From NCBI RefSeq assembly GCF_000143415.4, contig NW_003314286.1, positions 79,826-143,825 on the forward strand: a DNA stretch of 64,000 nt, read 5' to 3'. The notes beneath the pieces were generated by a model, which saw only the letters and a program-made list of their open reading frames with translations, was not told the origin of the DNA and searched no databases. Of the stretch, positions 1 through 64,000 are shown in pieces. Numbering within the stretch: position 1 is the stretch's first letter; each line of letters begins with the position of its first letter. The stretch is from Selaginella moellendorffii (lineage: Eukaryota; Plantae; Lycopodiophyta). The position numbers and the translations under genes were made by a program.

Positions 1-1207
1 GAGGAGCACCGTGTAGCTCCTCGGGAAGCTTGTGCTGGCTAAAGAACTTCTTGAAACTGCCTTGATGTTGAGTTTCTGCAATGTCTCAAAGAATTATATC
101 GAGCAAAAGTTTAAACAACGGCACTACCTGCGTCAAAAAGCGACCACAATAAAGAATGGTACCTTCCAGAACTCCGAATTTGCGTTTTGGTCCTTTTATC
201 CTTTTCCCGTAAAGAGATCTTCTTTAGTCCCGAGACAAGAGATGACCAGTCACTAGTGTCTTTATCCGTTATCTCGGACAAAGCCAAGTCCTTGCAAGTT
301 TCGAAACACCTTCCAACTCTAAAATTCGGACAGAGATCAAATTCCTTCGGGAAAGAAAAAGAAAAAGCACGTACTCGGTTGCAGAAGCGAGACGTCTCAC
401 AAGAATAGATGGAGGTATAGCAGCCACCGTGACGGCCTTCTTATATGCCTCCTCCTCAGCCGGATCCTTTGTGGGACTCTGCGGAAAAGCAAACATCTCA
501 TGTAAGCCCTCGTAAGCAGCATCTTCCATGTCGAGAACCTCTCTGGCAATGCTAGCAACGGGATGTACGGTCTCGTTCGAATATAAACCCCGTTTAACTC
601 GCCTGACAGCTGCAAAGTACCGCCTCCAAAATTCCTTCTCCTTCATCGCTTTGGGAACAAAGTGAAAACGCAGAGCCTGAAGGTCTTTGTCTAGCTGACA
701 GTTAAAAAGATTTTAATTCCTCGGTAAGATGAAAAGAAAAGCTCCAGTACCTCCAAGATACGCATCGCAGATTCCATGTCAACTTGCATTCCCCCATCCG
801 GTTCGCAGTAAAGAAACTCCGAGCTCTGCTAGAACAACTAAGATACCTTCACCGGAGATGAAAGAACATCCACGTACCTTGGAAACTTCCAGGATTCTTC
901 TGCGGCATTCCTCTTCGAGACCCTTTTCCAGCTCCGTTTTCCCGACCCAAGGAAGCTCTCCCGGCTCATCTAAAACATAAAAAAAAAAACTCTCTCCAAA
1001 CCTTCGAATGAAAAACAAACAAAGTCACACAACCTTGTGCGTGAGAGGAAAACTCCGATACAAAATCCGCCTTGATTTCAGTCAGCATGCGCTCCGCCTT
1101 GGCCGCAGCATTCTGGAAAACTGAGCAAACGACCGATCGATCCAAAGAAAAGCAAAGAAAATGGAATGATCACCTGTTTTGGCCTTGGACACGAATTTGG
1201 ACTCCAT
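1..1207 (-). CDS. Multi-exon gene, truncated at the left window edge: Rab3GAP catalytic-subunit-like protein carrying an N-proximal SYAP1-type BSD domain
   Basis: Spliced reading from ATG 1207: MESKFVSKAKT/VFQNAAAKAERMLTEIK..., LPWVGKTELEKGLEEECRRRILEVSK, AMRILE/LDKDLQALRFHFVPKAMKEKEFWRRYF (BSD FWxxYF motif), IPPSILVRRLASA, SLREKDK, ELHGAP. The non-BSD motifs match my recollection of plant Rab3GAP1-like proteins. Confidence 0.65.
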
Positions 1208-2009
1208 CCAAGCGATCGCCCGCCTACATTGCAGCTGAGGCGATCGATCCAATCCCCCTCCGGCGCGCCGATCCACCCCCGAGAGAGAGAAACCACAAAA
1301 CACCAAACCCTAGCCTCTATTTCTCCGTTTTACGAAGTCAATAGAAAAAACGGAATATGCTATGGAGCATAAGTTTTAGCATATTCTCGCAATAACCCAA
1401 ATAGTGTCACGCGTTCTTCTCAATGTTTCCTTGACGGCTCAATCATATGAATGGCGTGTCAAGTAAATCAACATTATATCTTATTTATCAATGCGATTCT
1501 CCCTCGATTATATCTTCCTCGATCCTTTCACTTTCAATCACCTGGATCAGGGCGGTGCTACATGTCAAAAAATCCGAGGAGCGATCCAAGAGTGCGTGTT
1601 CTTTTTCCTAATCTTCAATTCTCTGGTGATAAATCTCCCACCACCCTTTCAAGCATCATAGCACTCCATGCGCGTTATGTGGTTTACGTGGCATTTGATC
1701 CAGTCAAGAAAATCGATCCGGGCAAAGTCCGTCCCAAATGTTTTTTGATCCTTTGGAAATGGAATATCAGTGAAAAAACTTTATGTGTTTACAGGTGTTA
1801 AAAAACTGGCGAGTTGTTTGCGTGTATAAATGTGGCACCGTGGCTTGATCCCGGACCTATCGCAGCGCTTTCCTCGATCTAGCAATCTCCCCCTTCCTCC
1901 TCTTCGTCTTTATCGTAGAATTCTTCCCCACTCTATCCTTTTGATCGTCATCATCATCGTCAATCACCTGAAAGCAACGAAAAAATCTCGCAAAAAGGAT
2001 TAGCTAGAA

Positions 2010-3043
2010 ATGCCTCTCCAGGACACTTTCCCAAATTCTCTAGACCTGGAGCAAGGTGACAACGCCATCATTGCGGTCGGAGGCGACAAAATCCAAAGCC
2101 GCCCAAGAAGCTTGGAACTCTTGAAAAAGGTTTGGTGATGATCATCATCGCAAAAACTTTATAAACTTGGGCAATTAACGATGTGTTCCTTGGATTCGTT
2201 CGTGAAGGTCTTGGCGGAGTTCTTGGGCTCTCTCGTGCTCCTCCTCGGCTGCGCGGGCACCGCGATCCTGGCGAGCAAGCCATCCAACGGCTTTGGGATA
2301 CATGGAATCTCGGCCGGGGCCGCATTGACGGTCATGATCGTCATCTTCTCCACTGGACACATCTCCGGTGCCCATGTCAATCCAGCCGTCTCTCTCGCCT
2401 TTGCCTCGCTCGGCCGATTCCCATGGATACAGGTTCGAAGCTCCTGTCCCGTTTCTATCTAATCGCTAAACTCTGTTTCTTCTCTTGTTCTATTTGAAAG
2501 GTTCCACTCTACTCTGGAGCGCAGTTCCTGGGATCTGTGTGTGCCTCTTTCATGCTCAACGCGTTCTTCCAGGGAGATCCAAACATCCATGCCGGGGTGA
2601 CCGTCCCCTCCAACACCGAGTGGCAATCCTTCGCGGTGGAGCTCGTCATATCTGCCATCTTGATGTTTGTTGTTACAGCAGTGGCGACGGATCCACATGC
2701 AATTGGAGACTCGGCAGCGGTGGCAGTGGCCGCGACAGTCTATCTCAACAATCTCCTTGCCAGGTTTCTAGTTCTCTTCGATCTTCCTCTTCTTGCTTGA
2801 TTAGCAAAGTTGGTAGTTCTTTTATCCAGCATTCTAGGAAGAGAGATTCACCCTTTTCTTTGCTAGTTGACAAGTTTGGTGGTATTGTTTAGTGCAATCT
2901 CTGGAGCTTCCATGAATCCCATTCGGACGTTTGGTCCGGCTCTAGCTGCTGGAGAATACAGAGGATTGTGGGTGTACTTCTTTGGGCCGATTTTGGGAAC
3001 TCAATTGGGAGCTGGATTCTACACTTTGATCCGCTCCAGCTGA
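2010..3043 (+). CDS. NIP: NIP-type aquaporin (major intrinsic protein), 4 exons
   Basis: [19 protein letters not shown] (loop B NPA), [38 protein letters not shown] (loop E), LWVYFFGP; GT-AG introns; stop TGA at 3041-3043. Confidence 0.93.
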
Positions 3044-4809
3044 TTGTCAGCCAAGAAAGTTCTACCAATCCGCCATTCAAAAATCTACACCATGTAAATC
3101 GTTATACAAATTTGAAAAATTCCAGTTTTGTGACCTCGAAAGAGCACAAGTAGAATAGAAAGACATTGACACGAGATTTGGTGATTATTCCCGTGGCTCT
3201 GGCTCGGTTGAAATCACAGAAATCTTTGGTGTGGAACCCGCGATCCAGCAACTGGCTGGAAAATGGTCGGTCCAATATGATTCGCAAATTATAATGAACT
3301 TTTCCCTTTGGAAAGACTTTTTTTTCTCGTGGCCGAAACGAATTTTCCTATACAAGACAATGGCTACGAATCGAGCTTGCTCTGTACAATTCACGAATCA
3401 ATTCGTGCAGTGCTGAGAAAGCTTGCGTATGAAAACATGTTTCAGGAGAGATTGACATTGATCGAAACGCATCTTGGCTATTGAAAAGTTGCTAGGGTGT
3501 GAACGTTCGTCGGCCAGATTGATCCATGGATGGATGGAGGCTGGAATCTAAACTTTCTCTCATTGTGGGGTACGAAACTTTACCCCTTCTTTCGGTCCAC
3601 TTGCAAGGACATTGCTTGATTCATGGAGACATAGCCTAGCTAGTGCTTTAAGCGCTTGCAGATTGAATTTTTGCATCAAACCCATTGGTTGTAATTAGAG
3701 GAATATTTATTATCTCCACCGCCCAACGCTTAGCAATGGCAGATGCTGTTCAAGAGAGTGTGGCACCACTGGTGGGTATGGGAGATCATAGCAAGGTCGA
3801 CCTCCCTGGTGGAGCTACTTTGCAAGCAATGCACGAACTATCTTGTGGAGGTAACGCAAGACATCATGAGGACGACATCGAGACATGGATGAAAGCTTGA
3901 GGGCGGCCCTCCCCAGCAACCAGGCAGATGAGGCTCTGCTCAATCTCAAACATTGTATCCAGGGCTTCAATCGCAGCATTGACCAGAGCGGCTAAGCATG
4001 CGGTAATCCAGATGCTTGTTCGCGAGAAAGTGCCCTGGGGTCTGTCGTCAGTGATCAGTGTTCGCAAGTGATGGCTGAGGCATGAGGCATCGCAACACCA
4101 GGCCATACTTGTGGGACAGAAGAAGTGGATCGATTGGAACCGCAGATTTACGTTGTGATGCGGTGGATGATTCTACTGCTCACACAATTCAAAGTTACAG
4201 GGAGAGTACTCGAGTTTCTACGAGGAGAAGAGAGGTTCTTAAGCTTCCAACATCCTCGGCATTACCTCGAATGAGCCAGGTCAGTAAACTCTTATGCCAA
4301 CCGGTTCTCATGTTTTCATGGAAGCCTAATTTTATCCTATGCTGATTTCTGCCTAGACAATGACAGTATCAAGGTCAGCATCAGTACTTTTTGCTGGCAG
4401 ATACCACGCTATGTGAAGCCATTGCGGGAATTCGACACCTGTTGCTGCATACATCACGATCAAATGGACCTCATGCACAGTGGTTTGATGAGACTAAGAA
4501 GTTCTTGCAAGGAGGCCCATAGAACACCTTGTTTATGCCCGTGTGGCCAGTGGACAGGGAATGGCTGCTCTGCTAATGTACAACATTGGGGAGAGCGTCT
4601 TTTGTCCGAAGCTAGCCGGAGTCCTCGTGGTACTACCACAGGTGTTACATCCTGGTAGTGTGGGCGGGCACGAGTACACATCCATGCAGCATGTTTGAGT
4701 GCAATGATAGGAATATTCTGTCCAAACATCCAACTTTAACATGGTCTTGGAGGCTACAGGGAATGAATTTCTGCTTGCGTTCAAGTCTGGGCTTGCATGT
4801 TACATTCCA

Positions 4810-4909
4810 NNNNNNNNNNNNNNNNNNNNNNNNNNNNNNNNNNNNNNNNNNNNNNNNNNNNNNNNNNNNNNNNNNNNNNNNNNNNNNNNNNNNNNNNNNN
4901 NNNNNNNNN
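4810..4909. other. Assembly gap (100 N)
   Basis: Run of N. Confidence 1.
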
Positions 4910-5515
4910 TTCATGTATTGGAGGCAGCATACAGCCACTGCTTACTCGACCATCTGCAGCAAAAAGAATTGAAAGCATTCCAAATACCTGGCCACGGGAG
5001 CACTTGCCAAATAGACTTAATGAAGTGAGCCAGACCAGTTAGTTTTCTTGCCCCGTGAAAAGATCTGTAAGTACTATATATATAGTCATATGAGTAAAAT
5101 ATATTTTGTAACAGGATATACATCATTCGATACAATATATTTTATTTTTTCAAAAATTTGTGGTGAATACTCTTAGTAGAAAGTTTTTAGGAGTGGAATA
5201 TTTTGCTGTGCTCCAAGCTATTTTTATAAGATACTTGGAAAATAATCTAGTCACACTCATGTTTTATACATATGAATATATAAAAGGTGTTTAAATCCTG
5301 TAAATAAATGTTTAAGGTTCAAGTCTAGTTGGATTGCAAATATTGAGCAGATTCTAGTAACTAGAGAGATAAAAACATTCATTTGCCCCAAAAATCTTGG
5401 TTTTAGGGTGTTTATATTTCTTTAATTCAAGTATTAGTGGATATATTGAAAATATACTTGGATATTCTAGGATCTTTTACCATTAGCATTTTGTGTTTAT
5501 AAATTATAAACATGC

Positions 5516-5608
5516 TCATAATTATAAATTTTCAATGTAAGAGATGGACCTAATTTTAAACATCTTCATAATTATAAATTTTCAATGTAAGAGATGGACC
5601 TAATTTAA
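5516..5608. repeat. Direct tandem duplication of about 50 bp
   Basis: tcataattataaattttcaatgtaagagatggacctaattt occurs twice. Confidence 0.9.
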
Positions 5609-6320
5609 CCAATTGCATATACATAGTTAGTGGCCTAATAATATATTCTCATGTGGAGGATGCAATACCTCATTGCATGACCTTTTTTCCCATAACACTG
5701 GTTTAAAATCACTAGGTGACAAAGGGTGAAACATTGGTGGCTTCAAGGATCAAGTCACAGCAATGGACTTCTTAGAGGTGGCGGACAAATTTTCTAGGGA
5801 GACAAGGTGGTGATGGATTTCCAAGGATATGGGTGGGGCATAGGAAAAATGCCAACATTGAGATTCTATATTAGCAATAGAGTGTGTGGTATGTTAAATA
5901 AGCTGCTAGAGAGACATATGAGAAAAGTTAGAAGGAAAAGGAAGGAGGCCTCTCTCTAGTTTGCGGATGTGGAAACGGCTCTTGGTATGGAGTGCTAAGA
6001 TTCTTGATTCTCAATTTTACTTATCCATTGCTTCTTTTCTTGGCAAATAGAGCTTAGCCTTAATAGCTCATTCTTTATCAATAAAGTCTTGATGTGCCAT
6101 TTGACCACCTAAAAGATTTGTTGTGGTTACAGAATATGGGCATATTCATTTATTGATTCTTGTTTTTACTATTTATTCATTAAAAATCAGCCATTAACTT
6201 ATAAATAATATTAATAATAAAATGACAAATCAATATTGTTATTAAGTTGATCCTTAATTTATCTAGTGAATTTGATATTATTCTTTATTTATGAATTGTA
6301 TACTTTCATTCTTTTGAAAA

Positions 6321-8205
6321 TATTAAGTAGTAAGACACTGTCATCTTATATGCATTCAAACTAATATGCACAACTATTAGAAATATATTTAACAAAACTA
6401 ACTCTAGTATATATCCAACTTCAAGGAGATTTATTAAATATGCAAGAGGTTTTGTATTACTCCTATCTATCATACATGCGAGGATTGGAGAAGCATTAAA
6501 GGCTTGATAAACATATGATATAGTTACATCTAAATTTAGAGCTAAACTCCAAATCTGTTATACTATTAAATGGGGTCCAGTGCATAATTAATATCTCTTA
6601 TGAGCACTAGTTCCCTGTATCTAACTCTTGCATGTAAAATAGTGTTAAACAATATCTAGTATAATTTCAGTATACTAATGGCATAATATGAAGAGGAAGG
6701 TACCCCAACTAGAGTAGCATAGACTTTAGGCTTAAACCCAAGTTAGATGCAAAACAAAGATTAATATAACCTTGTAAAGGCAAAATCAATATCTCAAGTG
6801 GTCCTATGCAATCCAACTAATCCTACATAGATTGTTTTAAATTTACTAGAAAAGTCTTTATGTATACAATTAAAATAAAAAACTCCAATAAAAAATGAAT
6901 AAAAATCACTGAGACAATTCTTTTGATACCAAATGTAACACATCTAAATTTAGAGCTAAACTCTAAGCCCATTGCACTACGAAACAAGGGTTTGGGTATG
7001 CATTTAATATCCCTTATAAACATTAGCTCTTTGTATTTAGCTTTTGCATGCAAAAGAATGTCAGACGATGTTTGGCACAATTTCACCATACCGGTGGTTT
7101 AACACAAAGAGGAAGATACCCATTGAGCGACACAACCTAACAAGAAATTAATGTCTCAAGTGGTTAGCCATGCAATCCAACCACCATCCCTACTATGCAT
7201 TTGGAACCCCCAAATGTATTAATTAGTAACACACTTGTGACTAATTATCTTATATGTTTTCAAACTAATATACATAACTGTTAGAAATATATTTACTAAA
7301 ATAATGAAAAACTTACTCTAGTATATATCCAACTTCAAGGAGATTTGTTAAATATACAAGAGATTGTATATTGCTTATATCTATCACACATCCAAGGATT
7401 GGAGAAATATTAAAGGCTTGATTAACATATGATATAGCTATATGAATAACATTGCCAAATTGTAGTGCACCTAAATTTAGAGTTAAACTCCAAGTTTTTT
7501 GCATTATTAAATAAAGGTCTGGTACATATTCAATATCCTTTATAAGCATTAACTCCTTATATTCAACTCTTATATGCAAAATAATGTCATATAGTGTCTA
7601 GTATAATTTCAGCATACTAATGGTATAACCTGAGGACGAAGGTACCCCATTAACTAGAGTAGCATAAACCTTAGGTTTAGACCCAAGCTGAATGCAAAAC
7701 AAAAAACAACACAGCCTAATAGAAGCCAAATTAATATCTCAAGTGGTCAGCCATGCAATCCAACCAATCTTACATGGGTTGCTTTGGATCTATTAGAAAA
7801 GTCTCTATGCATGCAACTATAGTTAAAACTTTAACAAAAAATGAATAGGAATCACTAAGATAATTCCTTTAATACCAAATGTAACACACTTAAAATTAAA
7901 GTTGAACTCTAAGCTTATTGCACTACGAAACAAGGATTCGAGTATGCACTAAATATCCCTTACAAATACTAGCTCCCCGTATTTAGCTCTTACATACAAA
8001 ATAATGTCAAACGGTATTTAACACAATTTCGGCATACTAGTGGCTTAAAACAAAAATGAAAATACCCCACTGACTAAAATAGCATGGAGCTTGGGCTTAG
8101 ACCCAAACTAGATGTAGAACAAAAAGTGATATAACCTAGTAGGAAATTAATATCTCAAGTGGTTGGCTATACAATCTAACTATTATTTCTACTATACATT
8201 AAAAC
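6321..8205 (-). mobile_element. Degenerate tandem array: two ~0.9-1.0 kb units, each with two ~290-bp LTR-like repeats and a Met-tRNA PBS (tandem TRIM-like)
   Basis: 6321-7216 is similar to 7217-8205. The core ctaaatttagagctaaactc...atatctcaagtggt recurs 4 times (~6525, 6934, 7461, 7880). The minus strand reads TGTTACA-TT-TGGTATCA at 6940-6924, degenerate at 7886-7870. Confidence 0.6.
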
Positions 8206-9769
8206 CTCTTGCAATATTGAGGAATTAGTTTTAATATTGAGTGGGTTCTCAACACTAACAAGTGCAAGTCAACAATATAAAATTCTCATCACTATGCTAA
8301 GTATACTTGATTTAATGACAACTTATCATTTTTTAGTGTCCTTTTGGTTTTAGTTTCTCAATTAGCTTAAGAAGAGATTATAAAGGGAACCAACAATACC
8401 AACCTCCTACTATTATAGCAGTAAAGAGAGAGTATCTATAAAGATCGGTTGATAAGTATCTTTTGATACTCGAAGTTATATTTGCAACATGAATGAAAAT
8501 AATAAATCTAAATATAGTGATAGATAAATAATATTAAGGCTTGAGTCACTTTTTACATAAGGATTGTGTAAGTTTTTGAATTTAGACTTTTCAGGAAGTC
8601 ATATAACCTAGTACTACTCAACTTTAAAGATACTTTATTTTATATATCTAATGATCTTTAACCAATTAAAAAATTTATAGTTTTAATAAAAAACCTCTCT
8701 TTAGTTGCTTACAACTTAGATCTTGTAAAATGCAATAAATATTTTCTATTATTTTGTGTTTCTGCAGTTTCTTATTTCCTCAATATAGTGGTAGTGGTAT
8801 AGTAATAATCACCACAATAAGAGATAGATTGTTATTTCTAGAATTAAAATTTTATTTTCTTGATTCTTTAATTTTCACCAAAGGAATATATAGAGAATGT
8901 CATAAACTATATAATGGTAAATGTTTTATAGAATTACTAAGAAAAATATTCTTGATTATAAACATCACAATCAAAGAGATAAATGACAAGTTTGTAAAAG
9001 ACCTCATATCTAGATGTTCAGCTTTTATAATCTCCACTTGCAAACACATTGATTGATCATTTAGTAAAACTAAACCCCTTTATAATTATGAACTAAAAAG
9101 GCAAATTCCTCATTAATAAATGGCAGCCTCTTGGAAAAAAACCCAAAACTCTGAATAAGCAATCCAAATTACTAACTTAAACAATCTGTTCCAAAAAAAT
9201 CCTATACTCATAAATTTACTTGAGAACAAGATAAACACTTTAACTCATAAGTTTGCCCTAGTCTAACCTCATAAAACCAAATTATATTGAGATGATGAAA
9301 TTATTAATAAAAAACAAAAAAAATAAAGAAGAAAAAATTTGAACACTCTTAAGTACAAAGTCCTCAAACTATTTTAGAGTCTTTATAGGTCTTGAATTTA
9401 AATCATATGAGCAAAGATTTACAAGAGATAACAAATACATAACATCATCCTCTTATGTGGTGTAGGATTAAACTTAAATGGATATCCTTGATGGAAATTT
9501 GCAACCAACTCAAAAGGTGAGAAGCACACTTTCAAATACAATCACTAAGAAAATACCTAAGCTAGTCAATTAAACACTAAAGTTTATGATATAAATAAAA
9601 GATTGTAAATAAGACTAAAAGGTGTGGTGATTTCCCTCCACAGTATTGATGGGACTAAAAGGTGGTGATTTCCCCTCCACAAAATTGATTAAAAAAATTA
9701 TAAAATTGATGTAGTGGCAAGATGTCAACTCTTCTTTTGTCGAAAAAATTCTTGACAAATAAGACAAAT

Positions 9770-12565
9770 TAATGAATATCACATGCTTGCATGATATATA
9801 ATAAGATCATTGTTTTGATGCTATTTTCTATGTCTAATAGTTGATCATCATGAAATTTTTGCAGGCTGCAATGCACCAGAAACCAACTATAACACTTGTC
9901 AATCCCAGAAGATCCACTAGCGTGATATTCAAAACATTCAGCAAAAAGATTTTCAGTCTCATTTACTTTATTGGAAACTCCTTTCTTGAAAAGCATTCTT
10001 TCACGTGCACACCACCTTGTTGCCACAACTTAGAATAGATAACAGTCTTCACAGAGGGAAAAGAAAAATGGTGTTTTTGTTTAATTTTTAATCATTACTC
10101 AAATGGCATCTTTATGAACAAACATCCAACCATGAATCAACAAAGCCATTAAGCAAGGGTTTTATGCTGGGATCCACTTTCATTTTCTTTTCACCTCTTC
10201 TAATAGAAACTTGACTTTCCTCCCTCAAATAGAGGTTACACCAGAATGACAAAGTCTGTAGAAACCAAGAGTTTAATACACCCATTACAAGATAACTCTC
10301 GTTAGCATCAGCTACTTCAATGTACTCTTGTGTTGGGAAAACTTGTTCAGATCCAAGGTATAAAAAGCACTACCCTACAATAAAAGGAAAACTTCAAATT
10401 ACATTACCTGGTAAAGTGTCTTACTTGTCTTAACTTGCACAAGAACAGGAATAAGGGTCATCGGGTGTTGCTGCTGCGAAGCAGTGTCAGTCTCTGAGAC
10501 TTAGCCACGATCTCCCTAGGAACTCTCACCTGACATATCTAAGAAAAACAGGCGTCTGACCCAAATCCGGTGCTGACAGCATGCACATTCGAGCCTTGTG
10601 TCTCATCTGCGCCATCTGTTCACTGTGGATCCTTGGTTTCACAATCTTGGCTGGAATCTCTAGCTCATGTGAAGTGACCGTGTACACATCATCTTGAAGA
10701 AACCTAGAGATCAAATTTGCAGGTTGCATCCCATCCATTGCTTTTGCAATCATCTCCACTGCAATCATTTCGTATCCGTCCCCAATTCCGCTGCTTCTTG
10801 ACTGGGCGTTATAACCATAAGCAGTATCAGCTATACTCTATAAGCCTGATGGTTCGCCAACTTCTAAATAGTGCCACAAAAAATGGAGAACAAGAGGCTC
10901 CTCAATACGCAGTAGAACGTTTGCTGTGTCTGACCCTTCCGTCGAAGAATCCAAATCTTGCATTTCAAGCGTTCCACGGGCATGCAACCTTGCAAGTCCG
11001 TATTGAATCAAACCCTCTTGACATGCTTCCTAAAAAAGTCCTACACACTTTTGTAGGAAATGGCGAACTCCGTCCCAAAGTGTTAACTGCCATTGGCCTG
11101 TACTCTCGTATTCAACAAAGTAAGCAGTTGCTTTGCTGCGGTAACTTTTCAGGAATAAACGATTTTAATTGCAGTGTTTATGCTACTTTGGGGGATTTTA
11201 TGAGGAGGCCGACCTGAAGGATTATGCTAGTCGGATCCTTAAAGATACATCACAGGTGGATTTTCACAGGGTCTTCCAGCTATATAAGATGGGTTTTGTG
11301 TTTCACCAGAATAGTAGAACATGCTTGTGCGAAACCCAGCCATCAAACAACGCTAAAAACACATCCAAAAGAGATCTTGTTCTTGACAGGTGAATCAAAC
11401 CTATTAACCAAGTTGTCCTGCACCACCTGGCATTCGTCGTCCGTCTTAATCAAACGATCAAATACCTCTTCGATCCCACAGTCACTGGATATTAACTCAT
11501 GTAGTTTAACATTTAGAACGCCATCTCTCGCCACACGGTCAGCTCGGGGATTCTTGTCTGTAATGGATACAATAGCTCACTTAGTTCTGCCAGGAAGTGA
11601 AATCCAACCTACTTAAACAACCAGTATTTGGCCCAAACCTGAAGTGGCATGCTTCTTGTTAGGGACAAATGCATATCACTCCCCTCTCTTACGTAACTAC
11701 CCTTTTGCCACGCCCACTCCTCACTGAATTGTGCATTCTACCCCCCTGTGCTACCTCCTTCAACTTGTCTAGGATGAAGAATCTGCTGAGGAGAACAGCT
11801 TTGAAGCAGCACCATGTCACGTGCATCGGAATTGACTGGTTTCCTGGATACAGAACCATTAGCGGCATCTAAGTCTGCGGAGCCCTCCATTCCAATCCGT
11901 CCCATAGGAACAAAATACAGAGGCAAACGGTCCACTGCAACCTGAGCCTTTCCAGGGCCAGAAACATCGAAAAGTACCACCAGGCCAGGGTGTGTTATAT
12001 CCACTTGATCCAGAATGTATTTGGAGGCAGGCAATGCCAGGAAGGCAAGGTTTAGGACTGTCGGGAGCTTGGAAAACCGTCCCTTTTGCAAACGTCTGGA
12101 AAGCTGGCCTTAAAATCACTTCCCAACGCCAAAGAGTAGAAAGCCTGTCCTCCCGTCCTCTAGCTTTAATGGGTGTCTCCCACTCAACGATGCCGGCTTA
12201 GGAAGTACTTGATCTGCTCTATGTATTTGGTTCCATACTTGTCCAAGAGAGCTTGCACATCTCGATGGACGGCATTGTAGCGATCCAGCAGCAGCATCAA
12301 CAAGATCAAACAATTAAGCTTTGAACGAACACATAGAAAGGCAAGAATACACAAGTAACGATTCGTCAGTACACCAGATCCACAAGGAAGCACACGTAAG
12401 TAAATGGCAGGGGGCGCTGCAAAAACAAAATTTGTCAGCAATGGATGAACAAGCCAAGACCAAACATTTGAGTAAGATAAGCTTTTCTTCTCAGCCGGCC
12501 CTCCTTCTTCCTCAGCTGGTCCTCTTTTTTCTGCCAACCTCACATATTTGCCTCTATTTGCCAAG
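9770..12565 (-). pseudogene. Decayed Crinkler-type P-loop NTPase + restriction-endonuclease-fold gene, copy 1
   Basis: Fragments LFDVSGPGKA (mutated Walker A), LYFVPMGRIGMEGSADL, AVLLSRFFIL, KYWLFK*V, DDECQV, RIEEPLVL, FGSDA, LIPVLVQVK; stops, frameshifts and an internal inversion. Confidence 0.65.
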
Positions 12566-12883
12566 TGAATATTCCAGAATCAGAGTTTAAGTAACCCTTT
12601 TTATTATTAAAATTAACAAGAAAATAAGTACAAACAATACCATTTGAAACGTATTTTAATGTAAGCCACTTCAAATATTGATTGCAAGCATATAATATTC
12701 TAGAAAACGAACGCGACATTAGAAAGTTTTAGTTAATAACAACTCAAACTGAGCTTTACTTGAGTTTATTTATTTCTTAAACTAATGTTAACTAATGTTA
12801 TTGAGTGGTTTGCCTAAGCAAACCGAAAGTAAGAAAGAGAAACGAAACATAGCACAGAATATACTTTATGCCGTTTACTAACT

Positions 12884-13980
12884 CTAGCGCCGGCACACCA
12901 TTCCCCTGCTTCCATCCCCGCTGTGACACTCCATTGACGGCAGAGCCATCCCTGCCTTGCTCTTCATCTCAATCACATCCTCGCCGGCACCAAGCTGCGC
13001 TGTGGATTCCTGGAACCGCGACACCTCGCAATCGGAGTTGAAGAGCGATGACACCGCGAATCGCTTCTCCCCGCCCATGACGGGCATGGCGACGCCGATC
13101 TTCACCCGGCTCCGGAACCCCGCCGCGTACGTCTGGCCGAGCACCCCGTGCACGTCGCGCGACAGATCCCCAAACTTGAAATTCACCTCGAGGTGCGCGA
13201 AGCAATCGTCGGCCGTGATGTCGTAGCGGTGGACGCGCGATTCCTCCGCGGTGATGGGCACCACCCTCACCACCGCGCGGAAGCTCCCGGGCCTCTCCAC
13301 CGCGATGGCATTGGCGAGCGCGATGCGCGAGATCTTGAGGTCCCCAGCAGAGGGGAACTCCACCGCCGAGCCCTGCCCCGCCGGGACGAGGACTGGGCTC
13401 TCGTCCAGCGCTATGGAAATGTGATCCACGGAATCGTCCCAGATCGAGGCCCTCTTGGCGCCCACGTAGAGCTTGTGGCTGCCAAACATGATCCCGAGCG
13501 CCTGGACCCAGGTGAAATCGCGCGTGGATCCGGCCCTGTTCTTGCCGATGAAGTGCGCATTGATGTGGAGATCTCTGTCCGAGACCAGGCAGAAATCCTT
13601 GTCCTTCTTGCCGTGGAAGTAGAACATTATCCCGTCGCCGCCGATGAATCGTGGGTCCTGGCACACCGCTCCCGGCTTGTCACACGCTGGATCACCTCAA
13701 TCGAATCGAATGGGCCACACAGACGAGAGAAACGAGATCAAGTTCGTGAGAGCACCAGAGAGAGGGATTCGTGACGGTTAGAAGACCCACCGCAAATCGG
13801 CTTGCAAAACTTGCAATCGACCTGGCACGCCTTGGGGCATCCCGCGGGGCATTTGTGGACGACGCCATAGCAGGCCTTGAAGAAGGGATCCGAGCAGCTC
13901 GCGGACCAAGCGCGAGCGCCATGGATCGAGCAAAACAACAGCGCGATCGCCACACCCAGCACCACTGCCGCTCTCGCCAT
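12884..13980 (-). CDS. Root-cap / LEA-related secreted protein (Root_cap domain); exons 13980-13791 and 13686-12884
   Basis: Signal peptide, Cys-rich CPAGCPKACQVDCKFCKPIC, CDKPGAVCQDPRFIGGDGIMFYFHGKKD, RDFTWVQALG, VHGVLGQTY, MPVMGG. Confidence 0.92.
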
Positions 13981-14524
13981 TTCTCTCGCAAATCCAAAGC
14001 CAACTGCCCCAAATTTACGCGCGAAACAGAGCCCTAACCCTAATTCTAAGCTATCTCCGTTAGTGGGCTCTGTGCTGCCAACCTGACAAAAGGAGTGTAT
14101 ATTATGAATGTGAGGGGTCGGTGGAGCGTCATATGAGCTTCTTTACAGAGGCCACTGTCAGTGCCAGGACATGGTTGGAAAGAGTAGAAATATTTTGTAT
14201 TAAATTTTCTATCGTATTGCATGTACACAACACGACCAGATTGTACGCTTTTGTATCCACGCAAGTGTTGTATTCGTTATGTTCTTTTGCCTGGGTAGAT
14301 ACGCTCCTGGGCTACGGATTCCGTATTTCGCGGTGTCCTTGCGCGGTCGTCGCAGGTCAACGCTAAAGAGCAGAGCTGGGGTTCGATTCTCGATATGGCG
14401 GTCAAGGTTAGTAAACGGGTAATGGTCAAATTTGGTCAAAGGAAACGTGGCCGTCCATTTGGAGGAGGATTTGGTCTTCTTTTCGGACAGGAGTCCAAAC
14501 TTTCTAGGCATTTTTCCAGCAGCA

Positions 14525-15819
14525 ATGAGGAGCAAATTCTTTGCCGGTGTGGCGAGGAGGGCATTTGGATCGGCTAGATCGACGCGGGCTCTTTCTCTCA
14601 AAGGTACAATCGATCTAGATCTGGAATGGAGGTTTTTAGATCTGATAGATCTGGGAGGGGTAATGCTTTCGTGCTGCGAGTGGAATGCGGGATCTGGAGA
14701 GCTGTGCTTGAGCTTTTTGGCCAGATTTCTGGGCTAGGTTAGCTCGATTTGCTTCACAGTAGCGTCTCACACGGAATTATTGTTTATCTTCGTCGTTTTT
14801 TTACTTGCCTTTAAGATGGGAGAGCTTTTGGAAGTGCCGCGATTTGCAAAGGAGTTCCTCAGTCCGTGCTAAGTTTTGCTGCTCGTGCTACTCACGAGAG
14901 CACGGCAAGCGCGAAATGGCTTTTAGCTGCGGCTGCTCTTCCAGCTGCTGGTAAGATCTAGAGGAACTTTATCCTGGCAAGAATTGTTTTCTTTGAGACA
15001 ATCTATAGTTCTCACTTCTTCCTTTTTGTAAGCAGTGCTGGCATCCGCGGTTTCAACTGTGCACGCTGCAGAGGTATTTGTGTTTTTTCACTAGTTCGGG
15101 AAAGGAGTTTACAATGTTTGCTTTCGATTTTTTCTTTGTTTTTCATTGACAGATTGAGCGAACTTTTATTGCTATCAAGCCGGACGGAGTACAAAGGGGT
15201 CTGGTAAGTTTTTTTCTTTCTTTGAAGAACTTTGAAAAAGCTGCTTTTCAGTTTGATCAACTTTATCGTCGTTTTCCACTTTATTTTTCTTTTGTTTTCC
15301 CCAGATTTCCGAGATAATTTCTCGTTTCGAGAGGAAGGGCTACAAGCTCGTGGCAATCAAAATCCTGACTCCTACCAAGGAGTTCGCTATGCTCCACTAC
15401 GATGATCTTAAGGAGCGTCCATTTTTCAATGGACTCTGCGATTTCCTGAGCTCGGGTCCAGTAGTTGCCATGGTGAGCTTTTCGGCTTTTATTTTCATTG
15501 ACCGCAACTATTCTTCCAGGTATGGGAAGGTCAAGGAGTGGTAAAATACGGAAGGAAACTCATTGGAGCTACAAGTCCACACAACTCGGAACCTGGAACA
15601 ATTCGCGGTGATCTGGCGATCTCCGTTGGAAGGTAGCGAGCTCTTTTATTATATTTTTTCTCTCTCTTCTAGAGTTGAGTTCTTCACTCAAACTACAGGA
15701 ACATCATTCACGGAAGCGACGGGCCGGAAACCGCAAAGAACGAGATAAACTTGTGGTTTAAACCGGAGGAACTGGTCGACTACGGCCTTGATTCCGAGAA
15801 GTGGCTGTACGAGCCATAA
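14525..15819 (+). CDS. NDPK3: Nucleoside diphosphate kinase III (organelle-targeted), multi-exon
   Basis: Arg/Ser-rich presequence [14 protein letters not shown]; [42 protein letters not shown]; stop TAA at 15817-15819. Confidence 0.93.
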
Positions 15820-16525
15820 AACGCCGCGAAGAAACTCGGGATCGAGAGACGAGAAAAACTGGAGTTGCCGTCCCAGAGAAAGCGAAAGAAGGAGAAGAAG
15901 AAGAGAACCAAGAAGTTCTAGCTGGAATCTCCAAGCAGAGACATTTTTGATAAAACCAACACAGAATAATTCACAAAGGAAAGCTCTGCCGGCTTTTCAT
16001 GATTCATGCTCGTCGTGCCTTTTTCCACAGATGCAGCTGAAATGTTCAGTCTTTCTCCAGAAAAGCAAGCGAGCAAATCAAATCAAGTGCGAGACGTATT
16101 TCATGTGTGGTGCTCCTGGACTGGAGGCTTTTGACCCGTCATTCTTTCGTGCTCTTTGGAGTTTTGTCAAGCTTGGATGTCGCTCTCTCTCTCTGTCTCT
16201 CTCTTTCGTTTTCTCGATCGAGGACCCGGGCCCGAGAAGTTTGCTATGGTTTTGCTGCGTTTAGAAAACGTGGAATCCTGGTGGCCGTCACTCGCGGGAA
16301 AGAAAAAGGAACGTTTTTTTTTTGTTCCCTTTTTTCTGGCTCAGGGGATCAAGAAAAAATGGGCAGTCGGCGACAAGCACTTCCATGTCGTGATTCACTC
16401 GAACTAGCAGAAAGTTATTTGATTCCTGGGCTCTAGAATCATTCCTCCAGCGCTTGCATGCCTCCGGATTCATTGCCTCTATTCTTTTTTTGCTATCCAT
16501 TCATTCAGTCATTTTTTCTGGAGCG

Positions 16526-19135
16526 ATGTCGACGGATTTGGAGACGGGTGGTCTCGCTGGATCGGATCAAAGCCACCCAAAATCGAGCACAACGCGATGG
16601 GTAAAATCGGTGAGTGGAGAGAGAGAGAGAGAGAGAGAGAAGATCTCTTGTTCTATGCATATTCATTCTTTGTACCTACTTGAATTTTGGCAGTGGAAAA
16701 CGATTACGCTGGCGTACCAGACGCTGGGAGTTGTGTATGGCGATCTGGGAACTTCGCCTCTATACGTCTACCCGACCATGAATTTCAAGTCGCCCCAGGG
16801 CGAGGATTTTCTGGGAACTTTCAGCATCATCTTCTGGACGCTCACGCTCATCGGCCTCGCAAAGTACGTCTTCATTGTTCTCCATGCGGACGATCACGGC
16901 GAAGGTTTTTTTTTTTCTTCCGCAACTTTCTTTCCTTGTTCTTGGAAAGCTCTTTAAAGTTTGATCGTTTCTCTTGGAACCGTATAGGTGGAACGTTTGC
17001 GCTCTACTCGCTCCTTTGCCAGCATTTGAAGACGACGATCAAGGGCCACAAGTATGGACGAATGCTGTCGGATTCCAAGCTCTCGCACTTTAGCAAGACC
17101 AACGAGGCCGAGAGCCCAACCGCCTTTGCACGCTTCATTGAGAGGCGAAAGTCCGCTCAGAGGCTCTTGCTCTTCGTTGCCATGCTCGGGACTTGCATGC
17201 TCATTGGCGATGGAATTCTTACTCCTGCCGTCTCGGGTATGGTTCTTATGTTTAGCTTTCAAACTCTCAAGTTTATGTTCTACAGTGTTGTCAGCCATGG
17301 CTGGAATCGCCACAGCCACACCGAAAATAAACCAATGTGAGTCCAGTCGTTGCTTTGTCTTTGCATTGCTTGTTTTGGATTCTGCTCTCTCGCTTTTCTG
17401 ATTTGATACCTTTTTTTTTCGTCTACAGCTACTGTGGTTTGGCTCTCAGCTGCTGTTCTCGTCGCCTTGTTCTTGCTCCAGAGATTTGGAACAAAGTGCG
17501 TCAGCTTTGTCTTCTCTCCTATAATGGCCATTTGGCTCATCACCACCCCTTTGATCGGGCTCTACAACATTGTCATTCATTACCCCCAGATCTACAAAGC
17601 TCTGTCCCCTCACTACATCGTCACCTTCTTCCAGAGAAATGGGAAGGATGGCTGGCTCGCTCTTGGTGGAACCGTGCTTTGTATAACAGGTTCGTCTTTC
17701 AGTATCTTCTTCCAACGCTCCAAGTTTTCTTCGTCTTGTAGGCGCCGAGGCAATGTTTGCAGACCTTGGACACTTCACAAAGTCCTCCATCCAAGTAAGC
17801 TTTGCGAAAGTTTTATACCATCGTATCGATGATAACGATTGATTTTGTCTCCCAAGGTTGCTTTCGCGTTTATGATCTATCCCTCGGTGCTGCTAACTTA
17901 CGCCGGACAATCGGCATACCTGGTGAGACATCCAGGCGACCACCGAGAGGCATTCTACAAGTTTCTTCCTCGTTCCATATACTGGCCGATGTTCGTGGTG
18001 TCGACGCTGGCGGCTATAGTCGCCAGCCAGGGACTCATCTCGGCTGCGTTCTCCATCATCAAGCAATCCATAGCTCTCGACTATTTCCCTCCGGTGACCA
18101 TGGTTCACACCTCTCAAGACAAGGAAGGCCAGGTTTACTCTCCCCAAGTTAACTATTGTCTCATGGTTCTCTGCCTGGCCGTGCTTTTTGGATTCCAAGG
18201 TGGTCCAGAGATTGGCAATGCTTTTGGTACGCAAAACCTTCTGGTCTTTCTTTCATCCAACACAAGATTCTCTTCCAGGTGTGGCAGTCATTTGGGTGAT
18301 GCTAATCACATCTTCACTCATAACGCTGGTGATGCTTATCATCTGGAGAACTCCCGTGATCCTAGCGCTCGTCTACATCACAGTCTACGGGACCTTGGAA
18401 GGAGTGTACCTCTCGTCAGTGCTCACGAAGCTCCGCGAGGGTGGCTGGTTTCCTTTCGGCATTTCCGTCATCCTGGCCTTGGCGATGTTTAGTTGGCACC
18501 ACGGCCGCGAGAAAATCTCCGACTACGAGATGATCAACAAGGTGACCGTGGACAGCCTCGACGAGCTCTTCTCTCGAGCGGCCAAGCAGCGAGTTCCGGG
18601 GCTGTGCCTCTTCTACACGGACCTCGTTCATGGCGTCCCCCCGATCATGAGACACTATGTAAATAACGTTCGCTCGCTCCACCAGGTGATCGTCTTCATC
18701 ACCATCCGCTACGTTCCCGTCAGGACGGTTCTCCCGGACGAAAGATTCATCCTGGAGCGATGCGGCTACGCGGGGGTGTACCGCTGCGTGGCCCAGTATG
18801 GCTACACGGACGTGCTGGAAGGGGAGGAGTTTGTGAGCGACGTGATCGAGGCTCTGGCGATCTTCGTGGCTTCTCGGGAAGATCACGAAGAACTCGATAG
18901 CGATGGCGATGGCGCTGCTCTTGTAAGTGATCTGTGGCGAGCAAAGGCCGCCGGCGCTGTTCACGTCATGGCAAAGGCTGATTTCCGGATGAGCGAGGAG
19001 AGGAGCGGCTGGTTCGAGCGGCTGGTCCTAGACGGCATCTATAGATTCTTAAGGAATAATTGCCAGATGCCCGTAGCGGCGCTCAAGATCGCCCCCCAGA
19101 ATGTAATCGAGATTGGAATGATGTACGAGATTTAA
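16526..19135 (+). CDS. HAK/KUP: HAK/KUP/KT potassium transporter, multi-exon
   Basis: [82 protein letters not shown]. Confidence 0.96.
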
Positions 19136-19579
19136 AAATGGAGTCTTGGTCGGTTTGACTTGAGTTGACTAGAAGGGACTGTGACCGTGGACTAAAGTTG
19201 ACTGGGACTGTGACTGGGAGATTCTCTGACGTGACTTGTTGGAGGGAGCACTAGAGGGGATGCAAATCTTTTGATGCCGCGTTAGTGGAGTGCTGAATCG
19301 ATGCCACTAGCGCCATTTATCATCAAGCACATGAATCTTAAGCTCAGCGTTCTCTAGCAAATGATAAGAGGACAGCAACTTTACGATTTCTTTTGGAATT
19401 TCTTAGAGTATCGCTAGCAGTGCCACTAGCACCAATGGAGGATTGCCGGTTCAGGGCCAGGACGGTCGCCATCTGTGCGAATATACGGCGAGAGGGTATA
19501 AAAGATGGAACGATGAGCGGGGAGAAAAAATTCTGTGCGTTTCGAGTGTGTTTTTGTGTGGGGCTGTGTATTAGTTTTA

Positions 19580-22500
19580 ATGGCTCCAAACCCACAGGAG
19601 GGAGCCTCATTTGTCAGCCTTGCGCTATGGCATTGGATGCAACCATTGATTAACCTTGCGAACAAAAGGCCTCTAGAGGTAAGTTTGTATGAATCACATT
19701 AACTGAAGCTAACATTGGTGTGACCAGATGGATGATTTATATGATCTTTGCAAAGAGGAGACCACTGTTTTCAGCGACAAGCGCTGGAACAAAGCCAGGG
19801 AGAAGAACAAGAAAGCGTCTGTATGGAGAGTGATGCTCTGGTTTCAAGGAAGAAAACTGTTGTGTTATGCTATGACCACCAGGATTCTGTGGCTTGCTTG
19901 TGGCATCTTACAGGTAAATGCCATGTTAAATTTCTTCTACATTCTTGTTTTATCTGTGTCACAGGTCTACGCGGTCAAAGCTTTGGTACTGACCGTTGAA
20001 CACCCGTCTTCCATGAGATGGTGGAAAGGGTTTGTACTGCTGCTCGCGGCGGTCGTGTTTCCACTCTTGCAAATGCTGTGTCAAAGCTATCTCTCGGTCG
20101 CGTTTATAAGGCTTGGCGTGCAAATTCGAGCAGCGGTGTGCATGGCCGTGTTTAACAAGGTTGAAATTTGACTGAAAGTGTTGACTGGTCCTTTGACTCA
20201 GGTTGACTGAATGGTGCAGATCCTTGTCATGAATGCGGTGTCGCTCAGCCACACAAGCAATGGCCAGCTTCTCAACATTATCGGGAATGACATGCAAAAG
20301 CTCATGGACTTTCTGAATGCCTTTCCCTTCGGTAATCATAAATGTCATAGAAACTCTTGTACTAATCTCTAGTGTCTTAGTTGCTGTGCTGATCATCGAT
20401 GTGCTGGTTATCACTGGTGTTGCGGGGTATGAGATTGGGATCTCAGCAATTCCTGGGATACTGATAATTCTCCTGGCACAATTCTTTCAAGTTAAGTTCC
20501 TCTGAGATTCTCTAAGCTAAAAAGCTTTTGTCTTTTAGATTGGACTTGGGAGGAGGATCAAGAGCCTCAGGAGGAGAGCACTGGTGTTCATAGATGCCAG
20601 AGTCCGAATGGTCGGGGACGTGGTGACGGGAATTAGAGTTATCAAATACAATGGTTGGGTTGTTCCATTCTTGAAGCAAATAGCCATCACTCGGGCCCGG
20701 GAGCTAAGCTGGATAGCAAAAGCATCTTTTATGCGGGGAGTGGCCACGGCTGTCGGGGTGAGATATATTATTATACTATTTTTCAAGATTCAAACTATTT
20801 TTTCTTTATAGGATGCTTACGTACCATTAGCTTGTTTGGCCACCTTTGGCGTCTATGTTTTCCTCCACGGGGGGAATCTAAACGCCAAAAGTACATTTAC
20901 AGTTTTGCCCTTCTTGGGAGTCTTGTATAAATCAGCCGGCTCAGCAAGACCAGGTGTGTAAATATCGTTTCAACTTCACATAACAAAGTTGATGCTAGGG
21001 TTCTTAATATTTGGAGAAGCAATGATAGGCATGGATCGTGTACAGAGATTTCTTAATATCCATGTTGAGAACACTACCAAAGTAATTCAGACAACTTTTT
21101 TCAATGCGCCAATTACAATATAATGTATAATTGCAGAAATCTGCATTGCACGCAAATGCAACGGTCAAGGCAGTAAGCTGCTCTTTCACCTGGGAACCCT
21201 CGGGCACTAAAGGATCCAGCAGGCAACTTGGTCAACCAGTTCTAAGAAACATCAACCTTGAGGCCAGAAAAGGTGAGCTAGTTGCCATTGTGGGATCCAC
21301 TGGGAGTGGAAAGAGTTCTTTGCTTCTGGGACTGCTAGGCGAACTAAAGGTTTGATGAAATGCAATGATTTAAATTTGAAATTCATTTCTTTCTGGTAAT
21401 AATTTCAGGTACTCAGAGGCTCTTACAGCTTACAACAAGATGCTGTTTATGTACCGCAACAGCCATGGATAATAAATGACACTGTTCGTAATAACATTCT
21501 TTTCGGCAGTGATTTTGATTTGGAGCGATATCAAAGTGTTCTCTCTGCGTGTGCTTTGGATCAGGATGCATCTTGCTTCCCAAATGGGAGCGACTCTGAA
21601 ATCGTAAGACTTGATTCCTCCTCCATTAGTTTTTCTTAACTTTTTATACGTCACCAGGGTGAAAGAGGAATAAACTTAAGTGGCGGACAGAAAGCTCGCA
21701 TAAGTTTAGCCCGGGCATGCTACAATGCCTCACCAATTGTTCTTCTGGACGATCCATTTGCGGCGGTGGATGTTCCAACAACACAGCATTTGATCCAGCA
21801 CGTCTTGGGTGGCGTTCTCAAGGGCCGAACGGTGATCATCGTCACCAACAACGAGATGTGCTTGACAATGTGTAACAAAGTTTACCGCCTCGAGTATTCC
21901 ACCCTACATCTCAGCGAGGCCGAGAAGGAGATCAACCGAGGCCTGGTCAGTTACAACGCTAGATCATCACTTGAGAGCTCCCAGCAATCGATTGAACATA
22001 CCTCTCCCGTGGTTATAAAAACCACCAATGCTCAACTCCAAGGATCTAGTGGATCGCTGGTCAAGAAAGAGATCAGTCTGGCAAGTAGAGGAATCGCTGC
22101 AAAAGACTTGAAGGAGTACTTTAATACGATGGGATGGTAAGTACTTGAATCGATATGAACTTCCTCACTATCTGTTTGTTTTTTTTCTTCAGGGCACTGG
22201 TCATCCTTGTAGGAATAACCTTTGTTATCACGCAGTGTGCTTTAACGGCTGGGGATTACTGGCTAAGTGTGTGGACGGATAAAAAATACAACTTGCAAGC
22301 AGGTCCATATGTTGCAATTTATGCTGCTCTTGCAGTTGGGTTCCTCATTTTTGCTTCACTTCGAGTCTCTCTATTTACTGAAGCCACAAACAATGCTGCG
22401 AGGAAGTTACACTCGAAAATGGCTGAGAATATCTTACGCTCGCCCGTCACCTTTTTTGATCACGTGAGTTTTCATCTTTTGAAGCTTCACACTGTATATT

Positions 22501-24348
22501 CATGAGCATGAGTTCAACTAACGAACGAGCAGAACCCCACAGGGAGGATTATCAACAGGTTTACAAAGGATCAGTCAGCAGTGGATGAAATACTACCTTT
22601 TACTTTGCAAGTAAGTCGTGATCTGATGCCAGATTTTCTTTCTAACTAATTTTGTGTTCTTGGCAGCAAGTTATCGCATTCGTTGGTTCTTGCTTGGGGG
22701 CTCTTGCTTTGATTGCCATTCTCTTGCCGTGGTTTATGCTCGTCACTCCAATTTACCTTATGGTTTTTATATACATGAGGCAAAGATATGTGGCTATTTG
22801 CTGCGATGTGAAAAGACTTGATGGAGTAACTAGATCTGCCGTTTATGCACATTTGGTTGAGTCTATTGAAGTAAGTCTAATTCAAGAACATGTAGTTTTC
22901 ATGTTTTAAAAACATTCTGCAGGGAGTTGTTTCTATCAGAGCTTATGGAGCCGAGAAACGATTCATGGATCGTTTTGTTGATCTGGTAGACAAAAACAAC
23001 CAAGCAGGCATGATGTACGCGCATGCGTCGAGATGGTTCGCTACGAGGATGGAGATGACGGTAATTTTCAACTTGGCAGTGGTGGCTGCATTTGTGATTG
23101 CACTACGAAACTCTATATCTCCAGGAATTGCAGGTAAGAGAAATTCAACTCTTGATATATCTGAAGTTATATCCGAGATTTACCTTAAGCAGGAATAATA
23201 CTGGTTCAGAGCCTGAAATTGTCGGGACTTTTCCAGTTTACAGTCAGAAGCAGTGCAGAAGCCGAGAACCAGTTTACGAGCGTGGAGCGTATACAAGAGT
23301 ACACACATTTGGCTGTGGAGCCGGATTGCAAAGACTCGAGCAAATTATCTGTCCCCGACGAGTGGCCCCACCAAGGAACCATTGAGTTTAGGAATTACAC
23401 CATGGCGTACAGAGAGGATCTTTCACCGGCCCTCAACAACATCTCCTTCACGGTATAAGATCATGAGATATCTTATGTTATTAACGTAACCATTCAGGTG
23501 GAAGGAGGAGAGAAGCTTGGGATTCTGGGAAGAACTGGCAGTGGCAAATCGAGCCTTGTCGCTGCCATCTTCCGGATGGTCCAGAACGACGCGTGCAGTG
23601 GCTCCATAATAATCGATGATCTTGATATCCAAAAAGTTAAGCTGGACGACTTGAGGCGGAGACTATCGATCATCCCGCAAGATCCTGTCTTGTTCCGCGG
23701 CAGCCTTAGGTTCAACTTGGATCCTTTCTCCGAGCACAGCGACAAGGACATGTACGAGGCCCTGGCCAGGGTTCACGTCGCGGAAAAGGTGAAGAGCATT
23801 GGAAATGGATTGGATAGCGAGGTTACAGAGAATGGAAACAACTTCAGCCTTGGAGAAAGGCAGCTCATATGCTTGGCCAGAACTCTACTACGAAAGTAAG
23901 TATATAGAAACCATTTTGCTCTTTTCTTGATAGTTTTCCTTGTGATCAAAGGTCTCGCATTGTCATACTCGACGAGGCCACCGCAGCTATTGACAACAAG
24001 ACGGACAGACTTATCCAGTCTACAATGCGCGAAGTTTTTGAGAGCTGCACTTGTTTAACAGTGGCTCACAGGATCAACACCATAATTGACTGCGGCATGG
24101 TGCTTGTTTTGGACACAGGGGGTCATATTGTGGAGTATGATTCACCCTATAATCTTCTCAAGGCAGAAGGTACATTTTCATTGTGTTTTTATTTCTGGTT
24201 TTTCACTTTCCCTTGATCAGAAGTTTCAACAGATTCTAAGCCAGGTGTCTTTGCAAATATGGTAGCACAGTGTGGAGAAACTATAGCAGCAGAGCTAACA
24301 AGAATGGCTGAAGATGCAATGGTTGCAAGACAACAAAAGCAAGTATAA
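19580..24348 (+). CDS. ABCC: ABC transporter subfamily C (MRP-like, no TMD0), ~20 short introns; start codon approximate
   Basis: NBD1 [34 protein letters not shown]; TMD2 [12 protein letters not shown]; NBD2 [40 protein letters not shown]. Confidence 0.92.
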
Positions 24349-24744
24349 AAACTTTAATTAATAATTAAGGCAACATCTCTGTGCCTTTCCAAATAATAAA
24401 AATCATTTATGCCCATGTAGACACTCATCAAATCCCCCAGACATCTTGCGCATGTCCTTGCCACCTATCCTCCTTGTCCTTTTAGAACCAACGGTCTGTT
24501 CCTCCGCTAATCCCTTCACAAAATACTTGACTTCGGGCAGCACAATCTTATAAGATCTTTCAGCAATGTGACTATCTCTTTGGTCACAACTCTAATTGTT
24601 CTTCTTACAAGTTATCAAGGAGCAGTACTAAAACAAAACAAAAGTGATAAAACAAAACAAAAGTGAACCACAACATCAAGTTCGGCCATTTGAAGCAACT
24701 CTGAATTTGAGAGATCAGTGTTGGTGGACAAATAAGACAGCAAC

Positions 24745-27700
24745 AATGATACATGTCACACACTTGTGTGATATACAACAAGATCATTGTTTTGATGCGA
24801 TTTTCTATGTCTAATGGCTGATCACCATGAAATTTACAATGCGCCACAAACCAACTGGAACACCAGAAGATCCATGATATTTAAAAGATTTGGTGAAAAG
24901 ATTTTCAGTCTGATTTACTTGTTGGAGACTCCTTGTCACCAAGAACCAAAAAGAAAAAAAACGAATCTCATAAGCTGTCATTGTAAGGACAAACTTACCT
25001 CGATTTCCAGTCCTAGAATGGTGATAAAGATACTATAAAAAATGAGTGAAAGAAAAGACATATATGGCTCCCCACTAAGGGTATGGCCATAAAACATTCT
25101 TTCATGTGCACACCACATAAACTTAGAATATTTTTTCTTGATACCATATAATGCAGTTTATATTTAACTTTTAATCATTAGTCAAATGGCATATTTATGA
25201 ACAAAATAGCCATTAATCAACAAAGTAAAGATGTTATCTTTATCAATAAGACCAGACAACTTTAATGTTTTTTTCATGAGTGTTCTAGGATTATTTTTGA
25301 AATATTCTTAGTTTTCATTTTATTATTTATAATGCACTTTATCTCTCTCCCCTTAAGCCAGTTAGGAAAAGGATAATTCATGGTGATGGTATATTGAAAT
25401 TTCATCCTATATCCCTCCATCATATACTAATTATAGACAGGAGTTTTAAAAGTTAAACAAATGTCATCTGAAAGGAGTCTAATGCAATATAACCATAGAT
25501 AAAAGATGTGCAAATAACAACATTAACATTGCAATAAAAAGTCACAAAAGAAGTAAAGCAATATATAGATTTCTCACTTAACAATACAATCATTTAATGA
25601 TACAATCATGGAAATGAGTCAAATCATTTAACAATACAATTAAAGAACTCAATTTTCTCCTTCCTCAGAAATGTCATCCAAATTATAACTAAAACTTAAA
25701 AACACTCTTTTTCACATCATCTTTAATTTCCCATAAAATAGTCACTTATTTTAATAGAAGTTTCCTCCCTAAAATTGAGGTTACATAGCTTCTCCAGATT
25801 GACCGCAACTTCAAAAGCTTGTTCAGATCCAAGGTATTAAAAACATTATTGAAAACATCAAAAGATGACAAATCCCTTACCTGGTAAAGCATTTTACTTG
25901 GTCTTAACTTGCAGGAATAGGTGTTGCTGCTAAGCAGTATCGGTCCCTAAGACTTGTCCTTGACTCTCCCGTGTCACGTATCCTAGAAAAACAAAGCATC
26001 TGACCCAAATCTGGATTCACCTATCCATAGGACATCCCTTTATTGTACTTATATCATGACGCATTTACAGCATACACATATGAGCCTTTACTATGCTTGT
26101 ATCAAACCTTTACTATACTTGTATCTCATTGGTTTCACAAGCTTCACCCTTCTAGTATAGATTTCTGGAATCTCAACTCATGTATTGAGAGCAAGCCAAG
26201 ACAAGAGAGAGAATAGACAATCTAAGAGATGAACCCTGAACCCTAATACAACTAGTGCTATACTATTCCATGCCCGAACAAGATCAAATTTGCAAGTTGC
26301 ATCCTATCCATTACTTTGCAATCATCTCCACTGCAATCCTTGCCCAATTCTCGATAAACCTGCTGGCTTGCCAACTGTCAAATAGTACCCTAAGGAATGG
26401 AGAACAAGAGGTTCCTCAATAAGTAGAACATTCCCTGTGTCTGATCTGTCCTTCAAAGAATCCAAATCTTGCATTTCAAGCGTCCAACGGGGATCCAACC
26501 TCGCAAGTCCGTGTTGAATTTCTTGACGGCAACATACACAGCATTCAATCCATAGAATTGATGAAAGAGTATAAAACTCTGTTCTGTCAAGCAGTGGCGA
26601 ACTCTCGTAAAGTGTTAACTGCCATTAGTAGAAACCTCGTTGGCGTATTCAACAAAGTAAGCAGTTGCTTTGCTGAGCGGTACCTTTCCAGAATAAACGA
26701 TTCTAATGCTGAAACAAAAAACCTATACCATAGCTGGAATCTTTAAGGATCCGACTAGCATAATCCTTCAGGTCGGTCCTCATCCCCCAAAGTGACAGAA
26801 CACTGCAACTGAAAGTTTCTGTTTGAGTGTAGCAGAAACATTGCGTGCAACAACAACCATACCTCTGGTGCGAAACCCTAACAATGCTGGCACAAACACA
26901 TCCAAAAGAGATCTTGTTTTTGCTGTAGGTAAATCAAACCTATTAACCAAGGTGTCCTGCACCCCCTGGCATTCGTCGAGTATAATCGGCCCCCCTCTTA
27001 TGCGTCTTGATCAAACGATCAAATACCTCTTCGATCCCGCAGTCACTGGATACTAACTCGAGTAGTTTAACACTTAGAACGAAAGGGTCATTCTTGAACG
27101 CAAACCAAACCTGCTTAAACAACCAGTACTTGCCCTGGCATGCTTTCTACTACCTCCTTCAACTTGTCTAGGATGAAGAATTTGCTGAGGCGAACATCTT
27201 TGAAGCAGCACCGTGTCACGCGCATCGAAATTAACTGGTTTCCTGGATACAGAACCATTAGCCGGCTAACCAGCGCATCTAAGTCTGCAGAGCCCTCCAA
27301 TCCAATCCGTCCCATAGGAACACCAACAAAATACAGAGCCGAAGGCAATCTCATATAGTGTTCGAGTCTTTCCAGAGCCGGAAACACCGAAAAGGACCAC
27401 CAGGCCAGAGCGTGCTATATCCAATTGATCCAGAATGTATTTGGAGGCCGGAAAAGGCTCCTCGAGGCAACGCCAGAGAAGGCAAGGTTTGCGAGTGTCA
27501 AGGAGCTTGCAAACCGTCCCTTTGCAAACGTCAGGATAGCTGGCCTTACAATCACTTGGCTTAGCAAGTTCTTGATCTGCTCTATGTATTTGGTTCTATA
27601 TTTGGTCCAAGATAGTTTGCACATCTGCTTGATAAAGATCAAACATAAGCTTTGAACAAACACATAGAAAGGCAAGGAGAATGAGCATACAAGTAACGAT

Positions 27701-27880
27701 TCGTCAGTACACCAAATCCACAAGGAAGTACACACACAACATAAGTAAATCAGTGACAGGAGCAGGAGGTGTTGCAAAAACAGAATTTGTCAGCGATGGA
27801 AGAAAGTTGCTCTTTCTTTTTCCTCCAAAACCATTTCTCCTCATCCTCACATATTTTTGCTTCTTAAAAATCACTGGCAC
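24745..27880 (-). pseudogene. Decayed Crinkler-type P-loop NTPase + restriction-endonuclease-fold gene, copy 2
   Basis: Colinear similarity to 9770-12565. Intact Walker A LFGVSGSGKTRTLYE (GVSGSGKT at 27388-27365), Walker B IILDECQ (26986-26966), KYWLFKQV, FGSDA, QVK; frameshifts and AT-rich insertions. Confidence 0.7.
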
Positions 27881-28568
27881 AGCCATAAATCAATAGTTCA
27901 AAACTCTACTAGAATCAGACAGTTTTAATATTTAGAGTTGAAGAAAAACACTGGATTACATAATAAAAGAACAAAGTTTGCATAACGTGAAAAGGTTGTT
28001 CTGAGAAACTTTAGAATCTCTAGGATACTGAAAAAGGAAAATGAAAGACGTTTATTGAAAAAAAAAAAAAATTATCTTAAAGAAATAAAATACATTCTCT
28101 ACTACCATTACTATTTAGAATAAAACAAAAAACAAAAATAGTTTACAAGGAGTATCATCATATCCCATTGCCAGACAGTGGCACTGCTGCTCACCATAAC
28201 CTCTTTTGAGTTGCTTCACAGGTTCGATGGGAAGAAACAAGAAAAACAGATTGCCCTGGTCTATATAGCAAGTAAATCTAAATACAGATTAGAGGTAAGA
28301 GAGCTAGGAGGAACGAAAATATGGGAACTCTTACCATGGTCTAACTCCTGTAGAGCTCCAAATGATGAATGCATGAACTGAACCAGAGTTTAAGCTCACT
28401 CTTTCTTGCAGGTGAACATTACTCATAGCAATGCACTACTGCCTGGATGATTTCTTTTGTACTCTCAAAGGGACAAGGGATCATCCCAACTAGAAAACTT
28501 TCACGAAAACAAATGCATTATTGTCATTGATCCCATGAATCCTAAGCCGTTGATTTCTGCCCCTATGA

Positions 28569-30728
28569 ATGCCAGCCGTTGATCATTTGGCGCGTTTGCT
28601 AAGATCTTACAACTCCGCGAGGGATCTGTGGAAGGGGAGGCAAATCCACGCATCCATTCTCGAGTCCGCCGATCTCTGTTCCAATACTTTTCTCGCCAAT
28701 CTCATTGTCCAGATGTATGGGAAGTGCGGGAGCACAGAGGACGCGAGGAGGGCTTTCGATCGAATCCACGCGCCCAATGCCTTCTCATGGAGTATACTCC
28801 TCTCGGGCTACATCCACTGCGGCGAGATCAACGAGGCAAAGAAAATCTTCGATAGAATGCCCGATCCCGATGTGGTGTCGTGGAATTCGATGCTCGGCGT
28901 CTATGCCAAGCAGGGCCCTGTCGAATGCGTTAAAGGTTTCTTCGATCGAATGCCTTTGAGGAGCTTGATCTCGTGGAATACGGTGCTCTCTGCGATCGCC
29001 GATTCTGGGCATTTTGATAAGTGCCGAGAGTGCTTTGATCGAATGCCGCAATGGAGTGTTCTATCGTTTACTGTAGTTTTAGAAGCGCTTTATCAAACAG
29101 GAAACATAGATGAGGCTAAACGTAATTTTGATTTGATGCCAGAAAGAAACATAGTTTCCTGGAATATGCTGATTGTTAGAAATGCCGAGACAGGGCACTT
29201 TGAAACAGTTGAAAGCATTTATGCGAAAATTCCAGCCACGAACATTGTGACTTGGAACTCAGTCTTGGATGCATACAAAAAGCAAGGTGATGTTTTCAAA
29301 GTGCATAAGTATTTTGAGGCAATCCCAGAAAAAGACGTCGTCAGCTGGAACACTCTTCTGTCTGCATTTGCCATGCATGGAAATTATGAAAGTGGAAAAG
29401 CGTTGTTCCTTGAAATGCCAATAAGGAGCCTTGTATCTTGGAATATTGCACTTCAGATGTTTTCAAAAGAAAACTTAAGTACCACCCATGAAGTTTTCAT
29501 GTCTATGCCGAAATGGGATCCAGTCGCGTGGACGCTTATGATTCAAGCACATACCACGAACGGGGATTTGGACATGGCACGGGAATTGTTTGATGAAATG
29601 CCCGCAAAGACGATGGCGGCGTGGACGACCATGATCACAGCGCACTCGCAGAGAGGACGTGTGGCAGATGCAAGAGCCCTCTTTGATGCCATGGACGAGC
29701 GCGATAGTGTTGCATGGACAGCCATGATTGCCGGCTATGCGCTTCATGGGGACAATGGAAGAGCCAAAGAGCTCTTCGATGCCATGGGTGACGGGAAGAC
29801 CATCGTCTCCTGGAACGCAATGCTGGGATCCTTATCCGGCGATATTGCTAAGATGGAGCGATTCATGCACAAAATGCCCAGCTGGGACGTGATCTCATGC
29901 AACTCAGTCGCGGCCATCCACGCGCAGAGCAAAGGTTCTTGCGATGCTGCCAAGTTTCTATTCGATTCCATGCTCGAGCGCAATGTCTTCTCGTGGAACA
30001 CACTGATCCTCGCGTTTGGATCGAGCGAGCGAGCAGTGGAAGCCAACCGAGCGTTCGAAAGAATCCCCCACCGGGATTTGATTACCTGGAGCTCCATCGT
30101 CGCCGCCAACGCAGAGAACAGCCAAATGGATCGCGCGGAGGAGCTCTTCGCAAGCATGCCCGAATGGGACGTATACTCTTATAACGCAATGCTAAGTCTC
30201 TATGCCCAGACCGGGCATATCGATCAAGCAAAGGCATTGTTTGATGGGCTCTGGATCAAAGACTCGATAACTTGGAGCACGATGGTGGCAGCGTATGCCC
30301 AAGACGGAGGATCACACACTAACTTAGCGATGGAGCTCTTTCGTCTCATGGTTTTGGATGGCGTCTCCCCTCACGGGCTGTGTTTCGTGAGCTTGCTCGC
30401 AGCGTCCAGCCACCTCGGGCTCAAACAAGAGACGCGAGAGAGCTTCGCGTCGATGGTCTCGGACTTTGGCGTGGATCCAAGCCCGGAGCATTTTCTGTGC
30501 GTGATCGACGCCTTGGGACGGTCTGGCGAGCTGGGAAGAAGCCGAGAGCTGATTGAAAGCATGCCGTTTGTGCCGGATGAAGGTGCGTGGAGCACATTGC
30601 TTGGCGCTTGCTCTAGAGGCCATGGATCGAGCGTGGAGGAGCTGGCAGCACACAAAACTCTCGAGCTGGATCCGCGGAGTAGCCCGACTTATGTTCTTCT
30701 CTCCAGCGCTCTATGCTGCCAAGTTTGA
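28569..30728 (+). CDS. Intronless PLS-class pentatricopeptide repeat protein with partial E domain (no DYW)
   Basis: 719-aa ORF with many ~31-aa repeats (FDRMPERNVVSWN type), LIVQMYGKCG, HFLCVIDALGRSG, MPFVPD, WSTLLGAC, YVLLS. Confidence 0.95.
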   Translation: MPAVDHLARLLRSYNSARDLWKGRQIHASILESADLCSNTFLANLIVQMYGKCGSTEDARRAFDRIHAPNAFSWSILLSGYIHCGEINEAKKIFDRMPDPDVVSWNSMLGVYAKQGPVECVKGFFDRMPLRSLISWNTVLSAIADSGHFDKCRECFDRMPQWSVLSFTVVLEALYQTGNIDEAKRNFDLMPERNIVSWNMLIVRNAETGHFETVESIYAKIPATNIVTWNSVLDAYKKQGDVFKVHKYFEAIPEKDVVSWNTLLSAFAMHGNYESGKALFLEMPIRSLVSWNIALQMFSKENLSTTHEVFMSMPKWDPVAWTLMIQAHTTNGDLDMARELFDEMPAKTMAAWTTMITAHSQRGRVADARALFDAMDERDSVAWTAMIAGYALHGDNGRAKELFDAMGDGKTIVSWNAMLGSLSGDIAKMERFMHKMPSWDVISCNSVAAIHAQSKGSCDAAKFLFDSMLERNVFSWNTLILAFGSSERAVEANRAFERIPHRDLITWSSIVAANAENSQMDRAEELFASMPEWDVYSYNAMLSLYAQTGHIDQAKALFDGLWIKDSITWSTMVAAYAQDGGSHTNLAMELFRLMVLDGVSPHGLCFVSLLAASSHLGLKQETRESFASMVSDFGVDPSPEHFLCVIDALGRSGELGRSRELIESMPFVPDEGAWSTLLGACSRGHGSSVEELAAHKTLELDPRSSPTYVLLSSALCCQV

Positions 30729-30762
30729 GCGAACGATTCGACTGAAAAGTATGGAGTCATCG

Positions 30763-32024
30763 TCACGGTGACATGGATAAAACTCTCGTCAGGGACTTCA
30801 AGGCTGCGAGGTAGTTCTCGTCGATGGTATCGTGATCGTATGTAACGTGGGCGAAGTCTACAAGCTTGACACTGACTTTCGATGCTGCTCCATGGTCCTC
30901 GTAGATTATCAGCACGGAGCTCGAAAAGAAGTGATAGAACGTCTGCTTCTCAAACCTGTGATGATTCTCAGCTTCTGAGAGACGTAAAGAAAAAAAGAGA
31001 TTTTTACCAGCTTGTGAGCTTCTCGAGCTCCATCTTGGCGGCTTCATAAACTTTGGAAGCCAAGAGTGCGTTTGGATTCTCGTCATCGAATGGATTTGTC
31101 GAAACAAAGCGACGGATGGCGTACTCTACGCCGTGGTTGTCGAGCTTCCGGCACCAGTTGCGATCGGCCTTCCATTTGGAGCGAGTTGATGGATCATAGA
31201 CCTGGCAAAAATGGAGAAATTAAAAGAGAAAAAGGAAGCTTCAACACGATCAACAAAGAAACGATTGAAAACCTGCATCCCACTGACGCGAATTCCCAAA
31301 GTTCCTGTTGTGGACTCGCGGTCTTTTATCCTGCGCACGAATGCTTCCAGCCATCAAAATCGAAATTTTCAGAAAAGTCGAAGCTCCAATCCTAAAACTC
31401 ACTCGCATTTCTTTCTATAGGCTTCACCAGCCTCCGGGTACCACGTCTGGAATCCCATCTACAATCACAAATCCAAAGTCTATCACCAAAAAACTAAAAA
31501 GGAAGATAAACACGCACCTTGATATCGATAATGCAAGGCTGGTCGAAGCTCTTGGTCACGTCCTCTAGCACGGCATACCGTACAAGCCCTGGTCAAGGAG
31601 AAAGAAAGAAAGAAAAGCTACAAAACTAGCAAAGGATATTTGTTGGCGTGGGCGAGTTTGCAGTGTCAACGAGGACGGAGCCGCGGAACTTTGGGAAGAA
31701 CTCCTTGATCTCGTCTGGAACTCGCTCGTCCGACCAAAACTTTTGGTAGAACTCAATCTCGTACTCCCCTCTGGCACCGTCTTGCAGCGGCTTGTAGAAC
31801 CAGCCCGAATCATCGACGAGCGAGCCGACATGCCCCTCTGCGAAAGAAAACCAAAATCAGCAAATCCACAAACAAGGGAAAGCTCCTCTCAAAGAAGAAA
31901 CCTTCAAAAGAATGGCCAGCAACTTGGTTGCTCGAAGGCTTCAATCCCTGTTGCACAAGAGGGCGATCACATCAATCGCATTGCACTACCGAGAGCTCAC
32001 CGATGCGATCAATCCAGCAGCCAT
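30763..32024 (-). CDS. IPK2: Inositol polyphosphate multikinase, multi-exon
   Basis: NQVAGH, GSLVDDSGWFYKPLQ, PCIIDIK/MGFQTWYP (PxxxDxKxG), TTGTLGIRVSG, SSSVLIIY, VKLVDFAH, IDENY. Confidence 0.92.
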
Positions 32025-32436
32025 GGTCGCGAAGAAACCTAGTGAAGCAAAGCCAACGAAAAGGGTTTAAAGACAAATATAGTCAACAATGTCAACTATA
32101 GTCAATAACGTCAACTCCATACATTAATGCCACACGATGTCGAGGCCGAGAGGTGAGAGATACTGGATGGGACTTAATCCCCGCGGCGCTGGCCAAGAGC
32201 GGATTGTGGTGCCTGATCGATGTTACCATGGTCCATCTTGGTGGAAGTTTCCAGTGGAAGAGGATCTTCCTCCCGTGCCTCGTTTTCCCGGTTGCAAAGA
32301 GCCTGGAAGTCTTTGGAGCTCGGGTATCTGACTGGTAACGCAGTGATACCACCACCTCTTCCTGGGAGTAGCCAACGACGAAAAGATCCGGAAGCTGTGG
32401 TGAGGCGGATGTTGTGATGACGGATCAAACTCCATT

Positions 32437-35400
32437 TCATGGATGATGGTGGCTGCTGCTGCTGCTGCTTCCTTTCCCCCGGAAGAACCGGCTGAATGCC
32501 GACGAGGGGGGCTTCTCCGAGGGCGATCCCATGTCCAGGGACTTGGTGAGATCCAGCTCTTTGCTTGCCGACGCCGCTGCCGCTGCTGCTTTCAGTATCT
32601 TGGACTTGGCTGGGGATGTCGACTTGGAGCGTGGCCTTCCTTCCAGGGGGATGCTAGGCACGAACACCTTGCTTTCACCGTTTTGTTCGCTACCTTCGGT
32701 TGCGAGCTCTGGCGTCGGTTCCGCCGGTTTGGCAGCCAAAGTTTCCGCTTCGTCTGGTTTGAGTTTGGTGTTGCTGGTGCTTTCTTCCGATGTTGAAGGT
32801 TCTTCTGCTGCTGCTGCTGCTGGAGATTGAGAGCTCCTCGACATGCTGAGAGACTGTAGTTGCTCCCCAAGATTGAGGATAGCACGGTGGCACTCGTCCA
32901 GTTTCGCCGCGAAATCCACACTCTGCAAAAAGATCGTAATAAGATTTAAAGAGGGAGGGATCACAGTTTTACCTTTTCGGTGCTCGAGTCTGGAGTAGGC
33001 ACGACAGGGCTCGAGTTCTTCGTCCTGGAAGAGAAGATTGCGCGTCAGAAAAACAAGGTTTTAATCTGATTTTCTTACCGGGAGAGTTGCTGCTGAAGAA
33101 GATCATCAAGTTCGGCAGCAGCGGCTCGGCTCTTCGACCGTTCCTTCCCAAGCTCCTCCTCTAAAGCTTTTGATCTCTCCTCGAGTTGAGTTGCTGCATG
33201 CAATGCTGCTTTCACTTCGTACTGAAGCTCCGCTTTTGCTGAAAAGCTTTCGGCAAGCTGGTCTTCTGCGAGCTGCCTCGATTTTGCTGACAGAGCTAGC
33301 TCCGCCCTGAGCGATGCCACCAATTCTTCAGCTTCAAACACCTGACTCTTCCACGTTACTTGCGACAATGCCAAGTCGTGTTCCAGTTCCGCCTTGTCAG
33401 CCTCCAGGGTCTGGAAGTCCTGAGTGACCTGCTTCAAGCTTTCATTAGCACGTCGCTGGATTTCTTCTTTCTCTGCTTTCAGTTCTTTCAGTTCTTGCTC
33501 CGCTATGGAAAGTCTGCTGCATTCTTCCTTGACACCGTGAACGATCTCGTTTGTTGTGGCCAGAACGTGTTCAAGGTCCATTTTCTCGTTTTCCAGTCTG
33601 CTACATTCTGCTTCCAAACGTTTGAGGTTGTCGGTGGCGGTTTGCAGTTTCTGCTCAACATCCTCGTTTGTTCTTCGCAACGCAAGCACTTCCGTTTCCA
33701 GCTTCGAGCAGCTCTCCTTGAACTCCACTACAATCTTTGTCAAGCCTTCCACCTCAACGCAAAGTCGTTCTTTCTCGGTACTAACTTCTTTAAGCTCCTT
33801 GTCAGACCGATTGAAGTCACCTTTAACACGCTCAACGTCGTGCATAAAACCATCTTGAATATCTGCGTGCTCGGCTTTCAATCTCTTGCCCTCCTCCTCT
33901 AACGTAGCTATTCTCGTTCTCAGTTGCTGTACGTTCTGTGAAAAGCTCTGCTCCATTTCTTCTTTCTCGATCTTCAGCTGGTAAAACTCGCTCTGTAAGC
34001 TGATAAAACTCGCTTCCTGTGCCTTGAGCTCCTCGTTACTTTGGCAGAGCCTACCTTCCAGCCTAACATTCTGAAGCTCTAATCGACCAATATCTTCCTG
34101 TAATGTGCTCACTCGGCCCCGCTCCATCTTAAGCTGCTCACTGGCCTTCTGCTCCAATAAAGTCCTCTCATCCTTGTGCTTCTCGAGGCAAAGGTCCATT
34201 TCGATACACCGTGCTTCCTTCTCACTGAGAGACCTGTGAAGAGCTTCCTCCCGTAAAAGATACTTGTTGAGAGCTAGCTTGGTCTCCTCGAGCGACTTTC
34301 TACTTTCTTGTTCTTGCTCCATCAAGCGCCTGAGATCTTCCTCCAGTCCGTCAATGGTCTGAAGATGGACGTTCGTTCTGTTTGAATCCTCATGCCTCTG
34401 CTGTGAAGCCTCAGCCAAAGCTTCCTCTAGGTCCTGTTTCTCGTGTTGAAGCTGAACGAAGTCCGCCATCAACTTCTGGATATCCTGGTTCACTGCGTCG
34501 ATGTCTTTTTGAGTTGCTAGCTTGTCCTGTCTGCCGCGTTTCAAATCAGTCTCCAACACTTCAATTCTCATAAGCTGAGACTTCGCCTGCTCGTCGAGCT
34601 TTTCCCTCTGAGCTTCCAGTTCTGCCATGACCCCGTTCATCGTCTGGAGGCTCCTCTCAGCTGTCTCCTTTGCACAAATCTCTCTGCCAAGGCTCTCTTC
34701 GAACTTCTTGCTTAGTTCTTGTACTTGATCACGAGCTTTCGCGTCTGCAGCCTTCAGATCATTTTCCAGAGCAGATATCCTCGACTTAAGCTGTTCGACC
34801 AAGACCGTTGATGCCGCCAGCTTTTCTTCCATCTCGCGATTTTGCAAGGTAAGATCGTCCAAAACACTAGCATTCTTGCCAGCACTGTCGTGTAGCGAAT
34901 CCATTAGCACCACCTTCTCAATTTTCAGGGCAGCAAGGTTCTCTTGATGACGAGCCAATTCCTCTCGCAGCAATACTATCTGGCTGTTTGCCGCTGCTAA
35001 CGCAGCCTCCATATGCAATTCCGGGCTTCGGCCCCGTTCCAGGCCAGCGAGGACGTCCAAAGTGTTGCAAACTTCGGCGATGAAACTGAAGAAGTCGGCA
35101 TTTCCTTGCAATAGAGCGTTGCCAGAAGCAGCCAGCCTTTCAAAACTACCATCGACGTCGGCATTTGTCCACTGCACCTCGAGTGTTATCTCATCTGTTT
35201 TGATCTCGGAGTCAGAAGGTGGCTTCTGCCCGTGTTCAAGCCCACCATCCTGTCCTAAACGCTCTAAACTCCGGAAAATCTTCCGAGCTAATGGAACCAG
35301 TTCCTTCTTTTGCTCGTTTGCTAGCTGATCAACATCTCCATCCCTGGATGGTACCCCATCCACCTGTCCCTGTGCATGGCCATTTGCTGCGGTGTTGTTG

Positions 35401-36950
35401 TGAACCTGACTTTCCAGAGCGGACACTTTCTTTCTTAAAGCGATAATAACTTCGTTGGCGGCATCAAGGTCCTTTTGACTCGGGCTCCCGCTTTCCTTCC
35501 TCTCCAGTGCCTGACCATTTTCGTGTGGCACATTTGACGTGAGCTTCTCCATCTCCAGAAAGTCATCCATGAGTTCGAAGCTTGTGGTGTCGAGCAGCTT
35601 GTCAGGTTTCTTATCTTCTTTCTTAAACTGCGCCAGCTCGGTGATCAGTGCTGAGGCCCAGGCGTCCGCTTCGTCTCCATTGCAACTTCCATGGGATGCC
35701 TGCTGGTTGTCTCCAAAACTTCTCAAAGCCTCTATGTGCCCGTTCAGACCCATCTTGGAGACGTCTTGTTCCCCATAGATACTTGCGAGTTGCTCTTCCA
35801 CGTTGAGCAGCTTGCCTGCAGTCCGCGCACACATTATTCTTGCCGCCTGGAGCTCTTTGTTCCGCTTGGCAAGTTCATCCTTCAGTGATTTGGTTTCTTC
35901 TTCCAACGCAAACCTGTCGTCCATATCCTTGTTGCTCATTTCAGAGCAGTCGTCCACCGTTTCAGAGAAAGCTCGTGGTGAGCTCACCAGCCTTCCAAGT
36001 GACTTTCTCCGATCCAGCACGTCCACCTCACGTAGGTGCGGGGACGAACCAGCAGTCTTCTTGCGTAGCTGAATCTTTAGTCTCTGGCAGTCAGCTTCAA
36101 GCTTTGAAACCTTTCGCGACGAATCCAAGAGTTGCTGTTTCGCCGCCTCAGACGCCTTCTTGGATTCATTGTTGAGGCCAACGAGGTCCTTCTTCAGCGC
36201 ACGTACGTCATGTTTGAGCGCGGCATTTTCCTTCTCGAGACTCTCCACCTTAGTTGACACCTTCTTCACGTCCAAATCCGCCTGAACCTTCGCATCTGCT
36301 ATACGCTGCTCCAGGGATGCATTCTCGGCTGTTGCTTGGAGCACCTGCTCTTCCGCTTCCGTCAGCCTCGCGTCAAGATCCGTGCGAACCCGATCCCACT
36401 CTTTAGTCTTCTCCTCCAGCTCTTCTTGCTTCTGCTCCTGCTCTTCTCGTCCAGTTCGCAGCTGCTTTACACACTCCTTGAGAGCACCATCCAAGTGAGC
36501 AACGCGCTCATCTAGAGCTAGCCTTTGTTGCTGTGCGTTTTCTAGCTGCTGCTTCAACATGGCGGCCTCGGCTTCTGCCTTCTCCCATCCTGAAGAACAA
36601 AATAGTATCGCAAACTTTCATATCAGCTTCAATGAAGGATTGGAGCACATACCTGATATCGCATCCTCGGCAACTTTGGCATGCTGCTTCACTAAGTTGT
36701 CCTTGTTTATAATCTCTTTGAGCGCAACTGTGAGCTTGCTGGTTAGGAGCTGGACGCTTTCATCGCCTTGGTCCTTCTCCATAGCCGGTGTGTTCTTTCC
36801 TAGATCTCCAGAAGCATCACCATTTGGCTCTTTGGCAATGTGGTCGCCATTTTGCGACATGATCAGCTCCTAGAAGAGAAGATCCCTCAGCCTGTGACAA
36901 AGACCAAATATCCCGGAACTACTTACTGGGATATCTACTGCCTCGCTCAT
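32437..36950 (-). CDS. Filament-like plant protein (FPP/DUF869), long coiled coil
   Basis: KDNLVKQHAKVAEDAISGWEKAEAE, HLDGALKECVKQLR, KVSKLEADCQRL, WASALITELAQFK, ELMDDFLEMEKL, KLDECHRAILNLGEQL; 1161-aa central exon ORF. Confidence 0.92.
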
Positions 36951-38753
36951 GGTGTGATCCAGACCTAGCTCTCGATCTGCAAGGAAGTGTGCGTGATCAG
37001 GTGATAGAAAACGGAATCCTCGCAGCTCTCAAGAAATTCTTGGCAGGCGCTTTCGCATGGAACGAGCATTAAACCCGCATTGCCAGGCTACGCACATTGT
37101 CCTCTTGCGATGAGGAACAAGGGAAAGGAGAAGAAATCCAGCATTTACCTTTCCTCGCTCTGCCTTACTGCGTCGAGCCGCCGCCCTGGGCCGCCACAGA
37201 CTCCTCCCAGCAGCACAAATCTTCGCTAGGCATCAGAAATTCGCTGAAAGCTTCGGCGCACGCTCGGACATCGACCGATCCGGCCGCGGCGGCGCATTGA
37301 TCCGCGCTGGAGACCAGTGACGCCGCGCTAGGGAGGGATGCGAGAAACCCTGATTCTTTCCTCCCTTTCGCACAGAAAGCCAAGAGCACAGGAGAAATGA
37401 TGAACGAAATACTTAGAGAGTGGGAAAGTAGAAATTTCACCTTAATTCCCCCCCATTTTTTCACTCGCTTTTACTTTCGGCGCCCATGCGAATCGAACTT
37501 TCATGCGCTCTGCCAGTCCGCCGGATCGCGACACGTGGTGGATCGTAGCGCCGGCATCTATCAACGTGGAGGTCGTTCTCACGCTGTCAAAGGTAGGTCA
37601 AAATGGTATAAAATAATTTATCTTGCCTAGTGATCCTTTTCAGGAGGCTATAGAATTAATTAGTCGAGACCGCTAATTAATTTGCATAGCCAGTGGAATA
37701 TGAACATCGTTGCTTTTTATGTTTGTTCCAACATCAAAATCACATCGCAAATTTTTTTCGCAGCGTTGCTTTCTCAACAACTGGCACCTAAATCGCAAAA
37801 AGAGAGCGAGAAAAATAAAATAAAATTCATGAGACAATCATAATGTATAAAAACTTGAGAGAGACAACTTACTTGCCCATCGTACCGTGAATCCGTTGTT
37901 GTGTAAGAGCTAAGGAAAAACCATTGAAAACTTCGCGCTCTGTGGATGAAATCAATAGAGTAGCAGCACTTTCTTGCTGGCAATCAATTGCCGCTGCCTT
38001 CCAAGCTAAGAATCCCTGCATCCCAAAAATCATTTGAAAGCAGCAAACGGGAAGCCACTTAACTTCGATGGGAATGGAAGGGTCTCCTAGATTCCGGCAT
38101 TTCTCGCAAAGCCATTATCTATCCCCCTGTTCTTGCGATGCACGGAAGCCAGCCAGCCTCTTCCCTGGGGCCTGAGGATGGTGCTCGCTGCCAAGCCCCT
38201 GCAAAAAAGGAAAAAGAGGAAGCTGTCCTGTGAGAAAGAGTTTGGTGGTACTGTCTATGAAAAATGCAAAAAAGAAATATGTACTAGTGCTCCTACCCAC
38301 AATGCAAGTGGCAAGGAACCAGAAAAGAGAGGAGGATGAATAAACATAATCCTTGGACTGAGTTTTACGACTGTCATCAATGTGGGAGCCAACAAACTCA
38401 TGCACATGGCAATATGGCTAACGTTTGATGATTCCATTCCACTCTCAGTGAATGCAAGCACAGCAGCAGCGACTCACATGCACTAGCTAGACGAAAAGAG
38501 AAAGAAAAACAGAAAAGAAAAACGAGAAAAAGTGCGGAAAGAGATTTTCTTACCTGAAAAATCACTGGGACGAACGGAAGATCCATGACCAGTTGTTACT
38601 TGAAAACAGGAAGGCAAACGGATGCCTGCAAAACAAAAAAGAAAAATAAACATACACACTCAAGGATCAGTTTCAACTTTGCAGAGTGGCATACCTTCTT
38701 TTCCGATTCTTCTTCTCCTTCGTCACATGTAGGTGGCCGGCTAATGTCTGCTT

Positions 38754-40225
38754 TTAGCCTCTGTCAAAGCAGAAGGTTACCTCCGCATCGCAAGCCTGAC
38801 AGTGACGCCAAATGTTTAGATGAGTGCAGTGCAGCACTAAAGGTTGCAGTCATACGAGTGACGTGTGCTTTAGAAGTGTAACAGTGCAGGAATTGTTGTC
38901 GTGATCCTTGGCGAGCATCAGACGTACGTGAGGGACCGACTTCCAGCTCTCGCCGAGCGCTGGCTTCAGCTCCTCGTCCTCCGCGGCAACAGTGTTGTTT
39001 GTGATCTTGCAATAAAAAAGCACGTAAGAGATAGAGTCGACTTGGGAGCAAAGCTGCTCACCAGGACACAGATGTTGCGGTTGATTGCAATGCTTTTCAG
39101 GATCTGAGCAACGGACATCATTAAAGTGTGTCCTGCATTGCAACAGAAGAAAACAAAAGGAAAGATAAGATTTTGTTTCGCATCGTCAAGCTTAAAGCAG
39201 TTGTTCACGCCTTGAGCGTTGTTGCCACCAAGAATTGGAGAAAGAACAGATGCCAGACAGTCAACAATAACTAGCCGTAAATGCACCGGACCCGGGAATG
39301 AACTGTAAAATGATATGCAATCGGAGAACGCAAATGAGAAACATAGGCACAAACCTTGCGGGATCGTATAGACTATGAAGCACTTCCAATAGGCCGTGGA
39401 CATCGTAAACTTTAAAGCAGAAGATCCTTCGCATCGCCTCTTTCACATCGTCCTGCAAAAAGTCGCTGACATGAATAACTATGTTCGGACCTTACCTCGA
39501 TAGCTATCGAGCTACATCTTCTGCCACACATCATTTGCAAAACACGCTCGGCTGAGAAAGAACTCGAGGCATCGACATACGCCACAGAAAACTTGTGGTG
39601 GTAAGCCACGCATGCGGCAGAGTGCATACACAGCTGAGAACAAAGAAGTGAAACACTCGGTTAGATCAAAGCTAGTAGAAGACTCTTCCCGTTACTTGAG
39701 TTTTTCCGGAAGAGGAAGGCCCCACAAGTTCCGTGATTGTTCCATCCTTCAAACCTCCTTTCAGCAGAGAATCCAAGCTACACAGCAACAAGTGAATTGT
39801 CAAAAACCACACCCTGGACTTCGAGAGCTTTGAGAGACAAACCTTTCAAACCCTGTGGAAAGGGAGCCGGCTTGCAGATTTTTCTGGAGCATTTCATCTC
39901 CATTTTCCCATTTTCCATGACATTCTTCCAGAAACGTGGCCAATTCGGACTTAAACTGCTGACATAAACAGCACATCTTAGCCAAAATCAGGCAAATCAA
40001 CAAACAAAAACCTTCTGAATTTCTGGATCTTCCACGCCAGAATCTAGTTCCTGTGAAACAAAATCCCCCACTACGAGAAAGAAAACTTCACAAATTCACG
40101 AAGGAAAAGAGAGGAAAAAATGTACCTAGCGCAAAGATCATACCTGTGACGATCTTGTTGCGCTCCAGAAACTCCAAAACACGAGGCGTGAGAGACGCAA
40201 AGCCGAGCGTCCGCAACGGCGCCAT
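38754..40225 (-). CDS. RAD51D: RAD51 paralog D, multi-exon
   Basis: [13 protein letters not shown] (Walker A), [58 protein letters not shown]. Confidence 0.88.
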
Positions 40226-40376
40226 AGCTTAAACCCTAGCTCCCCGAACAAACCCTAAAAACAAAAATTCGCATTTCCCGCTCGGATCCAACGGTCACTT
40301 TTTGCACGAAATCAGACGCTTATCTCCGCGCCACGTGTTACTAACCCTGGGTTTTGAGAAGGTCGGTGTTTTCTCG
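40226..40376. promoter_or_regulatory. 151-bp bidirectional promoter (RAD51D/NDC1) with E2F site, telo-boxes and G-box
   Basis: TTTCCCGC at 40274-40281; AAACCCTA at 40231 and 40250; CACGTG at 40332-40337. Confidence 0.65.
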
Positions 40377-42196
40377 ATGACGAGCATGGATTCATCGTCT
40401 CTCACCTGGGAGCTCACAGGGAAGCGATGGATGCGCGTAGGGTTCTTCACGGCGGCTGTCACATTTGCGGTGTGGATTCTCTGGGAGATCGCTCTGCCGC
40501 AAGCATCCTGGGGTTCCTTGATCGCCGCCGCCTTCAGGTTCTTGCTCTTTCAGCTAGCGCAGCTCGTCTTCTTGCTAGGGCAGCGATTGGTAGTCCAGCC
40601 GGAGGACCCTAACTCGTCCTCCATCGCCGACACGCTGCTGGGAATGGTATTGCTGGGCAAGGCGGCATTGGGCTGGCCGCTAGACCCAGATTACACGTAT
40701 CTCGTCGTCCAGAGGATCCGGGTTTTGAGAAACAGTTTCGTTCTCGCTATCGCAACCATGGCCTCTGGATTCCTGTCGCTATGCGCACTCACGCTCTCAG
40801 TGAGATCGAAGAGCTCGTTCTTCATCGACATGGGTGTTCGTGGTGCCGCGCTGGGGCTGTGCTACATTTTTCTCTACACTTGGGGGAAGGGCCATTTGCT
40901 CAAGTTTCCGATCATCCAGGTTCGAGGGAAAAACACTTGTTTTTGATACTTCTTTCGCTCACAAACTCTTTTTCGTGTTGTTTTTGTGTTCTCAGAGACA
41001 AGTTTACTTCAGTATGAAACTGGGGATGACTTTGGCATTGCGCTCGGCACTTAGAATGGCAGTGCTCTCCATTCCAGTCGCGGAGGTCCTCGTAAGATCC
41101 TTGCACCGATGTCTTGCTGGTAACTGGGGGCCCTTCTCTTTGTGGCACCAAGTCATCTATGTTGTCGGAGCGTTCTTTGTCGCTCTGATCTGGAACTTGT
41201 GCTGCCACTTTATCCAGGTATGCATGACGCGAGTCTTTTTGTGATCCGTTTTGTTGATATGTGTGTTTGTGATTCTTCAGGTGATTCACACGAGACGGTT
41301 CGTGTTTGCGCCACCCCCGGGATCAGCTGCAGCCGAGACTAATCCGACAGAGCCGCTTCTTTCGGTTTTGGAAGACGACGAGGACTTGATCAGGCAGTAC
41401 CTTGGATTCCTGGACCTGTTCATCCTATCAGGAGTCTCCGAGATAAATGTTGAGGCCTGGCGGCGAGCGGCATTCTTCGAAGAAAGCGGTGAAGCTTACA
41501 AGAAGGTCATCACGCTCTGTCTGCGACCACTTGACAGGCTTACAGTGAGGCTCCTGAAGGGTCTGGAAAGTGCGCAAGTAGGTGGTACCAAAGATCACAT
41601 ACCGGGTGCTGAACAAGGTGTGCATGCCAAGGAGAACTTTCAAGAATTGCAAGTAAGTAGCATGTTTTTTCAGACTGAATTGTACTCATCAGCTCCATGC
41701 TTGGCAGCTTTGCTCGTGGTGTGCGGGCATTGTGTCTTCGCTGACGGCATTCTCACGCACCGAAGACCGATATGGCGTTGCGCAGCTAACTGGCTCCAAT
41801 GCGGCGGTACTGGCATCGCTCATATCCTGTCTGCTTATCCTGGACGTCTACCTGGGACGTCGTAGTGGTTTCGGAGCTTTGAGCCTCGTCAGCCCGAACG
41901 GGATCCGGTGGGCCGTGCCGTTCCGAGGAGCTCTGCTGGACGCGGATAGGAAGCAAAGCGCTCTTTTCAAGAAGAAGTCTCTCCAGCACAGGAAAGCACA
42001 CGTAATGGCGGATGTTCTTCGGACAGCAATCTACAGGATCGTGGCAGTTTTCAGGGAGGAGATGGTAGTGACTGGCTCTGGCACCGTCTCGTATGCTCTC
42101 GCGGAACGAGACTGGCTGAGTAGGAACAAGCCTCTCTTTGGGACACCCGAGATGCACCTCCAGAAGCTGGGACAGTTTATAGAGTTCCAGGAGTAG
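40377..42196 (+). CDS. NDC1: Nucleoporin NDC1-like membrane protein, multi-exon
   Basis: Several TM helices, then [62 protein letters not shown]. Confidence 0.8.
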
Positions 42197-42325
42197 GATG
42201 GAAGAAGACACAGTTTTGACGGGATTTGGTAATGTTGCGGTTTAGATGTATCAACAGGGTTGTGAGGAGAGCTTCCTCGACTTGTTAGAAGGTTCGTCTT
42301 TCTTTTTTCTTTCTACACTTGTGTT

Positions 42326-43054
42326 TTATGCGCTGATCGGAGCTCTTGGTGGTGCAGCTGAGTCGGGATCACTCGTTTGATAGCTATAAGGTGGCGCTTC
42401 GCTTTGGAGCTGCATCACCGACGTCATGACTTGCGCGAGCTCCGCCTGCGTGTGGTTGAGCTCCAGCATATGGGACAGGACAGAGTTGAAGGACTGGAGC
42501 GTCTCCTGGACGCTCTGGAGCGTGCTGAGGTTGTCCTTGCTGCCGGACTGGGACTGGATCGCCTCGAGACCCTCCACCAGGGACAGTGCCTCGATCACTT
42601 GGAGCTGGGTCTGATTGAGATCGGGGAAGGACAGGGATTCTCGGATGCTCTGGAGCTGCTGCTGGGTCTCCTGGATGGCTTCACGCAGGTCAATGAGCAT
42701 ATCTCTAGTGAGGACGCCAGTGTTGTCACCACTCCCCGAAGGTTGATCACCACTGCTGCCACTTCCGCCGCCGCCGTTGTCACCACCACCACCACTACCG
42801 CCACCTCCTCCACCTCCTCCTCCGCCAGGTCCGCCACCACCGCCAGGACCATTTGGACCTCTCGGATCCGTCACATTTGAAGAAGATCCACGAGAACCAC
42901 CTGGAAACAAAAGCAAGCACCAGATCGAGTTGGAAAGGTAAAAGATCGAGCTCTCACTTTCGGTGGTATTTTCGCCAAGACAACTTCTCCAGTGGATGGA
43001 ATGGAGCAGCAGGAGCACCAGCAGCAGTAGCTGGAAATTCGAAGCCGTGATCAT
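42326..43054 (-). CDS. Secreted Gly-rich/helical protein A (unknown family); intron 42901-42957
   Basis: Signal MITASNFQLLLLVLLLLHSIHWRSCLG; DPRGPNGPGGGG...DQPSG; helical DMLIDLREAI...LAQVMTSVMQLQSE; TATA near 43110. Confidence 0.85.
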   Translation of the reverse strand: MITASNFQLLLLVLLLLHSIHWRSCLGENTTESESSIFYLSNSIWCLLLFPGGSRGSSSNVTDPRGPNGPGGGGGPGGGGGGGGGGSGGGGDNGGGGSGSSGDQPSGSGDNTGVLTRDMLIDLREAIQETQQQLQSIRESLSFPDLNQTQLQVIEALSLVEGLEAIQSQSGSKDNLSTLQSVQETLQSFNSVLSHMLELNHTQAELAQVMTSVMQLQSEAPPYSYQTSDPDSAAPPRAPISA

Positions 43055-43284
43055 CCTGAGAGATTGGCAGTAGCAGGCATGAGACTCGAAGTGGGCCAAA
43101 GTTTCATCCATATATAAGACTGGTCGAGGAAGCGTGTCTTTCTCGATCCAAATTTTGTGGAACATGTCCTTTGGGTTGTCTTGCCAGTACTGGAGTGCCT
43201 TTCTCGTGAAAGCACACACTTCTTTCTAAAGTCAAACTCGTCAGACTATAGTCAACTTAAGTCAAATCGTATAAGAAATCTACT

Positions 43285-43974
43285 CTAGATTCCTAGGGGC
43301 GGCGCCGCTCTTGGCGAGGAGGCTCGATCCGGGTCGCGGGCCTGGAAGCTAGCGGGCGGCGTATCGCTCTGGAGCTCGATGATCGAGGCCATGACCTGGG
43401 CGAGATCTTCCTGCGTCTGGTTGAGCCCCAGCATCAGGGAGAGGACATTGTTGAAGTACTCGAGAGTCTCCTGGATGGCCTTGAGCGTGTTCAAGCTGTT
43501 CTTGCTGCTTGCCTGGAGATCCTCAAGCCCCTCCACCAGCGACAGCGCCTCCACGACCTGGAGCTGGGTGGCATTCAAGGTCGGGAAGGAGAGCGACTGC
43601 CGGATGCTCTGGAGCTGCTCCTGGGCCTCCCCGATCGCGTCGCGGAGATCGATGAGCATGTCCATGTTGAGGATCCCGTTCTCGTCACCTGATGGTTGAC
43701 CACCACCACCACCACCACCACCACCACCGGCACCCCCACCTCCCGGTTGACCGCCGCCGCCGCCAGGACCATTCGGACCTCCCGGGCCTCTTGGATCAGT
43801 CATGTTGGAGGAACCACCTATGAAGAACCCAAGAAATCGATGTCACCAAAGAAATGTATGGTGGTTTTTACCATTCTGGGTGGTGGAGTTTGTGCTGCTA
43901 CTAGCGTTTCCCGAGTGGATCCAGTGGGCGAGCAGCAGTAGCAGGAGACTGGACGTCCAAATCTTGAGAATCAT
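43285..43974 (-). CDS. Secreted Gly-rich/helical protein B, tandem paralog of A; intron 43818-43871
   Basis: Signal MILKIWTSSLLLLLLAHWIHSG; DPRGPGGPNGPGGGG...GQPSG; helical domain highly similar to A. Confidence 0.85.
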
Positions 43975-44235
43975 CGCAAAGAAATGCTTGGGCGAATGTG
44001 TTTGAGGGCGTGAGTTTCTTATACCGGGGAATGGATGCAATCATAGAGCATGTCCTTTGGGTTGCCAAGCTAATCACTGAATCATTGATCCACATAGAAC
44101 GTCTCCGTGAATCCCAGCGAATATACTCCATGTAGCCCTAATTTTGACCACGTTTGAATACTCCATAAACCCTAATTTGACTATGTTTGACTTGATGAAT
44201 ATTCGAAGGATATAGGTTTTGGGTTTGTGTCGGCT

Positions 44236-46077
44236 ATGGCGGTGGTGGGAGCGCTACTGCTCGTGGCGGCGGCGGTGGTCTTGTTCCTGGCGCGGCGCTG
44301 GGAGTGCAAGCGGGCGATCGCATTCTTCCATCCCTACACCAACGATGGGGGCGGCGGTGAGCGCGTCCTGTGGTGCGCCGTCCGGGCCGTCCAGGAGATG
44401 TTTTCCGATGTCCCTTGCGCGATCTACACTGGGGATGAGGCTACGCCCTCGTCACTGGCAGCTCGAGCATGGGAGAAATTCGGTGTCAAGCTCCATTCGC
44501 CTCCTCAGGTAAAATTCTCTCTAGTTCTTAGTTGTTGTTAGCTCGGTAAAATTCTTCTAGTTCTTCTTGATGTGGTCGATCTCATGCCTGGATCTTCTAG
44601 TCCATTCGTGAGTCTAGATGAGTGAGCATTCTCTTTGTCACGAACGAAGTTTGCGTGAGAGTCGATAAGCATGCCTGGAACTTTTAGCTCTGATCGATCG
44701 TGATTCTTTCTACAGGTTGTGAAACTGCGAACCAGGAATCTGGTTGATCCATCGAACTATCCACACTTCACACTTCTCTGCCAGTCTTTGGGCTCCATAG
44801 TTCTTGGATTGGAAGCACTCGTGAGGCTCAGGCCAGTCTTGTTCTTCGACACAAGCGGCTATGCCTTCACTTATCCCCTCGCAAGGCTCTTTGGCTGCAA
44901 GGTGGCGTGCTACACTCACTACCCGACCATCAGCTCCGACATGGTGTCGCGAGTTTCCAATCGCTCGTCGCTCTACAACAACAGTGGAGTTATCGCGCGC
45001 AGGCAAGTATCGTGTTGAACGTTGGCGTGTTTCTTTTCGTAGTGACTTCGTGCGTTTTCCAGCTTTTTGTTATCAACTGGGAAGATTGTTTACTACGAAT
45101 TGATGGCCTTGATGTATGGACTAGCAGGGAGATGTGCTAATCTGGCGATGGTGAACTCGTCCTGGACACTATCCCACATAGAGAAGTTGTGGAAGGGAGC
45201 ACGGATTGTGCGAGTTTATCCTCCGTGCAACACCGAGTCATTGCAGGTATGGAAGAGATCTTCTTACGTTTTCCTCTACTTGATAGAGGCATCCATCTTT
45301 TCTTCAGGAACTTCCGCTGGAGAGGAGCGAGCGTGAGCTTTATTTCATATCGGTCGCCCAGTTCCGTCCAGAGAAGGTAAATCCTCCCTTCTCTTCTGGT
45401 GCATCTCCTGACGCTTTCGTTTTCTGGAAGAACCACGACCTTCAAGTGGAAGCTTTCGCTATGGCCCTCGAGAAAGTTAGTGCTGAGAAACGTCCCAGGC
45501 TCAAGCTTGTGGGAAGCTGCCGAAATGAAGAGGACGCGAAGAGGCTGTCGGATCTAAAGTCTCTGTGCGCCAAGTTTGGAATCCAAGATCACGTGGACTT
45601 CCATGAGAATATATCTTACACGTAAGTCTTTTTTGGAGAAGTTTGCTCGCGACGCTCATCAGTTGTCTCTCCAGCGCGTTGCGAGACTTGCTTGGAGGGG
45701 CCATAGCAGGCATCCACTTCATGATCGACGAGCACTTCGGGATCAGCGTTGTGGAATACATGGCAGCAGGAGCGATCCCAATCGGTACGTTGTGCTCGTT
45801 CAGTTTCTAGCAAAAGGTCTTGAGTTCTCGGCAATTTGCAGCTCACAACTCCGCCGGTCCAAGGATGGATATTGTGGTGGACGAAGATGGCGGCCAGAAA
45901 ACCGGTTTCCTCGCAGCAACAGTCCCGGAGCTCGCGAGCAAAATGGTCGAAGTGCTCTCCATGGTAAGCTCAGAGCGCCTGGAAATCGCCAAGGCTGCTC
46001 GGAGGCGATGCCACAGATTTTCCGAGAGGCAATTCAACGACAGCTTCAAGCAAGCCATGACGATGTTCCATCTCTAG
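44236..46077 (+). CDS. ALG11: Alpha-1,2-mannosyltransferase ALG11, multi-exon
   Basis: [84 protein letters not shown]. Confidence 0.95.
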
Positions 46078-46183
46078 AGAAGCGCAGCTTGGCAGAGGAG
46101 AGGATTGGAAAAACATTGCATTACCAAAACTTACGAACGAGAAAAAGGAAAACTTAACAAGAGGTACCTCTTGTGTTCCTGGA

Positions 46184-47859
46184 CTACCTCACTGTTACAA
46201 TGTCGTCTATCTTGAGGATCATGCGGACGCACTCGGTCGCCAGGCTCACGGCGCTGGTGCTCACCAGCAGCGGCTGCACCACATTCTCTTCCAGGATGTT
46301 TGTGATCTGGCCCTTCCTCACGTTGATCCCGGTGTTGACCTCTCCATTCGCGTGATGGTTGCGGAGCTCCGTCACGATGGTGATGGGATTCAGCCCCGCG
46401 TTCTCGGCTAGAGTGTAGGGGATCACCTCCAGAGCCTCCGCGAAAGCGCGCACGCAGTAGCTCTCCATCCCCTGTAAAGTTTTGGCCCACGCTCCAAGCT
46501 GTCTTGACACTTCGATCTCTGGAGCTCCACCACCTTGCCATCGAAGAAACATTAGTTCTCTGGAAATCTATCGCTCGAACGAAAGAAAACTACGCTCCTC
46601 GAGAAGAAACACTTACCAGCGATGAGGAAACGTTTGTTGACAAGGCACCGCACGACACAGAGAGCGTCGTGCAAGCTCCGCTCGGCTTCGTCGAGAACCA
46701 GCTGGTTCGATCCACGAACCAAGATGGTAGTCGTCCGGCCCATGTTTTTGATCCCGGATATCTTGACGATCCTCCCGTCGCCCACCGAGACCTCCTCCAC
46801 AAGCTCGGCCTGTCCCAGCTTCTCGGCTCGGAAGTGCTCGATGTTGGCGATGGGAAGACAGTTGAGCGTCTTGGAGATGAACTCGATCTCGTCCCTCTCC
46901 ACGTCTTTCACCACCAAGATCTTGGCCTTGGCAAGATAATGCAGCGACAGCTCCGTCACCGCGTCCCGGAGGATGCTCTTCTGGATGAGGAGAACGTTAC
47001 ACCCGGTGGCCTTGATCTTCTTTATCATTCCCAGGATGTGGTTCCTCTCCTCCTTGAGAATCCTGTCCATCTGCGTGTAGTCCGAGACGATGACGTTCTG
47101 CTCGATATCCGTCTTGGGTGGCGAGATCTGGAACTGGATCAAACCGATCTTCGCGTTCTCGACACGAGTCGGCCCACCGGCAGTGTGGCTCGCCTTCTTG
47201 TCGAAAACCAGCCCCTTGATCATCTCGGTGTCGTCCACGGTGCCACCGAGCTTCTTTATCACCTTAATATCTCGCAAGTCCACCGAGTCGGGCCTCGCCG
47301 GATCCACGACGTTGAGCACCGCGTCCACGGCCAGCGGCGCCAGCAGCGACGAGTACTGGCTCACCACCTTGCTGTTGAGCGACGTGCTCGCGTTCTTGAC
47401 GAGCGCCTCGCGGTCCGAGAGCTCCACCGGTATCGCCATGGACGTGAGCACCTCCACCGCCTTGAGTGACGCGCGGTGGAAGGCGTCCGAGATGATGGTC
47501 GGGTGGACGCCCTTGCCGAGGAGGGCGATGCACTGCTTGAGCAAGGCGCCGGCGATCACCACCACGGTGGTGGTTCCATCGCCCGCCACGATGTCCTGGC
47601 TCTTGGAGAGCTCCACCAGCATTTTGGCGGCGGGCTGGAGCACCTCCATCTTGAGGAGGATGGTGGCGCCGTCGTTGGTGATGATTACCTCGCCGCTGGA
47701 GGTGGAGAGCATCTTGTCCATGCCGCGCGGACCCAGGCTCGTCCGCACGGCGTCCGCCACGGCCTTGGCGGCCATGATGTTGGCCTGCCGCACGTCATCC
47801 TTGCGCTTGTTGTCCACGTACGTCTCTGTCTTACCGGAGATCATCGGCGCCTCTGGCAT
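46184..47859 (-). CDS. CCT4: T-complex protein 1 delta subunit, one intron (~46538-46616)
   Basis: [59 protein letters not shown]. Confidence 0.97.
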
Positions 47860-48074
47860 TATCGCGTCGCCGCCCTCGTCCTCGCGCCTAGCTCGCTCTC
47901 TTCTTGGAGCTCGAGGCTGCCCTAACCCTAGAACCCCGATCGCGATCGCGGCCGTTGATCGGGCGACCGCGGGATGTGCGCGGGATATTCGTGGTTTTAC
48001 CCGGCAATTTTTAGGGCGCGAGGGGGATTGCGCGAGGAGCACAGCGCCGCGGCTTTTGAGCTGTTTCGATCGGG

Positions 48075-49479
48075 ATGGGAGCCACGGGCTCCAAGCTCGA
48101 GAAGGCGCTGGGCGATCAGTTCCCGGAGGGTGAGCGCTATTTCGGCCTGGAGAATTTCGGCAATACTTGCTACTGCAATAGCGTATTACAGGTAAATCTC
48201 TTCCTTGCTCTTCTCTTCGAGTTTTTCCTTCCCTTTGAGTTCTTCCTCTGCTACAAAAATTTCTTTTTTGTGTGTCTTTAGGCATTGTACTTTTGCATCC
48301 CATTCAGGGACCAGCTGCTGGATTACTACGGTCGAATCAAGACGGTCGGAGAAGCCGAAGAGAATTTACTGACTTGCTTAGCGGATCTCTTCACACAGGT
48401 ATCTCGCTCAATCTGTTCCCAAGGTGATGTTTCAATCCTCCCTTTCCAGATAAACTCTCAAAAGAAGAAGACGGGTGTTATAGCTCCAAAGAGATTCGTG
48501 CAGAGGGTAAAGAAGCAGCACGAGCTCTTCCGGAGCTACATGCACCAGGTATTTTTCCATCCTCTCTGAAATAAGCACTCAAAACGAACAAAGCGCGCGA
48601 TACTTACAGGACGCACACGAGTTTCTAAACTTTTTGCTGAATCAACTAGTTGAAGCTCTGGAGAAGGAGGCCAAGTCGGACCCGACAGCCCCAGCATCCC
48701 CAGAGAAAAAGTCTAGCGATAATGGAGCAACTGGAGAAGAGCATCCGCTTACGTGGGTCCACAAAATCTTCCAGGTTTGCGACTTTGTCAAGCTTTTAGC
48801 TCCAGCTTACTCACTCAGTCATGAATCCACAGGGGTGTCTCACCAACGAGACGAGGTGCCTGCGCTGCGAGACGATAACAGCAAAGGACGAGAAGTTCCT
48901 CGATCTCAGCCTCGACATCGAGCAGAACAGCTCCGTCACAAGCTGCCTCCGCAACTTCAGCTCCACCGAGACGCTCATCGCCGATGACAAGTTCTTTTGC
49001 GACAAATGCTGCAGGTTTCTATCTCTTCCTTCTCCCCTCGCCGTAACACCCCGCTGGCTCGCAGCTTGCAGGAAGCGCAAAAGCGGATGAAGATCAAGAC
49101 GCAGCCTCGCATCCTCGCGCTCCACCTCAAGCGCTTCAAGTACATGGAACAGCTGGGCCGATACAAGAAGCTCTCGTACAGGGTGGTGTTCCCGCTGGAG
49201 CTGAAGCTGTGCAACACGGCCGAGGATGCTCCGGGGTCCGAGTCGGAGTACTCGCTGTTCGCAGTGGTGGTGCACGTAGGGAGCGGCCCCAACCACGGCC
49301 ACTACGTGAGCCTGGTCAAGAGCCACAACCACTGGCTGTTCTTCGACGACGAGAACGTAGAGATGATCGACGAGAGTTATGTGCAAACGTTCTTCGGCTC
49401 CACGCAGGAGTACTCCAACAACACAGACCACGGCTACATCCTCTTCTATGAGTGCCTGGATCCCGCAAAGGCATCGTGA
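48075..49479 (+). CDS. UBP3/4: Ubiquitin-specific protease UBP3/UBP4 (USP12/46-like), multi-exon
   Basis: [29 protein letters not shown] (Cys box), [26 protein letters not shown] (His box). Confidence 0.96.
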
Positions 49480-49690
49480 GAGAAGGGGGGTAAATTTTTT
49501 TCTCTCGTTTTTCTTCCTTCTTTTTTTGTTTCAAGATGATGACGATGATGGTATGTCCAAAGTTATTCCATGTTTTTGATCGCTAACAATGCCGACTACG
49601 ACCGTTGACTTATTTCGGGGAGACTAGAGTTAACTTATTTACTTTGACAAGCGTTGTCTTTATGGACTTATTTTCTTTGACAATCGATGA

Positions 49691-50467
49691 CTATGGTCCT
49701 CCACCGCCGGTGACCTCGCTCTCGAGCGTGGCGAGCGTGTTGACCGCGTCTGCGAGCTGCTGCTGGACTTGACTGGCGGCAAGCATGCACGACACTAGTT
49801 GACTGCTGCTGTTGAGCGCGCTCTGGACGTCTCCCAGGATGGTCAATTGCTGCTGACCGCTGGGTTGACCGCCCGGGCGGCCTCCCGGCCCCCCGGGGCC
49901 ATTGGGTCCGCCGCCAGGTCCACCAGGTCCACCGCCCGGGCCACCCGGGCCACCAGGTCCTCCAAGCCCGCCGCCACTGCTGCCATCGCTGCCGCTATCG
50001 CTCCCCTCTCGCGCCTCTGGAGCTTCCGCGATGGAAGATAGGCCGTAAGAGACCGAGGACGTGGGAGGCTTTGCCGAGGAGACGGTGGACGAGTTTGAAG
50101 ATTTCAGGGTGCTGTAGAGGAGCTGGTCGACCGTGTTCACTATGGACATGGCGCTGGCCAGCTGGTTTTGGGAGGCCTCGAGCGAGTCCAAGGAGATCAA
50201 GGAAGTGGCTTGCTGGAGCTCCACCATGGAGGCGTTGATCGCGCTCTGGAGCTCCTCGAGCATGTCCATCTCCTGCTCCTCGGTGCTCTCGCTGGAGACG
50301 TTGGAGAGAAGGAATCGGCGAGGCCCTCCTGTGAGATCGTAAAAACACCACGAATGTTTTTAGACCGTGAGAAACTCTATACCTCCAGGGGATCCATGTC
50401 CCGGAATGAGAAGCAGCGCCACTGCTAGAAGAAGGAGAAGAGCTCTCGCTGTGATCGGCGATGCCAT
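49691..50467 (-). CDS. Secreted Gly-rich/helical protein C; intron 50329-50382
   Basis: Signal MASPITARALLLLLAVALLLIPGHG; GPRRFLL; helical module 1; central (GPGG)n plus GQPSG; helical module 2; ends GGGGP. Confidence 0.85.
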
Positions 50468-50789
50468 GATACGCATCTCTGTTGTGTTTAGAAGAGTGAC
50501 ACCTCGCGGCTTTAAAGGCCAGAGTCATCCGGCTTCCAAGGGAGATGACACTAAACACACGCGATGCATGGGCGCTCCCAGCGCTCTCGCTCTCATCATT
50601 TGCAACGTAAAGATTTTGGTTCTTGGGTTTCTTGGGTTGACGTGAATTCACCTTACGTTATACCAAGAATATATCAGTATCTTTCGCAATTACACGAATC
50701 AAGATCATTTATTCTATGATGGTTTTTCTCATACAAATAAATGTTGGGAGAAGAAGTCGATTGACATGAGAAGGAGTGCTTGCTTGGAT

Positions 50790-51400
50790 CTATGGGCCTC
50801 CTCCAGGCCCAAACCCAGGGCCGCCTCCACCACCATTGTTGTTCAGCTGGAAGTAAGCCGCGAGCGTGGAGATCAAGTCCATGGCGGAGCCGAGCTGGGA
50901 GGCGGTGGTGTTGAGTGACGAGAGAGCCAATCCCACGCTCCCATCCTGCGACTGCACGTCGCTGAGGCCGGACAAGACCCCGATGGCGCCGGTCAGCTGC
51001 TCGTTGACCGTGGCGTTGAGCGCCGCCACCGAGTCCAGTGCCTGGTCAACGCTCTTCCGGAGCGAGCCCAGCGCGGAGACGAGCGACAGTGCCTGGTTAA
51101 CCTGCGTCTCCAGGCTGTTCAGGCTCGAGAAGCTCGTCACGGCCTGGGTGATTTGCGCCTGGGTGGCGTTGACCGCGCTCTGGACCTGGAGCAGCATCTG
51201 GAGTTCTTGGTTTTGGTCCTGGTTTCCACCGCCGCCGGGGCCGCGAGGGCCGTCTGGATCACCAACTTTTGGGGGAAACCACGAAAGCTTTGAGCAATGC
51301 TAGAGATCTAGAGAGGCTTGGGAGACTTACCGGGTTGCGCGAGCTTGGGAGCCGCGAGAAGCGTCGCGAGGAGGAGGACGAGGCTCATTTCCCTGGCCAT
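50790..51400 (-). CDS. Secreted Gly-rich/helical protein D; intron 51266-51330
   Basis: Signal MAREMSLVLLLATLLAAPKLA; GDPDGPRGPGGGG; helical MLLQVQSAVNATQAQ...; ends GGGGGPGFGPGGGP. Confidence 0.82.
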
Positions 51401-51719
51401 TCCTTTCGATTGGATCAAGAAGTGGAGCTTGGCGTGGAGATGGAGGAGTTCTTCTCGCGGATTTAAATGGGGGAGAGGCACTAAAGGCATGAATCTTTGC
51501 TGCCGCTTTCCAACGCGTCAAACCAAGGGTCATGATCGTTAGGAGGGGGAACACAAATGATGCTCGTAGACACACTCGAGCAATCACGTCAAGAGCTCCA
51601 CTCGAGTGATGAGTATCATCCAGAAACCAAGGAATTGCACTTCCATCCTGGAAGAACTTTTTAAACCCAACTTAAGAAACGTGAGGTTCTATGCTCTCTT
51701 AGGTAGGGTTGCAAAGGCT

Positions 51720-52258
51720 ATGGAAGCCACGCACGTCTTCCCAGGACTTGGCTCGTCATGGGTCTCGAGACCCTCGGCAGCATTCTNNNNNNNNNNNNNN
51801 NNNNNNNNNNNNNNNNNNNNNNNNNNNNNNNNNNNNNNNNNNNNNNNNNNNNNNNNNNNNNNNNNNNNNNNNNNNNNNNNNNNNNNCTTGCAGGAAGAAG
51901 AAGACCACTCGCGATTCGCATTGTTGGTCGTGCGAGCAGCAATCGAGCGAGCAGCAACACGGGCAGTAGCAGCAGTAGCAGCAGTGGCGGCGGTGGCGGT
52001 GGCAAATCCAAATCCAAGAATTTGATCGAGATGGAAGGAGCAGTGACCGAGTCGCTACCCAACGCCATGTTCCGGGTGAGTCTAGACAATGGGTGTGAGG
52101 TGCTGGCGCATGTCTCGGGCAAGATTCGTAAGAACTTCATCCGGATGCTTCCAGGGGACCGCGTCAAGATCGAATTGAGCCCCTACGATCTCTCCAAGGG
52201 AAGGATTACGTATCGGCTTCGCGCGGACAGCACACACCAGGAAACCAATACCAGCTAG
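51720..52258 (+). CDS. infA: Nucleus-encoded organellar (probably plastid) translation initiation factor IF-1 with transit-peptide-like extension, interrupted by gap
   Basis: [23 protein letters not shown]...[36 protein letters not shown]; Ser/Arg-rich N-terminal extension. Confidence 0.9.
51787..51886. other. Assembly gap (100 N)
   Basis: Run of N. Confidence 1.
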
Positions 52259-52422
52259 AACGACTGTTTGCTTGCTCCAAAGCTTGCAAAGAATGATCTT
52301 TGCTCTTCTTTTTCTCGAAAATGCGTTGCGTAATAAGTTTCTTGCCTCGAAAAACTAGATTTTCCTTGGAACAAAGCGGTGCCTCTTTTTCTTTATTTGC
52401 TAGCTTCCTGTAGGGTTGGTCT

Positions 52423-52863
52423 ATGGCGAAACGATCTTCTTCTTCTCGGCCTCGCTCTTCTCCTCCGCCTCCGCTGAGAAGAATGAGAACTCGCTCTTGC
52501 CCTGCGCCAGATGAAGACTACGATTCTGATTGCATGATCATAGAAGTAGAAGAAGAAGAAGTCGTAGACGTAAAAGTAGAAGAAGTTGTAGAAGTGGTAG
52601 TAGAAGAAGAGGAAGATGATGAAGAGGAGGAGGAAGAAGAAGTAGTAGAAGCAGGAAAGGGTGTGGAGAAACCTGCTCCAGCAAAGGCTCATCGCGACGA
52701 GGAAAAATCTCAGAAGAAGCCCACGGCTGAATCCAAGTACCCGACCATCGTCAAGAAGCAGAGGAAGCCGAGAACCCAGCGAAGCTTGTCACTGGTCAAT
52801 ATGATCATCAAGATCAACGATGACATCCGAGCAAGAAGGGAGAAAGAAGCGAAAAAAATGTGA
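52423..52863 (+). CDS. Hypothetical 146-aa protein with an acidic E/V tract flanked by basic segments
   Basis: Single ATG-started ORF; low complexity; no recognisable domain. Confidence 0.45.
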   Translation: MAKRSSSSRPRSSPPPPLRRMRTRSCPAPDEDYDSDCMIIEVEEEEVVDVKVEEVVEVVVEEEEDDEEEEEEEVVEAGKGVEKPAPAKAHRDEEKSQKKPTAESKYPTIVKKQRKPRTQRSLSLVNMIIKINDDIRARREKEAKKM

Positions 52864-53199
52864 TTTTTAGTAAGCTTTCCGTAGATTCAAGTGTACTGTT
52901 CCACTAAGCAAAGTACGAGTATCTTGGAAGTACGTTCTTAGCAAAGCCAAGATTTTTAGAGAGGAAGAGAGGTTTTGGGATGATGCGGGCACGGCGGCGG
53001 TGGCAGGACTTGATCGTCATCCCGGCTATGGCTGGGGAATGCGAGGATGGATTTTGGGAAGCACAATGGAGAGCTCATGGTGGAGCTGCCGCTGGAGGAC
53101 AGGGTCTTGCACGAGCGGCACCACGGAGCTCGATTCTTCGAGTTGTTCTTCTTCTCAGGCCAGAGGTAAGGTTCTGGATTGCGAGGAGTATACCGGCGA

Positions 53200-53620
53200 C
53201 GAGGCGGGAGCTCTCATTAATGGAAACGAAGAGAGAAAGATCTCTCGAGGTCGGATCTTTGGAGCTCCATGCCATCCACATTCTTCCGGAAAAACTCATG
53301 AGAGAGAAAGTGGCCGGATTGCCTCGAGAGATTATTGATTGATAACCTGGAAGCGATTGCTACGCCGATTTCATCTGCTGGTGTGGAGACCAGAGCGCCC
53401 ACCGCAAGAACGAGACGTTCTTGCTAAACTTGCTGTTGGAGATGTGGAGAGAAGACGCTCCAAACCCAGCAGTGTTTGACGTTTAAAAACGCTTTCTCGT
53501 GGAACACGATGCTGCAAGTCCACGTCCAGAACAATCGTCCCCACGAGGCTTCCATTTGGGAGAACGTCGGCTCTGCATTGGAAGAGGCATGGAATGGAGC
53601 TCTTCTCGCAGGTATGGGCT
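53200..53620 (+). pseudogene. Degraded PPR gene fragment
   Basis: Broken peptides ETFLLNLLLEMW and KNAFSWNTMLQVHVQN resemble the first PLS motifs of the PPR at 28569 (NTFLANLIVQMY, NAFSWS). Confidence 0.45.
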
Positions 53621-54699
53621 TCTTTGATTTTTGAGGTGTTGGATGCTTTCTCGGAAGATCTTCCTTGTGACTATTTTGTAAAGATCCAAGCACGTCACAA
53701 AAAGTTCTGAAGTTGCGAAAGAAAGACTTTGCAAAAGATTTGAAGGTGCTGCTCAGTTCCGCAACGAGATATTTTTTCTTTCTATGCGTTTACTGATGCT
53801 TCCTTGTAAAACTCGATCTTACCATTTGTCTAAACTCAGTCAATGAAATATTAACATAGTTAATGAAAAGTCAATAGAACAAGCAGCTACAAATCAAGGT
53901 AAGAAATCTTAAATTGGAGCCTGTCTCATGGAATCTAGTACCTCCATAAGCCTTGTAAAAGGTCCAAAGTAAAGCCATAAACTTAAAGAAAAAAATTTGT
54001 CATACTGTAATTTAGTTTCAAGGCATATATAGCCGATCATGCATGGCAATTTATGGTAAAGATGAAGCAAAACCATGCTATAGCTGCTACTTCAGAAGTA
54101 CAGATAAGCGGGTCAGGTCATAGATAATACTCAAACAATGTCCCATGAACCCAGAGATCTTTTCTTGCCTGGATTTAAAGCAGCAATAAGCATCATTCCC
54201 TGTGAAGAGGCCAAACATAAGACCAAGTTAGAGAGTAAAGTAGTATTTCATGCCAAATCATTCAAGAGCTTATGAAGTTTCTCGATCATGTATACAACAT
54301 GCAGCTGAGGTCACTCATATAACATACTCCAGCCTTAGATTCCATGCTAGCTTCTAGTGCACATTTCTATTCGATGATGGGGCTCAAAACCTTCTTGACT
54401 ATTGCTCGTCTTTTTTGATTCCTCACCTAATAAGTAGCCAATTCTAGCATTGATCACCCTCTTGAGCACATCTCTAGCAGTATTGTCTTGGCTCTCTCAA
54501 TCAAAGTCCAGTTGATCAGGAAATTGCCCAACTTCTCAATGTATTGCATTAAAGATTATATTCTAAGAATATTTTATAGACTAAGGGATTAGAGTGGTTT
54601 ACTCTTAAGCAGCATGTTAAGTGGGATATTGATCTCTTGGGAAGTAAAGAATTCCATCAATCTCATCAAGGATGTATAGACCCTTAAAATATCATATTC

Positions 54700-57300
54700 A
54701 TGATTACCATCAAGAATGCCAAAAACTATAGTACTATGAAGTGGAAGTTGATAATTGGTTAGAGTTATACAAAATTGTTAATTTTACAACTTTAAAGTGA
54801 AAATTGACATTTTGGTGACTAAACTTATAGACCATGTTTCTTTATACTAGAAGACCAATCCAAAGTTAACTTTTTGGGGTGATTTGGCAAAGATTTTCTA
54901 TACTTCATTTGTCAAAAAGTTTGAAAAAGTTAATCTCTTAGACAAGTAATTAAAAATTAAACAAAAGACTTTATCTATGAATGCATTTGTTGACAAGTTC
55001 TATAATGATAAATTGTTTAGCGTGTAATGTTTTGTCAAAGATTTGAATTTGATAGATGTTCAATGTGAAGAAGGATTTTGCTAAACAATATTATCACCAA
55101 GGCTTAGATTTTTGTGAAACCATTAGTCAACTAGGTCAACTTTGGTCGGTATAATTCATATTTAGGGAAAAATAACTATTACCACATCAAGGCTAAAACA
55201 TAGTTATGAGTCTTGACAATGTCTTTTACAGTGCCACCAATTTTGACATTGCACTCTTAATTGATCCTTGGCTTTTTATTATAGAACAATTCCTTCTAAG
55301 AATGACATTTATGCAACTAAAATCCATAATATGGAATAAAAGATGATTAAAAATCCCTTGAATTATCAAAGGAACATTTAAAGCTTATTTATTATAACAC
55401 AAGTGCTATATCTACATAAGAAAAAGAAATTCTTGACTATCTTAGAATTCAAGTTATATGTAATGCTATATCCATATACCATAACCACTTTATAGATATT
55501 TACATAAGAAAATAAAATTTCTGGACTATCTTAGAATTCAAACTAAATATCCCTTCCAATCTTTAATGGTTCTTTGTGCAATTAGTTTATAAGCTCCACA
55601 AAGTTTATATAAATTTTAAAATTTATTTTTCAATATTTCACCATAGGATGCAGAACTGCCACCATACTAGTATATCCATGATGGATTCTACCACAATCAC
55701 ATTAATATTCCTTAACCTCTTCACAAAAAGATAATTGCTTTCCATTTTATATTTTTTCATAGTAGTCTAAACAAATTTTTTTAGCCTTATTGCCATCTTC
55801 ATTCATCAAATCCATTAAGAAATGTTTTAAAATTGGTGAAATGCTCATGAGATAGTTAATTGTTTTATGGTATACTCATTTATTTATAATATGGGGATCA
55901 AATGAACTATATTTAGAAGAGATTTTGTGATGTATTTCTAAATGAGTTAATGGTTTACCTCTATAATGTGAGATTTAATATAAAATTGACTTAGTTTCTA
56001 GAGTTACTCCTAATTATAAACTAACTTGTACTAGTCTTGCTGAAAATAAGGAGATTAATAAAGTAGTTTATTGAGTACCTTTAAAGTAAGTGGTTGTAAA
56101 TGAGCAAAACTCCTTGATCTACTTTAATACTAATACTCAAGTATATGATAGGTATATGATGTCTTTGTGTAAATTGCAAAAGATTCAATGATAAGATGCA
56201 GAAAAATATATTTCTATTCCCTATCCCTTAATGTAATATTATAATTTGTTTAATATTTTTTATGTTGCTCAGCATTTTATGAATATTGATTTAAGGCAAG
56301 GGTACCATTAAATTTATGTTTAGTCAAAGAATATTCAAAAGATGACATTGTAGATAGATATGAGTTCTTACAAGGCTTTTGTGATGTCATTTAATTTAAT
56401 AAATGCTCTTGCAATGTTTTAGAGATTAATAAGTTAAGTTTTACAGCTTTATTTAGGAAAAATTTATAATTAATTAATTTTTTGTATTCTAGTGTTCAAC
56501 TCTATAATTAAGGAATATAAAATGTCACAAAGAGTTTTGCAACTTTGAAAGATAACAAGTTCTACCTAAAATTATTTAATTTAATTTTATTAGAAAAAGA
56601 GATTGAATATCTTGAATATTTAATATTAATGTACCATATAATATTTGATCCCACAAATATATAAGTTGTGCTTACTAACATATGCCTTTGAAAATGTATA
56701 TACTTCAAGTTTTTCAATAGTTTATAAAAGATTTTTAGAAATAGTTGCTCCCTTAACTTATCTTTTCAAGAACGTATTTAAACATACTATTATTTGTGGT
56801 TAAGATAAAAGGTGTTATGTTGTATTTCAATAGTTGAAGCAATCTCCAATATTGAGACTCTTTAATTCTATGGTTAAAACATATATAAGTGACATTGTTA
56901 TTAGGGCTGTATTATTATATATATGAGCTTTAAATTTGATGCCATATACTTTAATTAACCTTCTTGAATAAAGAGTTGTGATAACATTATCTGTATGAAT
57001 AAACTTTTATATGGATTCAAACTATCATTCTCTCTAATATTTTAGTTGTTAGAAAGATATTTAAGTCCACCTTACTCATTGGCAAGAGTTCCTCTAATAC
57101 ATGTAGAATGTACACATATAACAATAAAGTGGCTAATACATTATTCAAAATATCTTGTTTGTTTAAGTATATTCTTTTTTATTTTGTTTTTCTTTTTAGG
57201 TGTGGATCATAAGTTATAAAGTATGATCAGAAAAAGCATAGAAAGAAAAATTTTAGATCTCTAATTAAATGGGACAATAATAGAAGGGGAAAGTGATTCA
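54700..57300 (+). mobile_element. Highly decayed Ty3/gypsy gag-pol remnant; boundaries approximate
   Basis: RT-like FMNIDLRQGYH*I (~56275-56315), YEFL, MSFNLINALAMF, EIEYLEY; RNase H-like SPILRL...DIVIRAVL (~56840-56915); AT-rich with many stops. Confidence 0.75.
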
Positions 57301-57649
57301 CATACTTTAAAAAGGGAGACTTATAAAGTTTCAATGATACTTTAATGATTAATTAACCAAAAAAGAGTGTTAGAAATGTATGCTTTCCATAACATTAGAG
57401 TTTTATATAGCAAGAGTTACTATATCATAAATCATAGTCATAACTCTTAAGTAGATATATGAATAAGCATATGTAATGATAATGAACCAGAGCCATATTA
57501 TCCACACTACTTTTTTTTTAATATATACAATCTCTATGATATAAGAGGTTTTTATGGCAAGAGTTGCCATATCATAAATCTATATTGGCTAGAGTTATAA
57601 CTCTTGAGTAAATTATAAATAATTAAATTTTTTATTATAATTTAGTCAC

Positions 57650-58700
57650 TTAATTGCACTTTTGACCATTTGAAGAAATTTTATTCACAACTTTTGTATG
57701 TCCTTGTCTTGACTTGGGGCACTTATTAGTCAAATATATGATTTCAAAACCACACAAACTTCACACTTGGCCCAAATGCTTTATATGTTTGATCCCACTT
57801 CAAATATCCAAAGGTGCCACCAACAAACTAACCTCTTACATTAAAGCTATGTCCGTTCTCATGATCTTATTAGTAGTCCAAGATTACCTGTATCACAGTT
57901 CTATTTTTCCAATATTAAATTATTTATCCACAAGTGCTCATCCCATGACCACAATTTAATATCTTTATGATGTTTCAAGATATAGAGAATACCATCCCCT
58001 AATATCCCTTGTCCAATCCCCATCAAATCCCTCTTTATTTATAACAATACTCACTAACACCACTATAGGTTTAGAATTCAAAAGCCCATCCACTAAGTTT
58101 TATTAACATTTAACATTTCCTCACCATATAACTATACCTTTGATCACTAAGGAAGAAGACCATTCCTCTTCCTTTCCACAATCCAAAACTTTGAAATAAT
58201 ATTTGAAAATACTGTAGCTCAGAATGAGCCTTATAGGTACCCTCTCACCTTCTACCACTAAAGTGCCTTAGCTATATAGGTAGAACAAGGTTCTAATGAG
58301 CCACACAAAATATCAAAATAAGTAATACCACCCACATTTGGCTTGGGAGTATCAATCATTCAATCTTTTAAAGGAGTTAAAGTTGACTTTTAAATATTTC
58401 ACCAAGTCACTTTATTTGTCTATCCATATTCACTCTAAGCTTAGACTTTATAATAGTTATATTTATGTGGGTGTAATCTTCCTTAGTCACATTGGCCTTT
58501 CTAACCCCACTATCTTACATGGACTTACTAAATACCTTATGACAATCATTTTTAGGCTTTCACTTTTGGATTCAAATTCAAATTTAAACTTAGACTTAGA
58601 CTCAGTCTCAAATAAGGTTTTAGATCTAGACTTGGTCTTTAACTTAGTCTTGAACTCAATTTCAAACTTGATTTTGAATTTGATCTCAAACTTCACCACT
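57650..58700 (-). mobile_element. Possible second decayed gag remnant in the opposite orientation
   Basis: Minus-strand CEVC...KCP zinc-knuckle-like remnant (~57715-57775), KAL*W*K gag-like motif (~58250), degenerate hexamer repeat at 58570-58690. Confidence 0.35.
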
Positions 58701-60273
58701 TTCTACTGCTATGTGATCAACTCCCAGCACAGGTTTGTGGGAGTTTTTGATGATCCGGGCCCATTTGGACGCGGGCAATACAGCACAAACATGCTGCCTG
58801 AGGTCAAGCTTGAGCAGTGGAGGAAAGGCTCGCAGTGTTTCGAGATGGAGCAGAAATTGGCGCTCCATTTGGTGGTGGACAAAAAGTACTATCCAAAGTT
58901 TTGGGATTTTTGCCGGCCCGCATGCTACATTGACAAGCACTCTATGCATTACAGGTCAAGAAGGATGAACAAAGAATCATTTGTGCTCGACTATGGAAAC
59001 ATAATAAGAAAACAAATTAAGTAAAAGTCATCCAAGCTAAATCATTCAAGAACTTATGAAGACTGTTGATCTTGACAGCCAAAGTCTCCAACCTTTGCTT
59101 ATATGATACATGCTCCAACCACATATTCCACACCAGCTTCTGGCATTTGTTCATCATTACTTTTGTCTTCCCAGATCACCCCTTCCTCTCCAGACAAGTA
59201 GCCAACTCTCACATCAATCACCCTCTCAAGCACGTTTCTAGCATCGTCCCATGCCTTACCTCTCTCAATCAAACTACCACCTCCTCCTCTTCCCAGTCTT
59301 ACCAGCATTCTCCATCCAAAGCCACTCCTTGTGCACTTCACTAAAGATCTCACCGTTTCCTCATCACCCAGCCAAATTGCAACTTCAACCAAGTCCCTCA
59401 TGTTGCATCCACACTTCTCAAACATGCCTGAAAAGAGCTCCAAGAAGAGCCATGTAACCTTCTCATCCTTCTTCACCGCAAACAGCCCAACCACTTCATG
59501 CTCACCACAGTTTTCTTTAGATCCACCCATCTCACTCTAGTTTTCACATCTCTATGGAACTTCTCTGATGAAAGTAGTGGAGATTTCTGATACCATGAAA
59601 GCAAAAGATATATATGGATAGGTACATATATATAGAAACTACTGCCATGTCTCGTAATCCACATCAGCACATCTCCACTACTTGTCTCAATGCCTCTCCT
59701 TGCAAATGCCATGGCAGCATCATGACACCCTTGAAACTCAAGCTCCACTACTTTCGAAAGCTTTCTCCTTCCTTTTTTCTAGAGCTTATCCAGCTTTTGC
59801 AGCTTTGCCACCTCTTCCTTCTTCATATAGACGGAACTTGAGGCCTCCACAATATCCAAAGCCCTGCTGCTGCTTGGTTGGTCTTCCTGCTTGTTCCTCC
59901 CATGAAGCCTTGCAGGCTTCCAGCTTCTTCTCCCAAAACTCTTCGATCCAAGGAATGCTGCTCTCTCCCCACTTTTTCACTACCCGAGCCTTTTATTCAA
60001 AGCTACTTTTTGGCATTTTGAATAATTATGACCGTTTAATTAAGCATAACCCTTGAACCTTTAACCCCGCCGGAGAAAAGATTCGACAGTGATTCGACAC
60101 ATATTCATGTTGTCAGAGCTATTACTGACGTACATGGATCAAGGGTTTTCATTCAAGCAACTTGCGGGTTCTTTAAATTCCTTCAACTTGGGTGAGAAGC
60201 ACACAAAATGTTTAGCCTTAGGGCTAGTAGCACCATTTCTCTCCTGTCTTCTCACTCTCTCCTTTTTGTTTCA

Positions 60274-63150
60274 ATGTCAGGGCAGCAAGGGCGAAATACT
60301 GCAACAGCACAGTGTGGCCGTGGGAGGGCGAACAAGGTAGGAGCCTCCATCAATCCATTTGCAGGAGCAGACCTGGGAGAAGCCGTGATCAAAGAGGGGC
60401 CTGGTTTGGGTGCAGCCTTGGGAGACGCCGTGATCGGAGAGGGGCTTGCTTCGACTGTAGGAGATCAAGTTGCTATGTTCGACGGGGTAAACCCTCGACC
60501 AGGTGTTAAGGATAGTGCTGCTGCCAGAATAGGGCGAGGCTGCAGGGGAGACCAGAGAGGGATCCAGGGGCAGGAGACCAACCCTCATCATCCTCCGAGT
60601 CCTAGAGGTAGACCTAGTAGGCCTCCGAATATAGTTTGGAAATACGTCTTCTGCGATCCTTTAGCACTTAGGGAGAGGAACTTGAAAAACACCAAGGCAA
60701 ATCCTTGACATTTTAGCATCGACAAAGTTAGTTGGGAGGTAGTGGTTAGGTGTGTTTTATGCAAAGGTCCCGTGAAGGGAATTGGACCTACGGAGATCAG
60801 GAGGCATCTTTGCAGCTTCTACAAGGAGGAGGACACAGGTTGCTGCATTGCTGACATAAGTTTGTGTCACAGGCCAATACAAGAGTTCAGTAAGGAGTTT
60901 ATGTCTGTAACAAGGAACAATATTGAGATGTACAACATCAAGTTTGCGGAGTTCAAATGACATGGTAGTGGTAGAATGACACGGTTCAGCAATCAAGGAG
61001 CTTCAAGGTTGCAGCAATTGGATGAAGATGCCTACAGTGTTGGAGGATCGACATCAACTCCTCAAGCTAGTGGGAGTATTGAATGTAGGCCAAGATTGAA
61101 CATGTTTGCCTTTCCGAGTAGTAATGACAACAAAGCATGGGAATGGATAGAATGTTTGGAGGGTGAAGACTGGGTTGATGCAGAGTGGTTGCGGCAACAG
61201 GTTCGAGAGACTGAGTTAGCTACAATTGGCTGCATCTCTGTGGGTGGTTTACACTCAGCTGGGAATCAGATTGATATAATAGTGTCTACTAGACGGCCTC
61301 AGACAGGTTCAACAAGTTGTATCTTGTAGGAAATAGCAGCTCTCAAAGGAATCACAGGAAGGGCGTTGACCCCTAAAGAACTTAGGGCATGGCAGAAGGA
61401 GTATGCATTGGGAGTTTATATCGAGCTAGAGTGTTCAACCTAGTAGTTGGTAGACACGCCCAACGCAGTTCCATGTTTATTTTGCCTTCGTTGAAGGCTT
61501 TGCGTGAAGACTTCTTGGATAAGATATACCATGAAATGGTTGAGTGCATTGATCAACAACTTGAGAAAGCTATAGGTGTGTATAGCCCATGACCGCTTTG
61601 CTTAGTAATGGACAGTTGGAAGATAGTTAGTGGGTTGCATATTCAGAATATTATGATCGTTGATGCAACACACCATGAAGAGTTTTTTTATGGCTCATTT
61701 GAGTGCTGTGAATCTTCAGGTATGCATTGCTTTTTCATGTGACGTCCAATTAACTTGTTTGCTTTGCAATGCAGCTGATATCTTGTATAGCAAATTGAAG
61801 AGTGTGGTTTCAGCTATAAACACTCGGGTACTCACTAATGACACAAATGTAGCCATAAGCAACATCCCTGGCAGTGGAAACACATTACATGATCAAATGC
61901 GGTGTATAGAGAGGAAGCGTGGATTATCAGCAATAATAATGGACAATGCGACCAACATGCGGCTTGTTGGACGCAAATTTGAAGCTAAGTTTGAAGATAT
62001 GTGGAGTGTTTCATGCCAGTATCATGCTTTGAACTTTGTACTAATGTTTTGGGCAGGTTTGGACAACATCAAAAGAATATCTGCACACAGGGAAGTGTAT
62101 AGTTCAATTTGTGAAGAACTCCACTCGTGTGCATGCTTTTTATCAAGCTCAACATCTTTAGCAGCAACTCGTTAGACCTGTCACTACTCAGTGAGTATTA
62201 GAGTTGTGTAATTATCTATTACTGACTTTAACACTTTTTTTGTTTCTTTCACAGGTTTGGAACCTATTATTACATGCTCAAGCAATTATGGGAAGAGCGT
62301 GGAGCATTGCAGAGGTTGTTTAAGAATACTTGATTTAAAGATTGGCTACGAAGCCAACCCGCAACAACAACAGAGACTACTAACCAAGCCCTGATGGCAA
62401 TGGAGGATTTTAATTTCTGGGTGGGTGTTGAGAAGGTGATGCAGTTGATGGAGCCGGTGGTGATGGCAATCAAGTTCTTTGATCGCTCAACTTCAACCAT
62501 TGGCTTTGTGTGGCAAGCATGGCATTTTTTGAAGTTCAAGACAGCAGTAGTTATAGGTTTCAATGCAAAGGATAAACAGTTGCTTGAAGACTTTCTGCAG
62601 AAATGGGAGGATCAGTACATGAGATCTTGTGACTTGTTTGGGGCAGCCTGGTGTGTAAATCTGCATTACAGGGAGGATAGGAATAGACAAGAAGCGACAG
62701 CAGCATTCAGTCTTGTTCGACATTGTTTCTATCCAAATGCTGAAGATACCCACAAGCTAAATCAGGAGTACTTTGCGTACATCAATGGAACTGGCCCCTT
62801 TTCCATTGTAGACAGCCGTGATGCACAAGAATTGCTTGAGAAAGGCAAGGATGGAGATTCACCTTGGTATGTTTGGGCCTCTGTGGTCAGCTTCAACTGT
62901 GACTCGGGGGCAGTGCTTTGAAGGGTTGCATGCTATATTTTTGGTTTGACAACTTCAAATTCTGCAGCTGAGCGGAATTTTAGTACATATAGCAACGTCT
63001 TGACACTAAAGTGGAACAAGTAAGCCCTTTGTTCATTTATAAACATGAAGAACTTGTCTAACATTGGTGTCACTTGCCTGTGTGTAGACTGGATCCAGAG
63101 GGGGTTGAGAAGTTCGTTCATATTTACCAAAACCATCGAATTTGGGATAG
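60274..63150 (+). mobile_element. Decayed hAT-superfamily transposase (BED finger, DUF659-type core, hATC dimerisation motif)
   Basis: VWKYV...RCVLC...IRRHL (BED), LPSLKALR, LVMDSW, IIMDNATNM, SCQYHALN (CxxH), RFGT, FW...LMEPV, TSNSAAERNFSTY; in-frame stops. Confidence 0.88.
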
Positions 63151-63201
63151 GAAGGAATCTGAAACTTCTCGCAGCTCTGCAACATGGACTAGAGGAGAAT
63201 T

Positions 63202-64000
63202 TGTTAGAGGTAGAGATGATGTGGCAATAGTTATGCCCACGCGGCTGTAGCTTTATGTATATGTACACAATCATATACAGTTATATATATATACAGTTCT
63301 TCCTCGTGTGCATGCCTCTCCACTTCCGCTTCCACTACAAACATGGTATCGGAGCCTTGGGCTCCTTGATCCTGGGCATGGCGCTTGCTGGCCAGGAGGC
63401 CAGTGATGAGGAGGAGGATGAGCCTCTCGATTGCAATCCCTTTTGCAATGTTTGGGACGCTTGAGGCATTGCACCAAGGCACTAGGCTGTGTACAAGTGC
63501 TGAGCAACAAGCAGCAGCAAGTAGAGAACAAAGCCAGTGGGCGATTGAGAGATTTCAACAACCCACATCAAGAATTGGGTCAAGATTCAAGAACATTGCA
63601 TAGCAATTCTTTGCAGGAATTTCCAGCAATTGGGAAGGATGCTTATGGAGATTCAAGTGCCTAGTCGCAGAGAAGTGGGAGCCTGGCAGCTCATGGCCAA
63701 GACCACATCCTAGAGGCAAGATTGAGACCGTAGCATGAAGCAAAGAGTGTGCAAGCAAGTCCAAGGCCAAGAACCAAGTTTTGGGTAGTTGATTGATGAG
63801 TTTTTCATATGCTTTTCTCATCAACTCTCCATGCTCATCATCTTAGACTAGCTAGGCACGATTCAGGCTTAGATTCAAACTTGAATCAGCCGCCTGATCG
63901 TGAGTGGGACATGTTAGAGGTAAAGATGATGTGGCAGTAGTTATGCCACATATATATGTACATATATACATGTACATACATATATACATATATATGTATA
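63202..64000 (+). mobile_element. TRIM-like small LTR element; 3' LTR runs off the window
   Basis: 5' LTR TG...CA at 63202-63343; PBS TGGTATCGGAGCC at 63344-63356; purine tract GTGAGTGGGACA at 63900-63911; second LTR starts TGTTAGAGGTAAAGATGATGTGGCA at 63912; TA-rich microsatellite inside the LTR. Confidence 0.85.

What the first reader, a model, noticed from the sequence alone, without database searches (positions are those of the whole stretch)
42326..51400. Four-gene family of secreted GPGG/poly-Gly + amphipathic helical proteins: candidate undescribed extracellular structural system
Seen: four minus-strand genes in two tandem pairs (A 42326-43054 and B 43285-43974; C 49691-50467 and D 50790-51400), separated by ALG11, CCT4 and UBP. 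Each has a signal-peptide exon ending in a phase-1 intron (57, 54, 54, 65 nt), (P)RGP/GPGG/poly-Gly tracts, and a ~105-120 aa Gln/Ser/Leu/Ala-rich domain with heptad-like hydrophobic spacing. That domain has almost no Cys or aromatic residues and carries repeated N-glycosylation sequons (NQT, NHT, NAT, NAS, NTT). All four frames are intact despite strong A/B versus C/D divergence. Established: GPGG(X) repeats form elastic segments in flagelliform silk, and classical plant glycine-rich wall proteins lack such a helical domain. Inference: a lineage-specific self-assembling or surface-active extracellular protein set (adhesive, mucilage or spore-wall matrix), possibly hetero-oligomerising through helix bundles. 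I do not recognise the domain.
Basis: partly seen in the sequence, partly recalled or inferred. Interest (0 to 1): 0.85.

Follow-up and report, generated by a model that had tools for sequence, protein, structure and literature searches.

The report
Selaginella-only secreted glycine/helix protein family
Four neighbouring genes of the spikemoss Selaginella moellendorffii are real, spliced and conserved. They encode a small family of probably secreted, acidic proteins (a flexible glycine/proline stretch plus a helical repeat) with no detectable relatives elsewhere and no evidence yet for any function.

Summary
The window is Selaginella moellendorffii. The introns of A and B are seen spliced in RNA contigs. 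The models of B, C and D equal GenBank gene models, and A is annotated only as a 124-aa fragment. Both haplotypes keep all four frames. A versus B gives dN/dS 0.23. With the Gly tracts removed, A/B and C/D are still related (BLASTP 1e-8 to 8e-4; hhalign 4e-5).

The helical part is built from a degenerate repeat of about 45 aa carrying a recurring (L/V/I)-N-x-(T/S) sequon. A and B have two copies and D about three. C has one on each side of its Ser-rich linker and Gly/Pro tract.

Pfam, PDB, the ESM Atlas, fold searches and an exhaustive HMMER scan of 1.84 billion proteins found no relative outside this species.

In the runs laid on A/B, expression is sample-restricted. In two stranded runs B is silent, and A is covered only by an antisense RNA, the likely 3'UTR of the neighbouring NDC1-like gene.

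The proposed function (extracellular self-assembly) is untested inference. This is a genuine orphan family of moderate interest.

The parts
42326..43054 (-). Gene A (223 aa). Exon 1 42958-43054 (signal-peptide-like), intron 42901-42957 (57 nt, phase 1), exon 2 42326-42900. Gly/Pro tract 42728-42868, helical repeat domain 42401-42703, Pro-rich tail 42329-42400.
   Evidence: Sequence. The spliced joint 42900>42958 is in run X1 contigs for both haplotype forms. The intron is 56 nt in the other haplotype, so the frame is kept only by splicing. GenBank holds only a 124-aa fragment, P0001.
43285..43974 (-). Gene B (211 aa, SELMODRAFT_414772 / EFJ24223.1). Exon 1 43872-43974, intron 43818-43871 (54 nt, phase 1), exon 2 43285-43817. 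Gly/Pro tract 43687-43797, helical domain 43366-43662, tail 43288-43365.
   Evidence: The spliced product is identical to P0002. The joint 43817>43872 is in X1 (depth 118) and X7 (4.3) contigs. It is 71% identical to A over the aligned exon-2 products, with dN/dS 0.23.
49691..50467 (-). Gene C (240 aa, allele of SELMODRAFT_404926 / XP_002963609.1). Exon 1 50383-50467, intron 50329-50382 (54 nt, phase 1), exon 2 49691-50328. N-terminal helical module 50105-50272, Ser-rich linker 49976-50104, Gly/Pro tract 49856-49975, C-terminal helical module 49709-49855.
   Evidence: The other-haplotype allele P0003 has the same intron model. The stretch is held by RNA runs. No reads were laid on it, so its splicing was not seen directly.
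50790..51400 (-). Gene D (181 aa). Exon 1 51331-51400, intron 51266-51330 (65 nt, phase 1, donor GTAAGT), exon 2 50790-51265. Gly/Pro tract 51225-51260, helical domain 50844-51206, Gly tail 50793-50843.
   Evidence: A 181-aa gene is called at the same place in the other haplotype, L001 9065-9675. The signal exon and exon 2 are in different frames, so only splicing joins them. The stretch is held by RNA runs; splicing was not seen directly.
43055..43454 (-). Upstream region of A, overlapping the 3' end of B, with CAACCCAAAGGACATG at -123 and a TATA-like box. The same 16-mer lies at -89 of B (upstream region 43975-44374). AACCCAA is also at -171 and -162 of C, and in reverse orientation at -270 of D.
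   Evidence: Six of the window's 12 AACCCAA sites (both strands) fall in the 4 x 400 nt upstream of these genes. This is a candidate shared cis-element and is untested.
42250..43050 (+). Plus-strand RNA antisense to gene A, with a GT..AG intron at 42290-42355. It is most likely the long 3'UTR of the upstream NDC1-like gene, whose CDS ends at 42196.
   Evidence: Stranded runs X21 and X22 give depth 15-38 on the same strand as the plus-strand gene ALG11, and 0-0.5 on the sense strand of A. The joint 42289>42356 is in all four runs. X7 has a 2074-nt contig ending in 42356-42839. NDC1 Pfam match is weak.

Best explanation
A-D are a Selaginella moellendorffii-restricted (as far as can be searched) family of four protein-coding genes that arose by local duplication.

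Shown:
- Each gene has a signal-peptide-like first exon, a phase-1 intron at the same position, and a second exon.
- The second exon encodes an acidic protein (pI about 4.1) with no Cys, or one in C.
- The protein consists of a length-variable Gly/Pro spacer and one to three copies of a degenerate helical repeat of about 45 residues. The repeat recurrently carries an (L/V/I)-N-x-(T/S) sequon.
- The genes are under purifying selection and intact in both haplotypes.
- A and B are spliced as predicted, and their sense transcripts are present in some samples and absent in others.

Inferred:
- The products enter the secretory pathway, are N-glycosylated on the repeat sequons and are released to the apoplast. 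There is no TM segment, no C-terminal hydrophobic tail of the GPI type and no H/KDEL.
- There the Leu/Gln/Ser-rich helices associate with each other, as homo- or hetero-oligomeric bundles or coiled coils. The Gly/Pro tract serves as a disordered spacer.
- The set therefore most likely acts as a tissue-specific extracellular matrix or surface-coating component rather than as an enzyme or receptor.
For: - Gene models and reading frames.
- Identity with GenBank models.
- Spliced A and B transcripts.
- Intron length 57 versus 56 nt between haplotypes.
- dN/dS of A versus B is 0.23 at dS about 1.1, equal in the helical and N-terminal parts.
- All four genes are intact at 97.1% haplotype identity.
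- Family relationship without the Gly tracts.
- Internal repeat of about 45 aa with the sequon aligned (z 5.7 in A, 5.9 in D).
- Helical prediction (A: three helices; D: helix 12-104 at pLDDT about 80, plus 110-144).
- Hydrophobic period 3.3-3.5.
- pI, absence of TM segments, Cys and aromatic counts.
- No hit in Pfam, PDB, the Atlas, 5.8 billion word-indexed proteins or 1.84 billion exhaustively scanned proteins.
- B is silent and A is antisense-only in X21/X22, while B is deeper than CCT delta in X1.
- Shared promoter motif.
Against: - No signal-peptide predictor was available, so secretion rests on hydrophobicity and architecture.
- No protein-level evidence exists for glycosylation, secretion or oligomerisation.
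- AlphaFold tertiary packing is unreliable (pTM 0.34-0.35). A long lone helix is also what AlphaFold gives for many disordered or helical low-complexity sequences.
- Periodicity is not significant in A or in C's N-terminal module. Sequon enrichment is weak, and the sequon Asn shows no consistent helix face.
- The internal repeat is not significant in B (z about 1).
- Splicing of C and D was not seen in reads.
- Run metadata are coded, so the expressing tissue is unknown.
- Each of the three family clusters on record (P0001-P0003) has one member on one contig. Transcript-derived proteins of this or other lycophytes are probably not in the collection, so 'lineage-restricted' is only weakly tested.
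Confidence: 0.55

Rival explanations
1. The proteins are precursors of small secreted signalling peptides. The helical region would be a variable pro-domain, and the active part the short conserved Pro-rich C-terminus (A/B: PP-x-S-Y/F-Q..DPD-x-A..PRA-x-P; C/D: ...GGGP), released by proteolysis as in CLE, CEP, IDA or PSY precursors.
For: The proteins are small and have a signal-peptide-like N-terminus. A and B have a Pro-rich C-terminal tail that is partly conserved. C and D both end in GGGP. The comparison with peptide-hormone precursors rests on my own knowledge.
Against: The helical region is as constrained as the rest (dN/dS 0.23 in both parts). It is also the part conserved across all four genes, whereas the tails of A/B and C/D are unrelated. 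Known precursors conserve the peptide and let the pro-region drift. No known peptide motif or Pfam family was hit.
Confidence: 0.1
2. They are surface-active, lipid- or polymer-coating amphipathic helix-bundle proteins. They would work like exchangeable apolipoproteins (apoLp-III) or pollen-coat proteins, opening their bundle on hydrophobic extracellular surfaces such as cuticle, sporopollenin or wax.
For: The composition is Cys-free, aromatic-poor and rich in Leu, Gln, Ser and Ala, and the proteins are predicted to be all-helical. The nearest ESM Atlas feature clusters carry ApoLp-III in a minority of members, but with scores of only 0.59-0.65, which is within noise.
Against: PF07464 was not hit at E<=1. 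Hydrophobic moments around the sequons are modest, 0.11-0.36. The Atlas scores are far below the 0.9 lead threshold. Fold searches return only generic helical proteins.
Confidence: 0.12
3. They are ordinary members of the plant glycine-rich cell-wall protein (GRP) superfamily and need no new family.
For: They have a signal-peptide-like N-terminus plus a poly-Gly/GPGG tract. Gly tract length is polymorphic between haplotypes, as is usual for such repeats.
Against: Gly is only 15-17% of the mature protein and confined to 12-47 residues. The conserved, selected part is the non-Gly helical repeat. There is no Cys-rich or oleosin domain and no GRP-type hit in any search.
Confidence: 0.08
4. They are fast-evolving orphan ORFs of little or no function, transcribed as by-products of neighbouring genes (B to A read-through, NDC1 3'UTR antisense).
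For: There are no homologues anywhere. One X1 contig runs from B across the intergenic region into A exon 1. The reads over A in X21/X22 are antisense only.
Against: Minus-strand GT..AG introns are removed in X1 and X7. dN/dS is 0.23 across a saturated dS. All four frames are intact in two haplotypes that differ by 2.9%. Intron phase and position are conserved in all four genes. B is deeper than CCT delta in X1.
Confidence: 0.07

Closest known systems
Plant secreted glycine-rich proteins (GRP classes I-III and V; own knowledge of the classification)
   Same: N-terminal signal peptide followed by a Gly-rich, length-polymorphic low-complexity tract. Small, secreted, and usually tissue-specific.
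   Different: The Gly tract is short (12-47 aa; 15-17% Gly overall). The conserved module is a Cys-free helical repeat of about 45 aa that is absent from described GRP classes. No sequence hit to any GRP.
Coiled-coil silk fibroins of bees, ants and hornets (four small tandem paralogues that co-assemble; own knowledge, not tested)
   Same: Four clustered paralogous genes. They encode small secreted proteins whose core is a non-repetitive, Ala/Ser/Leu-rich, Cys-poor helical region with heptad-like periodicity, flanked by disordered ends.
   Different: No homology. The helical regions here are half as long (about 50-120 versus about 210 residues) and Gln/Leu-rich rather than Ala-rich. Periodicity is only partly significant. 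No evidence of fibre formation or gland-type expression.
Flagelliform spider silk GPGGX repeats
   Same: GPGG motifs occur in the spacer.
   Different: There are only 2-7 GPGG motifs per protein, mixed with plain poly-Gly (my count on the tract sequences), instead of long tandem pentapeptide arrays. No homology.
Apolipophorin-III / exchangeable apolipoprotein helix bundles (PF07464)
   Same: Cys-free, aromatic-poor, Leu/Gln/Ser/Ala-rich all-helical secreted protein of about 150-180 aa. Weak language-model feature resemblance.
   Different: No Pfam hit. Atlas scores 0.59-0.65 are within noise. No confident bundle model. Different kingdom.
Pectin methylesterase/invertase inhibitor domain (PF04043): the common plant secreted helical bundle
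   Same: Secreted plant protein of about 150 aa predicted to be all-helical.
   Different: PMEI is defined by four conserved Cys forming two disulfides (own knowledge). These proteins have 0-1 Cys and no Pfam hit.

Membership tests
Plant glycine-rich proteins (secreted classes I-III) | N-terminal signal peptide | tested here: met
   Each protein has a hydrophobic 9-aa core within its first 25 residues (KD 2.6-3.8), followed by small or polar residues. No dedicated predictor was run.
Plant glycine-rich proteins (secreted classes I-III) | Gly-rich repeats ((GGX)n, GGXXXGG) making up most of the mature protein | tested here: not met
   Gly is 15-17% of the mature protein, in tracts of 12-47 aa only.
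Plant glycine-rich proteins (class II / III) | Cys-rich C-terminus (class II) or oleosin domain (class III) | tested here: not met
   0-1 Cys and no Pfam domain.
Flagelliform-silk-type elastic GPGGX proteins | Long tandem arrays of GPGGX pentapeptides | tested here: not met
   2-7 GPGG motifs per protein, interspersed with poly-Gly (my count on the tract sequences).
Apolipophorin-III (PF07464) | Match to the family profile | tested here: not met
   No hit at E<=1 in Pfam for any of the four proteins.
Apolipophorin-III (PF07464) | Up-and-down five-helix amphipathic bundle | tested here: inconclusive
   AlphaFold gives 2-3 helices with pTM 0.34-0.35 and no reliable packing. muH around the sequons is 0.11-0.36.
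PMEI / invertase inhibitor (PF04043) | Profile match and four conserved Cys | tested here: not met
   No Pfam hit and 0-1 Cys.
LEA proteins | Profile match to a LEA family and extreme hydrophilicity | tested here: not met
   No Pfam hit. GRAVY is -0.04 to -0.61, with 16-19% Leu in the helical parts.
Coiled-coil proteins (generic) | Heptad (3.5-residue) hydrophobic periodicity above chance | tested here: inconclusive
   Significant in B, D and C's C-terminal module (P 0.006, 0.016, <0.001). Not significant in A (0.16) or C's N-terminal module (0.07). No multimer prediction was possible.
Lysozyme-like protein (RefSeq name of XP_002963609.1) | Any lysozyme or glycoside-hydrolase domain | tested here: not met
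   No Pfam domain in C. In the PDB profile search built from A, B, D and C's N-terminal module, nothing scored below E 0.013 and no lysozyme was listed. The name appears unsupported.

The most novel reading that the evidence does not exclude
The four paralogues are subunits of a lycophyte-specific, N-glycosylated hetero-oligomeric helical-bundle material. It would be a plant counterpart of coiled-coil silks, deposited in one specialised extracellular structure (for example sporangium or spore wall, ligule or rhizophore-tip mucilage). The Gly/Pro spacers would give elasticity and the family-specific promoter motif would give co-regulation.
Probability: 0.12. Interest if true: 0.65.

Novelty: new variant of a known kind. 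Interest (0 to 1): 0.33.

Why it matters
If the inference holds, this is a previously undescribed type of plant extracellular protein, a Gly/Pro spacer plus a glycosylated helical repeat, confined to a lycophyte. It would add to the short list of lineage-specific wall or matrix proteins outside seed plants. It would also give a compact four-gene system for studying how new secreted structural proteins arise by repeat shuffling. As it stands the gain is mainly annotational. There is one corrected gene model (A), one unsupported RefSeq name ('putative lysozyme-like protein'), and one sense/antisense overlap with a nucleoporin 3'UTR. Orphan secreted proteins are common in plant genomes, so without localisation or phenotype the finding is of moderate interest only.

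Tried and rejected
- Pfam on all four exon-2 products gave only sub-threshold helical noise, at best E 0.037.
- Word-indexed searches of 5.8 billion proteins, with A, with D, and with the family profile at E<=10, returned only the family's own entries.
- An exhaustive hmmsearch of 1.84 billion representatives returned the same entries plus one bacterial 1576-aa tandem-repeat protein, P0004. It matched in 6 stretches at 1.2e-6, and I reject it as a repeat-inflated false positive.
- A PDB profile search found nothing below E 0.013.
- The ESM Atlas feature search gave top scores of 0.65-0.66, which is within noise.
- Foldseek against AFDB clusters and the Atlas shape search on the two AlphaFold models returned only generic helical proteins such as FlgN, FliH and tropomyosin. 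These are uninformative because the models have pTM 0.34-0.35.
- tblastn of the family against the whole window found no fifth copy.
- Helical-wheel placement of the sequon Asn showed no consistent face.
- Literature searches found nothing: no hit for the locus tags, UniProt or GenBank ids, or Smo ids; no mention in the two supplementary files held for the Selaginella expression-atlas preprint; no paper on such GRPs in Selaginella.
- Earlier scan notes by words returned nothing.
- I did not look up the spliced full-length A, C or D proteins in the exact-match tools, because spliced products have no reference and long sequences must not be typed.
- Reads were laid on A/B, so C/D splicing was not checked in reads.
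Full report
**What is there.**
A is 43054-42958 + 42900-42326 (223 aa). B is 43974-43872 + 43817-43285 (211 aa). C is 50467-50383 + 50328-49691 (240 aa). D is 51400-51331 + 51265-50790 (181 aa).
- All four introns are phase 1 and lie at the same place, directly after the hydrophobic N-terminal exon.
- The genes between the pairs are ALG11 (PF15924_N, 1.9e-22), a TCP-1 chaperonin whose best PDB matches are all subunit delta (7.5e-166), and a UCH-type ubiquitin hydrolase.

**Organism and annotation.**
- B's spliced product is identical to GenBank EFJ24223.1, 'hypothetical protein SELMODRAFT_414772' of Selaginella moellendorffii.
- C has a near-identical allele, SELMODRAFT_404926 / XP_002963609.1. 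RefSeq calls it 'putative lysozyme-like protein', a name for which I found no support.
- A is on record only as a 124-aa fragment starting at an internal Met (P0001).
- Locus L001 (scaffold GL377568.1) is the other haplotype, 97.1% identical over 10.4 kb. It carries all four genes in the same order, including a called 181-aa gene at D's position.

**Are they real genes?**
- Run X1 (contigs) holds both the A joint (42900>42958, in two haplotype forms) and the B joint (43817>43872, depth 118). X7 holds the B joint.
- A's intron is 57 nt here, so it reads through in frame, but it is 56 nt in L001. Only the spliced form is in frame in both haplotypes.
- Nei-Gojobori dN/dS for A versus B is 0.23 at dS about 1.1. 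It is the same in the helical domain and in the N-terminal part.
- Between haplotypes the four genes differ by 2-4 amino-acid changes plus in-frame length changes in the Gly tracts.
- C and D stretches are held by many RNA runs, with up to 0.57 of sampled words. I had one read-laying run and spent it on A/B, so C/D splicing rests on sequence logic. There is a stop codon in C's intron, and D's two exons are in different frames. It also rests on the GenBank models.

**One family?**
- With Gly tracts left out, BLASTP gives A-D 7e-6, D-C 1e-8 and A-C 8e-4.
- Shuffle z-scores for C's N-terminal module are 10.8 versus D, 8.2 versus B and 5.3 versus A.
- hhalign of the A/B profile against the C/D profile gives E 4e-5, probability 70%.

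**Anatomy.**
- The helical region contains an internal repeat of about 45 residues (A: z 5.7; D: z 5.9; not significant in B). Each copy aligns an (L/V/I)-N-x-(T/S) sequon, for example LNQTQ/LNHTQ in A and VNATQ/LNATV/LNTTA in D.
- A and B have two units and D about three. C has one unit on each side of a Ser-rich linker plus Gly/Pro tract. This agrees with the earlier scan note that the Gly module has moved among the paralogues.
- A, B and C share a QPSG motif at the junction from spacer to helix. A, B and D share DP(R/D)GP just after the intron. C and D both end in GGGP.
- The mature proteins are acidic (pI 4.05-4.12) and have 0-1 Cys, no Trp, no TM-like segment after the N-terminus and no ER-retention motif.
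- AlphaFold predicts helices only. A gives three helices at mean pLDDT 60. D gives one long helix (12-104, pLDDT about 80) plus 110-144. Packing is unreliable (pTM 0.34-0.35).
- Hydrophobic periodicity peaks at 3.3-3.5 residues but beats shuffles only in B, D and C's C-terminal module. Sequon enrichment is modest. The sequon Asn has no consistent position relative to the hydrophobic face.

**Relatives.**
- None were found in Pfam, PDB profiles, the ESM Atlas, structure searches, 5.8 billion word-indexed proteins even at E<=10, or an exhaustive HMMER scan of 1.84 billion cluster representatives.
- The only outside hit is a bacterial tandem-repeat protein that I reject.
- Caveat: each of the three clusters on record has one member on one contig. 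Transcript-derived proteins of this or other lycophytes are probably not in the collection, so 'Selaginella-specific' means 'not detectable in what could be searched'.

**Expression.**
- X21 and X22 are stranded. CCT delta (minus strand) has first mates on + and ALG11 (plus strand) has them on -.
- In these runs B has zero depth. The 15-38x coverage over gene A lies on the strand of a plus-strand RNA. That RNA has a GT..AG intron at 42290-42355 and ends near 43050.
- The upstream plus-strand gene (weak Ndc1_Nup match) ends its CDS at 42196. An X7 contig of 2074 nt ends in 42356-42839. The antisense RNA is therefore most likely that gene's long 3'UTR.
- It follows that run 'shares' of about 0.40-0.45 for the A/B stretch may reflect this UTR alone. 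Only X1, X5 and X7 (0.67-0.70) clearly hold B. The same three runs hold C/D.
- Expression of A/B is thus sample-restricted and possibly shared with C/D. Run metadata are coded, so the tissue is unknown.
- Six of the window's twelve AACCCAA sites lie within 400 nt upstream of the four genes. C and D share a TTTAAA(G/T)CCGCGAG box. Both hint at common regulation.

**How it probably works.**
- Shown: a duplicated, selected, spliced gene family encoding signal-peptide-type, acidic, Cys-poor proteins made of a Gly/Pro spacer and a helical repeat with a conserved sequon.
- Inferred: secretion, N-glycosylation, and association through the Leu/Gln/Ser-rich helices, with the Gly/Pro tract as a flexible spacer. 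That would make a tissue-specific matrix or coating component.
- I put about 0.9 on the 'shown' part and about 0.3 on the extracellular self-association mechanism. The combined confidence for the statement as written is 0.55.
- Rivals: peptide-hormone precursor (0.10), apolipoprotein-like surface binder (0.12), ordinary GRP (0.08), near-functionless orphan (0.07).

**Comparison and verdict.**
- The proteins fail the defining features of classical GRPs, flagelliform-type GPGGX proteins, apoLp-III, PMEI and LEA families (see the membership table).
- They resemble coiled-coil insect silks only in gene number, clustering and composition, a comparison from my own knowledge that was not tested.
- This is a genuine, largely unannotated orphan family: a new variant among secreted Gly-tract proteins. 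There is no functional evidence, and interest is moderate to low.

Noticed in passing
window 42250-43050 (+), intron 42290-42355: A plus-strand RNA runs antisense across the whole of gene A. It is most likely the roughly 800-nt, intron-containing 3'UTR of the upstream NDC1-like nucleoporin gene (CDS ends at 42196). In the two stranded runs it is the only RNA over gene A.
   Followed up: partly
window 43055-43454, 43975-44374, 50468-50867, 51401-51800 (upstream of A, B, C, D): AACCCAA occurs 12 times in the 64-kb window, and 6 of these lie in the four 400-nt upstream regions. A and B share CAACCCAAAGGACATG. C and D share TTTAAA(G/T)CCGCGAG near the start. This is a candidate family-specific cis-element.
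   Followed up: partly
window 42728-42868, 43687-43797, 49856-49975 versus L001: The Gly/Pro tracts differ in length in frame between the two haplotypes. B has a run of ten Gly here versus five Gly plus Asp in L001, and there are small indels in A and C. The helical domain of A is identical in both haplotypes.
   Followed up: yes
GenBank/RefSeq records for A and C (P0001, P0003): Gene A is annotated only as a 124-aa fragment from an internal Met, without its signal exon and Gly tract. RefSeq names C 'putative lysozyme-like protein', although no lysozyme-type domain or match was found.
   Followed up: yes
window 42955-43976, run X1 contig of 957 nt: One RNA contig joins spliced B, the 230-nt B-A intergenic region and A's exon 1. 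This suggests overlapping UTRs or B-to-A read-through. A contig alone does not prove a single transcript.
   Followed up: no
window 44998-45124, 45621-45678, 45783-45844 (ALG11, + strand): There are minor alternative or non-canonical joints in ALG11. A 125-nt skip with GC..TA ends is seen in 3-6 reads. At 45783/45784 there are two competing acceptor forms, each in roughly half of the reads, possibly reflecting haplotype differences.
   Followed up: no
window 4810-4909 and 51787-51886: There are two 100-N assembly gaps. The second lies about 390 nt upstream of D's start codon, so D's distal promoter is incomplete in this assembly.
   Followed up: no
P0004 (bacterial protein, 1576 aa): This was the only non-Selaginella hit of the exhaustive profile search (E 1.2e-6, six stretches). 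It is a tandem-repeat surface-type protein and was judged a repeat-inflated false positive.
   Followed up: partly
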